In this document: piece by piece, positions 1 through 64,000 of the stretch | How positions within the stretch are numbered: the first letter of the stretch is position 1 | How the letters are laid out: every line of letters starts with the position of its first letter | Assembly: GCA_039809385.1 (NCBI GenBank) | Contig: JBDHUY010000007.1 | Span: forward strand, 1 to 64,000 | DNA from: Candidatus Altimarinota bacterium | GTDB taxonomy: Bacteria; Patescibacteriota; Gracilibacteria; JBDHUY01 | Direction: 5' to 3' | Length of the DNA stretch: 64,000 bases | The notes under the pieces: model-generated | Told to the model about the DNA's origin: nothing | Databases searched by the model: none | What the model saw: the letters and a program-made list of their open reading frames with translations, nothing else | Program-made: the position numbers and the translations under genes

Positions 1-126
1 GTACCTTCCCGTTCTTTACAATACTTCCAGATTGGCAATTCTTGCATTTATCCATAGGATGAATCTCAGGTAATAAATCTCCTTCATCCTATACTAAATC
101 TATCTATATATCAACATTCTCTTACT

Positions 127-1335
127 ATGCGGCATTTCCAAACCGTCTATACCTCAAACATTCCGCGTATTTTTTGCATCATGCTTTCGAACGATGGCTC
201 GTTCAGCGTCGGAATTTTTGCATTATATTTGTTTGCTCTGGACTTCAATGTAGGCCATATTGGATTGCTGACATCCATTTACTTAGTGTGTAACGCTGCT
301 GTCCAAATTCCGGCCGGGTTACTGGCCAGCCGGTGGGGTTATAAGCGTACTTTGTTTTTAGGAGGTTTGATCTATCTTATCGGTATGGTTCTATTTGCCA
401 CAATTCCAGCCGGATTCTTCTTATGGTCAGGGACCGCATATGCCTTAATGGGAACGGGGGCGGCACTTAAGCAAGGGGTCGATGTCTCCTTGTTATATGA
501 GAATGCACGTCTTGATAAGCGCGCAGATAATTTCCCGATTCTCATTGGACGACTGGATTGGTGGCTCAATGTAGTACTGGTCGTTTGTATTGTGACTGGT
601 GGTCTTTTGTACGGGTTTAATATTCGTTGGCCATTTTATGCCGAAGTGTTTTTGGCACTATTGGCTCTCGGAGTAACTCTCTTTATCAAGACTATGCCGG
701 ATAGCGCATTTGCCCCTCTGGAGCGTGAAAAAGGACAACTTTTTTTCTGGGGGGAATTTCGGGACGCTCTGCACTGGATGTTTTCACATACATCATTCTG
801 GAAAATCTCTATTTTTTCAGCTCTGATTGGCAGTGTGGCTCTTTCGGTAATTCAATTTCGCCAGCCCTTCCTGCAAGCAGCAGCATTCCCTGAGTCTTGG
901 TTTGGTTTTATTGGTGCGTTATTTTTCGTGAGCCGCGGTCTGGGAGCTTTGTGGGGCGGACGATTGTTACAGCGGTATTCGTTATCACAATATTTGGTAG
1001 TGCACACTGTCTTGTTTTCTCTATCTCTGTTGTTCTTCTTCTTCAGCCCATTTGTATTCTTTGCCGTGCTGATGATTCTGGTATTTTTTTTCCTGAGAGG
1101 GGTCTATCAGCCTGCAGTCAGCTCTTTTTTACAGAAGGAATCTCCAGCCGAATGGCGTCCGGTTTTGTTAAAAATAAATACACTGATGTTATCCCTGACC
1201 TCAGCTATTACGTTGTTCGTTTCTGGTCTCTTGGGATTAGACAATGCGCTGAATAACCTGGTGCTTTTCTCTGTGGTGGTATCACAAATATTTTTGCTGG
1301 GATATGCTATGTCGGTGCGCCGAATTGAGGTCTGA
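127..1335 (+). CDS. MFS transporter
   Basis: 402 aa with about 12 hydrophobic segments; MFS motif A-like GLLASRWGYKR and a second copy GGRLLQRYS. Confidence 0.85.
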   Translation: MRHFQTVYTSNIPRIFCIMLSNDGSFSVGIFALYLFALDFNVGHIGLLTSIYLVCNAAVQIPAGLLASRWGYKRTLFLGGLIYLIGMVLFATIPAGFFLWSGTAYALMGTGAALKQGVDVSLLYENARLDKRADNFPILIGRLDWWLNVVLVVCIVTGGLLYGFNIRWPFYAEVFLALLALGVTLFIKTMPDSAFAPLEREKGQLFFWGEFRDALHWMFSHTSFWKISIFSALIGSVALSVIQFRQPFLQAAAFPESWFGFIGALFFVSRGLGALWGGRLLQRYSLSQYLVVHTVLFSLSLLFFFFSPFVFFAVLMILVFFFLRGVYQPAVSSFLQKESPAEWRPVLLKINTLMLSLTSAITLFVSGLLGLDNALNNLVLFSVVVSQIFLLGYAMSVRRIEV

Positions 1336-1361
1336 TTTTTGAACGATATACCTATCTGCTT

Positions 1362-2771
1362 TTATTTCATCGGCTTGATGTTCTGGTTCATACGGAAAAG
1401 ATTTGTAGGATCGTACTTCTGTTTCAGTTCTACCAGGCGGGCATATTTTGCCTCTCCGTAGGCCTCTTTGATGCGGTTGATCCCTTCGGTATCCTCCGAA
1501 CCCAGGTAATTTACATAGACTCTTGCTTGCAGATACGGGGCCAGTTCCTCCCATAGCGCTTTGAGCCAGCCGATATTTTGCTCGTCCTTTTCCGCTCCAT
1601 CCCACATCGAAATCGCCATCAGATTAAAGGCGTTGTTGCGGTGTGCATAGGCGGTGGCATTATCGTCGATCCGGTTGACTTCTCCCCCGAAGCGCTCTAA
1701 GACGATTCCGCTTAGCGGCGAAGGCGCATCCGCGAAATGCTTCAGGATGATTTCAAAGATAGCCGGATCCAGCGTTTTGACAAAATTCGACCGCCAGTAA
1801 TTTCGTAGACCCGGACGATAGGTTTCATCAAGCACCGATTGCAAGACAGGGTAGGGAATGATCCCTATATGTTCCATCACCGGACTACCTACCTGAAATA
1901 ATGGTTCCAGCAGCTCCCTTCCTTTGCTGAGATCTTCTCCGTAGTAACAAACGATAAATCCGAGCGCTTTATGTCCCTCCGGGGAAGTAATCCAGGCAAT
2001 GTTGATCGCCAGTTCGTCGGGCGCATTTTTCATCAATTCCAAATAGACTGGGATCAGTTGCGCGGCCATAGGCAGGGGATACGCCATAAGTCCGCCATAT
2101 ACGTTGGTAAGGGGGTGTAATTGAAATTCAAATTCGGTCACAATGCCAAAGTTGCCGCCGCCGCCGCGTATTCCCCAAAAGAGGTCCGGATTTTCTTCTT
2201 GGGAAACCGTGCGATACTGTCCATCGGCGGTGATCATCTTAACACATATAAGGTTATCCGAAGCCAGCCCGTATTTTCCTATCAGCCAGCCAATTCCGCC
2301 TCCCAGCGTTAATCCTGCTACTCCTGTGTCGGATATTACGCCTCCGGTGGTGGCTAACCCAAACTTGTGGGTTTCTGCGTCAAAGTCATGCCAAGTTGCT
2401 CCGGCTTGTACCCTGGCTGTCCGGTTTCCTGTATCAACCGTTACCTCTTTCATTAAAGACATATCGATCATTATTCCGCCTTCGCACACGGCATTGCCGG
2501 CCACGTTATGTCCTCCGCCCTTGACTGAAATAAGGATTGCGTATTCGCGTGCCAGATCAATACATGCTTTCACGTCTTCATGGTTTTTCGCTTGTACTAT
2601 ACAAGCCGGATGCCGGTCGATCATGCCGTTCCAGACAGTTCGGGCGGTATCGTATCCTTCATCCTGCGAGAGCAAGACTTGACCATGAATCTTGTCTTTG
2701 AAGGACTCGAATACTTCATATGCCAGGATACCGTTGCTGCCATCCGAATGCATAATCTTTAAATCTTCCAT
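1362..2771 (-). CDS. FAD-linked oxidoreductase, VAO/PCMH family with BBE domain
   Basis: GGGHN flavinylation motif, GLTLGGGIG, RGGGGNFGIVT, C-terminal YVNY...LKQKYDPTNLFRMNQNI. Confidence 0.92.
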   Translation of the reverse strand: MEDLKIMHSDGSNGILAYEVFESFKDKIHGQVLLSQDEGYDTARTVWNGMIDRHPACIVQAKNHEDVKACIDLAREYAILISVKGGGHNVAGNAVCEGGIMIDMSLMKEVTVDTGNRTARVQAGATWHDFDAETHKFGLATTGGVISDTGVAGLTLGGGIGWLIGKYGLASDNLICVKMITADGQYRTVSQEENPDLFWGIRGGGGNFGIVTEFEFQLHPLTNVYGGLMAYPLPMAAQLIPVYLELMKNAPDELAINIAWITSPEGHKALGFIVCYYGEDLSKGRELLEPLFQVGSPVMEHIGIIPYPVLQSVLDETYRPGLRNYWRSNFVKTLDPAIFEIILKHFADAPSPLSGIVLERFGGEVNRIDDNATAYAHRNNAFNLMAISMWDGAEKDEQNIGWLKALWEELAPYLQARVYVNYLGSEDTEGINRIKEAYGEAKYARLVELKQKYDPTNLFRMNQNIKPMK

Positions 2772-2940
2772 AAAGAGTTACAGTTATTTATGTAAAGCTT
2801 ACTATACAAGTATAGCGTACTTTCGTTCAAATACAAATTCTCTCCATTTACTTGTACGAGAAGTTTTATGGTACTTCCTTTAACTTTGCGTTTTCTTCAA
2901 AATCGAAGGAATACGAATACTCGATATGGAAACTGATACA

Positions 2941-2967
2941 AAAAAGACCCGCCGCGGCGGGTCTTTT
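2941..2967 (-). terminator. Intrinsic terminator (palindromic, potentially bidirectional)
   Basis: aaaagacccgccgcggcgggtctttt palindrome just downstream of the 3003-4124 gene. Confidence 0.8.
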
Positions 2968-3002
2968 CATTTTGCCTAGTAAGCTAGTGAGCGCAAGGAA
3001 AA

Positions 3003-4124
3003 TTACTGGTCTCCTTCCATCATCATTCCGTCTCCTGTTCCGGAAGAAGGCATCATCGTGCCGGAATCCATCATGCCGGGGGCCATCATTTTGTCATCAC
3101 CCATCATGCCCGGTTGCGTCATAGATCCGTCCATCATGCCGGGAGCGCCGGCGCCCATCATGCCTCCCAGAGGGAGAGGCTGAGCATCTTTAGGCTCTTC
3201 CAAGTTGCCCGGATTTTCGGGATTGACTTCCATTTCTGCTGTAACCGTAACTTTTGCCTGGCTGGCCGGGTCGGTCGTATTCATATTGATCTTCACTTTG
3301 TACACATATTTGTCACTCTCACCTACCCACAGTTCCCCATCCAGCGTGACGTTCTTATTTAACGCCTCTTCCAAAGCTTTTACTTCTGTATCGCTGACCG
3401 TAGATCCAGTTATCTCTCCGACCTGTTTTGCAAATGTTCCTACATTTTTCGCATTCAGTTTTACGGACAGATGACGTACGTCTTTATTGTTCAGTTTTTC
3501 GACTCCGTGGTCTTTGGTTATGTCAAATAGATCGCTCTTCTTTACCAAATCTTTGATTTTAGCTTCCTGATCAGGGGTCAGAGTACCGCTCTGGCCTTCC
3601 ATTTCAAACGGATTCTGGGGAAGCGGCAGTTTGAACCATTTGCCCGCATAGAGCTGAACGAACGGAGCGATTTGCTGTTCCAGTTGAGGCTGTTCGGGAG
3701 ATTTTACCGAGAATTCGATCAGTTTGGCATACAGATTGGCAGCGGTCAAAAAGAGCTGGGCTTTTGCATTGCCTTCGCCTGATTGTCCCTGTCCTTTTCC
3801 GGAACCAGAAAGAGCCAGATCGAGCCAGACTTTCTCCTGTCCTTTTGTGCCGATATTAAACTTGGTGTCCAAAGCAAAGGTTGCATCGAAGCTTCCTTGT
3901 GTACCAGCATCGGCTTTAACTTTTACGTTGCCTTTTACGCTTCCTTCTTTCATGTCGCGATTTTGCAGTTTTTCCTGCACCATGCGCAAGACCTGTTTGG
4001 GATCTTCGCTGGAAGGTTTGCCGCCGCTGCTTGTTCCGCCTTGTCCGCCGAACAGGTTACAGCCGCTCAAAACGACGAGGCTCAGGACCAGCAGTCCGGC
4101 CAGTGTTTTTCGGGTAGTATACAT
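3003..4124 (-). CDS. Lipoprotein, LppX/LprAFG-like beta-rich fold suspected, with Met/Gly-rich tail
   Basis: Signal peptide with lipobox LSGC; beta-rich body; C-terminal PGMM repeats; start moved to MYTTRK (4124). Confidence 0.7.
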   Translation of the reverse strand: MYTTRKTLAGLLVLSLVVLSGCNLFGGQGGTSSGGKPSSEDPKQVLRMVQEKLQNRDMKEGSVKGNVKVKADAGTQGSFDATFALDTKFNIGTKGQEKVWLDLALSGSGKGQGQSGEGNAKAQLFLTAANLYAKLIEFSVKSPEQPQLEQQIAPFVQLYAGKWFKLPLPQNPFEMEGQSGTLTPDQEAKIKDLVKKSDLFDITKDHGVEKLNNKDVRHLSVKLNAKNVGTFAKQVGEITGSTVSDTEVKALEEALNKNVTLDGELWVGESDKYVYKVKINMNTTDPASQAKVTVTAEMEVNPENPGNLEEPKDAQPLPLGGMMGAGAPGMMDGSMTQPGMMGDDKMMAPGMMDSGTMMPSSGTGDGMMMEGDQ

Positions 4125-4271
4125 ACCAAAAAATGAATAAAAAAATAAAAAAATGCGCACTGTGACACGCATAAGCATTGTAGGGCGGGGGGACGAAAAA
4201 TCAAGGGAAATATGGAAAAAAGCCTATGTAAAAGCTGTTTTACGTGGCAACTCTTTCCCACTTCTCCTTCC

Positions 4272-4301
4272 TTGACAATCCTTGATCCCCGGGAGTATCC
4301 T
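4272..4301 (+). promoter_or_regulatory. Sigma70-type promoter
   Basis: TTGACA-N18-TATCCT, 19 nt before ATG 4320. Confidence 0.5.
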
Positions 4302-4319
4302 CACAGTACATTCCACATT

Positions 4320-5174
4320 ATGATTGACGCAGCGTTGCCCGGTCATGACGGCTCGGAGTATCTCCCCGATAGTACGAATTTGTTGCGTACGGAACTTTTG
4401 TCGTATATTAAAGACTCGAATCGCTTTTCCGCTCAGGAGCAAAATCTGATTCTACAGGCGATGCAACTAGCGTGTCAGCTTCACGCCGCTCAGATTACCC
4501 GGGGAGACGGACCCTATAATAATCATTTGCTGCGAGTTGCTTTGAAACTCGTCCGCGATTTTCAAGTGTACGATGCCGAGCTCATTTGCGCGGCTCTCCT
4601 GCACGACAGCGTCGAAGATCAGGTACCCGCGCTGGCGGCTAAATTTTCTCCGGAACAGGTCCACAGCCAAAGTACCGACGGATTAACAGATGATACGAAA
4701 GCTCTTGCCTTCATACAGAGTTTATTTGGGAAACGTGTGGCACAGGTGGTTGGAGATCTCACGAATCCTAAAGCCAACTTTGTCAGTATGGAACAGAAAC
4801 ATGACATTTATATTGAGCATCTCAAACAAATTATCATTAATGCAGATAATTTTCGAGTGAAACTGGCCGATTTTTTTGACAATGCTCTGCGGCTTGATCA
4901 TGTGCAAACTACTGCAAGATTGCTAAGAATGGCTCACAAATATGGACCGGCTTATCAAATTATGATTGCACGCTTAGATATTGCCGATCACGGTCTATCC
5001 TCCGAAATCGTGATACGCCTAAAACTGCTACTGGCAGAGGGCCATGACAAAGCTATGGCTATTTTGACTGCTGTCCCGGATGATTCTTCCCAGAGTACGG
5101 CAGCATCCATTATCGTGCCCAACGTACCTGTTACTGGCATTACATTTACCCCCGTTCCAACGGGGCAATATTGA
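4320..5174 (+). CDS. HD-domain protein, small alarmone hydrolase (RelA/SpoT HD, Mesh1-like)
   Basis: H-x2-Q-x2-R-x3-PY-x2-H, ALLHDSVED, VKLAD motifs; no synthetase domain. Confidence 0.8.
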   Translation: MIDAALPGHDGSEYLPDSTNLLRTELLSYIKDSNRFSAQEQNLILQAMQLACQLHAAQITRGDGPYNNHLLRVALKLVRDFQVYDAELICAALLHDSVEDQVPALAAKFSPEQVHSQSTDGLTDDTKALAFIQSLFGKRVAQVVGDLTNPKANFVSMEQKHDIYIEHLKQIIINADNFRVKLADFFDNALRLDHVQTTARLLRMAHKYGPAYQIMIARLDIADHGLSSEIVIRLKLLLAEGHDKAMAILTAVPDDSSQSTAASIIVPNVPVTGITFTPVPTGQY

Positions 5175-7410
5175 GCGCCAATTTTTTGATACCGATTTTG
5201 GGATCTTTGAAAGCGATGGTTGCCACGTCACCTTTGGTCTGCACGATAATGCCTTCCCCCCAGGTTTTGTGTATCACTTTGTCGCCGTCGTTAAATGCCC
5301 GGGCCGATTTCGATTCGGTGATTCTTTCGCGCAGGCTCTGATCGGCACTCTTCTCTTTGTACTGTGCCGTACTTTCCATGTAGGTTTCCGGTATTTCGAA
5401 GATGAAACGCGACGGCAGATTGTTTTGATAGTTGCCATACAGCATACGCGAGCGGGCATGCAGTAGAAATAGTTTTTCTTTGGCCCGGGTAATGCCGACA
5501 TACATCAGGCGCCGTTCTTCTTCCAGCTCGTTTTCTGTCCACTGGCTTTGCGAGTGGGGAAATATTCCTTCCTCTAAACCCGCGATAAATACATATGGAA
5601 ATTCAAGACCTTTGGCATTATGCAATGTCATTAGGATTACCCCGTCTTCTTTTTTCTCTTCCAGCACGTCCACTTGGGCGATCAACGATACTTCTTCCAG
5701 AAAGGTTGAGAGCGAGATAGCCGGTTCGAGTTGGTCGTACTTGGAGGCCACGCTGACCAGTTCCTGCACGTTTTCCCAACGCTCTTCGCCTTCGGAAGTG
5801 CCATCCAGCAAAAAGTCTTTGTACTGGCTGGTTTGCAGTATGTATCGCAGCAATGCCGAAACCGGGAACTCGTTCCGTTTGGTCCGGCCGTCCAGTAAGA
5901 AATCGTAAAATGCTTTAAGGCTGGTTTTGGCACGTGCTGGCAGTTCTATCATCTCTGTACCCCGGTGAACGGCCTCAAACAGAGGAATATCGTATTTCGT
6001 GGCATAGTCAGCCAAAGTACTCACTGTCGAAGGGCCGATGCTACGGGGAGGTGTATTGATGATGCGTAACAGGCTCACCGTATCAGCCGGATTTTGTATA
6101 ACTTTTAGATAGGCTAGCACGTCTTTAATCTCTTTACGCTGATAGAAGGAAACCCCACCGACAATTTTATACGGAATACCATGGCGCAAAAACGCTTCTT
6201 CCATGATACGACTCTGGGCGTTGGTTCGGTAAAGGATGGCGAAATCGGAGAAGGAAAGGGGGGAGTTCAGAGTGCGGAGTTCGGAGTTCGCAGCTTCCTG
6301 ATCCCGGCTGTCGGCTGTTGGCTGTAAGCTGTTAGCTTTCTCCGCTTGATAGCTGGCCGGTGGTAACTGACCGCTCTGCTTGATTCTCTCCTGAATGATC
6401 CCGATGATCCGGTCACCTTCGTCCCGTTCGTCGTACGCTTCGATCAGGACGATTTTTTCATCGCTCACCTTATCGGTCCAGAGCGTTTTGTCGGTCCGTT
6501 TGTTATTGCGTTTTATGACATGGTTTGCGGCCTCCACGATCACATTGGTCGAGCGATAGTTCTGTTCCAGTTTTATAACAACCGCTTCAGGGTAGTCTTT
6601 CTGAAAATTCAGAATGTTCGTCATATCGGCTCCCCGCCAAGAATAAATGGATTGCCAGTCGTCGCCGATCACGCACATGTTGCGATACTTCTCGGCTAAC
6701 AGTTGGGCAAACGTATACTGTGCCATATTGGTGTCCTGATACTCGTCGATCGAAATATAGCGAAACTGCTCCTGATATCTATCCAGAATATCCGGAAATT
6801 TCTGGAACAGTTCGATCGTTCGGAAAATGAGATCGTCAAAATCGAAAGCCTGACTTTTTTTGAGCTCTTTCTGGTAAATCGGGTAAAGTTTGGCAACTTG
6901 CTCTTCGAAATAACTGTTTACATAATTTTGATATTGCTGCTCGTTGATCAGACTATTTTTAGCCCGGCTGATATGCGACAAAACAGTCTTGGGATTATAC
7001 TGTTTTTCGTCGTACTGGTTTTCTTTCAAGATCTTTTTCATCAACGCCTCGCTGTCCGCCGTATCGTAGATAACGAAATTATTTTCATAGCCCAGGTTCT
7101 GGGCTTCGCGGCGCAGCAGTCGCACGCATACCGAATGGAACGTCCCCACGATCGGTTCGACGGCATACGGACCATGTTCCACCAGCAGGGCTTTAATTCG
7201 CTCCTTCATTTCGGTAGCGGCTTTATTGGTAAACGTGACCGCCAGAATATTCTTGGCATCCACGCCTTTTTCCCGGATCAAATAAGCGATCCGATAGGTC
7301 AGCGCCTTGGTTTTGCCCGAACCGGCCCCGGCAATGATCAGTAAAGGGCCTTCGGTCGTAGTCACCGCCTGTCGCTGGGGCTCGTTCAACTCTTTGAGAA
7401 AATCGTGCAT
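5146..7410 (-). CDS. pcrA: ATP-dependent DNA helicase PcrA/UvrD
   Basis: AGAGSGKT, DEYQDTN, GDDWQSIYSWRGA, LEQNYRS, YRTNAQSR, KGLEF, EERRLMYVGITRA and Tudor-like C-terminus. Confidence 0.96.
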   Translation of the reverse strand: MHDFLKELNEPQRQAVTTTEGPLLIIAGAGSGKTKALTYRIAYLIREKGVDAKNILAVTFTNKAATEMKERIKALLVEHGPYAVEPIVGTFHSVCVRLLRREAQNLGYENNFVIYDTADSEALMKKILKENQYDEKQYNPKTVLSHISRAKNSLINEQQYQNYVNSYFEEQVAKLYPIYQKELKKSQAFDFDDLIFRTIELFQKFPDILDRYQEQFRYISIDEYQDTNMAQYTFAQLLAEKYRNMCVIGDDWQSIYSWRGADMTNILNFQKDYPEAVVIKLEQNYRSTNVIVEAANHVIKRNNKRTDKTLWTDKVSDEKIVLIEAYDERDEGDRIIGIIQERIKQSGQLPPASYQAEKANSLQPTADSRDQEAANSELRTLNSPLSFSDFAILYRTNAQSRIMEEAFLRHGIPYKIVGGVSFYQRKEIKDVLAYLKVIQNPADTVSLLRIINTPPRSIGPSTVSTLADYATKYDIPLFEAVHRGTEMIELPARAKTSLKAFYDFLLDGRTKRNEFPVSALLRYILQTSQYKDFLLDGTSEGEERWENVQELVSVASKYDQLEPAISLSTFLEEVSLIAQVDVLEEKKEDGVILMTLHNAKGLEFPYVFIAGLEEGIFPHSQSQWTENELEEERRLMYVGITRAKEKLFLLHARSRMLYGNYQNNLPSRFIFEIPETYMESTAQYKEKSADQSLRERITESKSARAFNDGDKVIHKTWGEGIIVQTKGDVATIAFKDPKIGIKKLALNIAPLERG
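6262..6338. repeat. 7-nt periodic tracts inside the pcrA coding sequence
   Basis: ggagttc agagtgc ggagttc ggagttc gcagctt and ggctgtc ggctgtt ggctgta agctgtt agctttc. Confidence 0.75.
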
Positions 7411-7640
7411 AGTGAAAAAAAGCTACGGAAATTACTATAGCGGAAAAAGGGAATGGGGAGCAAAAGAGAAATAGAAAAAACGGTACCTGTTTTCTTTGTT
7501 CGTTTGGGGATGAGTCTCTGATCCAGTTAGGAGGGAGCGATTTGATAAGGATACCGTAGATATTCTCTAGTCTGTATCTTCTTGCATGAAAAAATCACAT
7601 GAGCAAACAAAACATGTGTTTTTTTATAATGGTTCTTTCC

Positions 7641-8165
7641 TTACGCTTTTACCACCTGTAATTTCAGCACAAGCGTAATATACAACTCACGCAATTTTTC
7701 CAAGCTGAGTTTGATTAATTCCACCATCTGTTCGCGCAGTTTACGAATTTTTGCCATCAACTGATTCATCTCATAAGCCGAAAATTTGCGCATAAACCAG
7801 CGATTCATAGCTGCGGCTTGGTGGTAGAGCTGGTCTATTTCGTGTTGTATCTCTTTTTCGATACCGCTGCGCAGAGACGTTGTATTCATGGTCTGAACCT
7901 GGGCTATCTGTGATTGTATCCGCGCTTTACGCGCTTGCGCCCAAGCGGTTGTCGTGCTGGTTTGTCCGCTCGTTCCGGCGGTAGACTCGGCGACAGCCTT
8001 TCTCATTGTTTCGGAAATATTTCCCATAGCCGCTACTACTTCAAAACCGCCTTCGGCTCGCGTAGCAACTACCAATTGCTCGACATCACCCGAAATAAGC
8101 GCTTCGGAGTTTACTTGCTTTGTCCCTGTTTCTACCGTTAATTTTCGTTCTACCGTATTTTGCAT
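7641..8165 (-). CDS. Hypothetical helical protein
   Basis: 174 aa ORF with coiled-coil character, followed by a hairpin at about 7589-7625. Confidence 0.7.
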   Translation of the reverse strand: MQNTVERKLTVETGTKQVNSEALISGDVEQLVVATRAEGGFEVVAAMGNISETMRKAVAESTAGTSGQTSTTTAWAQARKARIQSQIAQVQTMNTTSLRSGIEKEIQHEIDQLYHQAAAMNRWFMRKFSAYEMNQLMAKIRKLREQMVELIKLSLEKLRELYITLVLKLQVVKA

Positions 8166-8386
8166 ATCGAAATATATAAAAATCCAACTTCACACTACAC
8201 GATAAGTAAATATATGTCAAGAATTTTTTCCCGTATTTGTCAATACCAACTGGCGAATCCTCTTTTGAGGTCTTCAGGCTCGGTAAATTCATGTAAATTC
8301 GTCAGTTCTTAGATTTTTTTAATCTACCGGACCGTATAGTGCCAAGCGTAGTTATTTTTTTCTTATTTCTTTTCACGAAACAAATC

Positions 8387-10771
8387 ATGCAACAACGCTT
8401 CCTATCGTTTTTCCTCTGCCTACTATTTCTGGGAACGATCCAGCCGGTAGACGCGTTTATTCCGCAAAAGCAGCATATCAACGCCGTTCTTCAGATCTTT
8501 GGCCAGATAAAGGATCCGGAGAACGGAACATTTACCAGCCGCGTCTCCGGCTCGGGATTTTTCTATGATGTTACCGGCGTTATTGCGACCAACGCCCATG
8601 TGGTTATTCGGGATGATGGCAAGCCGTATGACCGGTATCTTGTTTGTTTGCAGCTCGAATCCAACACCGCTCCCGACTGTACATATACTGCGGATCTGCA
8701 GTTAGCCGACCTGGATAGCGATCTTGCATTGCTTAGTCCGGGTAGTCAGGATATCGCGGGCAACCCGCATTCGCTCCCCGTTCAGAATCTTCCCTTTGCA
8801 GATCTGGCACAAACCCGTATCGGCGATGAAATCAATATTCTGGGCTATCCGGGAGCCGGAGGATCTACTATTACCTATACTGCCGGCGTAATCAGCGGTT
8901 TCACCTATGCTTCGTCGGATCCCGAGTTTATGATTTGGATCAAAACGGATGCGAAATTCAACCCCGGCAACTCCGGAGGGCTGGCTCTGGATGCTAACGG
9001 CAAGGTATTGGGTATGCCTACTTTTGTTGTCGGAGAAGGGCAGGGAATCGGCTATCTGCGTCCTGTCTCGTTCATTCGGGAGTGGAAAAAAGAATACGCG
9101 GATCGTCTTATCAGAAACGCTACGGCCTTGCCTCTCATCGTAAAACTCGTTCCTACTTATGTGGAACACGTTACCATCATTCCCGGAGATACGACCGCTT
9201 CGCTCCGCTGGCCTCCGGCTTTTTCCAGCGACGGTATTAAACACTACGAAATTACCTACGATACCAAAGCGATCGATCTTGAAAATTATAATGGGCCGGT
9301 GCAGGATTTGCCGAACTATCAGACAACCGTCGAGCCGGAATTAGTGCTCAAGCACCTTCAAAACGATACGACCTATCATCTCTATATCCGTCCCGTTTCT
9401 CAGCATGATGTAGTGAGTCACTACTGGAGCGATGCGGTCACATTTATGCCTCAGGCCGAGGTAACCGTTACTCCGGAAGTGCTTTACGGAACTGGGCTCT
9501 TTTCGGATGTATCTGCCCGGGATGTGCATGTTCATGCGCTCAGTTACCTGAAAAAACATGCGATTGTCCGCGGATATCCGGACGGTTCTTTTCGACCCGA
9601 AACGCTGATCAACCGCGCGGAACTGGTAAAACTGCTTCTCTCCGGACAGGGGATCGACCCCGATGCCGTCCAGTACCGCGATTGTTTTCCCGACGTGACC
9701 AATCAGTGGTTTGCTCCACCCGTATGTTATGCCAAAGAGCGGGGCTGGATTCAGGGATATGCGGACGGCCTGTTTCGCCCGGAATCTTCCGTCAATCATG
9801 CCGAGGCGGTCAAGATTATTTTAAACGGTTACGGACTTGGTAAAAATCTCGCCTTCGGTGTCGGCAGCTATACCGACATACAGGCGAGCGAATGGTACTA
9901 CGATTATGTTCTGACCGGAGAAAACGCTCAGATCCTCGAAGAAATGGGACAGTTTCAACCGGCTCGCAGTATGACCCGCGCTCAGGTTGCCGAAAATATT
10001 TATCGGCTGGTGCTCATTCGCAAAACCGGTTCTTTCGAGCCCTCCGTTCTGTGGAAGGATCCCGACAATACTCTGGTCGACATGGAGCGCTATTTTCCCG
10101 TTGCCGCGGACAGCGTGTGGGAATATACCGCCAAGCTCATCAAAAGCAGTCAGAACGGCAATGCCAACATGCTGTTACCCGAATTAACCACTTCGCTTAC
10201 CATAGAAAAATCTTGCGCTCTTCCCGAAGGCTCTGAATCGTGTTTTTCTCTGACCGAATCGGTTTTCCAGATGATCGGCGCTGCAACTGGCAGTACCTAT
10301 GCGGTAGAACGGTTGCCGACTCGCTGGGTTATCCGAAAAAGTCTCGACGGTGCAACCGGAAAATCGGCAAATTACGACTTTCCCGAAACCTTGTTTGCCA
10401 ATCGAAATCTGGTACAGTACTTTCGCTTTCAACAGCCGCAGAATCTGAATCTTTCGACCCAGAATATGTCTGCGCAGTTGCTCGACGGCGCCCAGTCGTT
10501 CCGGTTATTGGGATTTGAACCGACTACCGGCCCCGCCGGTTCTCTCTCCTCGCTCAAAGTCCAGAATATTCGTACCATGCGGCTTCAGACGGTCCAATCT
10601 GCCGGAAGCTTGCAGCCGGTTATTGCCGAGTTGCTTTTGAAGCATGATACGGTCTCTTATTATGCTCCCGACGCCGGCATGGTAAAACGAGTCACTACTC
10701 TTCAGATCCAGAATGAAGATCAAACTTTCTTCGAACTGGTCACCGAAGAAGTTCGTAACGGTTGGAAATAG
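8387..10771 (+). CDS. Secreted trypsin-like (S1) serine protease with FN3-like and SLH domains
   Basis: Signal peptide; triad TNAHVV / DLALL / NPGNSGG; SLH repeats (FSDV...GYPDGSFRPETLINRAE, GYADGLFRPE). Confidence 0.88.
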   Translation: MQQRFLSFFLCLLFLGTIQPVDAFIPQKQHINAVLQIFGQIKDPENGTFTSRVSGSGFFYDVTGVIATNAHVVIRDDGKPYDRYLVCLQLESNTAPDCTYTADLQLADLDSDLALLSPGSQDIAGNPHSLPVQNLPFADLAQTRIGDEINILGYPGAGGSTITYTAGVISGFTYASSDPEFMIWIKTDAKFNPGNSGGLALDANGKVLGMPTFVVGEGQGIGYLRPVSFIREWKKEYADRLIRNATALPLIVKLVPTYVEHVTIIPGDTTASLRWPPAFSSDGIKHYEITYDTKAIDLENYNGPVQDLPNYQTTVEPELVLKHLQNDTTYHLYIRPVSQHDVVSHYWSDAVTFMPQAEVTVTPEVLYGTGLFSDVSARDVHVHALSYLKKHAIVRGYPDGSFRPETLINRAELVKLLLSGQGIDPDAVQYRDCFPDVTNQWFAPPVCYAKERGWIQGYADGLFRPESSVNHAEAVKIILNGYGLGKNLAFGVGSYTDIQASEWYYDYVLTGENAQILEEMGQFQPARSMTRAQVAENIYRLVLIRKTGSFEPSVLWKDPDNTLVDMERYFPVAADSVWEYTAKLIKSSQNGNANMLLPELTTSLTIEKSCALPEGSESCFSLTESVFQMIGAATGSTYAVERLPTRWVIRKSLDGATGKSANYDFPETLFANRNLVQYFRFQQPQNLNLSTQNMSAQLLDGAQSFRLLGFEPTTGPAGSLSSLKVQNIRTMRLQTVQSAGSLQPVIAELLLKHDTVSYYAPDAGMVKRVTTLQIQNEDQTFFELVTEEVRNGWK

Positions 10772-10863
10772 GACTTTTTCCTGTTCTCCCAAGTATTGAT
10801 AAATCTGTGCGATTCGCTAACATGTTTTTAGCAGTTTATTATATGTTCTTTTCTTCTATTCCC

Positions 10864-11154
10864 ATGCGAATCGCTCACAATATTCAAAGCTTGACTCGCT
10901 TTATTCGCGAGAATCCCAAGTATATAAAATATCTTAAAAAAACCAAAGAACCCATGTTCTTAACTGTTAAAGGAGAAGCCCGATTGGTCGTGCAGGATGT
11001 CGAAGCTTATGAAGAACTAATGCGATTCAAAGACCGAATGGAAACCATAGCCGGAATCAAGCGCGGTTTGGAATCTATGCGGAGGGGAGAAGGTCGGGAC
11101 GCCGAAGAAGTTTTTGACGAACTTTTTCGAGAATTCAACATCCCTAACGAGTAA
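10864..11154 (+). CDS. Phd/YefM-family antitoxin
   Basis: IQSLTRF...EPMFLTVKGEARLVVQDVEAYE signature; directly upstream of a RelE/ParE gene. Confidence 0.85.
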   Translation: MRIAHNIQSLTRFIRENPKYIKYLKKTKEPMFLTVKGEARLVVQDVEAYEELMRFKDRMETIAGIKRGLESMRRGEGRDAEEVFDELFREFNIPNE

Positions 11155-11159
11155 ACTCA

Positions 11160-11480
11160 ATGAAATATCGGGTGATTATTCAACCGTCAGCACATAAGGA
11201 ACTTAGGACTTCCATAGCGTGGGGATGTGAGAAATGGGGAGTTGAGCAGGCTCAAAAATGGGCACAGGGAATCCGAAAAGCCATCGCCTCACTTGCTACA
11301 TTTCCCGAACGTTACGGATTGGCTCCAGAGCAGGAAGAACCAAGCCACGAAGTACGGCAGATGATCTTTCAACGCTACCGGGTACTTTTTCCCATTGGGG
11401 AGAAGGCTGTACACGTTTTGCACGTTCGCGGCAGCTACACCGGCGGAGTGAATGATGAAACGGAAGACACTAAGGAGTAA
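11160..11480 (+). CDS. RelE/ParE-family toxin
   Basis: YRVIIQPSAHKEL...SLATFPERY...YRVLF...VLHVR; 5 nt after the antitoxin. Confidence 0.85.
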   Translation: MKYRVIIQPSAHKELRTSIAWGCEKWGVEQAQKWAQGIRKAIASLATFPERYGLAPEQEEPSHEVRQMIFQRYRVLFPIGEKAVHVLHVRGSYTGGVNDETEDTKE

Positions 11481-11525
11481 ACCGAAAACGTCCGTTTTTG
11501 ATTAAGAGTTGTTGTTAAATACCCA

Positions 11526-11561
11526 TAAAAAAAGCCCCCGTCAAGAAGACTTAACGGAGGC
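11526..11561 (-). terminator. Intrinsic terminator for the 11588-12040 gene
   Basis: Minus strand gcctccgttaag-tctt-cttgacgggggc followed by a T run. Confidence 0.7.
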
Positions 11562-11587
11562 AGTAAAATCAATCTTTGATCCTTGTC

Positions 11588-12040
11588 CTATTTGCAGGTC
11601 CTGTATTGCCAGCAGAAAAACAGAAAACCGCTACTGCAACAGATTTTGGAGAGTTTGGGACAACACCCTTCCGAGCAATAACAAATGCCGAAGGCTGCGG
11701 GCATAATTCGACCTTCTTGGTTTTTGAAAACCGTGGCAGTAGCAGCAAGGCGTGAGTCATTTGGCGAAAATGGTTCAAGTTCCTTGCTCATAACCTGTCG
11801 GTTAATCGTATCCAAGTTTTTGTAGGCTTCCGACAGGACAGAAGCGGACAGCTTTTGTGATGCTTCCGGTTTGAGGGAAAGCGTTCCGTTGGCGGTCACG
11901 TCAACTAAATCGAAGGCAGTGACCTGGACTTCAACAAGTTTCGGAGTTGGAGTGACAGTGTTGGCCTTTGGAGTGAGCGCAAACACCAGAGTTACGATTG
12001 AAAATACGAGCAAGCTGACTAAAAACTTGCTATGTTTCAT
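11588..12040 (-). CDS. Secreted pre-pro-protein with an 8-Cys C-terminal mini-domain
   Basis: AAGGAGG RBS, signal peptide, C-terminus CYCSEGCCPKLSKICCSSGFLFFCWQYRTCK. Confidence 0.75.
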   Translation of the reverse strand: MKHSKFLVSLLVFSIVTLVFALTPKANTVTPTPKLVEVQVTAFDLVDVTANGTLSLKPEASQKLSASVLSEAYKNLDTINRQVMSKELEPFSPNDSRLAATATVFKNQEGRIMPAAFGICYCSEGCCPKLSKICCSSGFLFFCWQYRTCK

Positions 12041-12110
12041 AGATTGAAACCTCCTTATCTGGAATTTTTTACGTTCTCATCCCATTTTGAGGGGATGTCT
12101 GATTTGGAGA

Positions 12111-12140
12111 AGCCCCCTGATGGTTGTACCCATCAGGGGG
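12111..12140. other. Stem-loop between the two Cys-rich genes
   Basis: ccccctgatgg-ttgtac-ccatcaggggg, 11-bp perfect stem. Confidence 0.6.
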
Positions 12141-12172
12141 GAATATGGACGCACAAGGTGACCATTGGTTTA

Positions 12173-12367
12173 TCACTTACAATCGTCAGAGCCAGACCCC
12201 ATAGCACCACCGATGAGCGCACCGGCAATCAATCCGATAGGCCCAAAAAGAGCGCCAAGTAAAGTCGCGCCCAATGTTGCCCCGGAGACCACCGCGCCAA
12301 AACAAGAGGCTTTGGATTCACACTGACAAACAACCGTCGAACAACCGCACGAATGATTTGCAGACAT
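12173..12367 (-). CDS. Small Gly-zipper, Cys-rich peptide (bacteriocin-like)
   Basis: GGAGG RBS 7 nt before ATG 12367; 64 aa with 6 Cys and a GxxxG-rich hydrophobic core. Confidence 0.65.
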   Translation of the reverse strand: MSANHSCGCSTVVCQCESKASCFGAVVSGATLGATLLGALFGPIGLIAGALIGGAMGSGSDDCK

Positions 12368-12504
12368 AATCATTCCTCCATTTGAGATTTTGGTTTGTTG
12401 AGTTGTTGAGGGAAACTAAAAACGATGGTGGGAAGGTAGCAGAAAAATCTTATTCCGGCAATAGGTGGCAATAAAAAATAGTTAAATATATGTAGATAAA
12501 TGTT

Positions 12505-13299
12505 TTAAAAGGTTATTTTATAAGCTTCGGGGACTTTCAAACCAAACCGTTCTCCATTTTGAGTAAACCGAATGATTTGTGAAGGGGGATGGCTTGGAAT
12601 ATCTTGCTTACATCCGCTTTTGCATTTTTCGTCTTTACATTTCCACCAACCACGATTCTCAAGAGTAAAAGCACCTGCTTTTAGCACCCCCGTGATTGTG
12701 GATGAGTCAACGCCTTTACGCTTGAGAAAAGAACGCATTCTTTCAATTTTTCGATCAACATCAGGAATGAACTCCCCGCGAATGGTGCGTGTGCCGTCAG
12801 CGCGAACACGGACGTTCCCCTGTTTCTCTGCTGTCGTTGGCGGCGGCGTGTGTAGGCCGGGTTGACTTTGTGGTGATGGCGTTTGGAGGGTACTTTGAAC
12901 CTGTTGACCCGTGGAAACGGTCAGCCTTTGCACCAAGAGGTCTATGCCTTCCAGGGACAGCTTGGCTCTGGCCTCTTCTTCCAATTTGGCAACCAGTTCA
13001 ATTTCTTTTCTCAGAAGTGGCTGATTACGAGCTAAATCCTTGTCAACAGGTATCTTAGTGCTTTTTTCTGTAACAGGCAAGTTGACCGGGAAAACTCCAG
13101 TCTCATTCCACTCCATTAAAAGTTTGTATTTGTTTTTAAGAACATTCTGATATGGGGTTTTGGATTGAAACAGCAACATTTCGAGTTGGCTTTTAATGCC
13201 CAAAACTTTAGCCAGAAATTCAGTACCTTCAACTTTTAATTCAATCTCACAATACAATTGTTTTGCTTTTCCTTCATTTTCAAGCGTAGTGTTATCCAC
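12505..13299 (-). CDS. Hypothetical protein (coiled coil, Pro-rich linker, Cys/His-containing C-terminal domain)
   Basis: 264 aa AT-rich ORF, GTG start; WWKCKDEKCKSGC...SHP. Confidence 0.6.
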   Translation of the reverse strand: MDNTTLENEGKAKQLYCEIELKVEGTEFLAKVLGIKSQLEMLLFQSKTPYQNVLKNKYKLLMEWNETGVFPVNLPVTEKSTKIPVDKDLARNQPLLRKEIELVAKLEEEARAKLSLEGIDLLVQRLTVSTGQQVQSTLQTPSPQSQPGLHTPPPTTAEKQGNVRVRADGTRTIRGEFIPDVDRKIERMRSFLKRKGVDSSTITGVLKAGAFTLENRGWWKCKDEKCKSGCKQDIPSHPPSQIIRFTQNGERFGLKVPEAYKITF

Positions 13300-13313
13300 T
13301 TTTATTTTTGCAA

Positions 13314-13620
13314 TTATCTTGTCTTTTTTTGAATGTTAAAAACGGATCGTGAAGTATGTTTAACACAAAATTTTGACCTTATCCCAGCTTTCCTTAGTGC
13401 TTTATACAGTGTGGTTTCTGATTTTAGAATGCGGGCAATTTTTAACGAATTAAACAACATACTTCTGTCTACAAGATTCGTTAAATCTTCTAAAGAGTTA
13501 ATTTTATGCTCATACGTTTCCATCATTCCGTATTTTTGGTCATATTCACAATATGAAAGTGTGCGTTCTTTAGTCTGGTTTGGCCGGTAAATTTTTCTCT
13601 GGCGTAAGTAGCAATCGCTT
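13314..13620 (-). pseudogene. 5'-truncated gene of unknown function
   Basis: The frame of the 70 aa ORF stays open upstream (CYLRQRKIYRPNQTKERTLSYCEYDQKYG-MMET...) and runs into the IS remnant without a further start codon. Confidence 0.4.
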
Positions 13621-13790
13621 TCTCCTATCTCATATTTGGGCGTATCAAATACAAGAAATCAGACCTGCCCTGGTTGCAGCACAAGATCAATGAATCTCTC
13701 CATTATTACCACCACGAACGACCCCATTTATCTCTTAACATGCTCACTCCTCATCAATTCGCTATGTCGCATTTGATCTGAAAGAGAATT
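13608..13790 (+). mobile_element. IS481/IS3-type transposase 3' remnant
   Basis: Frame not in the ORF track, 13608-13781: ...LQHKINESLHYYHHERPHLSLNMLTPHQF..*, matching the rve C-terminal YNxxRPHxSLxxxTP motif. Confidence 0.7.
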
Positions 13791-13908
13791 GTCGCTTTAC
13801 TGGGAATATTCGATAGTATTATACTGCTTCGAGATAGAATAAAGTATTCAAAGCCCTTAAAATACATTTAAAACGGTACTGTAGAATTGAAATTTACCAA
13901 GAGAAAAT

Positions 13909-13940
13909 AAAAAAGCCGATATACTTCTATATCGGCTTTT
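13909..13940 (-). terminator. Intrinsic terminator of fusA
   Basis: aaaagccgatata-cttc-tatatcggctttt. Confidence 0.85.
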
Positions 13941-13962
13941 CTTGATTCTAATAAAATCATGA

Positions 13963-16038
13963 TTACTTCCCGCTGCGTTCCTCGATGATCTTTTGCGCCA
14001 CGTTGTTGGGGACTTTGGCGTAGTGGCTGAATTCCATGACAGAGCTGGCCCGGCCGGTTGACATGGATCTGAGGTCCGTAACATATCCAAACATGTTAGC
14101 CAACGGCACTTTGGCTTCGATCACACGATTAAGCCCACGCTGGGTCATGCTCTCGATTTGTCCTCGCCGACTGTTCAGGTCACCCATCACATTGCCCATG
14201 AATTCTTCGGGCGTTACCACTTCGACCTTCATGATCGGTTCCATGATAACCGGAGAAGCGCGTTTTACGCCATCCTGCAGCGCCATACTCCCGGCAATTT
14301 TAAACGCGAGTTCCGAGGAGTCTACATCGTGGTATGAACCATCGATCAGTGTTATTTTTACATCAACCAGCGGATATCCGGCGATGACACCTTTGGTCAT
14401 GGCTTCCTTGATTCCTTTGTCGACCGCCGGGATAAATTCGTTGGGAATGACACCCCCTTTGATCGCATTGATAAACTCATACCCTTTGTTCAGTTCCTGT
14501 GGTTCGATTTTGATCACGACATGTCCGTACTGACCATGTCCACCGGTCTGGCGTACGAATTTGGCTTCGGCTTCAGCCGCTTTTTCAATAGTCTCCTTGA
14601 AAGCAACCTGAGGTTTTCCAACGTTGGCTTCGACTTTGAATTCCCGTTTCATACGATCGACGAGGATCTCGAGATGCAGCTCGCCCATTCCGGCGATCAA
14701 TGTCTGACCAGTTTCTTCGTTGGTCGAAATGCGGAACGTCGGGTCTTCTTCGGCCAGGCGGGATAGAGCCAGACCCATCTTTTCCTGATCGGCTTTGGTT
14801 TTCGGCTCGATCGCCTGCTGGATCACAGGTTCGGCGAACGTAATCGTAGGCAACATGATCGGTTTATCCTCGTCGGATAGGGTATCTCCCGTTTTCACGT
14901 CTTTCAGTCCGACCACGGCCCCGATATGTCCGGCCGGAATTTCGGTAATCTCTTGGCGAGTGTTGGCGTGCATCTGCAGTAATCGCGCGATACGTTCTTT
15001 TTTCCCCCGCGTACTGTTGACCACATACGTTCCCGATTTCAGAACTCCGGAATAGACACGTACGAACGTCAATTTCCCGACAAACGGGTCAGCCATCAGC
15101 TTGAAAGCCAGCGCGGCCAAGGGCTCGTTGTCGTCTGGCCTTCTCTCCTGAGACTCTTCGCTTTCCGGATGTGTACCGACGATTACACCCCGGTCCAGTG
15201 GCGAGGGCAGATAATCCTGTACTCCGTCCAACACGATCTGTACTCCGATATTCATCAAAGCGTCACCGCAGAATACCGGATAAAGTTTTCCTTGGATAAC
15301 CAAAGACCGTATACCGCGTTTGATCTCTTCGGCTGTCAATTCTTCGCCCATCAGGTATTTCTCGGTCAGCGCATCTTCACCCTCAGCGGCTCTTTCCATC
15401 AAAGTATGCCGGTATTTTTGGCATTTTTCCATCATGTCTTCCGGAATCGGAAGCTCTTTCAGGATTTCGCCGTTCTTTCCTTCGAACGTAAAACCTTTCA
15501 TCTGGACCAGATCGATAACACCTTTGAAATCTTCCGCCATCCCGATGGGTAATTGTACCGCAACCGCGTTCGGGCTTAGCCGCTCGAATATCGAATCGAG
15601 ACTCATATAAAAATCCGCTCCCAGTTTGCCCATTTTGTTAATATAAGCCAGCCGCGGAACATTGTATTTGTCCGCCTGGCGCCATACCGTTTCCGACTGG
15701 GGTTCGACGCCCTGAGAACCGTCGAAAACCGCTACCGCCCCGTCCAAAACACGCAACGATCGTTCTACTTCCGCCGTAAAATCGACGTGGCCGGGCGTGT
15801 CGATGATATTGATCTGTACATCTTTCCAGAAGCACGTAGTCGCAGCCGAAGTGATCGTAATACCCCGTTCCCGCTCCTGTGCCATCCAGTCCATGGTGGC
15901 TTCGCCCTCGTGAACTTCGCCGATCTTGTAGTTTTTTCCGGTGTAGAACAAAATGCGCTCGGTTGTCGTTGTTTTTCCGGCATCGATATGCGCGATAATA
16001 CCGATATTTCTAACTTTCTGAAGGGGGTGGTGAGCCAT
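13963..16038 (-). CDS. fusA: Elongation factor G
   Basis: [47 protein letters not shown]; G4 reads NKMG instead of NKMD. Confidence 0.97.
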
Positions 16039-16301
16039 AGGGGACGAGAATTATGAATTATGATGGATGAAGTATCAAAGTAGGAGTATTTTGTAGTTTG
16101 GCATGTAGCATACCAACAGACAGAATTGTAGAATCCGGAATCAAGAATGTAGGATTTGCTTTTACACGCTACGAGGATTGGTTTTTCGATTTTTTTCTTA
16201 ACTGAAATAGTCTGTTGTAATTGCCAATTTTTTTACTCTCCGCATGTTTAAAGACTCCTAAACGAGCGTCCGCTTAGTTAGAAGCGAACCTATCATTCGC
16301 A

Positions 16302-16329
16302 ATTATACGAAAAAGCACGGGCGTGTCAA
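16302..16329 (-). promoter_or_regulatory. Consensus sigma70 promoter of fusA
   Basis: Minus strand TTGACA-N16-TATAAT. Confidence 0.7.
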
Positions 16330-16438
16330 TTGTATCAGAGAGGCAAAAACGAGCGGTTTGCTTGCGCAAATCGGAAGCCTATACTAAGATGGCCAAAGCT
16401 CGTGTCTTGTTTGTGACACTGTGACGCCTTTTTCCATT

Positions 16439-16996
16439 ATGAATCTGGTATTGTCCTGGGACTTGTTTGTTATCGTCTTCTTTGCCCTTATCATTGCTTA
16501 CAGCTTTATCGTAGGGCGCAATATAACTCTCAAGATTATTATTGCCACCTACATTGCGATTCTGACCGCCGACGGGATCGGCAATATTTTGGGGAGTTAT
16601 GTTTCCCCGCGGGTCTTGAATCTCATATTTCCCCGTCTGGACGTTTTTTCCGCCGCGATCGTACTCAAGATTCTCCTGTTTGTTACGGTGATCGTATTTT
16701 TGGCTATGCGGGGTGAATTTCAGGTTAATCTGGGCGAAGGATCGTCTCGTTTCTTCAGTATCCTGGTAAACGGTTTTTTTGGTTTTTTGAGTGCCGGACT
16801 GATCGTCAGCACCATCCTGTTTTACATCTCGGGCGGATCTTTTTTACAAGTAACGGGAGCGATTACGAGTGAGACGATCCTGAGCCTTAAACGGGATTCG
16901 TCGCTGGTACGCAATCTGGTCGATTATTACAATATATGGTTTTCGATCCCCGCAATCGCCTTTGCGGTTTCGAGCTTCGTGAAGAAAGGGGAATAG
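16439..16996 (+). CDS. CvpA-like membrane protein
   Basis: About 5 TM segments; N-terminal DLFVIVFF...SFIVG pattern. Confidence 0.55.
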   Translation: MNLVLSWDLFVIVFFALIIAYSFIVGRNITLKIIIATYIAILTADGIGNILGSYVSPRVLNLIFPRLDVFSAAIVLKILLFVTVIVFLAMRGEFQVNLGEGSSRFFSILVNGFFGFLSAGLIVSTILFYISGGSFLQVTGAITSETILSLKRDSSLVRNLVDYYNIWFSIPAIAFAVSSFVKKGE

Positions 16997-17028
16997 GGAA
17001 AGGTGTCAAAGTATAGGTGTAACCTATT

Positions 17029-17155
17029 AAAATCTCAAAGTTCATCTGCCGTGGCGGATCAAATATCAAAGGAGGTGCAAAACTCCAGTCTCACAATATT
17101 TAGATATTTGAACTTGGGATTTCTTTTGTCATTTGGATTTTTGAACTTTGATATT
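17029..17155. repeat. Heptamer-periodic inverted-repeat element with internal GC palindrome
   Basis: AAA-framed left arm, TTT-framed right arm, atctgccgtggcggat insert at 17044-17059. Confidence 0.7.
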
Positions 17156-17300
17156 ATTTTCGCCAAATCTTCAAAAAGTAAATTCGTAATGGTAAGTCCG
17201 GCAGCCATTTTTAAAGAACCCATACCGAAAAAAACGCTTTCCTTAGCATACTGTTATAAAAAATCAAGATAAAAATCGCATAAAAAAGAGCAAAAAACCC

Positions 17301-17328
17301 TTGCAAACTTTTTTAGGTGGCATATAAT
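17301..17328 (+). promoter_or_regulatory. Sigma70-type promoter of hup
   Basis: TTGCAA-N16-TATAAT. Confidence 0.6.
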
Positions 17329-17363
17329 TCTTGACGATTTTTTATTTTTTAATCTATTTCGCT

Positions 17364-17639
17364 ATGACCAAAGGAGATTTGGTAGCTCACGTTGCCTCCA
17401 AGGCTGGTGTTACCAAAAAAGCCGCTGCTGATGTCATGGAAGCTCTTTTCGCCGCCATTACCATGGAGCTGAAAAAGGGCGGTACTGTTACCCTGACCGG
17501 TTTTGGTACCTTCCGTGTTTCCAAGCGTGCCGCTCGCACGGGTGTCAATCCACGCAATCCTCGCGAGAAGATAAAGATCCCTGCTATGAAGCTCCCTGCT
17601 TTCAAAGCCGGAAAATCCCTCAAGGATTCCGTACGATAG
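17364..17639 (+). CDS. hup: HU DNA-binding protein
   Basis: MTKGDLV...GFGTF...RAARTGVNPRN...PAFKAGKSLKD. Confidence 0.95.
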   Translation: MTKGDLVAHVASKAGVTKKAAADVMEALFAAITMELKKGGTVTLTGFGTFRVSKRAARTGVNPRNPREKIKIPAMKLPAFKAGKSLKDSVR

Positions 17640-17658
17640 TTTTTCTTAGAAAGTTCAC

Positions 17659-17696
17659 AAAAAAACCCGTCGACTCCGTGTCTGCGGGTTTTTTTT
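17659..17696. terminator. Bidirectional intrinsic terminator
   Basis: A-run, acccg...cgggt stem, T-run between convergent genes. Confidence 0.8.
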
Positions 17697-17713
17697 GTGG
17701 GAAATTTGGCAGA

Positions 17714-18292
17714 TTAAGCAGCTTTTTTCATTTCGATCGGCGTGCTTTCTTTTTTCTCTTTGGTTTTGAGCGGAATGACATTACTTTTGTTGCCGGCTAA
17801 TTTGTCGTGAATCCCGTCGAGGCGTTTGGTGGCACTGTTGACGCGTTCTTCATACATCCGGTCGTCCGACTCCATGCGTTCTCTTTCCTGCGATATTTCT
17901 TCTTCTTTTGCCCGGATGTTCGCTTCGTGCTGTTTCTTCATCTCGATCCGGTCGGACTTTAATTTTTCCACTGCCCGTTCGAGATTGTCCAGCAGACTTT
18001 CAACATCGGTGTCGTCTCCTACTCCCATAAGGCTGAAACGGTTTCCTCCGGACACCCCCTGGTAGGTGTTTTCTGCTCTCATCGATGACGGATCAAATGC
18101 ATAACTCTCTCCGTTTTTCGCGGCAAAAGCTTCGGGTTCAAACGCCGGAATGATCGGTTCTTCTTCCGGACTCTCTTCTTCGCTCATGTGGACACTGAGC
18201 GTGGGAGAGTTTCCTTCTTTTTCCTCTCCGCTGGTCAGGTCGAAATGAACTATGGTATCGTCCTGCGTCTGTCCGGTTTTCGTATCGTCCAT
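17714..18292 (-). CDS. Hypothetical acidic/coiled-coil protein
   Basis: 192 aa; acidic disordered N-terminus and heptad-rich C-terminal half. Confidence 0.7.
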   Translation of the reverse strand: MDDTKTGQTQDDTIVHFDLTSGEEKEGNSPTLSVHMSEEESPEEEPIIPAFEPEAFAAKNGESYAFDPSSMRAENTYQGVSGGNRFSLMGVGDDTDVESLLDNLERAVEKLKSDRIEMKKQHEANIRAKEEEISQERERMESDDRMYEERVNSATKRLDGIHDKLAGNKSNVIPLKTKEKKESTPIEMKKAA

Positions 18293-18397
18293 ACATTAAT
18301 TTTTTAATGGTTTAAATCATTTCATACTACCAAATAATCAAAAAGTGTGCAAACACTTTGTTTGCTTTTCGGGTATTTTTTTTCTATAATATGAAGA

Positions 18398-20089
18398 ATG
18401 AGTGTCTTCCTGAAAGATTTTTCAAAACAAATGCAAATGTCTTCCAAATACAAAACTTCTTCGTCCCGTCTTCCGCAGTTCATCGGTCAGTACCTTATAT
18501 TATTGGTAGGGGTACTGGTTGTTTTCGGTCAGAGCGCGGGGTGGGCTCAGCAGTCGGATGAAAATTCCGAAGCCGGCTCCAATCCGGGCACAAATAATGA
18601 ACAATTAACCGATCCGAACGCCGGGTACAACCCTAACGGAAATGTATCGGATGAAGATGTGAAAAAAATGCGTCAGCAATTCGAAAGTTATCAACAGCAG
18701 ATCATGAATAACGACGAGACGCGTATCATTCGCACCCAAGCGCGCCTGATTCAGAAGAAACGTGAATTAGAACGTAAAGAGCAGATTTTTTCCGAGAGCG
18801 ATATGGCGATTCAGCGCTATACCGATATTCTTAAACCCATCGAACAGCAGGTCCATTCGCTCAACGATCTCTTAGGTCTCCTGGATGAACAGCTCTCTTC
18901 CACCAAATATAAAATTACCAGCGTCACCCAGCAAATTGTCGAAAAAGAAGAACAGATTACTGCGTTGATGGAAGAGATCGAAAAAGCTAAAGTAGAGCGT
19001 GCTAATCAAGAGAAAGTGGTCATGGAGTATGTGAAGCTGATTTACGATCAGGAACAGTTATACCTGGATCCTCAGAATGACAGCATCAACGAACTGAAGC
19101 TGCTTTTTCTGGACCAGCCAATTTCCAAAACCCTGACCAAAACTGAGTATCTGGCGATTATTCAGAAGACGGGTCAGTCGATCCTGCATGAACTGGAGCG
19201 CATTTACGAAGATCTGTTCGACAAACAGACCAGTCTGGAAACCAAACAGGAACGTTTACAAACACTCAAGAACGAATTAGAACGTCAAAAACAGAGTTTG
19301 CAACAGGAACATTTGGCCAAAGAACATATTTTGGCCGTTACGCAGGGAGATGAGCAGAAATATCGAGATCTGATTGAAGAAACCGAACGACAGAAAGAGC
19401 AGGCTTCGCTCGATGCCGTATTGCTAGAAGACAGTATCGATTCGATCCAGCAACAGCTTGAGACGCTGAAAAAGAATGCCAAAACCACGACTTCCGAAAC
19501 AGCGATCCAAAAGAAAGCCGAGTCTGCGGCCACGATGCTCGAAAATTCACAAACCCTTTCTCCCGCTACGATTGATGTCGGCGAGGGATGTCAGGATGAC
19601 TATCCGCTGCCTTGGCCGGTAAATCCTACCAGTGGGGTCAGTGCGTACTTTGACGATCCCAATTATATCAAGATCTTTGGCGTCAATCACGGCGCGATCG
19701 ATATTCCCACCGCTCAGTTGACCGAGATCCACGCCCCGGCGGATGCGTATGTCTATAAGACAGTAGACAATGGTTACGGTTACAGTTACGTGATTCTGGC
19801 ACACTGTAATATCTTAACGCTCTACGGCCATGTCAATAAAATTCTGGTTTCGGAAGGAGATTTGTTGAAAAAGGGTGAAGTGTTTGCCCTGTCGGGCGGA
19901 GCTCCGGGAACTTTGGGAGCGGGTGCCCGTACGACGGGATCGCATCTTCATTTTGAAACCTGGCTCGACGGGGTCAAACAGGATCCGCTCAAGTATCTGA
20001 ATTTGTGCGACGTTCCCAAGGACAAAATCAACCCGAACAAAATTCCGGATCAGAATTTCGAGTACACCTGTCCGAAGGAGGGGGAGTAA
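18398..20089 (+). CDS. Coiled-coil M23 peptidase (EnvC/murein hydrolase-like)
   Basis: TM/signal segment, long coiled coil, HGAID (HxxxD), YGH and HLH motifs; true start may be downstream (MSSKYK). Confidence 0.88.
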   Translation: MSVFLKDFSKQMQMSSKYKTSSSRLPQFIGQYLILLVGVLVVFGQSAGWAQQSDENSEAGSNPGTNNEQLTDPNAGYNPNGNVSDEDVKKMRQQFESYQQQIMNNDETRIIRTQARLIQKKRELERKEQIFSESDMAIQRYTDILKPIEQQVHSLNDLLGLLDEQLSSTKYKITSVTQQIVEKEEQITALMEEIEKAKVERANQEKVVMEYVKLIYDQEQLYLDPQNDSINELKLLFLDQPISKTLTKTEYLAIIQKTGQSILHELERIYEDLFDKQTSLETKQERLQTLKNELERQKQSLQQEHLAKEHILAVTQGDEQKYRDLIEETERQKEQASLDAVLLEDSIDSIQQQLETLKKNAKTTTSETAIQKKAESAATMLENSQTLSPATIDVGEGCQDDYPLPWPVNPTSGVSAYFDDPNYIKIFGVNHGAIDIPTAQLTEIHAPADAYVYKTVDNGYGYSYVILAHCNILTLYGHVNKILVSEGDLLKKGEVFALSGGAPGTLGAGARTTGSHLHFETWLDGVKQDPLKYLNLCDVPKDKINPNKIPDQNFEYTCPKEGE

Positions 20090-20122
20090 GTTCTTTAGTA
20101 CACAGTCCAAAGTACTTAGTCC

Positions 20123-20434
20123 TTAGTCGGGGTCCTTTTCTTTGATAAGTTTTTTTACTCTGACTGCTATCCGCATGGGAAGAACCACTACCTCCGACTT
20201 TTGACTAGGCACTATGGACTTAGTACTTAGTCGGGGTCCTTTTCTTTGATAAGTTTTTTTACTCTGACTGCTATCCGCATGGGAAGAACCACTACCTCCG
20301 ACTTTTGACTAGGCACTATGGACTTAGTACTTAGTCGGGGTCCTTTTCTTTGATAAGTTTTTTTACTCTGGCTGCTATCCGCATGGGAAGAACCACTACC
20401 TCCGACTTTTGACTAGGCACTATGGACTTAGTAC
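20123..20434. repeat. Tandem repeat, 3 x 104 bp
   Basis: Units start at 20123, 20227 and 20331; identical except A>G at 20371. Confidence 0.95.
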
Positions 20435-20453
20435 TTAGCACGGTGTGTTTCCT

Positions 20454-20483
20454 TTGACAACGTTTCCTTCCTTCTGGTATGAT
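20454..20483 (+). promoter_or_regulatory. Sigma70 promoter of clpP
   Basis: TTGACA-N18-TATGAT with extended -10 TG. Confidence 0.7.
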
Positions 20484-20484
20484 T

Positions 20485-20511
20485 TTAGCACTCGTACTTT
20501 ATATGTGCTAA
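20485..20511 (+). promoter_or_regulatory. CIRCE element (HrcA operator)
   Basis: TTAGCACTC-N9-atGTGCTAA versus consensus TTAGCACTC-N9-GAGTGCTAA; lies between the promoter and the clpP ATG. Confidence 0.85.
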
Positions 20512-20520
20512 TTCTTTTTT

Positions 20521-21132
20521 ATGATTTTGATTCCGACGGTGATCGAAAAGACACATCAGGGAGAGCGGGCCTATGATATTTATTCCCGTTTACTCAAAGA
20601 CCGGGTTATTTTTATCGGCGGCGTGATCAATGACGAAATGGCGAACAGTATCATTGCCCAGCTATTGTTTCTCGAACGCGAAGACCCCAAGAAAGATATC
20701 GTGATGTATGTAAATTCCCCGGGCGGAGCGGTTACGGCTACGCTGGCGATGTACGATACGATGCAGTACGTTTCGTGTGATGTTTCGACCGTGTGTGTCG
20801 GACTCGCCGCTAGTGGCGGCTCGGTGCTTCTGATGGGAGGTACCAAAGGAAAGCGTTTTGCTTTGCCACATAGCGAGGTGATGATCCATCAGCCGCTGGG
20901 AGGAGTGGAGGGACAAGCTACCGATATCCACATTCACGCTCAGCATATTATTAAAACCAAGGATTTGCTAAACGAAATGATCGCCAAACATACCGGCCAG
21001 AAACTGGACAAGGTGCGGGTTGATACGGAACGGGATTACTTTATGACCGCTGAAGATGCGATGAAGTATGGTATCATTGACAAAGTGATCAGCTCTCAGG
21101 ATCTGGCCAAAGTTGAAAAGAAAATGAAATAG
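20521..21132 (+). CDS. clpP: ATP-dependent Clp protease proteolytic subunit
   Basis: [19 protein letters not shown] (Ser), MIHQP (His), ERD (Asp). Confidence 0.97.
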
Positions 21133-21154
21133 CTTTTTCAAGAAGACGAGTAGT

Positions 21155-21910
21155 ATGGGCAAAATAGTAGCTATTGCCGGAGGAAGTATCGGTTATCGGA
21201 GCACTCCCAATACTATTCCGCTTGAACGGGAGATTATTCGTCTCACAGGAAAAAAGCATCCTACATTGCTGCTTATTCCAACTGCGAGCAAGGATTCACC
21301 TTCGTACTTTGATGTCGTTCAGAAGCACTTTGGCAAACGCCTGGGATGTCGTACCGATGTTTTGTACCTGCTGGGCAAACGATACGCCAGGTCGGAGTTG
21401 GAAAAAAGAATTCTTGGTTCGGATATTATCTATGTAGGAGGAGGGAATACGAAATACATGCTGACGGTCTGGCGAAAAGCGGGACTCGATATTCTTTTGC
21501 GAAAGGCCTATCAAAAAGGAATTGTGCTTTCCGGTGTCAGTGCCGGTGCCGGATGTTGGTTTCAGTATTTGAATAGCGACTCCCTGAAAATCGCTACGCA
21601 TAATAAAAAGGCACCCTTCATTCGCGTCAAGGCTCTTGGTCTCATCCCAGCTTTTTTCTGTCCCCACTATAACGAACCCGGCCGCCGCAGTTCGGTAAAA
21701 GCAATGGCACAAAAATATCGTACCCCCATTATTGGATTGGAAAACCGTACCGCACTGGTCGTGGCGGATAATCAATTCAAGATATTGTCTGCTCACAAAG
21801 ATCATGCTGCCTACCAGCTTTCCTGGCAGAAAGAAAAATACATCAAGGAACAGTTGCCGCTTGATGAATGGTTAACATTTCCGGATCGGTCAAATAAATC
21901 TTTGACTTAA
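21155..21910 (+). CDS. Peptidase E / S51 family
   Basis: IPTAS, IYVGGGNT, GVSAGA nucleophile, CPHY. Confidence 0.88.
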   Translation: MGKIVAIAGGSIGYRSTPNTIPLEREIIRLTGKKHPTLLLIPTASKDSPSYFDVVQKHFGKRLGCRTDVLYLLGKRYARSELEKRILGSDIIYVGGGNTKYMLTVWRKAGLDILLRKAYQKGIVLSGVSAGAGCWFQYLNSDSLKIATHNKKAPFIRVKALGLIPAFFCPHYNEPGRRSSVKAMAQKYRTPIIGLENRTALVVADNQFKILSAHKDHAAYQLSWQKEKYIKEQLPLDEWLTFPDRSNKSLT

Positions 21911-21935
21911 GCGGTATTTTATATCGCAGCATCTC

Positions 21936-21973
21936 AAAAAAAAGCCCTATGAACAATCATAGGAGCCTTTTTT
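21936..21973. terminator. Bidirectional terminator
   Basis: A-run, cctatga-acaa-tcatagg stem, T-run. Confidence 0.65.
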
Positions 21974-21985
21974 ATTTTTTGCGTA

Positions 21986-22189
21986 TTAAGCAGTTTTCAA
22001 CCCGGCTTTCTTCAAGCGCTTCTCCAATACGGCTGAAGCATTTTTCAGCCATTTGGTTTCGCCTTCTTTTTCAATACGCTTTTTGAGCGTCAGGGATTGT
22101 CGAACCATATCGGCTGTTTTGCCGGTCTTTTTTTTGCGTTTGTTTTCGGGGTGGTAAAATGCGCGTGGTTTTTTGGATGAGCTGCCCAT
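21986..22189 (-). CDS. Small, highly basic protein of unknown function
   Basis: 67 aa, Lys/Arg-rich, with a terminator downstream and a structured leader upstream. Confidence 0.6.
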   Translation of the reverse strand: MGSSSKKPRAFYHPENKRKKKTGKTADMVRQSLTLKKRIEKEGETKWLKNASAVLEKRLKKAGLKTA

Positions 22190-22360
22190 AAAAAACGATG
22201 AAATAACGGTAAAAATAGAAAAAGCGGTTCACAGGATAACAGGATTCGTCGCTCCTGTAAAGGAAAGCCGCACTTTATCACTCGAGGGCTGGTTTTCTTT
22301 TCCCAAATAATAGGCATATCCGCTGTTTTTTGGTATAATAATGAGACAAATACTTCCTAA

Positions 22361-22497
22361 AAAGCTCAAATGTCATCCGCCGCGGCGGACAAATTTCAAA
22401 ATAAGCCCAAAATCCAAAGACCAAAGATTCATATTCAGTCTTTTGAACTTTCTAATTTGATATTCTTTTGACATTTGAGTTTTGAAATTTGTTGTTT
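22361..22497. repeat. Heptamer-periodic inverted-repeat element with internal GC palindrome
   Basis: Same layout as 17029-17155; tccgccgcggcgga at 22376-22389. Confidence 0.7.
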
Positions 22498-22539
22498 CCC
22501 CGCTTGACTACAGTTTCACAATACAAAAACATATCCCCC

Positions 22540-25326
22540 ATGATCGCCCTCGTCGAAACTCTCATTTTTCTGCTTGTCCGTCTTATCCTGCCGACCGCGA
22601 TATCTTCCGAGATCGCCGGAAATGTCGTTTCTAACCCGTTCCAGAGCTGGGATACCTTTCTGGTATTTGCCTCCATGTTTGTTCTTTCGTGGCTCGGCTG
22701 GGAGGTATGTAAATGGATGGTCTACTACGGACTTGAGGTTCGCCGTACCAAAAAACTGGTATATCTGAAAGTGTTGCTGCCGCGTAACGATTCCAAAATC
22801 GATAAAGAACAGCAAACCAAGAAGGATTTCCGCGAAAAGGTCGGCATTATGCATCAGTTGTTCCGTTCGCTGTGGGAAATTAAACAATTGAATCTGAGCA
22901 ATGCTATCAAATCCTACTTACTCAAATACGACAAGCTGAGTTTCGAGCTAGTGCTTGAGGATCAGGAACTCAATTTCTATGTCATCACACCGCCCTATTT
23001 TCAAAGCATTGTCGAAAAGCAGATTACCAGCTATTACCCCGATGCCGACGTTACGCCGGTAAAGGACTATAGAACGTACGAAAAAGGCTTTAATCTTAAA
23101 GGCTATTATTTGTATCAGAAACGTCCCGGTTTCTACCCGATCAAAACGTATAAAACGCTCGAAGAAGATCCGCTTAACGGGATTGCCAACGTATTTTCCA
23201 AGCTGGAAAAACAGGAACGGGCTGTGTTTCAGGTAGTACTGCGACCGCGTGGAAACCATTGGCGTCAAAAAGCCAAAAAGATTACCGAGGATATTTTCAA
23301 AGGCAAAAAGACCGGCAAATTTAAAGGTATTCCAGGATTAGGGTGGCTGGGAGCCATTTTCGAAGCGTTTATCGGCGGTAATGCCGAAGCGCTCAATTCC
23401 ACGGCTCCCGGAGCGGACCGGGGAGATGCCTATATCCGCATGCTCCAACCTCAGGAGGAGGCTATTAAACGTACCGGTGAGAAAATCGGAGAACCGGGTT
23501 TTGACAGCACTTTGCGTATCCTGGCGTTTAGCAAAACCAGCAAACAGCGCGTCGAAGATATTTTAAATAGTATCGTCGTAGCGTTTAATCTTTTTCAGGA
23601 TAATTATAACAACTGGTTTCAGAACCGCCGTATTTTCTTCTTGGACTTTATCAATACGCCGCTGCTCTATTTTTCGTTTAGAAAACGCCTTCTGGGCTTT
23701 TTTCAGAAAAAATGCCTGCTGACTCCCGACGAACTGGCTTCTCTCTATCATTTTCCGGATGCGAATTTTAACAAAGTTCCGGTCATCAAATGGATGCAGT
23801 ACAAAGTTGTAGCCGCGCCGCTGGAAGTTCCTAAAGATGGCATCATGTTGGGATACAATGTCTATCGTGGGGTCAAGACGCCCATCCACATGCTTAAAAA
23901 AGATCGTACCCGTCATCACTACGTTATCGGAAAATCCGGTACGGGTAAATCGGTCTTCCTGGCCTACATGGCCCGTCAGGACGTTCAGAGCGGGGAGGGG
24001 CTGTGCGTGATCGATCCGCATGGCGATCTGGTTGAAGATATTTTAATGTATGTTCCCAAAGAGCGTGCAAAAGAGATCGTGGTATTCGATCCGGCCGATT
24101 CGGAGCGTCCGATGGCGCTTAATATTCTGGAAGCCCATACGGCAGACGAAATGGACCGCGCTTCTTTGGACGCTACCGAAATTTTTATCAAACTGTACGG
24201 CGACGAAATCTTTGGTCCGCGCATCCAGCACTATTTTCGTAATGGTTGTCTCTCTTTGATGGAGGACCAAGAAGATGGCGCCACGCTGATCGATGTGCCG
24301 CGACTGTTTGTCGACGATGCTTTCTTGAAATACAAACTTACCAAGATCAAGAATCCGGTGGTGCGTTCCTTTTGGGAACATGAGTATGTCCAGACCGGCG
24401 ATCGGGAAAAACAGGAGATGATTCCCTATTTCAGCGCCAAATTCGGTCCGTTTATTACGAATACGACTATGCGTAATATTATCGGTCAGGCCAAAAGCGC
24501 GTTCAATATTCGCGAGGTCATGGACAGTGGTAAAGTTTTGCTGGTCAATTTATCAAAAGGAAAGATCGGCGGACTTAACGCCCAGTTGTTGGGTCTGATT
24601 CTCGTGAACAAAGTCAATATGGCGGCGATGAGCCGGGCCGATATCCCCGAAGAGCAGCGTCGCGATTTTTTCCTGTATGTCGATGAGTTCCAAAATTTTG
24701 CCACCGATACGTTTGCCACGATCTTGTCCGAAGCGCGCAAATATCACTTGTCTTTGATCATGGCGCACCAGTATATCGGCCAGCTGGTCAGTAAAAGTGC
24801 CGGGAGCAGCCAGCAGTCAACCCAGATCCGCGATGCGGTATTCGGAAACGTCGGAACCATGATGAGCTTCAAAGTCGGTGCCGAAGATGCCGAATACCTG
24901 GCCAAGGAGTACGCGCCGGTTTTGTCGGAACAGGATATTATTCAGGTGGCCAATTATAAAGCCTATATTAAACTAAATATCAACAACACGACCTCACGGG
25001 TATTCTCGATGGAAACGGTCTATGATACAACCAATCAAAACCAGAAAATTGCCGAAATCGTCAAAAAGTATTCGCGGCTTAAATACGGACGTAAGCGCGA
25101 GTTCGTAGATCAGGAGATCGAGGCGAGGTTAGGAATCAGCCTTGCGCCGGCAGCTCCGACTTCCACCGAGGGAGTCACTTCGGATACTGCCTCGATTACC
25201 CCGTTGCCGGTGGAAGGAGTAGCAGATCAGACAGATTCTGCTCTGGTTGGTCAATCTGTTTCAACAAAGGATCTCGCAGGAGGCGATGTCAATGCAGGAC
25301 TTCCATCTTCTTCAAAATCATCATAG
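22540..25326 (+). CDS. TraD/TrwB/HerA-like coupling ATPase with N-terminal membrane domain
   Basis: Walker A GKSGTGKS, IDPHGDL, Walker B LYVDEFQNF, EARKY..SLIMAHQY, FGNVGT. Confidence 0.88.
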   Translation: MIALVETLIFLLVRLILPTAISSEIAGNVVSNPFQSWDTFLVFASMFVLSWLGWEVCKWMVYYGLEVRRTKKLVYLKVLLPRNDSKIDKEQQTKKDFREKVGIMHQLFRSLWEIKQLNLSNAIKSYLLKYDKLSFELVLEDQELNFYVITPPYFQSIVEKQITSYYPDADVTPVKDYRTYEKGFNLKGYYLYQKRPGFYPIKTYKTLEEDPLNGIANVFSKLEKQERAVFQVVLRPRGNHWRQKAKKITEDIFKGKKTGKFKGIPGLGWLGAIFEAFIGGNAEALNSTAPGADRGDAYIRMLQPQEEAIKRTGEKIGEPGFDSTLRILAFSKTSKQRVEDILNSIVVAFNLFQDNYNNWFQNRRIFFLDFINTPLLYFSFRKRLLGFFQKKCLLTPDELASLYHFPDANFNKVPVIKWMQYKVVAAPLEVPKDGIMLGYNVYRGVKTPIHMLKKDRTRHHYVIGKSGTGKSVFLAYMARQDVQSGEGLCVIDPHGDLVEDILMYVPKERAKEIVVFDPADSERPMALNILEAHTADEMDRASLDATEIFIKLYGDEIFGPRIQHYFRNGCLSLMEDQEDGATLIDVPRLFVDDAFLKYKLTKIKNPVVRSFWEHEYVQTGDREKQEMIPYFSAKFGPFITNTTMRNIIGQAKSAFNIREVMDSGKVLLVNLSKGKIGGLNAQLLGLILVNKVNMAAMSRADIPEEQRRDFFLYVDEFQNFATDTFATILSEARKYHLSLIMAHQYIGQLVSKSAGSSQQSTQIRDAVFGNVGTMMSFKVGAEDAEYLAKEYAPVLSEQDIIQVANYKAYIKLNINNTTSRVFSMETVYDTTNQNQKIAEIVKKYSRLKYGRKREFVDQEIEARLGISLAPAAPTSTEGVTSDTASITPLPVEGVADQTDSALVGQSVSTKDLAGGDVNAGLPSSSKSS

Positions 25327-25337
25327 TCACATCTCGC

Positions 25338-25702
25338 ATGAAAAAGATCATCATTTATCTGCTCTCGTTCTTTGCGGTACCCCTGATGTATATTTTTCTC
25401 GCAGGATTTCTTGCTGCAGCTTCTCTAGTGATACCAAAATCAATATGTCCGCCGAACGCTGACTGTCGTGCATTATCTATCTGGGAAATGGGAACACTTT
25501 ACTTGAGGGAAGTTCTCCCTATCTCGATCGCTGTTATTGTCATTTTGCTTGTTGGTGGGGCGCTGGTGTTACTATTTTCCCCTCTTGGCAACAGCAAGGC
25601 AATAGCTTACTCATAGGGAGTCTTTGTTCTTTTATAGGCTTGCTGGTATTCATCGCTTTGTTGTCCACAACAGAAACCTTTGAATTTGCGATAAATTATT
25701 GA
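25338..25702 (+). pseudogene. Small membrane protein, probably frameshifted at a TTTTCCCC run
   Basis: ORF stops at 25616, but the -1 frame from about 25586 continues WQQQGNSLLIGSLCSFIGLLVFIALL..., a third TM helix, to TGA 25702. Confidence 0.45.
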
Positions 25703-25931
25703 ATTTCTTGAGAAGTTTTACAGGAACTTCGATATAAGTACACAGAACTTCTCTATTGTAGCGCTTAGACTATGTGTTGCGTAGACAGTGGGGGACCAAG
25801 TCTTACTTGGAAACTACAGACAGTTCAAACATAGTTCTCTTGTTTCCTGTGAGATGCCTTTTTTAGTAGCTTTGCCAAACGAACAGACCACCAATTCGCT
25901 TCCGACCGAAGCTTCTTCCAAAGTCACAAAT

Positions 25932-26360
25932 TTAATTTGCCCAGTTCTGAATCTGGATAAAACGAGGCGGCAGGTTGTTGAAATCCTGATCGTTGCTCAC
26001 CAAAATATATCCATATCGTTTGGCAATACAGGCAATCAGCAAGTCAAAATCTTTCATAATGTTTCCCCTATTTTTCATTGCGGCTTTTGTTTTGGCAAAG
26101 AGTAGCCAGCAATTTTTATCCGTAATGACGGGATGTACCGTGGCGAGGAATGCTTCGATCCTTTGGTAGGTTCGTCGGGGATTTTTGCTTATTTCAGCAC
26201 CATAGTACATTTCGCCCGCCACTACGTCGCAGGTATAAGCTGGATCAAGTAATCTTTTGAAAGCTGTTATTGTCTTGATCTCTTGTTGCTTACGATACTC
26301 TGCTCTTTTATGCGAGCCATTTATAATATAGGAACAATGGTTTGTGTCGAGAAGATACAT
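25932..26360 (-). CDS. vapC: PIN-domain VapC toxin
   Basis: YLLDTN, VAGEMYYG, DFDLLIA, LVSNDQDF. Confidence 0.9.
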   Translation of the reverse strand: MYLLDTNHCSYIINGSHKRAEYRKQQEIKTITAFKRLLDPAYTCDVVAGEMYYGAEISKNPRRTYQRIEAFLATVHPVITDKNCWLLFAKTKAAMKNRGNIMKDFDLLIACIAKRYGYILVSNDQDFNNLPPRFIQIQNWAN

Positions 26361-26362
26361 AC

Positions 26363-26743
26363 TTAATCAAATTTTACTGTACGGTTTGAAAATGTTCGCG
26401 AAGCTTTGATGTGCTTGGCATCAATATCCTCGCTGTCATCTGTCGCATCGTCTTCGAGATCTTTTAACATAGCAAGACGGTCAGTTGTACTCTGTGGGGG
26501 CGGTACTGTTGGTTGCAAATCACCCCATTTTGCCTGCCTCTTTTTATGCTCCTCCAAAGCACGAGCATCTACCAACTTTTTGACCTTGATCACGATCTCG
26601 TTCTCTTGCCGAATAAACTCTACATAATCGCCGATGTCAGCTCCGATTAAGCGAAAAATCGATTCCGGAATAACCACCTGACGTTTGTGACTGATCTTGC
26701 TGAGAACGGGCAATCCCGGTCTGGATCTTCCTTTTATACTCAT
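26363..26743 (-). CDS. AbrB/MazE/SpoVT-fold antitoxin (VapB-like)
   Basis: KISHKRQVVIPESIFRLIGADIGDYVEF swapped-hairpin signature, acidic tail, 2 nt upstream of vapC. Confidence 0.8.
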   Translation of the reverse strand: MSIKGRSRPGLPVLSKISHKRQVVIPESIFRLIGADIGDYVEFIRQENEIVIKVKKLVDARALEEHKKRQAKWGDLQPTVPPPQSTTDRLAMLKDLEDDATDDSEDIDAKHIKASRTFSNRTVKFD

Positions 26744-26938
26744 ATGATGTTAGTAAGATAGTAAGAAAATTCTACTATATTACCAGTATAGATATATAAC
26801 AGTCTGGGAGCAATGCCAAACTTCAGTGTTTGCCGCCGGTTCAGGTTTTCCAGAAAACTGAATTGTCTGTTCTCTTTATCGCACTGAACGTATTGGGGCG
26901 TTGGGAAAATACTTTCGAGCTAGTCCGGTCTTTTACGA

Positions 26939-28762
26939 CTATGCTTTTCGTCCTGCTTCCCGCCTCATCTGTTCGAGCACAAACCGGATTTGAGCATAAT
27001 CTACGTTTTCGCCGCACTTTTGTTTAATTTCGACCGTACTAGCGGGAAGTTCGGCGAAAGTTTTGATCACGGTGCGTATTTCCTGTTCCACCGCAGGCGG
27101 CAGAATGCGTCTCAAATCAATATGTTCCCCCCGCTGGAACTCTTCGAAAAGGTGTCCCAAAATCGTCGACGTTTTTAAAAAACGAGCCTGGGCAATCTGG
27201 TCTATGTTCATGCCGCGTTGAAACAATTCCAGTGTCTCCCGCGTGCTGGAAACGGCATCGAACCGTCGTACTACGTCCAGGAAATCCTTGCCGAAACGGT
27301 CCACCACCCCCTCGGTCATTCCCGAGATCTCCAGGAGTTCCTGGCGGGTTGCCGGCTTTTGCTGCGATATTTCGCGCAGCGTCTCGTCCGATGCGATCAT
27401 ATAGGCTTTTACGCCGCTGTCGTGACTTACGCGTTGCAATCTTTTTTTCAATTTCTGCCATAGTCGGTCTACACCTTGACGAAGACTCCCAAATACCTTT
27501 CGCGCATCTCCTTGCCAGGTATAATTGAGGCAAATATCGCAGGTTTTGCAATTGTCCTGGTTTTGCGCTGCCGGATCGGCGAAGTACTCTAACAAAACTT
27601 GGCGGCGGCACCGGTTGGTAGAAACATAGTGTTTCATACGCGCCAGCCGCCCGGATTTGATATCAGATTGCAGTTGCGCTGCACCTCGTTCGCTCCCGTT
27701 TGCGAGCATCTGATGGTATGACGAACGTATAAAGTATTCATGAAGCGCCTCGTCTTTGTTTGTATGTAATAAAATGCAATAGGCTTTTCGTCCGTCGCGT
27801 CCGGCCCGGCCGGCCTCCTGGTAGTACCCTTCCAGCGAAGAAGGCATGTGGGCGTGGATCACGAAACCTACGTCCGGTTTGTCCACGCCCATGCCGAAGG
27901 CGATCGTGGCGATAATCACGCGAACCTTATCTTGCATGAAACGTTCCTGGACTTGAGCACGTTGCTTGCTTTCCATCCCGCCATGATAGGCCAGGGTTTT
28001 TAGGCCTTTCTCTCCTAGAAACTCGGCTAGATGGGTCGCATCTTCCCGGCGTCCCACATAGACAATCCCGCTGCCGCTGAGAGACTTTATTAAGCGAGCT
28101 ACTTCCGGGAATCTTTCGCTTTCACGCATGTTTTTGCGTATGAAAAAGAGCAAGTTCGGCCGGTCGAAGCCACGCACGAATATCCTAGGATCGCGAAGTT
28201 CCAACCGTTCCACTATATCCGTTTGCACCTCGGGTGTCGCGGTAGCGGTGAATGCGCTCACAATAGGCCGAGGATGGAGAGACCGGATAACCGTCGCGAT
28301 CTCCAGGTAGTCGGGTCTGAAATCATGTCCCCACTGCGATACGCAGTGCGCTTCGTCGATCGCCACCAGAGAAATTTTAAGTTCCTGCAGAAAGGACACA
28401 AAATCGCTCCGGTTCAAGCGTTCCGGTGCGGCATAGACTATTTTTACTTTTCCTCCTCGAATCAAATGTAGCCGTTCTTCGGTTTCCTGCTTTGACAATG
28501 TGCTGTTGAGGTATGTGGCGGCAATTCCTTTAGTACGGAGGCTGTCAACCTGGTCTTTCATTAACGCGATCAGTGGTGATACGACTATTGTGATGCCTCT
28601 TAAAAGTAGCGCCGGCAGCTGGAAGCAGATCGATTTTCCTCCGCCCGTGGGCATGAGCGCCAGGGTATCATTTCCCTCGGTGATACTTTCAATGATCTCT
28701 GTCTGTCCGGGACGGAAACGATCGTACCCGAAATGCCGCTTGAGTTGGTCAGTAAGGGACAT
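26939..28762 (-). CDS. recQ: RecQ-family DNA helicase with HRDC and C-terminal HTH
   Basis: FGYDRFRPGQ, MPTGGGKS, DEAHCVSQWGHDFRP, QEAGRAGRDG, CRR...CKTCDIC zinc site. Confidence 0.93.
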   Translation of the reverse strand: MSLTDQLKRHFGYDRFRPGQTEIIESITEGNDTLALMPTGGGKSICFQLPALLLRGITIVVSPLIALMKDQVDSLRTKGIAATYLNSTLSKQETEERLHLIRGGKVKIVYAAPERLNRSDFVSFLQELKISLVAIDEAHCVSQWGHDFRPDYLEIATVIRSLHPRPIVSAFTATATPEVQTDIVERLELRDPRIFVRGFDRPNLLFFIRKNMRESERFPEVARLIKSLSGSGIVYVGRREDATHLAEFLGEKGLKTLAYHGGMESKQRAQVQERFMQDKVRVIIATIAFGMGVDKPDVGFVIHAHMPSSLEGYYQEAGRAGRDGRKAYCILLHTNKDEALHEYFIRSSYHQMLANGSERGAAQLQSDIKSGRLARMKHYVSTNRCRRQVLLEYFADPAAQNQDNCKTCDICLNYTWQGDARKVFGSLRQGVDRLWQKLKKRLQRVSHDSGVKAYMIASDETLREISQQKPATRQELLEISGMTEGVVDRFGKDFLDVVRRFDAVSSTRETLELFQRGMNIDQIAQARFLKTSTILGHLFEEFQRGEHIDLRRILPPAVEQEIRTVIKTFAELPASTVEIKQKCGENVDYAQIRFVLEQMRREAGRKA

Positions 28763-29012
28763 GGGAGAATGTAACATATCAAGGTTTTTGTAACGATTGG
28801 AAAAAGAAATACCGTAAAGCTCTGCCATCAAAAGTCTGGCGGAAGTATATCTGCGAGACCGTAAATAACAAGCGGGTTTCTTTAAAAATTCATAAGAAAT
28901 GGCAAAAAATCTGAAATCTATGGTTTTTACAGCTCTGAATAGGCCATTTAATAATCGTATTATTTTTCCGGATCAGCCTTCTATAGGCGACATAAAAAAC
29001 TGACAATACATA

Positions 29013-29040
29013 TTGACAAGTTAACCCCTTTGATTACTAT
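29013..29040 (+). promoter_or_regulatory. Sigma70-type promoter
   Basis: TTGACA-N16-TACTAT. Confidence 0.55.
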
Positions 29041-29092
29041 CCAGACATCATGAAAATATGATATTCGGCTTGGTTCATTTGCCTTATCAAGT

Positions 29093-29884
29093 ATGGATGC
29101 CAGCTCTGACAATATGGTGCCTCAGATGACAGATATGGCTTTATCAGATCCTCAGCAGTGGATCTATGAAATGGGATTGCTGGGTATCTCTATGCATACG
29201 CAGCGTATATATGAAAACATACGGCGTATCGTGGATTGTTTTGATTCTGATTATGTGGATACCCGTCCAGCCATGACCGAACTGCTTATCCAGCTGGATA
29301 CCCAAATCGCGGAAAATCCTGTTTATTGCGACAGCACCGACTCCGAGGTGGATACCTGGCTTGATCTCATGCATCAAAGAAATGCGGTCTCTCGGGATTT
29401 GAAAACGCTTGAAACATTAGAGACAAAGCGCGTAACATTAGAACGAGAGCTTACTGTTTCCTATAATTTAGTGACTAAGGCGATTATCTCTCTGGCGCTC
29501 AAGCGGCTTAGCTACTTTGAGCGACATCCCGACAGGATGTACGGGCCGCTGGCTTGGCCCCGGATTTTGGCCATGTTCAAAATGACGCTGACGACACTGC
29601 AGAATCGTGGCAGCGCTGCGGAACTGGATTTGCTTAAAAGTATAAAAGCCGTTATGAGCCAACGCGCTTTTCCCTCTCATTCACCGGATGCATCTCTGAT
29701 ACCCCTGAAAGATCTGGAAGTTATTACCGAAGCCTTATTGTTCCTTCCTTATGGAGGAAAATCTTCCTCCGTACCCTCGCTGCTCTCCTTGAAAACCTAT
29801 GATGCTATCAGCGAACTTTTAGCCGCCCAAAATATCCGCTACGGAAATCCGTATGCGGGGTTGGTTTACCAAGATCCTCCGTAG
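29093..29884 (+). CDS. Hypothetical helical protein
   Basis: 263 aa ORF with upstream promoter; no motif recognised. Confidence 0.65.
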   Translation: MDASSDNMVPQMTDMALSDPQQWIYEMGLLGISMHTQRIYENIRRIVDCFDSDYVDTRPAMTELLIQLDTQIAENPVYCDSTDSEVDTWLDLMHQRNAVSRDLKTLETLETKRVTLERELTVSYNLVTKAIISLALKRLSYFERHPDRMYGPLAWPRILAMFKMTLTTLQNRGSAAELDLLKSIKAVMSQRAFPSHSPDASLIPLKDLEVITEALLFLPYGGKSSSVPSLLSLKTYDAISELLAAQNIRYGNPYAGLVYQDPP

Positions 29885-29910
29885 AGACGCATTGCAATGC
29901 GTCTCTACGG
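29879..29910. repeat. GTAG-type REP-like perfect palindrome
   Basis: ccgtagagacgcattgcaatgcgtctctacgg, 32-bp perfect inverted repeat. Confidence 0.85.
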
Positions 29911-29924
29911 TCAGCACGAACATC

Positions 29925-31103
29925 TCATGTTTTTCTGCTGTTTTCAATCGCCTCTAACGTCGGGAAATGCTCGTCCGTGAGAAACGACAGCATCGCGCCG
30001 CCGCCGGTTGAAACGTGGGTGAAGTTGGCAAGTCCGAATTTCTTGATGATCACCAGCGTATCGCCGCCCCCCAGCACCCGGAAAGCGTTCTCGTGCTGTT
30101 CGACGATTCTACCGACGCTTTTACTGCCTTCGGCTGTTTCGGGCCACTCGTAGACGCCGACCGGACCATTCCACAGAACCGTTTTGGCGTTCTGAATATG
30201 CTCTTTGAACAACTCGATCGTCCGGGGGCCGATATCCACGGCTACTTTGCCTTCGGGTATCTCGTTCACCGTTTCCAGCGTTTCGATATATTCGGAGCCG
30301 AAGCGATCGATGATTTTATGGTCGACCGGCAGAACGATCTTGTCCGAGGCGGTTTGGAGCATCTCTTGGGCCACGGCTATTTTATCTTCTTCCAGCCGCG
30401 AATTGCCGATTGGCAATCCTTTGGCCTTCATGAGTGTATAGGTCATAGCGCCACCAACCAGAATCTTGTCGGCAACCGGGAGCAAGGCTTGCATCAAATC
30501 AACCTTTTCGGAAAGTTTAGCACCGCCCAAAATTACCGTATAGGGGTGCTCGGGGCTTTTACAACGTTCCAGTGCACTGATCTCGCGATAAAACAAGGGT
30601 CCCAGATACGATGGCAGAAACTGGGCAATATCGGTACAAGAAGCCGATTCGCGGTAATCGGCAAAAGCATCGTTGATGAAGATCTCTCCCAAGCTTGCCA
30701 ACTCTTTGGCAAACTGTTCCCGCTCAGTCGCATCTTTTGATTCTTCTCCGGCAAAAAAGCGAATATTGTCGATCAAATAGACTCCTGTGTTGTCTTCGCT
30801 CTCAAGTTTTGGTTCGGGAACGAGTTTAATAGTAAGCGACGACATCTTTGTCTGAAGCCACTGTTGCACCGTTTTGAACGATTGTTTCTCGTCGTATGCG
30901 CCTTTGGGTCTGCCCAAATGACCGATGATCACGACTCGCTCGGCCTGCTCAGCCAGTTCTTGAATGAACGGCAATGCTTCGACCAGTCGGGTATCATCCA
31001 GAATCTCACCATTCTCATCTAGGGGCACATTCAAACAGGTCCGCAAGATAACTTTTTTGCCGGTGTAGATCTGGGGCGTGGCGAGGAGGGAAGAGTAGTC
31101 CAT
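29925..31103 (-). CDS. pgk: Phosphoglycerate kinase (divergent)
   Basis: LNVPL, GHLGRP, GGAKLSEK, DIGP, WNGPVGVYE, GGGDT, HVSTGGGA. Confidence 0.93.
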   Translation of the reverse strand: MDYSSLLATPQIYTGKKVILRTCLNVPLDENGEILDDTRLVEALPFIQELAEQAERVVIIGHLGRPKGAYDEKQSFKTVQQWLQTKMSSLTIKLVPEPKLESEDNTGVYLIDNIRFFAGEESKDATEREQFAKELASLGEIFINDAFADYRESASCTDIAQFLPSYLGPLFYREISALERCKSPEHPYTVILGGAKLSEKVDLMQALLPVADKILVGGAMTYTLMKAKGLPIGNSRLEEDKIAVAQEMLQTASDKIVLPVDHKIIDRFGSEYIETLETVNEIPEGKVAVDIGPRTIELFKEHIQNAKTVLWNGPVGVYEWPETAEGSKSVGRIVEQHENAFRVLGGGDTLVIIKKFGLANFTHVSTGGGAMLSFLTDEHFPTLEAIENSRKT

Positions 31104-31201
31104 TAAGCTTTTGGTAAGAGATAGAGCAGAATAAAATAGATTGGTTATTTCTAGTGATCTTTTAAATCCCGATTTCATTCGCGCGGCGAACCAATGACAA
31201 A

Positions 31202-31337
31202 AAATCTTAAATCCGAATAGCGAAATTCTAAACAAATTCGAAATTTCAATTTTTCAAATTACAAACTTTAGGTAGAAGGCGTTTAGAATTTCTAGTTTAC
31301 AATTTGTTTCGAATTTATGATTTAGTATTTCTAATTT
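31202..31337. repeat. Heptamer-periodic inverted-repeat element
   Basis: (AAAnnnn)4-AAAC-(AAAnnnn)4-AAAC-loop-GTTT-(nnnnTTT)3-GTTT-(nnnnTTT)4. Confidence 0.85.
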
Positions 31338-31390
31338 GTATGCCTATATGAACGTATCAGCATAAAAAAAATTGCCCGTAGACGCCATTA

Positions 31391-32413
31391 TTACATCTTA
31401 CTTACCACAAGGCGGAGCGCATCCGCCAACCGGCAGGAATACCCCCACTCGTTATCATACCAGGAAACCAGTTTGAAGAAGCGGCTGTTGAGCTCGATAC
31501 CGGCGGTGGCATCGTAGATGCTGGAGCGCGAATCGTGGATGAAGTCGGAAGAAACAACTGCGTCCTCGGTGTACCCGAGGATATCTTTCAGGTAGGTCTC
31601 GCTGGCTTTTTTCATAGCAGCATTAATCTCTTTCAAACTGGTCTCTTTGGTCGTTTTAAAAGTCAGGTCTACCACTGATACGTCCGGTGTGGGAACGCGG
31701 AAGGCCATCCCGGTCAGTTTTCCTTTGATCTCGGGAATGACCAGACCGACTGCTTTGGCAGCCCCGGTCGAGGCTGGAATAATATTGAGAGCTCCCGCCC
31801 GGCCATCGCGGAAGGCTTTGCGGCTGGGGCCATCGATGATCATCTGCGTCGCGGTATAGGAATGAGCGGTGGTCATCAAACCTTCTTCTATGCCAAAACC
31901 TTCTTTGAGCAAAACATGGACCAGAGGAGCCAGACAGTTGGTCGTGCAGCTGGCGTTGGAAATCATATCTTCGCCGTTGTAGGAATCGTGATTGACGCCC
32001 ATGACGATCGTTTTGACCGTCTCGTCGCTGGGAGCCGAAATCAGTACCTTTTTAGCCCCGGCGGTCAAATGTCCGGAGGCATCGGCACTCTTGGTGAATA
32101 GTCCGCTACACTCGATCACAACGTCAATATTATGTTCTTTCCAGGGTAGTTCTTCCGGACGTACTTTCATCGCCAGAGTTTTGATGGTTTGATTGCCTAC
32201 CTGGAGGGTATGTTCATCAATGGCTTTTACCTCAGCCGGAAAACGACCGTGGGTTGAGTCATATTTGAGCAGATAAGCGATATTGTCTGCCGGCACAATG
32301 TCATTTACGGCCACAACCTCTACCGCGCCGTCCAGCATATTGTGTTCGTAAATACTGCGAAAAATCAGTCGTCCGATGCGGCCAAAGCCGTTGATAGCAA
32401 CACGGGTAGCCAT
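31391..32413 (-). CDS. gap: Type I glyceraldehyde-3-phosphate dehydrogenase
   Basis: [34 protein letters not shown]. Confidence 0.97.
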
Positions 32414-32483
32414 AGTGGTGAGAGTGAATTAGAAAGTAAATAGAGAAAGAAAATTTGTAATGAGTTGATGCAAGAACTCTATA

Positions 32484-32622
32484 AAATTCGAAGCGCTAAA
32501 TCTTAAATTCTAAACAAATCATAAATGAAGAAATCACAAACTTTAAACTTCTGCTTCTGTTTGGAATTTGAAAATTAAAATTTCGTATTTGTTTCGAATT
32601 TAGAGTTTCAAATTTAAAATTT
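32484..32622. repeat. Heptamer-periodic inverted-repeat element
   Basis: aaattcg aagcgct aaatctt aaattct aaac ... gttt cgaattt agagttt caaattt aaaattt. Confidence 0.85.
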
Positions 32623-32675
32623 TTTACCCGCTGCAACTCTCCTAGTATACATTGAGAAAGAATCATCTTCAACGC

Positions 32676-33455
32676 CTATCCTTGCGCACTCTCCTTCACC
32701 GCCTCGATAATTTTCAAAAACGAATCGCTTTCCAGACTGGCTCCTCCGACGAGCACGCCGTCGATATCAGGTTGCTCAATATAGGAGGCGGTTGTGTCGG
32801 GTTTGACGCTGCCGCCGTAGAGAATTGAAATTTTTGTAGCAGTCGCTTCATCATACAGACGTGTCAGAAGCGAACGAATGAACTGGTGCATCTTCTGAGC
32901 GTCGGCAGCGTTGGCCGATTTGCCGGTACCGATAGCCCAGACCGGCTCGTAGGCAATAATAATCTTTTCTACCTTGGCTGCTTCAAGGCCATACAGTGCA
33001 ATTTTAATCTGGGATCCGACCCGCTCTTCTTCCAGTCCTCGTTCGCGCTCTTCCAATGTTTCGCCGACGCACAAGATCGGAACGAGTCCGCTTTCGAGCG
33101 CCCGGGCCACTTTTTTCCCTACCCGGAAATCTTCTTCGGCATAGTAGGTTCTGCGTTCCGAATGGCCCACAATCACATACTTGGCACCGGCATCCAGAAT
33201 CATTTCGGCGCTGACTTCGCCGGTGTAAGCACCTGACGCGGCTTCTGCACACAGATTTTGCGCCGCTGTATGCACGACCGTATTCTGGCAACGTTGACTG
33301 ACCGCAGCGACGGCTAAAAACTGCGGGGCGATAACTACATGTACATTCTGTTCGGACTCATCTCCCAAACCTTCGATGATCCCGACGGTCGTATTGACGG
33401 AGTCTTGAATCGTCTTGTTCATTTTCCAGTTGGCCACGCAGTAGAGAGGTCGCAT
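32676..33455 (-). CDS. tpiA: Triosephosphate isomerase
   Basis: NWKMN, GHSERR, AYEPVWAIGTG, YGGSV, LVGGASL. Confidence 0.97.
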   Translation of the reverse strand: MRPLYCVANWKMNKTIQDSVNTTVGIIEGLGDESEQNVHVVIAPQFLAVAAVSQRCQNTVVHTAAQNLCAEAASGAYTGEVSAEMILDAGAKYVIVGHSERRTYYAEEDFRVGKKVARALESGLVPILCVGETLEERERGLEEERVGSQIKIALYGLEAAKVEKIIIAYEPVWAIGTGKSANAADAQKMHQFIRSLLTRLYDEATATKISILYGGSVKPDTTASYIEQPDIDGVLVGGASLESDSFLKIIEAVKESAQG

Positions 33456-33764
33456 AGATTTTCAAGAGTTTAAAAGTAATGAAGCACGAAAATAGCATGG
33501 GCTCGTCAGGCATTCCAGATATTTTTCCGCTATTTTCTTGATATGTTCGATAAATAAGTATCTGGCAATACTTCGGTATGGACGATTATTTGCGATTTTG
33601 GCCTGCCGAATGCCGATTCCCGTAGTACGTATTTTCTGCCCCGTCGAAGCTCCTTTGTTCCGGTTCTCCTATAAAAAAAGAAAAAACCTCTTGTCTCTTT
33701 CTCAAAGTCATTTTATTATTAAGATTCCGCGTCTGCCGTTACTTTTTAATTATACCTAATTCTT

Positions 33765-34508
33765 ATGGATACATCCAAGGTAGAAAAACAGGGTAGAATA
33801 TTTCTCTTAGCCTATGATCAGGGACTCGAACACGGTCCGGCCGATTTTAACGAATGGAGTGCCGATCCGGCTAACATTATTAAAACTGGTTTGGAAGGTG
33901 GAGCTACGTGTATTGCGTTTCAATACGGTATTGCTCGCCGATTCTATACGCCCGATCTCAAAGACAAACTTCCTTTGATTCTCAAAGTAAACGGCAAGAG
34001 CAATCTGAATAAGAAAAATTATCTCGGGGCGCTTACCGCTTCGGTAGAGGACGCCGTCAAACTGGGTGCGGTCGGTATCGGTTTCACCATCAACCCCGGC
34101 CAGACCGACGAACATATTGCCTATGATCAATTTGTGCACCTGCGTCGCGAAGCCGAGAAGGCCGGTCTCTTTACCGCAGTCTGGTCGTATGCCCGCGGAC
34201 CTGAAATCGAGAACCAGTTTGATCCGAAAGTCGTAGCATATGCCGTTCGTATTGCCGTGGAACTGGGGGCCGATATGGTCAAGGTCAAATATCCCGGTTC
34301 GGCCGAAACTTTTGCGTATGCGGTGCAAAATGCCGCCGGCGCCAAAGTGCTGGCTTCCGGAACCGATAATTTTCAAGGCGATTATATCGAAGCCGTCGCC
34401 GAAATGCTGGAATCCGGTGCTCATGGTATCGCGGTGGGGCGCAAGGTCTGGCAGGACGAAAAGGCGGTGGACGTTGCGAAAGGACTTTCAAAAGTACTGT
34501 TTGGATAA
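33765..34508 (+). CDS. Class I (DhnA/archaeal-type) fructose-bisphosphate aldolase
   Basis: LAYDQGLEHGP, WSYARG, ELGADMVKVKY (Schiff-base Lys), GRKVWQ. Confidence 0.9.
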   Translation: MDTSKVEKQGRIFLLAYDQGLEHGPADFNEWSADPANIIKTGLEGGATCIAFQYGIARRFYTPDLKDKLPLILKVNGKSNLNKKNYLGALTASVEDAVKLGAVGIGFTINPGQTDEHIAYDQFVHLRREAEKAGLFTAVWSYARGPEIENQFDPKVVAYAVRIAVELGADMVKVKYPGSAETFAYAVQNAAGAKVLASGTDNFQGDYIEAVAEMLESGAHGIAVGRKVWQDEKAVDVAKGLSKVLFG

Positions 34509-34509
34509 T

Positions 34510-34616
34510 AAATTCGAAATTCCAAATCTCAAACTGGAAACAGTTATAAGAAATTGGAATTTCTGATTTAGTGCTTGTGGTTTGTTTAGAAAGTAGATAT
34601 TCGAATTTAGAATTTC
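34510..34616. repeat. Heptamer-periodic inverted-repeat element (left arm shortened)
   Basis: aaattcg aaattcc aaatctc aaactgg aaac ... gttt agaaagt agatatt cgaattt agaattt. Confidence 0.8.
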
Positions 34617-34642
34617 ATTCATAAATCATAAATAAATCTTCC

Positions 34643-35998
34643 ATGTACAAAGCCATTATCATCGGAGCCGGCCCCTCGGGCTATACCGCTGCTATTCGTA
34701 TTTCTCAGCTGGGGGGCAAAGCCCTGTTGATCGAACGGGATCTGGTAGGCGGCATTTGTGTCAACTGGGGTTGTACCCCGAGCAAGGCGATGATTACTTC
34801 CGCGAAATATGTTAAAGCCGTTCAGAGCGCAGCTCACTATGGGGTACATCCGGGCGATGTAAAAATCGATTTCCCGCGAATTGCCGAACGGCGGGACGAA
34901 GTGATCAATCGTAGCCGTCTCGAAATTCGCGATCTGCTGGACCACTGGAACGTCGATGTGGTCGAAGGTAGTGCCCAAGTAGTAGATCCTACTCATGTCA
35001 AAGTTGGCGATACCGTCTACGAAGGCGAGCATATTATCTATGCCTCAGGATCCCAGCCGCTGGTTCCGAATTTGTTTGACGAGCAGGATCCGAGTATTTG
35101 TAACAGTAATAAACTGATTACGATCAAGGAACTACCAGAACAATTGACCATTATCGGCGGCGGCATTATCGGACTCGAATTTGCTACCATGTTCTGCCAT
35201 TTCGGTTGCAAAGTGACGATCGTCGAATTTCTCGATCGATGTCTTTTTAGCATGGATCCCGAAATCTCGTTGGCCATTACCGACGAACTTACCAAGATCG
35301 GCGTCAAGATTTATACCGGACACAAAGTGCTGAAGGTCGAACAAGGAAAACTTACCATCGAAAACCAGCAAACCAAGGTAATCGAAACCCTCGATTCTCC
35401 TTTTAATCTGATTGCTATCGGCCGTAAGGCCGTGATTAACAAAGAAGAGATGGAAAAAATGGGTATCCAGGCTACGGATAAAGGTATCGGCGTGAACGAA
35501 TACTTACAGACATCTGTCCCGAATATCTATGCGGTAGGGGATGCTACGGGACAGAGTATTTTAGCCCATGTGGCTATCCAACAGGGCATTATCGCAGCGG
35601 AACATATCATGCAGCACGGGAACCGGGCGATGAATTACGACGTTATTCCGGCAGTGGTCTATACGTTACCCGAGGTGGCGACTGTCGGAAAGGTTCCGAC
35701 AGATACCCATGGGGTGAAGATCGTTAAATTCCCCTTTTCTCACAACCTGCGCGCTACGATTGAAGAGCATAGCGCTGGTTTCGTGAAATTATGGATCGAC
35801 CAGTCCACTCAACAACTTGTGGCAGCTCAAATCATCGGCGACATGGCTGGCGAGATTATTCAGGCCTATGCGAATATTATTCAGCTTAAAACACCGATTG
35901 ATCAAGTTGCCAATACGATTCATGCCCATCCGACCTATAACGAGATCGTGCGGAATTCACTGGAACACGCATTGGGAAGAGCGATAGAATACTTTTAG
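34643..35998 (+). CDS. lpdA: Dihydrolipoyl dehydrogenase / class I pyridine nucleotide-disulfide oxidoreductase
   Basis: GAGPSG, GGICVNWGCTPSK redox disulfide, GGGIIGLE, HAHPTYNE. Confidence 0.85.
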   Translation: MYKAIIIGAGPSGYTAAIRISQLGGKALLIERDLVGGICVNWGCTPSKAMITSAKYVKAVQSAAHYGVHPGDVKIDFPRIAERRDEVINRSRLEIRDLLDHWNVDVVEGSAQVVDPTHVKVGDTVYEGEHIIYASGSQPLVPNLFDEQDPSICNSNKLITIKELPEQLTIIGGGIIGLEFATMFCHFGCKVTIVEFLDRCLFSMDPEISLAITDELTKIGVKIYTGHKVLKVEQGKLTIENQQTKVIETLDSPFNLIAIGRKAVINKEEMEKMGIQATDKGIGVNEYLQTSVPNIYAVGDATGQSILAHVAIQQGIIAAEHIMQHGNRAMNYDVIPAVVYTLPEVATVGKVPTDTHGVKIVKFPFSHNLRATIEEHSAGFVKLWIDQSTQQLVAAQIIGDMAGEIIQAYANIIQLKTPIDQVANTIHAHPTYNEIVRNSLEHALGRAIEYF

Positions 35999-36038
35999 TT
36001 AGTTATGGAACGCACAAGTTTGAAATACTTCCTTATTT

Positions 36039-36180
36039 GAAATTCCAAACTCGAATATCGAAATACGAAACAAATCACAAATACGAAACCAGAAATTCCA
36101 AACTTTCATTTTCCCGTTTGGAATTTGAAAATTAGAATTTAGAATTTGTTTAGTATTTATGATTTAGAATTTCGTATTTC
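36039..36180. repeat. Heptamer-periodic inverted-repeat element (most regular copy)
   Basis: aaattcc aaactcg aatatcg aaatacg aaac aaatcac aaatacg aaaccag aaattcc aaac [12 nt] gttt ggaattt gaaaatt agaattt agaattt gttt agtattt atgattt agaattt cgtattt. Confidence 0.9.
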
Positions 36181-36240
36181 TTCTCTCTTGCTCAGATAGA
36201 ACTTCCACCTAAAACGTAATATATTCTAACAAAACAAGTT

Positions 36241-37323
36241 ATGCGAAAGATCGGTATTATCAACGGCGGTGGCGATTGCGCCGGCATCAATGCGGTTATT
36301 GCAGCCGCAGTTAAGTCGGGTAAGCCGTACGGTTATACCTATTACGGCTTTGAAAAAGGCTGGGGCGGCGTATTGGATATGAATTACCGGGTATTGGACG
36401 AAGAAGCAGTGCGTGGGATTGCACACTTGGGCGGAACTATTTTAAAAACCACGAATAAAGGAAAATTTACCGCTATCGTAGGGGTAGGACAGAAGGCCAC
36501 ATATCCGCCGGAACTGATCCAGGCGGTTTTGACGAATCTGAAAAAACTCGACATCGATACGTTGCTAGTGATCGGCGGCGACGGGACCATGGCCGGTGCG
36601 CTGCAATTTGTTCCTCACGGGATCAATATGGTCGGAGTTCCGAAAACAATTGATAACGACCTCAAAAGCACCGATCGTACCTTCGGTTTCAATACCGCCG
36701 TCGACGTCGTAGTCGACGCACTGGATCGAATTCATACTACTGCCTACAGCCACGATCGCGTTATTATCGTTGAAACTATGGGGCGCTACACCGGCTGGAT
36801 CGCCCTCTATGGAGGCCTGGCTGGCGGTGCTGATGTTATTCTCTTGCCGGAATTTCCGTTTAGTACCACGGGGGTGGTAGATTTTTTGCGTAAACGCCGT
36901 TCCAACGACCGCAACTATTCGGTCATTGTGATTGCCGAAGGGGCTAAAGTCCAAGCCCAGGAAGTTCATGTACGTAAAGTTGACGATGCTCATGGCGAAT
37001 CAAAATTGGGAGGGGCAGCGGAACGTTTAATGTACCATATCGAAGAACTTGCTCCCGAAGAATTTGAAATGCGACACGTTGTCCTGGGACATACCCAGCG
37101 TGGCGGAACTCCTAATGCGGATGATCGCATCCTGGCACTTTCCTATGGACACGCCGCTACGGAAGCCATTCACAACGAACAATTTGGTCATATGATTGTT
37201 TTACATGAGGGACGAATTAAGACAGTTCCACTGGATGGTATGATTGAGGGACTCAAAGGGATAACTCGTCAGAATGACGCCTATCAAACGGCCAAATCGA
37301 TCGGGATTTATATGGGGGAATGA
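36241..37323 (+). CDS. pfkA: 6-phosphofructokinase, PfkA family (group III-like)
   Basis: GGGDCAGINA, GGTILKT, GGDGT, PKTIDND, ETMGR, LGHTQRGG. Confidence 0.93.
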   Translation: MRKIGIINGGGDCAGINAVIAAAVKSGKPYGYTYYGFEKGWGGVLDMNYRVLDEEAVRGIAHLGGTILKTTNKGKFTAIVGVGQKATYPPELIQAVLTNLKKLDIDTLLVIGGDGTMAGALQFVPHGINMVGVPKTIDNDLKSTDRTFGFNTAVDVVVDALDRIHTTAYSHDRVIIVETMGRYTGWIALYGGLAGGADVILLPEFPFSTTGVVDFLRKRRSNDRNYSVIVIAEGAKVQAQEVHVRKVDDAHGESKLGGAAERLMYHIEELAPEEFEMRHVVLGHTQRGGTPNADDRILALSYGHAATEAIHNEQFGHMIVLHEGRIKTVPLDGMIEGLKGITRQNDAYQTAKSIGIYMGE

Positions 37324-37548
37324 AGCAAGAATCTAGAATCAAGAATAGAGGCAACGTCAATCAGGTTTCATTAGCCGTTTCAAAGTAGGTTCCTGTTTGC
37401 TTCTAATCTCCATCCAAGATTCTTTCTAAAGAAGTATCTTGAAGGTGTCGTTTTGCGGTCAAGCCACAAAATCTATACATTACAAGTCCATCGATTCGTT
37501 CTCTATAACCCGGAAATGATATAATAAAACGATATCATCATTTTCCGT

Positions 37549-38874
37549 ATGTCCCAAAATTCGATCTCGCTCGAAAAAGCTCTGGAACTTTTACAGACCT
37601 ATCAACAAACTCGCCAGTACAAAAAAAGTATTGCGCTGGCCTCTACTATCTTGCGAACTGTTCCGGATAATGTCACCGTGCTGCGCTTCTTTCAGGAAGC
37701 CCGGCTTCAGTACGCGCTTAGCAAGAGCCAGATGCTGACCCGAGTATTTCAGGGAATCATGGCCGTTTTGCTCGTGCTGGCCGGGTTGTTTGCCTATCAG
37801 TGGTGGGCCGTATTTCCGACGTTTGAAAAAACTACAGCTTCGCACGAGGGAAAGCTGATCAGTTTGATCAAAGAGAACGGTACTTTGCGAGAAAAAAATG
37901 ACCAACTAACTGGGCAAATTACGCTGTTTCAAAATCAAGTATCGCTGTTGACCACAGGCTTACATGAAGTCTCCGAAAAACTGCTGCGCAAGCGTGAAGA
38001 AAATCCGGATGAAAAATTACAACAAATCGCAGCCCTGCAAGTAAAGATAGACGAACAGAACAACCAGATTCAGCAACTGATCAAACTCAGTGTCGAGCAA
38101 GAGAAAAAGAAACCGACCGCTTTTACGTATGCGCAGGATATTCGTAATTTCTTGATCGTGGGCGATCATGGCGGTCTGACCGATACAATCATGATCGCCT
38201 CGGTCAACCCGTCGCTCAAAACCATTTCGCTTATTTCGGTGCCGCGCGATCTGTATATCGACGGGCGGAAAGTGAATGAAATTTACAAAGCCTACGGCCG
38301 CGACACGCTCCAAGTCTACTTGCACGACATTACCGGACTGACGATTCAGCATTATCTGAAAGTCGATCTGGAAGGTTTTGTGAAAGTTATTGACTTAGTG
38401 GGAGGTATCGATGTGAATGTTCCGAAAGATATTGCAGACAAACAGTATCCCACCGGCGACGGCAATACCGAAGAACTTTTCATTGCCAAAGGCTGGCAGC
38501 ATTTTGATGGAACGCAGGCGCTCAAATATGCCAGGACCCGCCACGGTGACAGCGATTTCGAGCGAGCTAAACGACAGCAGCAGGTAATCGAGATTACGCT
38601 GGACAAGATCCGCGCCCTGGGAATCGCAGACGTAGCTCAGCAGCTCGAACTGGCCAAGACTATGCTTGCCAGTGTCGAAACCGACGTGAACGTGTTTCAA
38701 GCTCTCGGCTTCTATCAGGATTACCAGCAATTTACTATTGAACGCGGGAACGTCATTTCCACGTCCAATTTTTTGTATCCTTCCAAAACCGCGAATAACG
38801 ACTATATCGCTTTGCCGACTGACACGACGTACGAAGCGATCCAAAAGTATGTGTATGATCTGGTTATGCGTTAG
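37549..38874 (+). CDS. LCP (LytR-CpsA-Psr) family protein with coiled-coil stalk
   Basis: TM, coiled coil, TDTIM, SVPRDLY, VGGIDV, YARTRH..SDFERAKRQQ. Confidence 0.9.
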   Translation: MSQNSISLEKALELLQTYQQTRQYKKSIALASTILRTVPDNVTVLRFFQEARLQYALSKSQMLTRVFQGIMAVLLVLAGLFAYQWWAVFPTFEKTTASHEGKLISLIKENGTLREKNDQLTGQITLFQNQVSLLTTGLHEVSEKLLRKREENPDEKLQQIAALQVKIDEQNNQIQQLIKLSVEQEKKKPTAFTYAQDIRNFLIVGDHGGLTDTIMIASVNPSLKTISLISVPRDLYIDGRKVNEIYKAYGRDTLQVYLHDITGLTIQHYLKVDLEGFVKVIDLVGGIDVNVPKDIADKQYPTGDGNTEELFIAKGWQHFDGTQALKYARTRHGDSDFERAKRQQQVIEITLDKIRALGIADVAQQLELAKTMLASVETDVNVFQALGFYQDYQQFTIERGNVISTSNFLYPSKTANNDYIALPTDTTYEAIQKYVYDLVMR

Positions 38875-38891
38875 CTTCATTAATCGGTTTT

Positions 38892-40175
38892 ATGGCAAAC
38901 GAAATCTCCTCTAGCGATACAAACGAGCAGTCACCCGCTTCTCCAGAAAAAGCAAAAAACCTCTTATTGCTGCGCCTAGAGCGTCAAATGCCGTATTTGA
39001 GAGAACTGGTTCGCTTGATCGAAGAAAAATCGAATATTGAAATGTCTCCATCCGAAATTGAATTTCAATTTCAGGAATTTTATCGTGATATGGAGCAACG
39101 GCTTGCTTCCGGTCAACTGCGGACTGAGCTTGAACTGTATCGTAACCTCTCGTTGGAACGGGTGCGGTTTAATGACAGCATTAAAAACGTTGTCTCCGAA
39201 GATCCGGATATTGATATCACAGATCTGTTTGAGGAGGATACCAAATTCGATCAGTTAAGTGACTTTGAGGCAAACCCAAGTATTCTTTTCTTTACAAAGA
39301 TAGAAAAGATGCTCGCAGTTCTGCTCGAAAAAAACAAACTTGTTTCCTCTCTCTATAGAAATCGCGACAGTCTCCCAGCAAAAATTTACGAACTTGTGCC
39401 GACATGGAACGGTATAGATATATCCAGTTTCGAAACACACTTTTCAGCTTTCGGGGTGACATTTATCGTGCCGGAGGATATTTTTCGACGTATTAAACCC
39501 GGCTCGGAAGGTACTCATTATCGCAATACGCCGTTTTCATTTGTGAAACAACGTCCCGATCTCGATTCTATGGCAAAAACGCAGAAACACGAAGAGTTGC
39601 ATAACCTGATGGAAGGAATCTTCCAAAGTTCCGGCTATTCCATAGAGCATTTCAGTCATAAATTACAACATCTGATAATGTTGTATAAAAATTTTGGAAA
39701 GAGGATAATGTTTCGGAAAAACTATAAAGAATGTTTACAATATCTTAATCGGTTGCATGAAGAAATGGTAGCCAACCTGCCGGGCTTTTTGTCTGATATC
39801 ACAGCGTCTGTCCCAGCAGTTCTTTTGGAGTTCTCTACAGCCAAGAATTACTTTGATCAGTCATGCGATATTTTTGACCGTGTTATAAAAGATAATGGAC
39901 AAAATCAAGATGTAAAAAGATTTTTGGAAGGGGGAAAAAGAACATTTGTGTCAAGATTTAGGCGTATAGAAAATAACGTACGAGCACTCTTTGATCTAAT
40001 AGGTATACTTCAGAAACTCTCGGCAGGTGATCAACATATTCAAGATATCTCGACCGACATATATATTCTCTTGTTCTATCTTCGGCCGCTCGAATACCAT
40101 TATATTATTCCTTATCTGCGGCATGCTTATCCGCATATTTTTGTGAGAAGCAGGCCTGTTCCCGATGTGGATTGA
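38892..40175 (+). CDS. Hypothetical protein with HExxH motif
   Basis: 427 aa, AT-rich; KHEELHN followed by LHEEMVA. Confidence 0.65.
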   Translation: MANEISSSDTNEQSPASPEKAKNLLLLRLERQMPYLRELVRLIEEKSNIEMSPSEIEFQFQEFYRDMEQRLASGQLRTELELYRNLSLERVRFNDSIKNVVSEDPDIDITDLFEEDTKFDQLSDFEANPSILFFTKIEKMLAVLLEKNKLVSSLYRNRDSLPAKIYELVPTWNGIDISSFETHFSAFGVTFIVPEDIFRRIKPGSEGTHYRNTPFSFVKQRPDLDSMAKTQKHEELHNLMEGIFQSSGYSIEHFSHKLQHLIMLYKNFGKRIMFRKNYKECLQYLNRLHEEMVANLPGFLSDITASVPAVLLEFSTAKNYFDQSCDIFDRVIKDNGQNQDVKRFLEGGKRTFVSRFRRIENNVRALFDLIGILQKLSAGDQHIQDISTDIYILLFYLRPLEYHYIIPYLRHAYPHIFVRSRPVPDVD

Positions 40176-40369
40176 TGTCGGTTGAAAGTATGTCGTCAAA
40201 TGCGTTTCGTAATGTGTGACAAACCCTTCGGAACACCACTCTGTAACTTTCTATATCGGAATGCGTTGATGCCATGTTTGCAGTATCTCCGGTTCACATA
40301 GTAACGGTACTATCCATTTTCTTTCGACAACTTCCGGATTTTCGTGTACAGTGTCTGGGCTTTAGAAAA

Positions 40370-40445
40370 AAAGTCCAAAATTAAAAAATGTAAAGTGATA
40401 CGATCATTTTTCACTTGAGACTTTTTACTTTACATTTCAGATTTC
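40370..40445. repeat. Short degenerate heptamer hairpin element upstream of typA
   Basis: aaagtcc aaaatta aaaaatg taaagtg ... cacttga gactttt tacttta catttca gattt. Confidence 0.55.
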
Positions 40446-40466
40446 ATTTCCTGTCTAACCTTCCTT

Positions 40467-42239
40467 ATGTCATCCCTTCGCAATATCGCTATTATCGCTC
40501 ACGTCGATCACGGTAAAACTACACTGGTAGACGCACTTCTCCGCCAGTCCAAAACCAACCTCGGTAAACTCGAGGAGTCCAAAGATCTGATCCTGGATAA
40601 CAACGACTTGGAACGCGAACGCGGGATTACCATATTTTCCAAAAACGCCGCGGTCCGCTACAACGAAGTAAAAGTCAATATCATCGACACTCCCGGACAC
40701 GCCGATTTCGGTGGCGAAGTAGAGCGTGTCTTAAAGATGGCCGACGGCGCGTTACTCTTGATCGACGCCCAGGAAGGGCCGATGCCCCAGACCCGTTTCG
40801 TGCTCAAAAAAGCCCTGGAAAAGGGACTCAAGGTGATCGTTGTTATCAACAAAATCGACAAGCCCAATGCACGTATCGAGTGGGTGTTAGAAAAAACCTA
40901 CGAACTCTTTATCGATCTGGGCGCTAACGACGAACAGATCAATTTTCCGGTCATTTACGCGGCGGCCAAATTGGGCAAAGCCGACACCCACAAAGATCTG
41001 GAAAAAATGCAGGATATTCGCCCTCTCTTTGATACCATCTTGCAGGAAATCCCGGCTCCGGAGCAAAAATTGGAACAGCCGTTCCAGATGCATGTGGTAG
41101 CTCTTTCGTACGATAATTTCAAAGGAAAAATTGCCATTGGGCGAATCTATCAGGGGTCCGTAAAACAAGGCCAATCGGTGATGCATATCGACCGTCAAGG
41201 CAAACAGGCGGTGCAGAAAATCACGGCGCTGATGACGTTTGAAGGATTGGCCCGCATGGAAACCGAGACGATGGGCGGGGGCGACATTGCGGCTGTCGCC
41301 GGTTTTGACAGTGTCAATATCGGCGATACGTTGTGCGACAAAGACAATCCGCAACCCTTGCCGCCGATCGATATCGAACCGCCTACGGTAAAAATGACAT
41401 TCGGCGTAAATAGCTCCCCGTTTGCCGGTCGGGAAGGCCAGTGGTGCACCTCGCGCAACTTACGCGAACGCTTATATCGCGAATTGGATAAAGACGTAGC
41501 TCTGAAAGTCGAAGACGGCAAAAGCGCCGACGAGTTCATCGTTTCGGGCCGCGGCGAACTTCATTTATCGATCCTGATCGAAACGATGCGCCGCGAGGGA
41601 TATGAACTGCAGGTTTCGCGTCCGGAAGTTATTATGAAAGAGGAAGAAGGCGTCTCAAAAGAACCCTACGAAGAGATCTGGGTGGAAGTTCCCGAAACGT
41701 ATTCGGGAATGGTGATTGAACAAATGGGCATGCGCAAGGGCGAAATGCTCAACATGCGTTCCGAAGGCGTGACCACCCATTTCCATTTTCTGATCGCGAC
41801 ACGCGGACTGATCGGTTACCGCAATGAATTGCTTGTTTCTACCCGCGGTACTGGCATCCTAAACTCCTTATTTGCCGGCTACAAAGCCTTGGCGGTTGGT
41901 ATCGGCAGTAACCCGCACGGATCGCTGGTGGCCTTCGAATCTGGCAAGACGAACACCTACGGTCTGTTAAATGCCCAGGAACGCGGTATTCTCTTCGTCG
42001 GCCCGGGCGAAGATGTGTATAAAGGTCAGGTGGTCGGCGAAAACGCCAAACCTGAGGATCTGAGTGTCAATGTCTGCAAAACCAAACAGTTGTCGAATAT
42101 GCGTTCCAAAGGCGACGGGACGAGCGAAGCGCTGACACCTAAACGGCTCGTCAATCTCGAACAAGCGATCGAATATATCGGCGACGACGAGCTGGTTGAG
42201 GTCACGCCCAAAAGTATCCGGATGCGGAAAAGGGGATAG
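40467..42239 (+). CDS. typA: Translational GTPase TypA/BipA
   Basis: [56 protein letters not shown]. Confidence 0.97.
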
Positions 42240-42377
42240 ATCCTACTAAAGAACACTTTGTAAAAAGTGAGATTTTTTTGAGAATAATTATATTCCCGAA
42301 TGCCTTCCTCCAAAAAGATGGTTTAAAGTTTGGCGAAGCATAATTTTTTTAGACGCTTTCCCCTTAACAAACCAATA

Positions 42378-42415
42378 AGTTGAGACGGTATAAAGACACA
42401 CGTCTCAGTTTTTTT
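42378..42415 (+). terminator. Intrinsic terminator between typA and the AT-rich operon
   Basis: tgagacg-N13-cgtctca followed by g and T7. Confidence 0.65.
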
Positions 42416-42543
42416 GATACCCCATTGTATCTTTAGAGCTATCTCTTAGGCTTTTGAACTTTATGGATTTAGATCGCATTACCTTGATTTTTAACATAAA
42501 GTACTATAGTACTCACATAGTCATTATGATAAATTCGCTTCAT

Positions 42544-43905
42544 ATGATAAAAGACTTTAAAGGTAAAAAAATAATTATCTTTGGATTTGCCCGACAAGGG
42601 CAGTCTTTGGCATCTTGGCTGCTTGATAAACAAGCCCATGTAACTGTCATAGACGAAAAGAGTATTGATCCCAATATTCAAGCTAAATACCATTCTGTTA
42701 AATTCATCGCCGGTTCTTTAGAATTAGAGCAACTATCCGCAATGGATATTGTATTTGTTTCAGCCGGTGTTCCGCTTTCCAATCCTGTTGTAAACGAAGC
42801 TCTCAACCGGGGTATCCCGGTTCATAATGATGCTGAACTTTTCTTAGATCGCTGTCCCGCCCCTGTCATTGGTATTACCGGAAGTGCTGGAAAAACTACA
42901 ACAACTACTCTGGTGGGTGAGATGCTGAAGAGTTCTGGCTTTCAGACATGGGTAGGAGGCAACAATGGGCACGTTCTTCTCAATGACCTTGGATCTGTTG
43001 GTCAGAAAGATAGGGTAGTAATCGAGCTATCCAGCTTTCAGTTGGAAATTATGAACAAAAGCCCGCAGATTGCTTGTATTTTGAATATAACTCCGAATCA
43101 TCTCGATAGGCATATAAGTATGGAGAATTATTCAAGAGCTAAATCCCGGATTTTTTTATTTCCCCAGAGCAGGGAAAACTTGCTTGTATTGAATCTCGAC
43201 GACGAGGAGAGTTCCAAGCTGGATACAAAGAGTGTCGGCAAAGTGTATTATATAAGCATGCAAAAATCAGTTTCTCAAGGAGCTTTTTTATCTAACGAAG
43301 AAATTTTTGTAAATTTGTCCGTAGACAAACCAATTTTCATTTGTAACACTCGCGACATCCGATTACGAGGCCGTCATAATATTTATAATGTAATGGCAGC
43401 TACATTGTTGAGTTTATTGGCCGGTGCTAAGGTTGAGCATATAAAATATGTTATTCATAATTTCAGTGGCGTGTCCCATCGACTTGAAGAGGTGAGAAGC
43501 ATTAATGAAGTTCTATTTATTAATGATAGTATTGCAACGGCACCTGAAAGAGTTGTGGCAGCTATAAATTCTTTCGATGATCCGCTGATTATATTGCTTG
43601 GAGGTAAAGATAAAAATCTTCCCTGGAAATATTTGATTGATCTATGTATGAAGAAGGCCAAATATGTTATTGTATTTGGCACGCTATTCGAAAAACTTTC
43701 CCCGCTACTTGATACTTATACGGGAGAGTTAAAGACTAAAATACGTCATTGCAAGAATCTTGATCAAGCTACTCAACTAAGTTATGAATTAGCGAGCCCG
43801 GGAGATATTGTCCTCCTTTCGCCGGGAGGGACAGCCTTTGATTGCTATAACAACTTTGAAGAGCGCGGAGATCATTTTCGTATACTCGTTCATAACCTCA
43901 AATGA
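42544..43905 (+). CDS. murD: MurD-like ligase (UDP-MurNAc-L-Ala:D-Glu ligase family)
   Basis: GFARQG, GITGSAGKTTT, ELSSFQLE, NHLDRH, HRLE, NDSIATAPE, GGKDK, LLSPG..AFD..NFEERG. Confidence 0.85.
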   Translation: MIKDFKGKKIIIFGFARQGQSLASWLLDKQAHVTVIDEKSIDPNIQAKYHSVKFIAGSLELEQLSAMDIVFVSAGVPLSNPVVNEALNRGIPVHNDAELFLDRCPAPVIGITGSAGKTTTTTLVGEMLKSSGFQTWVGGNNGHVLLNDLGSVGQKDRVVIELSSFQLEIMNKSPQIACILNITPNHLDRHISMENYSRAKSRIFLFPQSRENLLVLNLDDEESSKLDTKSVGKVYYISMQKSVSQGAFLSNEEIFVNLSVDKPIFICNTRDIRLRGRHNIYNVMAATLLSLLAGAKVEHIKYVIHNFSGVSHRLEEVRSINEVLFINDSIATAPERVVAAINSFDDPLIILLGGKDKNLPWKYLIDLCMKKAKYVIVFGTLFEKLSPLLDTYTGELKTKIRHCKNLDQATQLSYELASPGDIVLLSPGGTAFDCYNNFEERGDHFRILVHNLK

Positions 43906-44780
43906 ATCGAAAAAATCCATACCTGATTTATGTGACGGCCTATGGAGAGGAAGCTTTTTACGGGATGGCAGTTGAGTTCTTTCGTATGATTCGTTTTTTC
44001 CATGTTCCTGCAGATCTTTTGTTAATTTGCACAGAATCATTGGATGCATATCCTGCCCTAGCTGAAACAAGTAAGGATCTAGATATTGCAGTTGAGGTCT
44101 TGCCAAAAGCGTATTATTACGATGATATTGTTTGCCGATCGATGAGGTTACAATTGTTTGAACAAAAGGCGATACGGAATATTCATTCCTACCAGCGCAT
44201 TGCTTACTTCGATACCGATATCTTTTTTTATACATCACCTCTAGCACTTTTTGAAAAAAGCCTCAAGAGTGATGCCGTAATATTTACCTCGCATGATCGA
44301 GGAGATCAAAGAACGCACCTCTTTTTCTTGTCACACTATGTCGGACACCCTGAATATGAAGAATTTCAAAAGCGTTTTGTTAATTCCGGCTTCTTTATTG
44401 GCCCGCCATTAAAACTTAAGATTCTTTTGAAAATATGGAGAAATGAATACCTGAAAAGAATAGATGTGATTAGAGAAATGTGGAGCCTCTATAAAAAAAC
44501 TGGTCGATTTGAGTATGCAATCTGTAAAGATCAAAACGTTCTTCATTATCTCTTGTGTACTAAGAAAGCTAGGATCGATTTTTTCCCCAGCGATCTCATT
44601 GTTTTTCGGGATCGATTCCGTTCGGACTCTTCTGTCGGTTGTCATTTATGTGCCTTAAATAAAGATCCTGGATCAATGCTGCAAGAGATCCGTTTGCGAT
44701 TCATGTTAGCTCAGAAAATCATAACAAAAGAGTCTTTTGACGCAAAAATATCGATGCTGACTCACGTAATTGATAAATGA
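43902..44780 (+). CDS. GT-A-fold glycosyltransferase-like protein
   Basis: YFDTDIFF (DxD), VNSGFFIG, KDQ motif; ATGA overlap with murD. Confidence 0.65.
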   Translation: MNRKNPYLIYVTAYGEEAFYGMAVEFFRMIRFFHVPADLLLICTESLDAYPALAETSKDLDIAVEVLPKAYYYDDIVCRSMRLQLFEQKAIRNIHSYQRIAYFDTDIFFYTSPLALFEKSLKSDAVIFTSHDRGDQRTHLFFLSHYVGHPEYEEFQKRFVNSGFFIGPPLKLKILLKIWRNEYLKRIDVIREMWSLYKKTGRFEYAICKDQNVLHYLLCTKKARIDFFPSDLIVFRDRFRSDSSVGCHLCALNKDPGSMLQEIRLRFMLAQKIITKESFDAKISMLTHVIDK

Positions 44781-44813
44781 TAACTGGCTTTTGATACTTC
44801 TCTTCCTCATAAA

Positions 44814-47204
44814 ATGAGTGGCTATATTGATGAATGGGATTTACTAGAGCCTATTCATATAAGTATTTCACCCCAAGAATCCGAGCATTTTTCCTCTAGA
44901 AATTGGCTTAATCTTATTCAAGCAATTGATGGGAAGATTGACTTGATGAAAAAGCTGAAAAAGCTGCAAACTGGTAACTTGCTCGATGATCCGATGTACA
45001 CATGGCGTAAAATCCAGTGCGGTTCGGACCATTTTGTAAACCTCACACAGTTTTTTCCATTCAAGACACTAGTCGCTTATACACTCCATAGTAAATTCAA
45101 ACTCCTTTCAGATCTTGGTGCCATACTTCTTACATTACGAGCAAATCGTCCATTACGCGTTTGGATTGATGGAAAGCTTGTTTTTACTTTACAAGATTCT
45201 CATCATCAGGTTTCAGGAAAATATAAATTCCCGTGCTATTTATTAGCTGGATGGCACAGTGTTTTGATTGTAGTAGCAAATATAGCCGAGCGAGAGAACC
45301 CGAATAGTATCAGTCTTCGACTGTCTTATCCTGGCGGAGGGGACGATGGTATCGCAGTTTTTCAATCGGAAAGTACCCTGGAATATATAACGTTACAGAG
45401 TTTTTATCTGGAGCAAGAGTCTTTTCATCATTTAAGCGACGTGAAGGTTTTCATTCCTCGATCACCCCCCATAGATATAGCTGTTATGCTCCTGGACGGC
45501 TTAACAGGGAAGACTTTGGAACATGCCGTAATCAAAAAAAAATCGTCCGGATATTTTACCTTTAAAAGAATTCGACCTTCACGGATCGGGAAGTTTGTTA
45601 TTGATTTTAGAGTTAAAAGTCATACAAAAACTCATATAGAACGGCTTTCACGCCAAGTAAATTTCTTTGTATATCCGCAGAATTATAAGAATTCGATTCA
45701 GGGTTTCAAGACAAGAAAACGTCTGATCCTTGCTCATGCTGCACATACATTGAATGACTCAATCTTCTCTGAGATCGCCAGGCTTGAGTTAGGGACAGAA
45801 AGTATTAACCAAAGAAATGTTCTGTCGTGTGCGAGTAACGTATCTTCTCGAAGGGATTGCAGTGATTTTAATCTCGCGGGTCTTTTACGTTTTCAATATC
45901 TTCTCTCAAGACAGAAAGAAAACCATTTGTCCTTGAAAACCCAGAAAACAGTACGCAATACGATACTTCAATTTCGGTACTGGGAAACCGAACCTGGGAA
46001 TGATGCGATGTGTTTTCGGTCCGAGAATCATCAGATCCTGTTTTATAGTAATGAGCTACTTGCCTCACAACTATTCCCAAATGCTGTATTTTCCAATGAT
46101 CGTCGTCTGTCTAAGCTGCATCGCAATGATGCAAGCGGTCGAATAATGAAATGGTTCTCGAATCGTGAGGGTGGAGCTTTTTATGAATGGTTGTCGAATG
46201 TTTATTTTGAACAAGATATTCTTGCATTGATGAATCTCGTCGATTTTTCAGAAAATAAAAGAATCGTAGATCTTGCAATCGATTTTATAGCTCGTATTCT
46301 CGAACAGATATCGATATGTTCATTCAAAGGCGTATTCGGAACAACACATGGGAGAACCTATTCGATATATCTAAAAAATCCATCTCTGGAACCGACATCT
46401 TTAATATCCTATCTACTTTCAGGGAAAGGTTGCTTTAATGATAATGTAATGGGAGTAACGGCATTACTGACCAGTTCTTCGTTCCCAAAGATATCAGGCA
46501 ATTCTGCCAACTTATTGGTCGGAGATAAGCAAATATCTTATGCAGGAAAAAATGACTTTATTGGATCCTCTTGGAACAGGAGTATTAAAATTCAAAAAAG
46601 ATCATCGTATATGTTAAGTTCAATTGAAAATCATAAACCGGGACAACAAGGGCACCATGAGCATGTTTGGCAAGCCACTTTCGATCATGAGACATTTGTT
46701 TTTACAAATTCACCTTACTGTATCAGTGAACAAAGATCTCATCGTCCAGGTTATTGGCATGGAAATCTCGTACTACCCAAAGTTGTTCACTATAATAGTA
46801 CTATTGTTCTAGTATATCCCTCCTCTCTAAACCATTCAGCGGCATTGAATTATACGCATGCCTTTTTCCCTATAAAAAAATTCGATTGTTATTATATGGA
46901 TACAAATTCTATTTTAGCGAAGAAAGGCAGGGCCGTTATTCACCTATATTCTCACAGACCATTGACCGTAACTATCGAAGGCCCCAACGCTTATCGAGAA
47001 CTTATTGCGGTTGGAGAATCTAATATTTGGATATGCCAATTGTATGAATTACCCCATGCGGACTCAATAAACAATATTAGTGATTTGATGCATACTCCCC
47101 AACTTGTCACAGATTCCGCCTGTATTGAATTCCATAGTATCGAGAACGATTTATTCCAAGTTTCGATGGACAATATATTGATTAATGGTTCCATCCTAAA
47201 ATAG
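44814..47204 (+). CDS. Large hypothetical protein, heparinase II/III- or lyase-like architecture suspected
   Basis: 796 aa; N-terminal beta-sandwich-like segment; SENHQILF, EWLSNVYF, HGRTY, RPGYWHGN, HAFFP motifs. Confidence 0.55.
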   Translation: MSGYIDEWDLLEPIHISISPQESEHFSSRNWLNLIQAIDGKIDLMKKLKKLQTGNLLDDPMYTWRKIQCGSDHFVNLTQFFPFKTLVAYTLHSKFKLLSDLGAILLTLRANRPLRVWIDGKLVFTLQDSHHQVSGKYKFPCYLLAGWHSVLIVVANIAERENPNSISLRLSYPGGGDDGIAVFQSESTLEYITLQSFYLEQESFHHLSDVKVFIPRSPPIDIAVMLLDGLTGKTLEHAVIKKKSSGYFTFKRIRPSRIGKFVIDFRVKSHTKTHIERLSRQVNFFVYPQNYKNSIQGFKTRKRLILAHAAHTLNDSIFSEIARLELGTESINQRNVLSCASNVSSRRDCSDFNLAGLLRFQYLLSRQKENHLSLKTQKTVRNTILQFRYWETEPGNDAMCFRSENHQILFYSNELLASQLFPNAVFSNDRRLSKLHRNDASGRIMKWFSNREGGAFYEWLSNVYFEQDILALMNLVDFSENKRIVDLAIDFIARILEQISICSFKGVFGTTHGRTYSIYLKNPSLEPTSLISYLLSGKGCFNDNVMGVTALLTSSSFPKISGNSANLLVGDKQISYAGKNDFIGSSWNRSIKIQKRSSYMLSSIENHKPGQQGHHEHVWQATFDHETFVFTNSPYCISEQRSHRPGYWHGNLVLPKVVHYNSTIVLVYPSSLNHSAALNYTHAFFPIKKFDCYYMDTNSILAKKGRAVIHLYSHRPLTVTIEGPNAYRELIAVGESNIWICQLYELPHADSINNISDLMHTPQLVTDSACIEFHSIENDLFQVSMDNILINGSILK

Positions 47205-47212
47205 GAAAGCAT

Positions 47213-48358
47213 ATGCACATACTTATTACTTGGTTGGTTACCTCTTATGGTGGAGCAGAAAAGTCCATTGAGTACCTGGCAAATCATATCGTGGAGCATG
47301 TTCAAAAAGTGACACTTGTTATATGCGATCTGTCAGAGTTACCCGCTGTCGTAAGTCAGTTAAATCTGGTTCGATCGATAGAAGTCCATTGGACCTATTC
47401 TTTAAACGAATACATGAGTGTATTGCAACAAGTGCTTTATGATAAACAAAAAACATTTATTCAAAGAGTAATCACAAATCATAGAACTTATGCAGTCGAT
47501 ATCCCTATTGCGCATAAAAATAATATTCCAACCATCACTGTTTTTCGCGCTATCCTTTTCAAGGATAAAAAAATCAGAACACTTGTTATTAAGGATGATA
47601 TATTGTGCTTTATAGGTGTAAGACCATCTGATTTTTATTGGGATACCTTGTTGCTCGGTAAGAACTTTTGCGTTGGCGTTAGTGAATGTGTAACAAATTC
47701 ATTACAGCGATACCTTCGAGAAGGGAGAAATAGTATGTCCATTTATCACGGACTTCCTTTGAAGCTATTTTCTGAAAACGACCGACAGTCATATTCTGGA
47801 AAATCAGAGTATTTTAAGGTACTTGTTCTCAGCAGGCTTATTAAATGGAAAAGAGTTGATGTTGCCATAAAAGCCTTAAAAATAGCTGTTCGAGAAATAC
47901 CTAAAGTGCAATTAACTATCATTGGAGATGGTGAAGAAATGAGAACTCTCCTACAACTAGTGGATAAATACTCGTTAAATAAGTATGTTAAATTCTATGG
48001 TTGGCAAAATATAACTTCTCCATGGTTTCTACAGCATGATGTTTACTTTCAAACCTCTCCTATGGAGAGCTTTGGATTTACAGTTGCTGAAGCTGCTGCA
48101 GCACGAACTATCATTCTTGCTCCCAATAGTGGAGCAATGCCGGAATTAATTAAGCATGGAAATACTGGGTATTTGTTCAGATCGAATAATTATAAAGATG
48201 CGGCTGCTCTTTTGGTCAAAATTAGTCAAATGTCGAGTATAAAAAGACAGAAAATTGTGAACCGTAATTACGATTATTTCTTCAAGTACTTCAATGCAGT
48301 ATACGAATCTCGGCAATATTTGAAATTGATGAGAACTCTCCCGAGTGAGTTAAAATAA
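47213..48358 (+). CDS. GT4 (GT-B) glycosyltransferase
   Basis: GGAEK, SRLIKWKRVD, IIGDGEE, ESFGFTVAEA (EX7E), GAMPELI. Confidence 0.9.
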   Translation: MHILITWLVTSYGGAEKSIEYLANHIVEHVQKVTLVICDLSELPAVVSQLNLVRSIEVHWTYSLNEYMSVLQQVLYDKQKTFIQRVITNHRTYAVDIPIAHKNNIPTITVFRAILFKDKKIRTLVIKDDILCFIGVRPSDFYWDTLLLGKNFCVGVSECVTNSLQRYLREGRNSMSIYHGLPLKLFSENDRQSYSGKSEYFKVLVLSRLIKWKRVDVAIKALKIAVREIPKVQLTIIGDGEEMRTLLQLVDKYSLNKYVKFYGWQNITSPWFLQHDVYFQTSPMESFGFTVAEAAAARTIILAPNSGAMPELIKHGNTGYLFRSNNYKDAAALLVKISQMSSIKRQKIVNRNYDYFFKYFNAVYESRQYLKLMRTLPSELK

Positions 48359-48473
48359 GGAGTGTTGTGAACGACCTGGCGTTGGATTTATCGTGATTAA
48401 TCTATCCTCCTTATGTATTTCGGTATATTATACGCTCTGTCAGACTAATACTTTTCCTGCTTTTCTTCTTCCT

Positions 48474-48659
48474 ATGGTCAACATGGACAGCGGGTTGCCG
48501 CCGGTGCGTCGTTTCAAGCCCACGAAAAAAGACCTGGAGCGACTCAAAAAGGGTGGCAAGGAGGCCCAAAAAATTCACAATATGGCTGAAGAACAGCATC
48601 GTAGTCAAGAAATCCCCGAAGCTGAAAAAAACCTTGAAAACGAACTGAAAGAGGTATAA
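48474..48659 (+). CDS. Small charged hypothetical protein
   Basis: 61 aa from ATG 48474; host-like pyrimidine-rich start context. Confidence 0.55.
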   Translation: MVNMDSGLPPVRRFKPTKKDLERLKKGGKEAQKIHNMAEEQHRSQEIPEAEKNLENELKEV

Positions 48660-48695
48660 AAGAGAGGGGATATTTTTTTCTTCTCACTGACTTGT

Positions 48696-49292
48696 ATGCC
48701 GCTTTCAGAAAATCATGAAACTACAGTTCCAACGGTTAATGCTACTAATCGTAGGCTCTTTCCAGTTGTGCCGGCTCTTACCCTTGCGCTTACGTTTTTT
48801 GCTCATGCTACCTTGGCTCATGCTGGTATTATTCAGAACTCACAAGAACCATCCGATCAAAAAGCCCCGCTTGCCGCGGTTGAAAAAAACAAGATATCGG
48901 AGTTTGATGAGTTCTTGCATAAAATCGGTCCTCAAGGCAAGTACCTTGTGTATGTCAAACAACGTGTTGATCGTCTCCAAAAAGCTATGCAGGAAATTCA
49001 AGATACCCTGCAATATTCGGAGACTGAGAGAAAGTTGCGCTTAAATCCCTATGTTCAGGCACTTGAAGAACAGAAAGCGGTTCTGGAATTGTATAAACAA
49101 GCACAGCAATTATTTCAGAACGGTCAAGCAGAGGCTGCCACAAAACGTATACAATCTTTCAATATCGACCAATCAACAAAGGTACCCAAGCCCAAATCGA
49201 TGAGGAGTAGTGATCGTCGAAAGAATATTCCACCGCATGAAGAGTATCGCGGTCCCTTTCGTGCCGTAAATGCCATCAAGAAGTATCCTTGA
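48696..49292 (+). CDS. Secreted helical hypothetical protein
   Basis: RR plus hydrophobic segment plus AHA signal peptide; coiled-coil body. Confidence 0.6.
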   Translation: MPLSENHETTVPTVNATNRRLFPVVPALTLALTFFAHATLAHAGIIQNSQEPSDQKAPLAAVEKNKISEFDEFLHKIGPQGKYLVYVKQRVDRLQKAMQEIQDTLQYSETERKLRLNPYVQALEEQKAVLELYKQAQQLFQNGQAEAATKRIQSFNIDQSTKVPKPKSMRSSDRRKNIPPHEEYRGPFRAVNAIKKYP

Positions 49293-49389
49293 TCTGTTCA
49301 TTGTTGTACCTTTGGAGAAACTCATGACTTTTTTCTGCATATCGGTATAATACGACCGATAGTCTTTACTTTTGTACCATTCTTTCCCT

Positions 49390-51129
49390 ATGCGTGTGCG
49401 ATTTTCCAAATTTTTGGCCCTGTTTCTGGCCTTCTCCCTCTTACTGGCTTCTCTCTCTGTTTCGACGGTGAGGGCCGATTTTCTCGATATCCCGGCCAAT
49501 AGCGATATATATCCTGCCGCAAATTATTACCAGAAAACCGGTATTATCACCGGAAAGCCAGACGGACTTTTTCACCCCGAACTTCCGGTAACCCGGGCCG
49601 AGTTTCTCAAAATTCTGATCGGTAATATCGATGAGGATGAAGACCTTAGTTATATTTCGGTGCTTTTCCCCGATGTCCCCAAGGGATCTTGGTTTGAGCC
49701 TTTTGTCAAAGTTGCGCTCAAAAGAGCTATCCTCAAAAGCAGCACCGAAAATTTCAATCCCCAGGGGCCGATTACCTGGCTCGAAGCGGTCCAATATCTG
49801 TACCGAACCTATTATCGTGTGCCTCTACCCAAAGTAGTCACCTCGGTATTTCAGTACTCCGATTTTAATAAAAATTTGCAGCCATCCGAGCACGCCAAAG
49901 TAGCGCAGGCTCTGGAGGACGGTTTGCTTCTGCCCGTTTCATCCGATCAGCTGGGCCTCTACCGGTCACCCACGCGCGGAGAAACATTGGGATTTCTCTA
50001 TAAAGCTCGCGGGTTGTATCAATACACGCTCAAGGGCGACGTCGGCGAACTGGAACAAGAACTTTTTAACAAAGTCGATCCCAAGCTAAAACAAATCCTC
50101 CTGGACGTCTATGATCTGGTGCATAGCGAATATTTGCGACAAGAGGACATTGATGACGAAGCTCTTATTTATAATGCTATTCGCGGATACGTCGAAGGTC
50201 TCGAGGATCCCTACTCCGGTTTCTATCCGCCTGTGGCGGCCGAAGAGTTGCAGAACCATCTTGACGGTGATGACTTCGAAGGTATTGGTGCCACTATCGA
50301 CACGTATGCCGGTCAAATCCGCGTAATTGCTCCGATCAAAGACTCTCCCGCCGATAAAGCCGGCATGCGCGAGGGGGATGTCATTGTCGCGATCGACGGC
50401 GAGGAAACCCTCTATCTCTCCTTGCAAGAAGTAGTCCATAAGATCCGCGGTCCTAAAGGAACGACGGTCAAGATAACCGTGCAACGTATCGGTACTTCCG
50501 ACCCCATTGAACTTTCGATCGTCCGCGATGTCATTAGCGTGGCACCAGTAGAATTTATGTCTTATCCCGGCAATGTCGCCTATTTCCGGCTGACCCAGTT
50601 CGTCCCCGATCTTCCCGACCAATTTAAAAAAGTCTACGACCAGAATATTCAGACGAAACCTGCGGGACTGGTCTTGGATGTTCGCAATAACCCGGGTGGC
50701 TCGCTAAATGCCGTGGCACAAATGTGTTCCTTTATTGCTCAAAAGGATGATATTCTCTTATCTCTGCGTGATCATGATGAACGTGAAATCGTACAAGTGC
50801 ATGAAGACGGATTTCTAGCCGGTATTCCGCTGGTTGTTTTGGTAAATAAAGGCAGCGCTTCTGCTTCTGAGATCTTGGCCGCTTGTGTTCAGGATAATCA
50901 GCGTGGAACAATCATTGGAGAAAGAACGTATGGCAAAGGAGTAGTACAGCGAGTATACGATCTCGATAATAACTCGATCCTGAAGCTGACGATCAGCGAA
51001 TGGCTTACTCCCAAAGGCAACTCGGTCCATAAAAAAGGAGTTATGCCAGATAAGGAAGTCAAAGCCGACCCCAACGACAGAAATAACGATCTGCCCCTTA
51101 AGGAAGCTCTACGGACGTTGGGGTACTAA
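49390..51129 (+). CDS. S41A C-terminal processing protease (PDZ) with N-terminal SLH domains
   Basis: SLH (GKPDGLFHPELPVTRAE), DPYS, FEGIG PDZ loop, DVRNNPGG, SASASE (Ser), TYGKG (Lys). Confidence 0.92.
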   Translation: MRVRFSKFLALFLAFSLLLASLSVSTVRADFLDIPANSDIYPAANYYQKTGIITGKPDGLFHPELPVTRAEFLKILIGNIDEDEDLSYISVLFPDVPKGSWFEPFVKVALKRAILKSSTENFNPQGPITWLEAVQYLYRTYYRVPLPKVVTSVFQYSDFNKNLQPSEHAKVAQALEDGLLLPVSSDQLGLYRSPTRGETLGFLYKARGLYQYTLKGDVGELEQELFNKVDPKLKQILLDVYDLVHSEYLRQEDIDDEALIYNAIRGYVEGLEDPYSGFYPPVAAEELQNHLDGDDFEGIGATIDTYAGQIRVIAPIKDSPADKAGMREGDVIVAIDGEETLYLSLQEVVHKIRGPKGTTVKITVQRIGTSDPIELSIVRDVISVAPVEFMSYPGNVAYFRLTQFVPDLPDQFKKVYDQNIQTKPAGLVLDVRNNPGGSLNAVAQMCSFIAQKDDILLSLRDHDEREIVQVHEDGFLAGIPLVVLVNKGSASASEILAACVQDNQRGTIIGERTYGKGVVQRVYDLDNNSILKLTISEWLTPKGNSVHKKGVMPDKEVKADPNDRNNDLPLKEALRTLGY

Positions 51130-51189
51130 CGTATATGGAAAAAATTGAATGATTCTTTAGGCTGACCGTATTTGTTAGTACGTTAAACA

Positions 51190-51222
51190 ATAAACCCGTA
51201 TCGAGTTTAGATACGGGTTTAT
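51190..51222. terminator. Bidirectional terminator
   Basis: ataaacccgtatc-gagttta-gatacgggtttat between convergent genes. Confidence 0.75.
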
Positions 51223-51665
51223 TGTTCAGTTTCGTTCCCGAATAATTCTTCCATACGCGCCTGTTTCTTGTTTTCCTTGAAGCGCTCGACAAAGCTGTTA
51301 CCGACCCGTACCGCAAAATCGGGCTCTATCTGGATCAGCTCGCTAAATAACTTCTGATCGATTACCAATAGGTGACAATCGGTTAGAGCTGTAGCGGTGG
51401 CGTTACGCTTTTCGGTATGCAACAGCGCCATCTCTCCGAAAAAATCGTACCGGTCCAGGATCGAAGTCTGAATTCCCTGTTCTTCGTTGATGATTTCTAC
51501 CTGCCCGCTCAGGATGATATACATGGCATCCACCGGATCGTTTTGACGAAAGATCATGGTGTGTGCCGGGACTGCGTTTTCGCGACTTCTGCTTTGTATC
51601 GCATCAAGGGTGGCAGGGGTAAATCCGGCAAATAAGGGAATTTCGGGAAAAGGGATGGCAGTCAT
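51219..51665 (-). CDS. Stand-alone cyclic nucleotide-binding domain protein
   Basis: IFRQND...MYIILSGQV...FFGEMALL...RNATATA phosphate-binding cassette. Confidence 0.88.
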   Translation of the reverse strand: MTAIPFPEIPLFAGFTPATLDAIQSRSRENAVPAHTMIFRQNDPVDAMYIILSGQVEIINEEQGIQTSILDRYDFFGEMALLHTEKRNATATALTDCHLLVIDQKLFSELIQIEPDFAVRVGNSFVERFKENKKQARMEELFGNETEQ

Positions 51666-51831
51666 GGAAAATGGACGAAGAGATGAATACTTGCTTTATT
51701 GTAACAAAATGGCAGGATTTGACAACCATGGGTTTTGACCCCCATTTTCCACATGGGAAAAAAGATTTTGAGACAGCAAAGTATGTCCCTTATACTGCAA
51801 ACAGGCTTTTCCCTCACTCCCATACTTTATT

Positions 51832-53544
51832 ATGCGCAAACATGTTTTTCTGCTCTTGATAGGGATATCATTGCTTCTTCCTTTTCTTTCCGTACAAGCG
51901 GCCGGACCCGAGCGTATCGAAAGCTTTACCAGCGATATAACACTTTCTCCCGATAGCAGCTATGTAGTAGAAGAAACGATCGTGTATAATTTCGGAGTTT
52001 TGAGCCGTCACGGTATGTATCGCGATATTCCGGTGTCGTATCGTCGCCCCGAAGGAAACTTCCGGGTTCGTTTGCAAATTCTTGAGGTAAAAAATAAATT
52101 TGCGACTCCGTACCCCTACGAAACTTCCAGTGAAGGCGATAGTCTCAGGATTAAAATCGGCGATCCCGACACGACCGTTTCGGGAGAGCAAACGTATGTG
52201 ATTCGCTATCGTATCGAACGCGGTATAAACTTCTTTGGGGCAACAGATGAACTCTACTGGAATGTTACCGGAAACAAATGGGATATTCCGATCGAACAAG
52301 CCAAAGCGGTCATTCACATCCCGGATCGCAGTATGACCGCTTCCTTACAGAAAGCCTGTTTTCTTGGTAGGGAAGGCGACAATGACGATAGTTCTTGCTT
52401 ATTTGTTCCCATATCCGCAGGATTTGAAGTGTCTGCCAAGCGGCCACTGGGGGCCGGAGAAGGTTTGACCTTTGTCCTGGGACTTCCCAAGGGATTTCTC
52501 GTGCAACCACCCTGGTATCAGCATCTTTGGTGGACAATTCAGGATAACTGGATCGTTTTTATTCCCGTACTCGTATTTTTGTTTTTATTCTGGCGTTGGC
52601 GGACTACGGGGCGCGATCCCGAAACCCACAAACATATTGCCCCGATGTACGGTCCGCCCGATCAGCTGTCGCCGGCGGAAGTGGGTGTAGTCTACGACGA
52701 GACTGCCGATATGACCGATATCTCGGCGGCGCTGATCCACCTGGCAGTAAGGGGGTATATACGGATCGTGCAGCAGGGAAAAGAGGAAAAAAAATCCGAT
52801 TATCAGTTCATTCGACTCAAGGCGGCTGATCAATCCCTGACATCCTTTGAAAAAAGCCTGTTAGCGGCAATTTTTTCAGGATCGATAAACGATGTAAAGC
52901 TTAGCGAACTGAAGAACAAGTTTTACAAACACTTGGCCGCCCTGAAAAACGATTTGTACGATACACTTACCGGTAACGACTATTTCCCTAAAAATCCCGA
53001 CAAGGTTCGCAGTACGTATATCGTATGGGGCGTGCTCGTACTGATCGCCGCATTCGTGGTTGGCGGTATTGTCGGCGGTTTGGGAATCGCGGCGCTGGCA
53101 GTCACAGGTATTCTTATCTGTATTTTCGCACCGCTTATGCCCCGCAAAACGCGTAAAGGGGCCGAAGCCTTTATCCATATTCTGGGGTTACGGTTATACC
53201 TGAACCGTGCCGAGAAGAAGCAAATCGATTTTTTGAACGCACCCGAAAAAAATCCCGAGCTCTTCGAAAAACTTCTGCCCTATGCCATGGTACTGGGGGT
53301 GGAAACAGCCTGGGCCAATGAATTTAAAGATATTTATACAACTCCGCCGGAATGGTTCTCTACTGGTACCGCAAACAACTTTTCAACCGGGTTTCTGCTA
53401 GGAGCATTACATGATTTTTCCACGGCCAGCAACGCCTCTTTTGTCTCGACGCCTGCGAGTAGTAGTGCTGGCAGCGGTGGCAGCGGTTTTTCGGGCGGAT
53501 TCTCGGGGGGCGGCTTTGGGGGCGGGGGCGGCGGAAGCTGGTAG
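51832..53544 (+). CDS. DUF2207 membrane protein
   Basis: HGMYRDIP, ELYWNVTG, TM helices, FEKLLPYAMVLG, Gly-rich GGGGGGSW terminus. Confidence 0.9.
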   Translation: MRKHVFLLLIGISLLLPFLSVQAAGPERIESFTSDITLSPDSSYVVEETIVYNFGVLSRHGMYRDIPVSYRRPEGNFRVRLQILEVKNKFATPYPYETSSEGDSLRIKIGDPDTTVSGEQTYVIRYRIERGINFFGATDELYWNVTGNKWDIPIEQAKAVIHIPDRSMTASLQKACFLGREGDNDDSSCLFVPISAGFEVSAKRPLGAGEGLTFVLGLPKGFLVQPPWYQHLWWTIQDNWIVFIPVLVFLFLFWRWRTTGRDPETHKHIAPMYGPPDQLSPAEVGVVYDETADMTDISAALIHLAVRGYIRIVQQGKEEKKSDYQFIRLKAADQSLTSFEKSLLAAIFSGSINDVKLSELKNKFYKHLAALKNDLYDTLTGNDYFPKNPDKVRSTYIVWGVLVLIAAFVVGGIVGGLGIAALAVTGILICIFAPLMPRKTRKGAEAFIHILGLRLYLNRAEKKQIDFLNAPEKNPELFEKLLPYAMVLGVETAWANEFKDIYTTPPEWFSTGTANNFSTGFLLGALHDFSTASNASFVSTPASSSAGSGGSGFSGGFSGGGFGGGGGGSW

Positions 53545-53798
53545 GGAAGAAGTTTGGAGATTGGAGAGGGGAGTTGGCAGGGGCAGCCTGACAGCCTGTT
53601 TGCAGTGGGATCGTCTTCCTTCTTCTTGGCGGGGCTGGTTTCTTAAACCGCCATCCCGCCCATAAAGCGAGCCCATTGAGGCTTGTCCGGAACCTCTTCA
53701 TTTACCTGGAACTTTGTGAGCGTTTTTTATGATGCTTCACCAATACCAATTCCATTTCAAACTAACATGTTGTATTTTTCGTGTACTACAATGTTTTT

Positions 53799-53923
53799 GT
53801 CACCCTGGCTGGCTTGTTCTGCCAAGGGCGGTGTTCCAGAATCCGTAATATCACTCAGATTTTCGAAATTCGGCGCAATAAACATGTCCGAACGTTTACC
53901 GATCCCGGGCGAGCCGGGATGAC
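53799..53923. repeat. GTCA-ended REP/RPE-like palindromic element
   Basis: Ends gtcaccctgg ... ccgggatgac; internal hairpin atcccgg-gcgag-ccgggat. Confidence 0.55.
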
Positions 53924-54005
53924 CATTGATGATTGATGTGTGCCTTTGTAGCAGATTGATTTTGAACTGGTACGGTATCCTGTTAACCACATAGGAGGAA
54001 TATAC

Positions 54006-54040
54006 AAAAAAACCGCTGTCCGCAGTGACAACGGTTTTTT
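54006..54040 (-). terminator. Intrinsic terminator
   Basis: aaaaaaccgctgtc-cgcagt-gacaacggtttttt. Confidence 0.75.
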
Positions 54041-54068
54041 CATTATATTCGATAACTCTTTACATGAA

Positions 54069-55538
54069 CTAGGGTTGCCCGAAAAGAATTCGTGCTACCA
54101 ATGTCGCTCCGTGTGCTCGCAAGAGTTTGTCGGCAGGACCAAACTTCCCAGTTGGTTTTCCAGTGCTATCTAGGTACCCGGTGACAAAACCTTTCAGTTG
54201 GGCAAAAGCTACATATTTCTCATACCATTGCCCTTTGATCGTATCCGTAAAATCCATACTGCCTCCGATAATCTTGGATGCCAGAAATTTCTTCAGCAGA
54301 ATCATTTTCAATCCTTCCACACGGATAATCGTTTGATCCGGTTTAAAGGTACCATCGGGATACCCGCTGATGAATCCCAGTCTTTTCGCTTCGGCAATAT
54401 ATCCGGCGGCAAAATGGGTTACCGGTACGTCCGAGAATGGAGGAGTAGCAGGTGTTGATATATCTGTTCCGCCCTCGCAGGCGATCAATATTTTTACTAA
54501 CTGAGCGCGAGTCATCTCCTGGTTCGGACGAAACTCCCTTGTTCCGTTTATGCCCGGAAACCCCTCGATACAACCTTTTTCTGCCAAGTATTTGATATAA
54601 CGTTCAGCCCAATGCCCGGCAATATCGGTAAAGTTGGTACCGCTGTTGCCAGTAGTACTATTTGAATTGCCGTTGACGATACCGTTTGTATTCGTGTTGT
54701 TGCTACTTCCTCCGCCGCTCCCGCTGCCTCCGCCCGAGGATGAACCACCGGAAGATCCGTTCGAGTTAGACCCGTTCAGGTTCGTATTATTGCCGTTCTG
54801 GTTAGCATTCCCATTGTTATTGGTATTCGTGTTCGAATTGGTAACTGGGCTACCGCCACCACCGCCGCCGCCACCACCACCACCGCTGCGGCGTACTGTA
54901 AAGCTGGTTGTGGCATAGGCTATATTTCCGGTAAACGAATCGGTACAGCGTACGATGACCGTATGTACCGCTTCCAATACATTATTCATAACGGCCGTAT
55001 GTGTCGGCGTTCCGTTGCCGTTCATGTTCATATATTGTCCTTTGTCCAGGCTGAACAAACAACTGGCATTGACGTTCGTATTGACGTTCAAGTTTACATT
55101 GACGTTATTCCCGTTAATGGGTGTTCCCGAAACCGGAGCGGTAATTGTAACCGCAAACGGATCAGCGCTACAATTGACCACGACCGTGTGAGCCGCGTTG
55201 ACACTTGCGATCACATAACTTAAGAAAACGTCGGTTCCGTTGGTACTGGCCTGTAGTTGGCTGGTGACATCGGTGCTATTGTCGATAATCGAAGAAACCT
55301 GATTTCCGGGCTTAATGAAGATCTGAATAATCGCGTCGCTGTTTAGGTCAACGTCCTGGCTTGCAGGCGAAACCGTACAGCGATTTGTGTCGCTCGATGA
55401 AGCCGTAATAGTAAAAGACGGCCCTACCGCCAGAGTAGGAGCGGGAATCATGGTGGCAATCAGAGAAAGCGCCATTACCACTAACAGCGTTTTTCCGATT
55501 ATCCCAAGTTTTCCCAGAGATCGCTTGAACGATGTCAT
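54069..55538 (-). CDS. Secreted S-layer-homology protein with Ig-like domains and Gly/Asn/Ser linker
   Basis: Signal peptide, two beta-rich Cys-paired domains, poly-Gly/Asn linker, three SLH repeats (FTDIAGHWAE, GYPDGTFKPD). Confidence 0.88.
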   Translation of the reverse strand: MTSFKRSLGKLGIIGKTLLVVMALSLIATMIPAPTLAVGPSFTITASSSDTNRCTVSPASQDVDLNSDAIIQIFIKPGNQVSSIIDNSTDVTSQLQASTNGTDVFLSYVIASVNAAHTVVVNCSADPFAVTITAPVSGTPINGNNVNVNLNVNTNVNASCLFSLDKGQYMNMNGNGTPTHTAVMNNVLEAVHTVIVRCTDSFTGNIAYATTSFTVRRSGGGGGGGGGGGSPVTNSNTNTNNNGNANQNGNNTNLNGSNSNGSSGGSSSGGGSGSGGGSSNNTNTNGIVNGNSNSTTGNSGTNFTDIAGHWAERYIKYLAEKGCIEGFPGINGTREFRPNQEMTRAQLVKILIACEGGTDISTPATPPFSDVPVTHFAAGYIAEAKRLGFISGYPDGTFKPDQTIIRVEGLKMILLKKFLASKIIGGSMDFTDTIKGQWYEKYVAFAQLKGFVTGYLDSTGKPTGKFGPADKLLRAHGATLVARILFGQP

Positions 55539-56015
55539 AAGGGAGGAAAGATAAAAATGTTAAAGTACTTTTACATTCTAATAATTGAGTCCGCGCAGGT
55601 CAAGGTTAAACGCGGAGAGGTTTTGGATTTTTTTTGACGAATCAAAATATTCGGTTTGCAAGAAGACGGTTTGATTTTGAGAATGTCCTGTCGCCGCAGC
55701 CCCGTTGTCTCTTATTCCTTGAGATTTTTATAGGTATTTACATACAAAGTCTTGTCTTGACTATGTTGTCGTTTTCTTATTGAGACGTCAACTTTACCGG
55801 CGGCTTTCGTATATGATTATCCTTGATTTTTTTCGATATGTTCCTGCATCGATTGGTTTTACGTTTTGTTCTGTACGATCATTCCGTATTTTCATCGTCC
55901 GCAATGTGACGTATGTATGGCAAGTCTTCCTGACCATTATGCTCTAATTTATGAAGAATCCGATTATTAAAACAGTATCTTTTCCAAGTTTCTCCCGTGA
56001 ATTAGAACTTTTGTC

Positions 56016-56044
56016 TTGCCAGCTTTTTTTTTGCTCGGTATAAT
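56016..56044 (+). promoter_or_regulatory. Sigma70 promoter with T9 in the spacer
   Basis: TTGCCA-N17-TATAAT. Confidence 0.6.
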
Positions 56045-56091
56045 GTCAACGTTACTTTACATACTTTATTTATCTAATCTTCAAGCAAAGT

Positions 56092-57849
56092 ATGTTCTCC
56101 ATACCTAAAAAGCGCAAAGGAGCACTTATGGCTCTTTTTGCCGCTGTTGCGCTTAGCCTGCTTCCCGCCGGGGCCCTGCAGGTACACGGATCTTCCCACT
56201 ACGAAGCTCCGCTGACTTCTGGAATCTATCGTCCGTACGATATTTCCGACGTCTATTCTTTCCGCTGCCCGGACAACACCAACAGTATTTGTTTCGTTGT
56301 CGACGTTGCTCCGCTCCTCCAGCAGCCAGCCGGCGGACCGAATTTCTATCCGTTTTCCGACGATGCTCTGTACGATATCAAAATCGATAACAACGGAGAC
56401 GCCGTAGAAGACGTTACTTTCCGGTTTGACTTTAGCCGAAGCTACGCTATTAACAATACATTTCTGTATAACGTCGGACCGATCACGTCGCTGAACGATT
56501 CCGATCTGAATTTTCATCAGACCTATAATCTGGATATGATCAAGAATGGCGTAACGACTCGTATTCTTACGGGTGCTCCTGTTCCTCCACACAATATCGG
56601 CGATAACCATAACGGACTTGTATCAACTCAAAACTATGGCGCTCTATCGAGTGCCGCCATTCAGAGTGCTAACTTTAATGGAGCTATAGGCAAGGCTTTT
56701 GCCGGTCAGCGCGACGACCCCTTCTTCGTCGATCTGGGAGCGACCTTCGACCTTCTTCAGGAGCGTCCGCCTTTTTTCAACGCCAATACCGGCCGCGATG
56801 GAGTTGCGGGCTATAACGTAAACGTTTTGGCTCTCCAGGTACCTGCTACTGTCTTGACGAATAACGGAGCTGTTCCCAACGCCAATTCGGGGAACCATAT
56901 TATCGGTGTCTGGGCTACCACTTCGATTCCGCGCTTGATCGTTTCCAACCAGAATGCCAGCGCTCTGCCGGTAAAAACGCAATACCGCCAGGTTTCCCGT
57001 CTGGGACAGCCATTAGTCAACGAGGTCGTTATTCCGATACAGACAAACCTGAATGGTACGCTTATCGGTGTAAAAGACGCTTTTAACAGTCTCGAACCCA
57101 AAGACGATCTGGCCACCTTTAGCGCCGTATTCCCCACTCCGGTCAATCATCCAGTCCTCGATCCGGAAGTCGGTAAACTGCTTGCCGGTCTCTACAATAT
57201 CAATGTTCCTCCGCAGCCAAGCAGAAATTATAACAGTTCGGTCAGTGCCAACGTCAATGTAAACGGTACTGTTTATTGCCAGAATCTGACTAATAATTCC
57301 GGTCGTAGCGATTTACTTACGATCTTCCTGACCGGTATTCCCGGTATCAATCAGCCTGCTAGCGTCGCTCCTTCGGAAATGCTGCGTCTGAATATGACTA
57401 CTCCGGTCAGCAGCGCTTGTCCGATCGACGCTACCACGCATTCCGATCGCTGCCGCGCCGGTCTGCTGGGAGGTTTGGGCTTTGGCGATCTGGAAGGATA
57501 TCCCAACGGACGCCGTCTCTTTGACGACGTGACCGATATTTCTCTCCAGGCTGTAGCCGGTGCTGCTTACAATGTTATTCTCGGTGGCGGAGTCGCCAGC
57601 TGTATTACCCCGGATCCTTTGGCAGGTCAACTGGGAGACGCCGTTCCTCAGAACGATCGTCCGTTCATGGATACTTTCCCGTACGTAGCATTGCCTTTTG
57701 ACGGTTATAACAGCACCCCGGGTGAGATGATCACCTCCGTGGTACGTACCTTTGCTCTGGAATATCCCGTGCTCTCCGTGGTGGATCAACTGCCATCCGC
57801 AATGAGCAAAGTAAGTGATCTGCTGTCTCAGGTAGGCGCTCGCGGATAA
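56092..57849 (+). CDS. DUF4331 domain secreted protein
   Basis: SSHYEAP, DISDVYSF, FAGQRDDPFFVDLG, QVSRLGQPLVNE, GYPNGRR..DDV, FPY. Confidence 0.88.
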   Translation: MFSIPKKRKGALMALFAAVALSLLPAGALQVHGSSHYEAPLTSGIYRPYDISDVYSFRCPDNTNSICFVVDVAPLLQQPAGGPNFYPFSDDALYDIKIDNNGDAVEDVTFRFDFSRSYAINNTFLYNVGPITSLNDSDLNFHQTYNLDMIKNGVTTRILTGAPVPPHNIGDNHNGLVSTQNYGALSSAAIQSANFNGAIGKAFAGQRDDPFFVDLGATFDLLQERPPFFNANTGRDGVAGYNVNVLALQVPATVLTNNGAVPNANSGNHIIGVWATTSIPRLIVSNQNASALPVKTQYRQVSRLGQPLVNEVVIPIQTNLNGTLIGVKDAFNSLEPKDDLATFSAVFPTPVNHPVLDPEVGKLLAGLYNINVPPQPSRNYNSSVSANVNVNGTVYCQNLTNNSGRSDLLTIFLTGIPGINQPASVAPSEMLRLNMTTPVSSACPIDATTHSDRCRAGLLGGLGFGDLEGYPNGRRLFDDVTDISLQAVAGAAYNVILGGGVASCITPDPLAGQLGDAVPQNDRPFMDTFPYVALPFDGYNSTPGEMITSVVRTFALEYPVLSVVDQLPSAMSKVSDLLSQVGARG

Positions 57850-57875
57850 TTTCGGATTTGACTACGCTTTGAATG

Positions 57876-57908
57876 AAAAGGCGGTTTCCCTCGGGAATCG
57901 CCTTTTTT
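57876..57908 (+). terminator. Intrinsic terminator
   Basis: aaaaggcggtttccc-tc-gggaatcgcctttttt. Confidence 0.8.
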
Positions 57909-57998
57909 GTATCTTTTTCACTTCTGCTAACATTAAAAAAAACTAAACTTTGATAAAAAACGTATTGCTCTATTGCTTTTGGTTGTGGCGGTCTTAGA

Positions 57999-60900
57999 AT
58001 GAAAATTGAATTTTCGCGTATGACCTTTTTCAAAAGAATATTTCCGGTCTTGTTGTTGCCGATTTTATTGATCTCGTTTTTGGTATATCCTGCGCGTCTT
58101 TTACGAGCCTCTACCGCGCGCGTCGTTATTAACGAGATCATGTACAATCCGGTCGGGACCGATACCAATCGCGAGTGGATAGAACTCTATAATACTTCCA
58201 CCGACTCTGTGGATTTGACCGGCTGGAAATTTCTCGAATCGGGTGTGGCGCACGGCTTGCATGCTGTCCAGGGCGGAACGCTCTTGCCGGCTGAGGGCTA
58301 TGCCGTGGTAACCGGCAGCGGAGCTTTGTTTTTACAAGAGTACCCCACATTTTCGGGATTGCTTTTTGATACTTCTTTTTCACTGGTCAATACCGGTGAA
58401 CCCTTGACGATCAAAAACGACGAAGGCGGTGTGAGCGATACCCTTTCCTATACCAATCTTGCAGCTGACGGGAATGGAAAAACATGGGAACGGAACCTTC
58501 AAGACGCTTTGACGGAAAGTATTGTCATCGGCGGCACGCCCGGTCAGAGAAACAGCATAGTTCCGGTTCCCGCGGGTAACGCGAACCAGAATATCGATCA
58601 AGGTAACGCGAATATGTCCTCTCAAAATACCAACACTAACAGTCCTGAACCTAATACCAACGAGAATGATGGACAGGGGAACCACAACTCTAATGCCAAT
58701 ACTCCCGTTTCCGAGCCAATATTCAATGTGAATAGCAACGATTCTCCCCTTCCTGCGAACCAGAATGTTAATTTTTCTCTTCCCAATGCCAATAGTGATG
58801 GGGACACGAATCAAAACTCCCAGGAAAATGCCAATGTTTCTTTTGGGAACGACAATCAAAATTTTGCAAATTCTAATGCAAATATCTCTTCCAACCAGAA
58901 TGTCTCGATAACCCCTGTACTCACGCGCGGTACATTGCTTATCAACGAAATTCTCATACAACCCGAAAGCGGCGCTAAAGAGTGGATCGAGCTTTATAAT
59001 ACGAGCGGAGAACCGGTCGATCTCGCGCAGGTCACGCTGCGCGATAAGGGCGGTACTGCTAAAGTGCTCTCCGGAATCATCGAGGGAGAATCATACTTTG
59101 TTCTCGAACCTGCCCCTGTTTCGCTGAATAATGACGGCGATCAAATCTTTCTCGAAAATAAGATTTCCGGAACTCTCATCGATACGGTAGCGTATGGAAG
59201 CGGTACTTCCCTGATGCCTTCGGCTATAGGTAAAAGTCTGGGACGCTATCCGGATCATGCCGATTCGCAAGTGTCGTCAGCAGATTTTCACAGCTTCTCT
59301 ATCCCTACCAAAGGGATGCCCAATATAGTAAATAATGCTTCTCCCGTGGCCGTTATTACTCTGCAATCGCCTTTCAAAACTAGCGGAGTTGCCCCTTTTT
59401 CGCTCAACGCTACCGGAGAGGAAAGTTCCGACCCCGACCAGGATCCCCTTTCGTTTCGCTGGGAATTTGGCGACGGTACCGAAAATAACGAAGAAAATCC
59501 CGCTGCCAAGCGTTACGAAACTCCCGGGACGTATACGCTTCGTCTTACGGTTACCGATACCTGGGGAGAGAGCAATACCGCCGAACAGGTGGTAACGGTT
59601 TTCAGCAAATCGCCGTCGAATACCGGAAGCAGTACAGGGGCGTCGAGTTCTTCTTCCTCACCGGTCGCTACCGCCTGTACTCCCCGTGACACCAGCGGAA
59701 AAATCCGTATAACCGAAGTGCTCCCCAATCCTGTCGGGATCGATACGAATAACGAATTTATCGAAATCGCCAATCTGGATACCCGTTCGATCAATCTGTG
59801 CGGATGGCAAGTTGACGATGCCGAAGGAGGTAGTGCTCCGTATTCGATTTCTTACGATCTTGAGCTTGAACCGGGAGAATATCTGGCTTTATACGCGCAG
59901 CAGACCAAATTGTCGTTGGGCAATACGTCTGATGCGGTACGACTCTTCACTCCGCAAAAAATCGTAATCGATTCTGTAACCTACACCAATCCGCCCGAAG
60001 GCAAAAGCTGGTCTCTAAAAAGAGTACTGGCGCGCCATTCTTCCAGACTCGTGGCTTCCACCAACCTGCTGATCGGCATGGAAACGAACGATAATGGTAA
60101 CTCGGACTGGGAATGGGTAACTCCCAGTCCGGGACAGCCGACTCCCGTGTCGGTACAAATGTCCGTTTCGGACGGAGTTATCATTTCCGAGCTTTTTACC
60201 GACCCCGACGGTGCCGATGAGGAAGCTGAATTTATCGAATTACAGAATATCTCGGAGCATGAAATAGATCTTACCGGTTGGCAGCTCTCCGACGGATCGT
60301 CTAGTTATACCTTTCCGGAAGAAACTATTCTCGAGGCTCAGGCTCTGCGTGCTTTTTATCGTCCCGTGACCCACATTTCTCTCAATAATACAACAGATGC
60401 CATCGAACTGTTCAACCCCAATCACGAGGTTATCGACAAAATTATGTATGAAAAGTCCGAACCGGCCAAAAGTTTTAGTAGGTTTGTCAATGATCTATCC
60501 TATGTCCAAGATTCGGTCTGGGAATGGTCTCTCCCGACTCCGGACCTGCCCAATGTCAGAATCCCTCTCTCGGTAACTCCCGACCCTCCTGCGGGAACAT
60601 ACCGTGAACCGGTACGTGTCTCTTTTTCATCTAATAAAACCGGAACAAAAATATTCTATGCTTTTTCAGGTGATACTACTCCCGACGACTATTTCGAATA
60701 TACGACTCCTTTCCTGCTCGAAGCCAGTACCGAACTCTGGTTTTTCGGACTCACGAGCGAAAATGACCGTACGGGTTTGGTGATGGCGGAATATCGTATT
60801 GATCCGTCTCTTAGTGCAGGGACAGGGTCTCTTATTACCACTTTGGGGGATCTGGCGGTCAGCGAAATCTTTCCAGATCCCGGCGGTAAAGATGCCGGTC

Positions 60901-62075
60901 GGGAATGGATCGAAGTATATAACCGTTCCGATACTGCGGTTGATCTGAACAATTTTACTTTTACGAATAAAAAGAAACAGCGTTATACGGTTGATGATTC
61001 TTTGACTATCGAGCCGGGCCGATATGCTGCGGTTTTTATCGATTCCGAAAGCTTCTCGCTCACCAATACCGAAGATACGATAACCCTGCTGGATGCAGCC
61101 GGCGATGAGCTCGACCGCGTTCATTATCGGGACGTCCGTACCGATCGCAGCTTTGTTCGGGGAGAAGATTTTTCTCCCGAACTTTTTCCGAGCGATTTTC
61201 CAACTCCCGGTGAATCTAATATCCGGTTTGTTCTGATACCCCTCGAACAGGATCGCGACCGCGATCTCATTAAAGACGATCTGGAGCGGGAGCTGCGAAC
61301 CGATACGGCACGTTTTGACACCGACGGCGATCATATTGCCGACTTCTTTGAATTTCTAATAGGTTCCGATCCTCTGGTCAGTGATGCCGACGATGCCAAA
61401 ACTGACCGTTACGAGGAGTATTTGAAAAATTTTGTGACGCTTACCTCTTCCACGACGAAAAGCGGACTTTTTTTACAGGGAAAAAGTTTGCCGAATAGCT
61501 CTTTGCTGCTAAAAATCTTTTCCGCGCTTGAGCCGCAGGAAACTTTTACCATCAAGACCAGTGTAAAAAGTGACGGTACCTACAGTGCTAAACTGACACG
61601 CGCGTTGCCGTCAGGACTTTTCGATGTACAGGCGATTATTACCGATCCGGAGGGCGTGAAAAGCCACCAAAGTCGGGCGGTTTCGTTTGTGCTGGAAGAT
61701 GATTATGTTCCTCCTGTTGCCGCTACCAAGACCAAAGCCGCTTCCTCAAAAACGAAGCCTTCAACCGGGAATCAGAATACAAACGTAAACGGTCTTGCTT
61801 TAGGGAATGAAAATCAAAACTCGCCCCTGAACGGCAATGAAAACCTGAATACGAATGCTTCCCTCAACTTTTTGGAGGAAACTATGCTTATGGGTACTGA
61901 TCAGGAAAACGACAATACTAACGCCTCTGTGCAGACGGCGTTGGCGGCGGATCTGAAAACCGATTTACCCGATAGTTCCGGTATTCCCTTGTGGTACTGG
62001 ATTCTGGGGGGAGTGTTGCTGGCGGGGGGAGTAGGAGCGGTATTCTTCTGGTGGAAACCCGGTAAAGAATCATGA
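57999..62075 (+). CDS. Large surface protein: five lamin-tail domains, PKD, chitobiase-like and Ca-binding repeats, C-terminal TM anchor
   Basis: Five I(N/T/S)E...E(W/F)IE(L/I/V).N...DL..W-type repeats; WEFGDG PKD; DRDRD/DTDGD repeats; terminal hydrophobic helix; start may be 58020. Confidence 0.88.
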   Translation: MKIEFSRMTFFKRIFPVLLLPILLISFLVYPARLLRASTARVVINEIMYNPVGTDTNREWIELYNTSTDSVDLTGWKFLESGVAHGLHAVQGGTLLPAEGYAVVTGSGALFLQEYPTFSGLLFDTSFSLVNTGEPLTIKNDEGGVSDTLSYTNLAADGNGKTWERNLQDALTESIVIGGTPGQRNSIVPVPAGNANQNIDQGNANMSSQNTNTNSPEPNTNENDGQGNHNSNANTPVSEPIFNVNSNDSPLPANQNVNFSLPNANSDGDTNQNSQENANVSFGNDNQNFANSNANISSNQNVSITPVLTRGTLLINEILIQPESGAKEWIELYNTSGEPVDLAQVTLRDKGGTAKVLSGIIEGESYFVLEPAPVSLNNDGDQIFLENKISGTLIDTVAYGSGTSLMPSAIGKSLGRYPDHADSQVSSADFHSFSIPTKGMPNIVNNASPVAVITLQSPFKTSGVAPFSLNATGEESSDPDQDPLSFRWEFGDGTENNEENPAAKRYETPGTYTLRLTVTDTWGESNTAEQVVTVFSKSPSNTGSSTGASSSSSSPVATACTPRDTSGKIRITEVLPNPVGIDTNNEFIEIANLDTRSINLCGWQVDDAEGGSAPYSISYDLELEPGEYLALYAQQTKLSLGNTSDAVRLFTPQKIVIDSVTYTNPPEGKSWSLKRVLARHSSRLVASTNLLIGMETNDNGNSDWEWVTPSPGQPTPVSVQMSVSDGVIISELFTDPDGADEEAEFIELQNISEHEIDLTGWQLSDGSSSYTFPEETILEAQALRAFYRPVTHISLNNTTDAIELFNPNHEVIDKIMYEKSEPAKSFSRFVNDLSYVQDSVWEWSLPTPDLPNVRIPLSVTPDPPAGTYREPVRVSFSSNKTGTKIFYAFSGDTTPDDYFEYTTPFLLEASTELWFFGLTSENDRTGLVMAEYRIDPSLSAGTGSLITTLGDLAVSEIFPDPGGKDAGREWIEVYNRSDTAVDLNNFTFTNKKKQRYTVDDSLTIEPGRYAAVFIDSESFSLTNTEDTITLLDAAGDELDRVHYRDVRTDRSFVRGEDFSPELFPSDFPTPGESNIRFVLIPLEQDRDRDLIKDDLERELRTDTARFDTDGDHIADFFEFLIGSDPLVSDADDAKTDRYEEYLKNFVTLTSSTTKSGLFLQGKSLPNSSLLLKIFSALEPQETFTIKTSVKSDGTYSAKLTRALPSGLFDVQAIITDPEGVKSHQSRAVSFVLEDDYVPPVAATKTKAASSKTKPSTGNQNTNVNGLALGNENQNSPLNGNENLNTNASLNFLEETMLMGTDQENDNTNASVQTALAADLKTDLPDSSGIPLWYWILGGVLLAGGVGAVFFWWKPGKES

Positions 62076-62158
62076 ACTTAGAACGATCCGAGGGGGTAAC
62101 TGCCTTGATCTCATAGGTACATCGTGTATACTATAAGTACTTTATATAACGCTTTTTC

Positions 62159-62668
62159 ATGCCTACGACTACCGCAAAACCTGACTACGAGCGTGCCAAA
62201 AAGAAAGCCGAAGAACTTCTGGCGAATTTTAAAATCGAGGAACCGATCGTACCTGTTTTTGAAATTGCCAAGACACTTGGGCTAGAAGTCAAAATTGTAA
62301 GAATGCCAGAAAAATTGCTCAGCGTTTCTGGATTTATCGATATACCGCATAAGATTATTTATGTTAACTCGGATGATTCTCCTGCCAGAAGGCTCTTTAC
62401 TGTTGCGCATGAATTGGGGCATTATTTATTGAACCATAAGCCGGGGGAGATTGAGGTGCTGTTGAGACTCACGACGGTTGAAACGACTCCTATTGAGAAA
62501 GAGGCGAACTGTTTTGCGGCCAACCTTCTTGTTCCTGAAAAAAAATTGCTGAATGTCATGAATACCTATCATCTGACACGTAAGGAATCTGAAATTCTGG
62601 CAAAACTCTTTGGTGTATCAAATGAGGTCATCATTAATAGATTACATCATCTTTCATGGAAGAGATAA
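62159..62668 (+). CDS. ImmA/IrrE-family zinc metallopeptidase (no HTH)
   Basis: RRLFTVAHELGH, EKEANCFAANLLVP, LAKLFGVS. Confidence 0.9.
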   Translation: MPTTTAKPDYERAKKKAEELLANFKIEEPIVPVFEIAKTLGLEVKIVRMPEKLLSVSGFIDIPHKIIYVNSDDSPARRLFTVAHELGHYLLNHKPGEIEVLLRLTTVETTPIEKEANCFAANLLVPEKKLLNVMNTYHLTRKESEILAKLFGVSNEVIINRLHHLSWKR

Positions 62669-63024
62669 CTAGGCAGAGACCCGACCTTCAAGATGCGCTA
62701 TCTCTTATTGAGAATGTCAAACCTGTGGCAAGCCCTTCTCTGGAAGGGTCGAATCTTGAATTTGATAAAGCAAGAATCGAGCTTTTGATACGAGAAAAAG
62801 ATGAGATTATCAGAATGCGAAGAATGTGGTCCATAACTATACTTGTAGCCATTATTGGCATTACGGTCTTCGATATTATCGTTATAACTTTGTTGGGTAT
62901 TGGCCTTATGAGATTTTCCGAAGGTTATATCGTTCCGGCATTTATCGCAGAGAGTTTGCTAAAAACACTCGGTTTGGCTGCGATTGTAGTAAACTTTTTG
63001 TTTGATCATAAATCTTTGAGGTAA
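62656..63024 (+). CDS. Two-TM membrane protein overlapping the IrrE gene
   Basis: 13-nt overlap; about 55 aa soluble N-terminus, then two hydrophobic helices. Confidence 0.7.
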   Translation: MEEITRQRPDLQDALSLIENVKPVASPSLEGSNLEFDKARIELLIREKDEIIRMRRMWSITILVAIIGITVFDIIVITLLGIGLMRFSEGYIVPAFIAESLLKTLGLAAIVVNFLFDHKSLR

Positions 63025-63043
63025 TAGTGTTCATGCTTCGCCT

Positions 63044-63505
63044 ATGAACTCATTTGGCGCCTTTGCGATTATCTTTGACGATGCGGGACGAGTTCTTTTC
63101 GCTCGTCGTCGAGACTACGATTTGTGGAACCTGCCGGGCGGAGGCAGCGAAGAAGGCGAGGCGCCCGAGGAAACGGCAGTACGAGAAGTACGAGAGGAAG
63201 TCGGTTTAGAAGTGGAGATAGACAGACTCGTCAGTCGCGATTTCCATCGTAAAGAGCATAAACCGGTTTATACTTTTTTGTGTCGCATCATAAGGGGTGT
63301 TCCGGTCGAAACCGACGAATCGCGGGAGGTAAGGTATTTTACGTATACAGAAATTCCGCCCAATGCCGCTATTTCGCATGTCTGGCGCGTGCATAAGGTT
63401 TTGTCCAATATATCCGTAGCAGAGCCTCCTCCGCGCTCCTTTCCCTCTGCGATTGAACTTCTGCAACAGGGAGAGGCGGTGAACTGGCATCTCTACCTCG
63501 ATTGA
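63044..63505 (+). CDS. NUDIX hydrolase
   Basis: Nudix box GGSEEGEAPEETAVREVREEVG. Confidence 0.92.
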   Translation: MNSFGAFAIIFDDAGRVLFARRRDYDLWNLPGGGSEEGEAPEETAVREVREEVGLEVEIDRLVSRDFHRKEHKPVYTFLCRIIRGVPVETDESREVRYFTYTEIPPNAAISHVWRVHKVLSNISVAEPPPRSFPSAIELLQQGEAVNWHLYLD

Positions 63506-63609
63506 ATCTTTGTTTCCCTAAAGTCTTGTCCTATTCATTCTTTTCATAATCTCCTCTGGCTCAGGGACGAATCTTGGTTATAATAGGCACGATTCTTCCC
63601 TTTTTGCCC

Positions 63610-64000
63610 ATGCAAAGTCTTTCGGACCTGGTGTTTATCGGTGTCTATTCGATTCTCTCGTGTATTCTGGCGTTTATGCTGGCGCCTGCGTTTATCCGTC
63701 TTCTGCTCAAGTACCGGCTGGGTAAACAGCTGAGAGAACACGCGGTGGACGGTAAAGCGGCTACGATCTTTAATCAACTGCATGGCAAGAAGAAAGGGAC
63801 CCCGACGATGGGCGGAGTGCTGGTGTGGGGGACAACGCTTATGGTAGTGTTGTTATCGCGCATTGCTTCGGCACTTGACTGGATTCCTCAGTCCCTTCTG
63901 CAACGAAGTGAGACGTACTTACCGTTGGCAACATTGATCGCTACAGCGGTGCTGGGGTTGATCGACGATTTTTATAATATCCGGGGGGTTGGAAAAGCCA
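63610..64000 (+). CDS. mraY: Phospho-N-acetylmuramoyl-pentapeptide transferase, 5' part (runs off the window)
   Basis: My translation: MQSLSDL...HGKKKGTPTMGG...LGLIDD; absent from the ORF track because there is no stop in the window. Confidence 0.9.
   Translation, partial: MQSLSDLVFIGVYSILSCILAFMLAPAFIRLLLKYRLGKQLREHAVDGKAATIFNQLHGKKKGTPTMGGVLVWGTTLMVVLLSRIASALDWIPQSLLQRSETYLPLATLIATAVLGLIDDFYNIRGVGKA

Follow-up and report, generated by a model that had tools for sequence, protein, structure and literature searches.

The spacers of a glycolysis cluster in a Candidatus Altimarinota bacterium contain four hairpin elements (E1-E4), and the question is what these elements are and why they lie between the genes of one pathway. 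The window analysed here is a 64,000-nt stretch of contig JBDHUY010000007.1. An earlier note, made from its sequence, placed an element at every co-directional junction of the cluster and none in the divergent promoter gap, and proposed either empty forms of a mobile element or RNA structures read by a periodic oligomeric protein. The gene names of the cluster agree with Pfam (PGK, GAPDH, TIM, DeoC/LacD-family aldolase, pyridine-nucleotide disulphide oxidoreductase and PFK), and all four elements were recovered from the sequence (Table 1; the pgk start is the first Met fitting the profile).

Table 1. Genes, hairpins and heptamer arrays in the window (strand "." where none is assigned).
Feature	Position	Strand	Profile or location	Remarks
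pgk	29925..31103	-	PF00162, E 6e-110	
E1	31202..31337	.	gap/pgk spacer (operon on - strand)	heptamer-armed: A-rich arm, short loop, T-rich arm
gap (GAPDH)	31391..32413	-	PF00044 + PF02800	
E2	32484..32622	.	tpiA/gap spacer	hairpin of the E1 kind
tpiA	32676..33455	-	PF00121	
DeoC/LacD-family (class I type) aldolase	33765..34508	+	PF01791	
E3	34510..34616	.	aldolase/lpdA-like spacer	starts 1 base past the aldolase stop codon
lpdA-like flavoprotein disulphide oxidoreductase	34643..35998	+	PF07992 + PF02852	
E4	36039..36180	.	lpdA-like/pfkA spacer	longest and best-paired of the four hairpins
pfkA	36241..37323	+	PF00365	
CAGCnnA, then AACTCCn arrays (read on - strand)	6253..6344	-	in frame within pcrA/uvrD ORF 5146-7410	
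ATGAATT + GAATCnn flavour heptamer arrays	16053..16148	.	in divergent gap	
CAAAnnn...nnnTTTG hairpin	17029..17160	.		by eye; small GC-rich palindrome nested in 5' arm
~104-bp tandem repeat, 3-4 copies	20094..20438	+		AGTCC/AGTAC-type heptamer arrays within repeat
CAAA/TTTG-flavour hairpin	22361..22491	.		nested 14-nt GC palindrome at 22376
GAATCnA heptamer array	37312..37354	+		begins at pfkA stop codon

Periodicity and folding of E1-E4

All four elements are periodic at 7 nt. Identity at lag 7 is 0.50 in E1, 0.53 in E2, 0.56 in E3 and 0.60 in E4, values reached in none of 1000 dinucleotide shuffles of any element, and identity at lags 4-10, taken for comparison, is 0.20-0.45. Inverted arms, scored by arm-to-arm alignment against 1000 such shuffles, were equalled in no shuffle of E1 or E4, in 2/1000 of E3 and in 18/1000 of E2. 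Folding gave z-scores of -3.05 for E1, -3.00 for E3 and -4.75 for E4 (-34.1 kcal/mol, 0/200 shuffles); with a z of only -1.37, E2 is the weakest of the four by folding, its energy being equalled or beaten by 17/200 shuffles. The divergent gap (33456-33764) contains no element, as had been claimed: its lag-7 identity of 0.31 was reached in 43/1000 shuffles and its arm score in 449/1000.

In all four hairpins, and on either strand, the 5' arm is A-rich and the 3' arm T-rich; the stems are AT-rich and interrupted. The (AAAnnnn)4-AAAC scheme proposed in the earlier note describes them only approximately, as E3 consists of a shorter hairpin followed by an additional, unpaired T-rich array. Nor are the supposedly variable positions free or often unpaired, since the copies draw on a small vocabulary of units, match one another in nhmmer searches and have largely paired arms. 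Rfam returned no match at the gathering threshold across the 64-kb window.

One sequence family, with a member in 23S rRNA

When E1-E4 were used as nhmmer queries against 321 intergenic heptamer arrays of the genome, a family of about 12 loci was obtained; E2 alone retrieved E1, E4 and five further members. Forty dinucleotide-shuffled queries gave no match at E<=0.01, although such shuffles destroy periodicity, so that part of the similarity between copies could reflect a shared frame and not descent. Three copies on different contigs have about 250 bp in common, including non-periodic flanks, and their alignment with these flanks reveals no evident target-site duplication. Four of the roughly 12 copies of this one flavour happen to lie in the glycolysis cluster.

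The 23S rRNA gene (C6:84098-87316) itself contains a member of the family, at C6:86561-86691 (E 5e-5 with E1). In the covariance-model alignment, a 163-nt insert with a folding energy of -49.2 kcal/mol (z -5.35) occupies the loop of the 23S helix at LSU model positions 573-600, where an intervening sequence (IVS) is classically found. The elements are therefore not wholly undescribed, as had been suggested, but are of a kind with the intervening sequences of 23S rRNA, of which this family includes one.

Heptamer arrays in the window and across the genome

Most of the variants noted earlier elsewhere in the window correspond to arrays, which were found at 22407-22491, 40412-40447 and 53549-53583 in addition to those starting at 16053, 20094 and 37312; the variant at 17029 was seen by eye only. 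The hairpin at 22361 is a related copy of the latter, with complementary arrays at 22407-22425 and 22467-22491. An array is also present inside the pcrA/uvrD reading frame, where the UvrD_C match covers 373 residues over 347 profile positions, a length compatible with an insert of about 26-30 residues.

The 1.87-Mb genome contains about 420 degenerate heptamer arrays, as compared with 29-68 at control lags. Units have a core of about four fixed positions, flavours are many, and some runs are perfect over about 20 units. An element at every co-directional junction holds within the glycolysis cluster, but not as a genome-wide rule, and no bias to co-directional junctions or operons was detected: periodic segments occur in 106/694 co-directional, 30/231 divergent and 18/187 convergent gaps. 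An inverted partner is found to the right of 18% of left-hand arrays (3-6% in controls). Most arrays form no recognisable hairpin, and among 293 spacers from 4 of the 26 contigs, those with periodic segments fold no better than the others (mean z of -0.64 and -1.0, respectively). Arrays abut both stop and start codons in a genome that lacks Shine-Dalgarno sites, an SD-like 4-mer preceding 40 of 1074 starts. Within spacers they are strongly polar, CAAA lying left versus right in a ratio of 44:11 and TTTG in a ratio of 14:26 (pooled Fisher p 2e-19).

The lag-7 excess, about +20 per 100 kb in this genome, is +2.5 to +16.9 in all nine sampled genomes bearing IVP genes (see below) and -8.4 to +4.1, with a mean near zero, in six IVP-free genomes. 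The relatives are CPR-like, with genomes of 0.7-2.0 Mb, some featuring in-frame TGA.

Many IVP genes lie between inverted heptamer arrays

The statement in the earlier note that 7-mer arms flank genes for four-helix-bundle (IVP/bAvd-like) proteins in other bacteria was borne out, both here and in other genomes. PF05635 has 11 matches in this genome, which together make up 10 genes, and 10 of the 11 matches exceed the cut-off; TIGR02436 scores of IVP genes are 77.2, 41.4 and 130.4 bits (cut-off 24). One gene also weakly matches the Avd model of diversity-generating retroelements (35.1 bits, under the cut-off of 80). By eye, all 10 genes lie between heptamer arrays, G-richer on the left and complementary on the right. 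Two cassettes, C9:95012 and C6:2226, share the arm flavour of E1-E4, and their proteins, 50% identical, are the closest pair in the genome. The arms of the C9 cassette pair around the ORF when folded; the C6 copy, matched only over profile positions 1-64, appears degraded.

Inverted-complementary 100-nt flanks (p<=0.01) are present in 7/10 of these genes, in 54 of 87 IVP genes from relatives of the class (33 have none) and in 10/17 from three cyanobacterial and two Bacteroidota genomes, as opposed to 7/295 control genes. Strict arrays in IVP flanks number 73 at lag 7 and 0, 25, 2 and 4 at lags 5, 8, 10 and 11; in the five genomes of other phyla the corresponding figures are 26 and 0, 2, 1 and 0. 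Similarity between IVP proteins correlates weakly with arm flavour (r -0.17, reached by 5/2000 permutations), and marginally so between families (56/2000). The claim that geometry is kept more than sequence holds across genomes, since two IVP proteins can be 85% identical and still differ in the flavour of their arms.

Dispersal

Where arrays are present here, the orthologous gap in a same-family relative is shorter (median 293 vs 110 nt, 8 pairs), whereas array-less gaps are alike (204 vs 231 nt, 10 pairs); these comparisons yielded no empty site at nucleotide level. Presence/absence or unit-number polymorphism, which mobility had led the earlier note to expect, was not detected among contigs from three other runs of two further studies, in which E1, E2 and E3 are identical with zero differences. 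The genome, 95% complete, has no match to the RVT_1 profile, and neither a reverse transcriptase nor a GxxExxY/PDDEXK_3 gene was found in it. Y1_Tnp gave a single borderline match (C2:140099-140314, 22.7 bits), the 23-bit cut-off being reached only with frame neighbours. No recombinase was found in these searches; full copies carry only the IVP ORF, and IVP is not known to be a transposase.

Comparison with known systems

Intervening sequences of 23S rRNA are known from Salmonella, Leptospira, Coxiella and other bacteria, some with an S23p/IVP ORF. As described in PMC4990558, rRNA IVSs have complementary borders and are excised by RNase III, and in the Coxiella IVS the S23p (IVP) ORF is preceded by heptamers repeated in tandem, the RNase III site being at the first of these; in CPR bacteria, IVP ORFs are described within rRNA inserts (PMC11270868). 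The elements reported here resemble these sequences in the complementary ends that form a long stem, less clearly in E2, in heptamer repeats adjoining an ORF, as in Coxiella (PMC4990558), and in the coexistence of copies with a PF05635 ORF in the loop (two cassettes of the same flavour) and copies with none (E1-E4). Insertion at a helix tip is seen in the 23S copy, but not in E1-E4, which lie in mRNA spacers. Unlike rRNA IVSs, E1-E4 and most other copies occupy spacers between protein genes, degenerate heptamers of many flavours are strung into long arrays to make up the arms, and ORF-less arrays number hundreds per genome; excision by RNase III without religation would apply here by analogy.

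Heptamer repeats called STRR were reportedly described in cyanobacteria by Mazel et al. in 1990. STRR and the intergenic heptamer repeats discussed by MacGregor (2015, PMC4679880) are, like the present arrays, tandem 7-nt units of several types per genome, intergenic, often beside start codons and in part mixed, and occur in lineages rich in IVP genes, as judged from five genomes. The differences from STRR are that the host has a small CPR-like genome and is not a (heterocystous) cyanobacterium, and that units here are degenerate, strictly polar and often arranged as inverted arms. No link of these repeats to IVP or IVS was found in PMC4679880, and none that joins IVSs, IVP genes and heptamer repeats came up in the literature searched. 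The P6b stem-loop of the Nostoc tRNA-Leu(UAA) group I intron is likewise a hairpin with degenerate heptamers (TDNGATT or NNTGAGT) underlying its stem, and it varies in length by whole 7-nt units and side-loop insertions; however, it lies inside the intron of one gene, and the account in PMC4476775 describes no dispersed family or associated protein gene.

REP/REPIN sequences and MITEs share with the elements a short, dispersed, palindromic, non-coding nature and a location in intergenic spacers. REP hairpins in operons are said to influence mRNA stability (Newbury et al. 1987). In contrast to these families, no RAYT or other transposase accompanies the elements in searches for Y1 and reverse transcriptase domains, the borderline Y1 match apart, and the gene in full copies encodes a four-helix-bundle protein that is not known to be catalytic. 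The inverted arms recall MITEs; the three-copy alignment shows no evident target-site duplication.

The match of IVP genes to PF05635/TIGR02436, and of one gene to the Avd model, recalls Avd of diversity-generating retroelements. Such a retroelement was rejected, as the genome has neither an RVT_1 match nor a pair of template and variable repeats.

Interpretation

E1-E4 are probably ORF-less members of an IVS-type hairpin family, in which inverted arms of degenerate heptamers enclose a short loop; the hairpins are probably cut by RNase III. Since two IVP cassettes share their arm flavour, the best reading is that they are empty forms of a gene-carrying element. Of the earlier proposal of non-autonomous, empty mobile elements, the filled copies thus stand, whereas the operon bias and the insertion polymorphism received no support. 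E1-E4, the 23S insert and the arms of two of the ten IVP genes belong to one sequence family, and arms of other flavours surround further IVP genes, both in this genome and in other phyla. The elements are probably selfish or near-neutral DNA that has become dispersed, settling between genes and at the tip of one rRNA helix, with empty copies perhaps deriving from filled ones or the reverse. If the tpiA-gap-pgk and aldolase-lpdA-pfkA genes are transcribed as operons, each element would form a long, imperfectly paired hairpin in the transcript. If the analogy with all rRNA IVSs studied to date holds, these hairpins would most likely be cut by the RNase III that the host encodes at C2:32749-33138, and the polycistronic RNAs would be left as pieces ending in stem remnants.

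It is less probable, but compatible with this reading, that the arrays are periodic RNA or DNA binding sites for an oligomeric protein, the hairpins being regulatory or packaging structures selected for geometry. The protein could be the pentameric IVP itself, S23p of Xanthomonas being described as a homopentameric toroid (PMC4990558), or a cold-shock/S1-type protein covering about 7 nt per monomer, much as CspB of B. subtilis is described on heptamer repeats with one protein per heptamer (PMC4679880). Such binding would suit arms that retain their period and inversion despite turnover of their sequence, the co-occurrence of arrays and IVP genes across genomes, the abutment on stop and start codons in a genome that lacks Shine-Dalgarno sites, and the weak correlation between IVP and flavour. 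However, that correlation is marginal between families and could be mere co-inheritance, and the pairing of protein and flavour is not strict, as the 85%-identical pair demonstrates.

We consider it rather improbable that the arrays are a simple-sequence by-product, that is, STRR-like heptamers that arose in place by replication slippage, now decay and are inverted by chance, with neither function nor identity as elements. The number and diversity of arrays, the long perfect runs, the many unpaired arrays, the indifference to junction type and the intergenic heptamer repeats described in cyanobacteria, Beggiatoaceae and Bacteroidetes (PMC4679880) are all consistent with slippage; the strong polarity within spacers, near-identical copies with common non-repeat flanks, a copy at a 23S helix tip and inverted flanks of IVP genes in three phyla argue against it. 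Intrinsic, possibly bidirectional, terminators or attenuators, suggested by the constant order of A-rich tract, stem and T-rich tract between genes, are very improbable, as the stems are long, AT-rich and interrupted instead of short and GC-rich, the elements separate genes of one pathway in operon arrangement, a family member lies inside a 23S gene, where termination would be lethal, and distinct short GC-rich hairpins with T runs, resembling true terminators, occur in the genome.

The reading of E1-E4 as empty IVS-type hairpins can be extended tentatively, to a possibility that we regard as less likely than not. IVP genes with inverted heptamer arms may constitute one widespread class of selfish elements in CPR bacteria, cyanobacteria, Bacteroidota and IVS-bearing proteobacteria, in which the IVP pentamer would recognise the 7-nt periodic arms in trans and promote their spread or retention; its ORF-less derivatives would include classical ORF-less rRNA IVSs, the cyanobacterial STRR repeats, which have long lacked an explanation, and hairpins inside operons, E1-E4 among them. 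If this is true, RNase III processing of hairpins would be a general route for cutting polycistronic RNAs in such genomes.

Heptameric elements in the glycolysis cluster

The glycolysis cluster encodes PGK, GAPDH and TIM on the minus strand, and a DeoC/LacD-type aldolase, an lpdA-like flavoprotein and PFK on the plus strand. Each of its four co-directional junctions holds an AT-rich element of 107 to 142 nt (E1–E4). Lag-7 identity, the identity between bases 7 nt apart, ranges from 0.50 to 0.60 in the elements, and none of 1000 dinucleotide shuffles reached the value observed for any of them. The arm alignment scores of E1, E2, E3 and E4 were equalled by 0, 18, 2 and 0 of 1000 shuffles, respectively, and the corresponding RNA fold z-scores are -3.05, -1.37, -3.00 and -4.75. 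The 7-nt periodicity and the inverted arms, which an earlier note had described by inspection, are thus real and significant against dinucleotide shuffles. Shuffle tests detected neither feature in the divergent promoter gap of the cluster, and an Rfam scan of the 64-kb window returned no family matches.

The loop of the E4 hairpin interrupts public assemblies, and contigs from two of four runs (X1 and X5) join E3 to E4 on opposite strands (window 34542 / 36095 and 36097-36104). Since assemblies are broken or chimerically joined at these elements, MAGs probably contain fewer of them than the genomes do.

Coordinates of E1–E4, their relatives and other heptamer-bearing features. C3 to C22 are contigs of the genome; L120 is a locus in a relative from another family.
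Feature	Sequence	Position	Context
E1	window	31202-31337	gap/pgk junction
E2	window	32484-32622	tpiA/gap junction
E3	window	34510-34616	aldolase/lpdA-like junction
E4	window	36039-36180	lpdA-like/pfkA junction
Family member	C11	59764	
Family member	C13	20880	
Family member	C9	3438	
Family member	C3	138922	
Family member	C6	86561-86691	inside 23S rRNA gene
Family member	C14	16286	
Family member	C6	2412	
Family member	C3	45511	
Copy sharing ~250 bp	C11	59650-60050	
Copy sharing ~250 bp	C13	20770-21170	
Copy sharing ~250 bp	C9	3330-3700	
23S rRNA gene	C6	84098-87316	minus strand
IVP cassette	C9	95012	E1–E4 flavour
IVP cassette	C6	2226	E1–E4 flavour
IVP gene	C22	98-403	AGTCC/AGTAC flavour
Hairpin	L120	4920-5225	E1–E4 flavour
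Arrays within pcrA/uvrD	window	6253-6344	minus strand, ORF 5146-7410
Tandem repeat	window	20094-20438	intergenic
14-nt palindrome	window	22376	
14-nt palindrome	window	near 17060	
14-nt palindrome	C9	3551	in a family member
14-nt palindrome	C3	139027	in a family member

Heptamer arrays across the genome

The assembly that contains the window consists of 26 contigs (1.87 Mb, 46% GC); samples in which the organism is present are labelled activated sludge and wastewater. Pooled intergenic DNA features identity peaks at lags 7, 14 and 21. When lags 4 to 12 were scanned for segments with at least 19 of 28 matches, 247 periodic segments were found at lag 7, as against 6 to 51 at control lags. At lag 7 there are 420-423 arrays (at least three units sharing a fixed 4-mer), compared with 29, 57, 68 and 58 at lags 5, 8, 10 and 11. 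The genome scan proposed in the earlier note bears out a lag-7 excess at the genome scale. Units comprise about four fixed core positions, hereafter the flavour, and three variable ones, and many flavours occur; the number of units differs too widely among copies to permit a stable alignment. According to crude ORF calls, 83 of 423 arrays lie within ORFs and 321 are distributed among 226 intergenic spacers.

The expected enrichment at co-directional junctions is rejected, as periodic segments are present in 106 of 694 co-directional gaps, 30 of 231 divergent ones and 18 of 187 convergent ones. Within spacers, arrays are strongly polar. CAAA (44 in the left half, 11 in the right), GTAT (28 and 5) and GGAG (13 and 3) arrays occur mostly on the left, and TTTG (14 and 26), ATAC (5 and 16) and CTCC (3 and 18) arrays mostly on the right (pooled Fisher p 2e-19, for a list of cores picked after the co-directional data had been seen). 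A detectable inverted partner is present for about 18% of left-hand arrays, as against 3-6% in controls, and in contigs C1–C4 spacers with periodic segments fold no better than other spacers. The idea that all arrays are hairpins is rejected on these grounds, and hairpins like E1–E4 consequently represent a well-preserved minority.

Some arrays reside in other contexts. Two in-frame arrays within pcrA/uvrD, reading CAGCnnA and then AACTCCn on the coding strand, lengthen the UvrD_C domain match by about 26-30 residues; a module of the intergenic type is apparently tolerated, or translated, within this helicase. Arrays of AGTCC/AGTAC flavour lie in an intergenic tandem repeat (3-4 copies of about 104 bp), and the same flavour flanks an IVP gene on contig C22. 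A GC-rich 14-nt palindrome (TCCGCC-NN-GGCGGA type) occurs in 32 copies genome-wide. By eye, it is mostly nested at the unit boundary in arrays of CAAA/TTTG flavour, and two members of the E1–E4 family likewise contain a nested copy; a few copies have terminator-like A and T runs at their sides. This nesting recalls the small dispersed repeats that Elhai et al., in 2008, are said to have found within cyanobacterial heptamer arrays.

One sequence family in three settings

Searches with nhmmer using E1–E4 as queries identified a family of about 12 loci. Forty shuffled queries gave no matches, a control that overstates specificity because shuffling destroys the period. Matches are limited to 12 of the 321 arrays, and 9 of the 12 family loci lie between co-directional ORF calls, as against 62% of all spacers, which is no real bias. 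About 250 bp, non-periodic flanks included, are common to three of the copies, a pattern that points to duplication rather than convergence. The outer flanks of these copies begin with CTAGT and end with ACTAG, motifs which may be the outer terminal inverted repeats of a larger unit.

One family member maps inside the 23S rRNA gene, as the coordinates of the two overlap. Alignment to a covariance model revealed a 163-nt insert in a helix loop at LSU model positions 573-600, with normal rRNA alignment on either side. These positions probably correspond to the region of helix 25, a location classically associated with rRNA intervening sequences (IVSs). Folding predicts a long and imperfect hairpin for the insert (-49.2 kcal/mol, z -5.35). 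A single sequence family is thus found at the tip of a 23S helix, at the flanks of genes encoding IVP (23S_rRNA_IVP, S23p), and as bare hairpins between glycolysis genes. A hairpin sharing the E1–E4 flavour is also present in a relative from another family (L120).

E1–E4 can be placed as IVS-type hairpins that have heptamer arms and lack an ORF. The earlier suggestion that they are empty forms of a putative mobile element was largely right, with the addition that they are of the IVS type; the preference for operons and co-directional junctions was not borne out, and the expected polymorphism was not seen in the public contigs compared.

IVP genes and their flanks

The 11 PF05635 matches in the genome correspond to 10 IVP genes, one of which is split; these also match TIGR02436 (four helix bundle protein). 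Inspection of the flanks revealed a heptamer array and its complement around all 10 genes, the flavour differing from gene to gene. The two cassettes of E1–E4 flavour encode proteins that are 50% identical (15-44% in ten other pairs compared), and the C6 copy looks degraded. When the C9 cassette is folded, its two arms pair with each other and enclose the ORF. The 100 nt upstream of each gene were compared with the reverse complement of the 100 nt downstream, using 200 shuffles (100 for controls); inverted flanks (p<=0.01) were found in 7 of 10 IVP genes and in 7 of 295 control genes. No GxxExxY/PDDEXK_3 or reverse transcriptase gene, both among the kinds that the earlier note proposed to look for inside the loops, was found anywhere in the genome, and a diversity-generating retroelement (DGR) is ruled out by the lack of a reverse transcriptase. 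A Y1 transposase gave a borderline match only.

In the class, 60 of 101 sampled genomes contain PF05635 matches, 17 being the highest number in any one of them; the relatives have genomes of 0.7-2.0 Mb. A strict lag-7 array lies within 220 nt of 47 of 97 IVP ORFs (9 from this genome and 88 from relatives, omitting the split C8 gene and one of 98 loci that had no ORF match). Arrays occur on both sides of 23 ORFs, and in 21 of these the consensus distance is shorter in the inverted than in the direct comparison. Near the 97 ORFs, 73 arrays were counted at lag 7, compared with 0, 25, 2 and 4 at lags 5, 8, 10 and 11. The raised number at lag 8 suggests variants with octamer units or frequent slips of one base in phase. 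Of 87 IVP genes in relatives, 54 have inverted flanks that reach significance (one of 88 class loci was omitted, having no ORF match or flanks too short). The association extends to three cyanobacterial MAGs and two Bacteroidota genomes, reached via earlier loci, in which strict arrays are present at 14 of 17 IVP genes (3 of 20 matches, partial and covering about 42 profile positions, were omitted). Their flanks contain 26 arrays at lag 7 and 0-2 at control lags, and 10 of the 17 genes have significant inverted flanks.

The lag-7 excess per 100 kb was calculated from an arbitrary 80 kb per sampled genome (312 kb for G001, the only relative from the same family). It is about +20 in this genome, +5.0, 9.1, 14.4, 15.9, 16.9, 6.6, 11.6, 6.2 and 2.5 in nine IVP-bearing genomes, and +4.1, -4.1, +1.6, -2.5, -8.4 and +1.4 in six IVP-free genomes; as the sampled genomes are kin, this is an association rather than a statistical test.

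Among the 44 of 97 IVPs with a strict array within 100 nt, arm flavour correlates weakly with IVP similarity (r -0.17, equalled by 5 of 2000 permutations; between families, r -0.12, equalled by 56 of 2000). One pair of IVPs is 85% identical, yet the arm flavours differ. With so weak a correlation and such a pair, the view that each IVP paralogue recognises its own flavour was discarded.

Seven of the IVP matches listed (from genomes G088, G074, G029 and G034) contain 2-5 in-frame TGA codons each, and an eighth listed match, from G088, contains one. These codons suggest that some members of the class have a recoded stop; the genome studied here reads normally under table 11. Taken with the genome sizes of the relatives, they suggest a CPR lineage near Gracilibacteria. 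GAPDH was uninformative about taxonomic placement, its best matches among genome contigs reaching 67% identity and belonging to unrelated phyla.

Added DNA and the search for mobility

Intergenic distances were compared for the 18 gene pairs whose adjacency is shared by this genome and the 312-kb sample from G001, a small set with protein identities of 35-69%. For the 8 pairs with arrays here, the median gap is 293 nt here and 110 nt in the relative; for the 10 pairs without arrays, the medians are 204 and 231 nt. G001 lacks both an IVP match and a lag-7 excess. The spacer expansion seems to be specific to this lineage. G001 also has 58% GC, as against 46% here, and a genome about half the size.

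Presence/absence polymorphism, which the earlier note expected of a mobile element, was not observed: public contigs of four runs, including other studies, show no indels, absence or change in unit number in the covered parts of the elements, the contigs often breaking at hairpin loops and leaving other parts uncovered. In a scan of metagenome contigs for close relatives sharing the cluster, the best match is 66% identical and thus offers no empty-site comparison. In seven relatives, neither pgk nor tpiA lies within 1.5 kb of gap, so that no orthologous junction is available.

Proposed processing and relation to known IVSs

The complementary ends of all IVSs studied form a stem that is cut by RNase III without religation. 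In the Coxiella IVS, tandem heptamer repeats, the number of which varies between strains, precede the S23p (IVP) ORF, and the RNase III site is located at the first repeat (PMC4990558). RNase III is encoded in the present genome. From these precedents and this gene, we infer that the 23S insert would be excised by RNase III, and that E1–E4, as hairpins of the same kind, would be cut in the tpiA-gap-pgk and aldolase-lpdA-pfkA transcripts.

The genome seems to make no use of Shine-Dalgarno sites, judging from crude ORF calls on all contigs: an SD-like 4-mer occurs at -20 to -5 in 40 of 1074 ATG starts, and over the 20 nt preceding starts G makes up no more than 0.05-0.16 of bases, with T rising to 0.35-0.57 at most of these positions. 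In every case, the C/T-rich arm is the one on the side of the following start codon. The scarcity of SD motifs and the depletion of G upstream of starts may, speculatively, be the reason for this orientation.

Heptamer repeats (PMC4679880), hairpins based on heptamer motifs (PMC4476775), IVSs bearing IVP ORFs (PMC4990558, PMC11270868) and the homology of IVP to the DGR protein Avd (PMC10053308) are already in print. The literature searched yielded no paper joining these four subjects and no report of IVS-type hairpins in mRNA spacers; repeat contexts or inserts with IVP genes that bear on this point may be listed in the supplementary tables of PMC4679880 and PMC11270868. IVS-type hairpins with heptamer arms in mRNA spacers are a variation on the known IVS theme.

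Three old puzzles, namely the origin of IVSs, the function of IVP/S23p, a very common family of four helix bundle proteins, and the heptamer repeats that litter some phyla, may have one answer. If the hairpins are RNase III sites, they would provide a cheap means of segmenting operon transcripts in a genome without Shine-Dalgarno sites.
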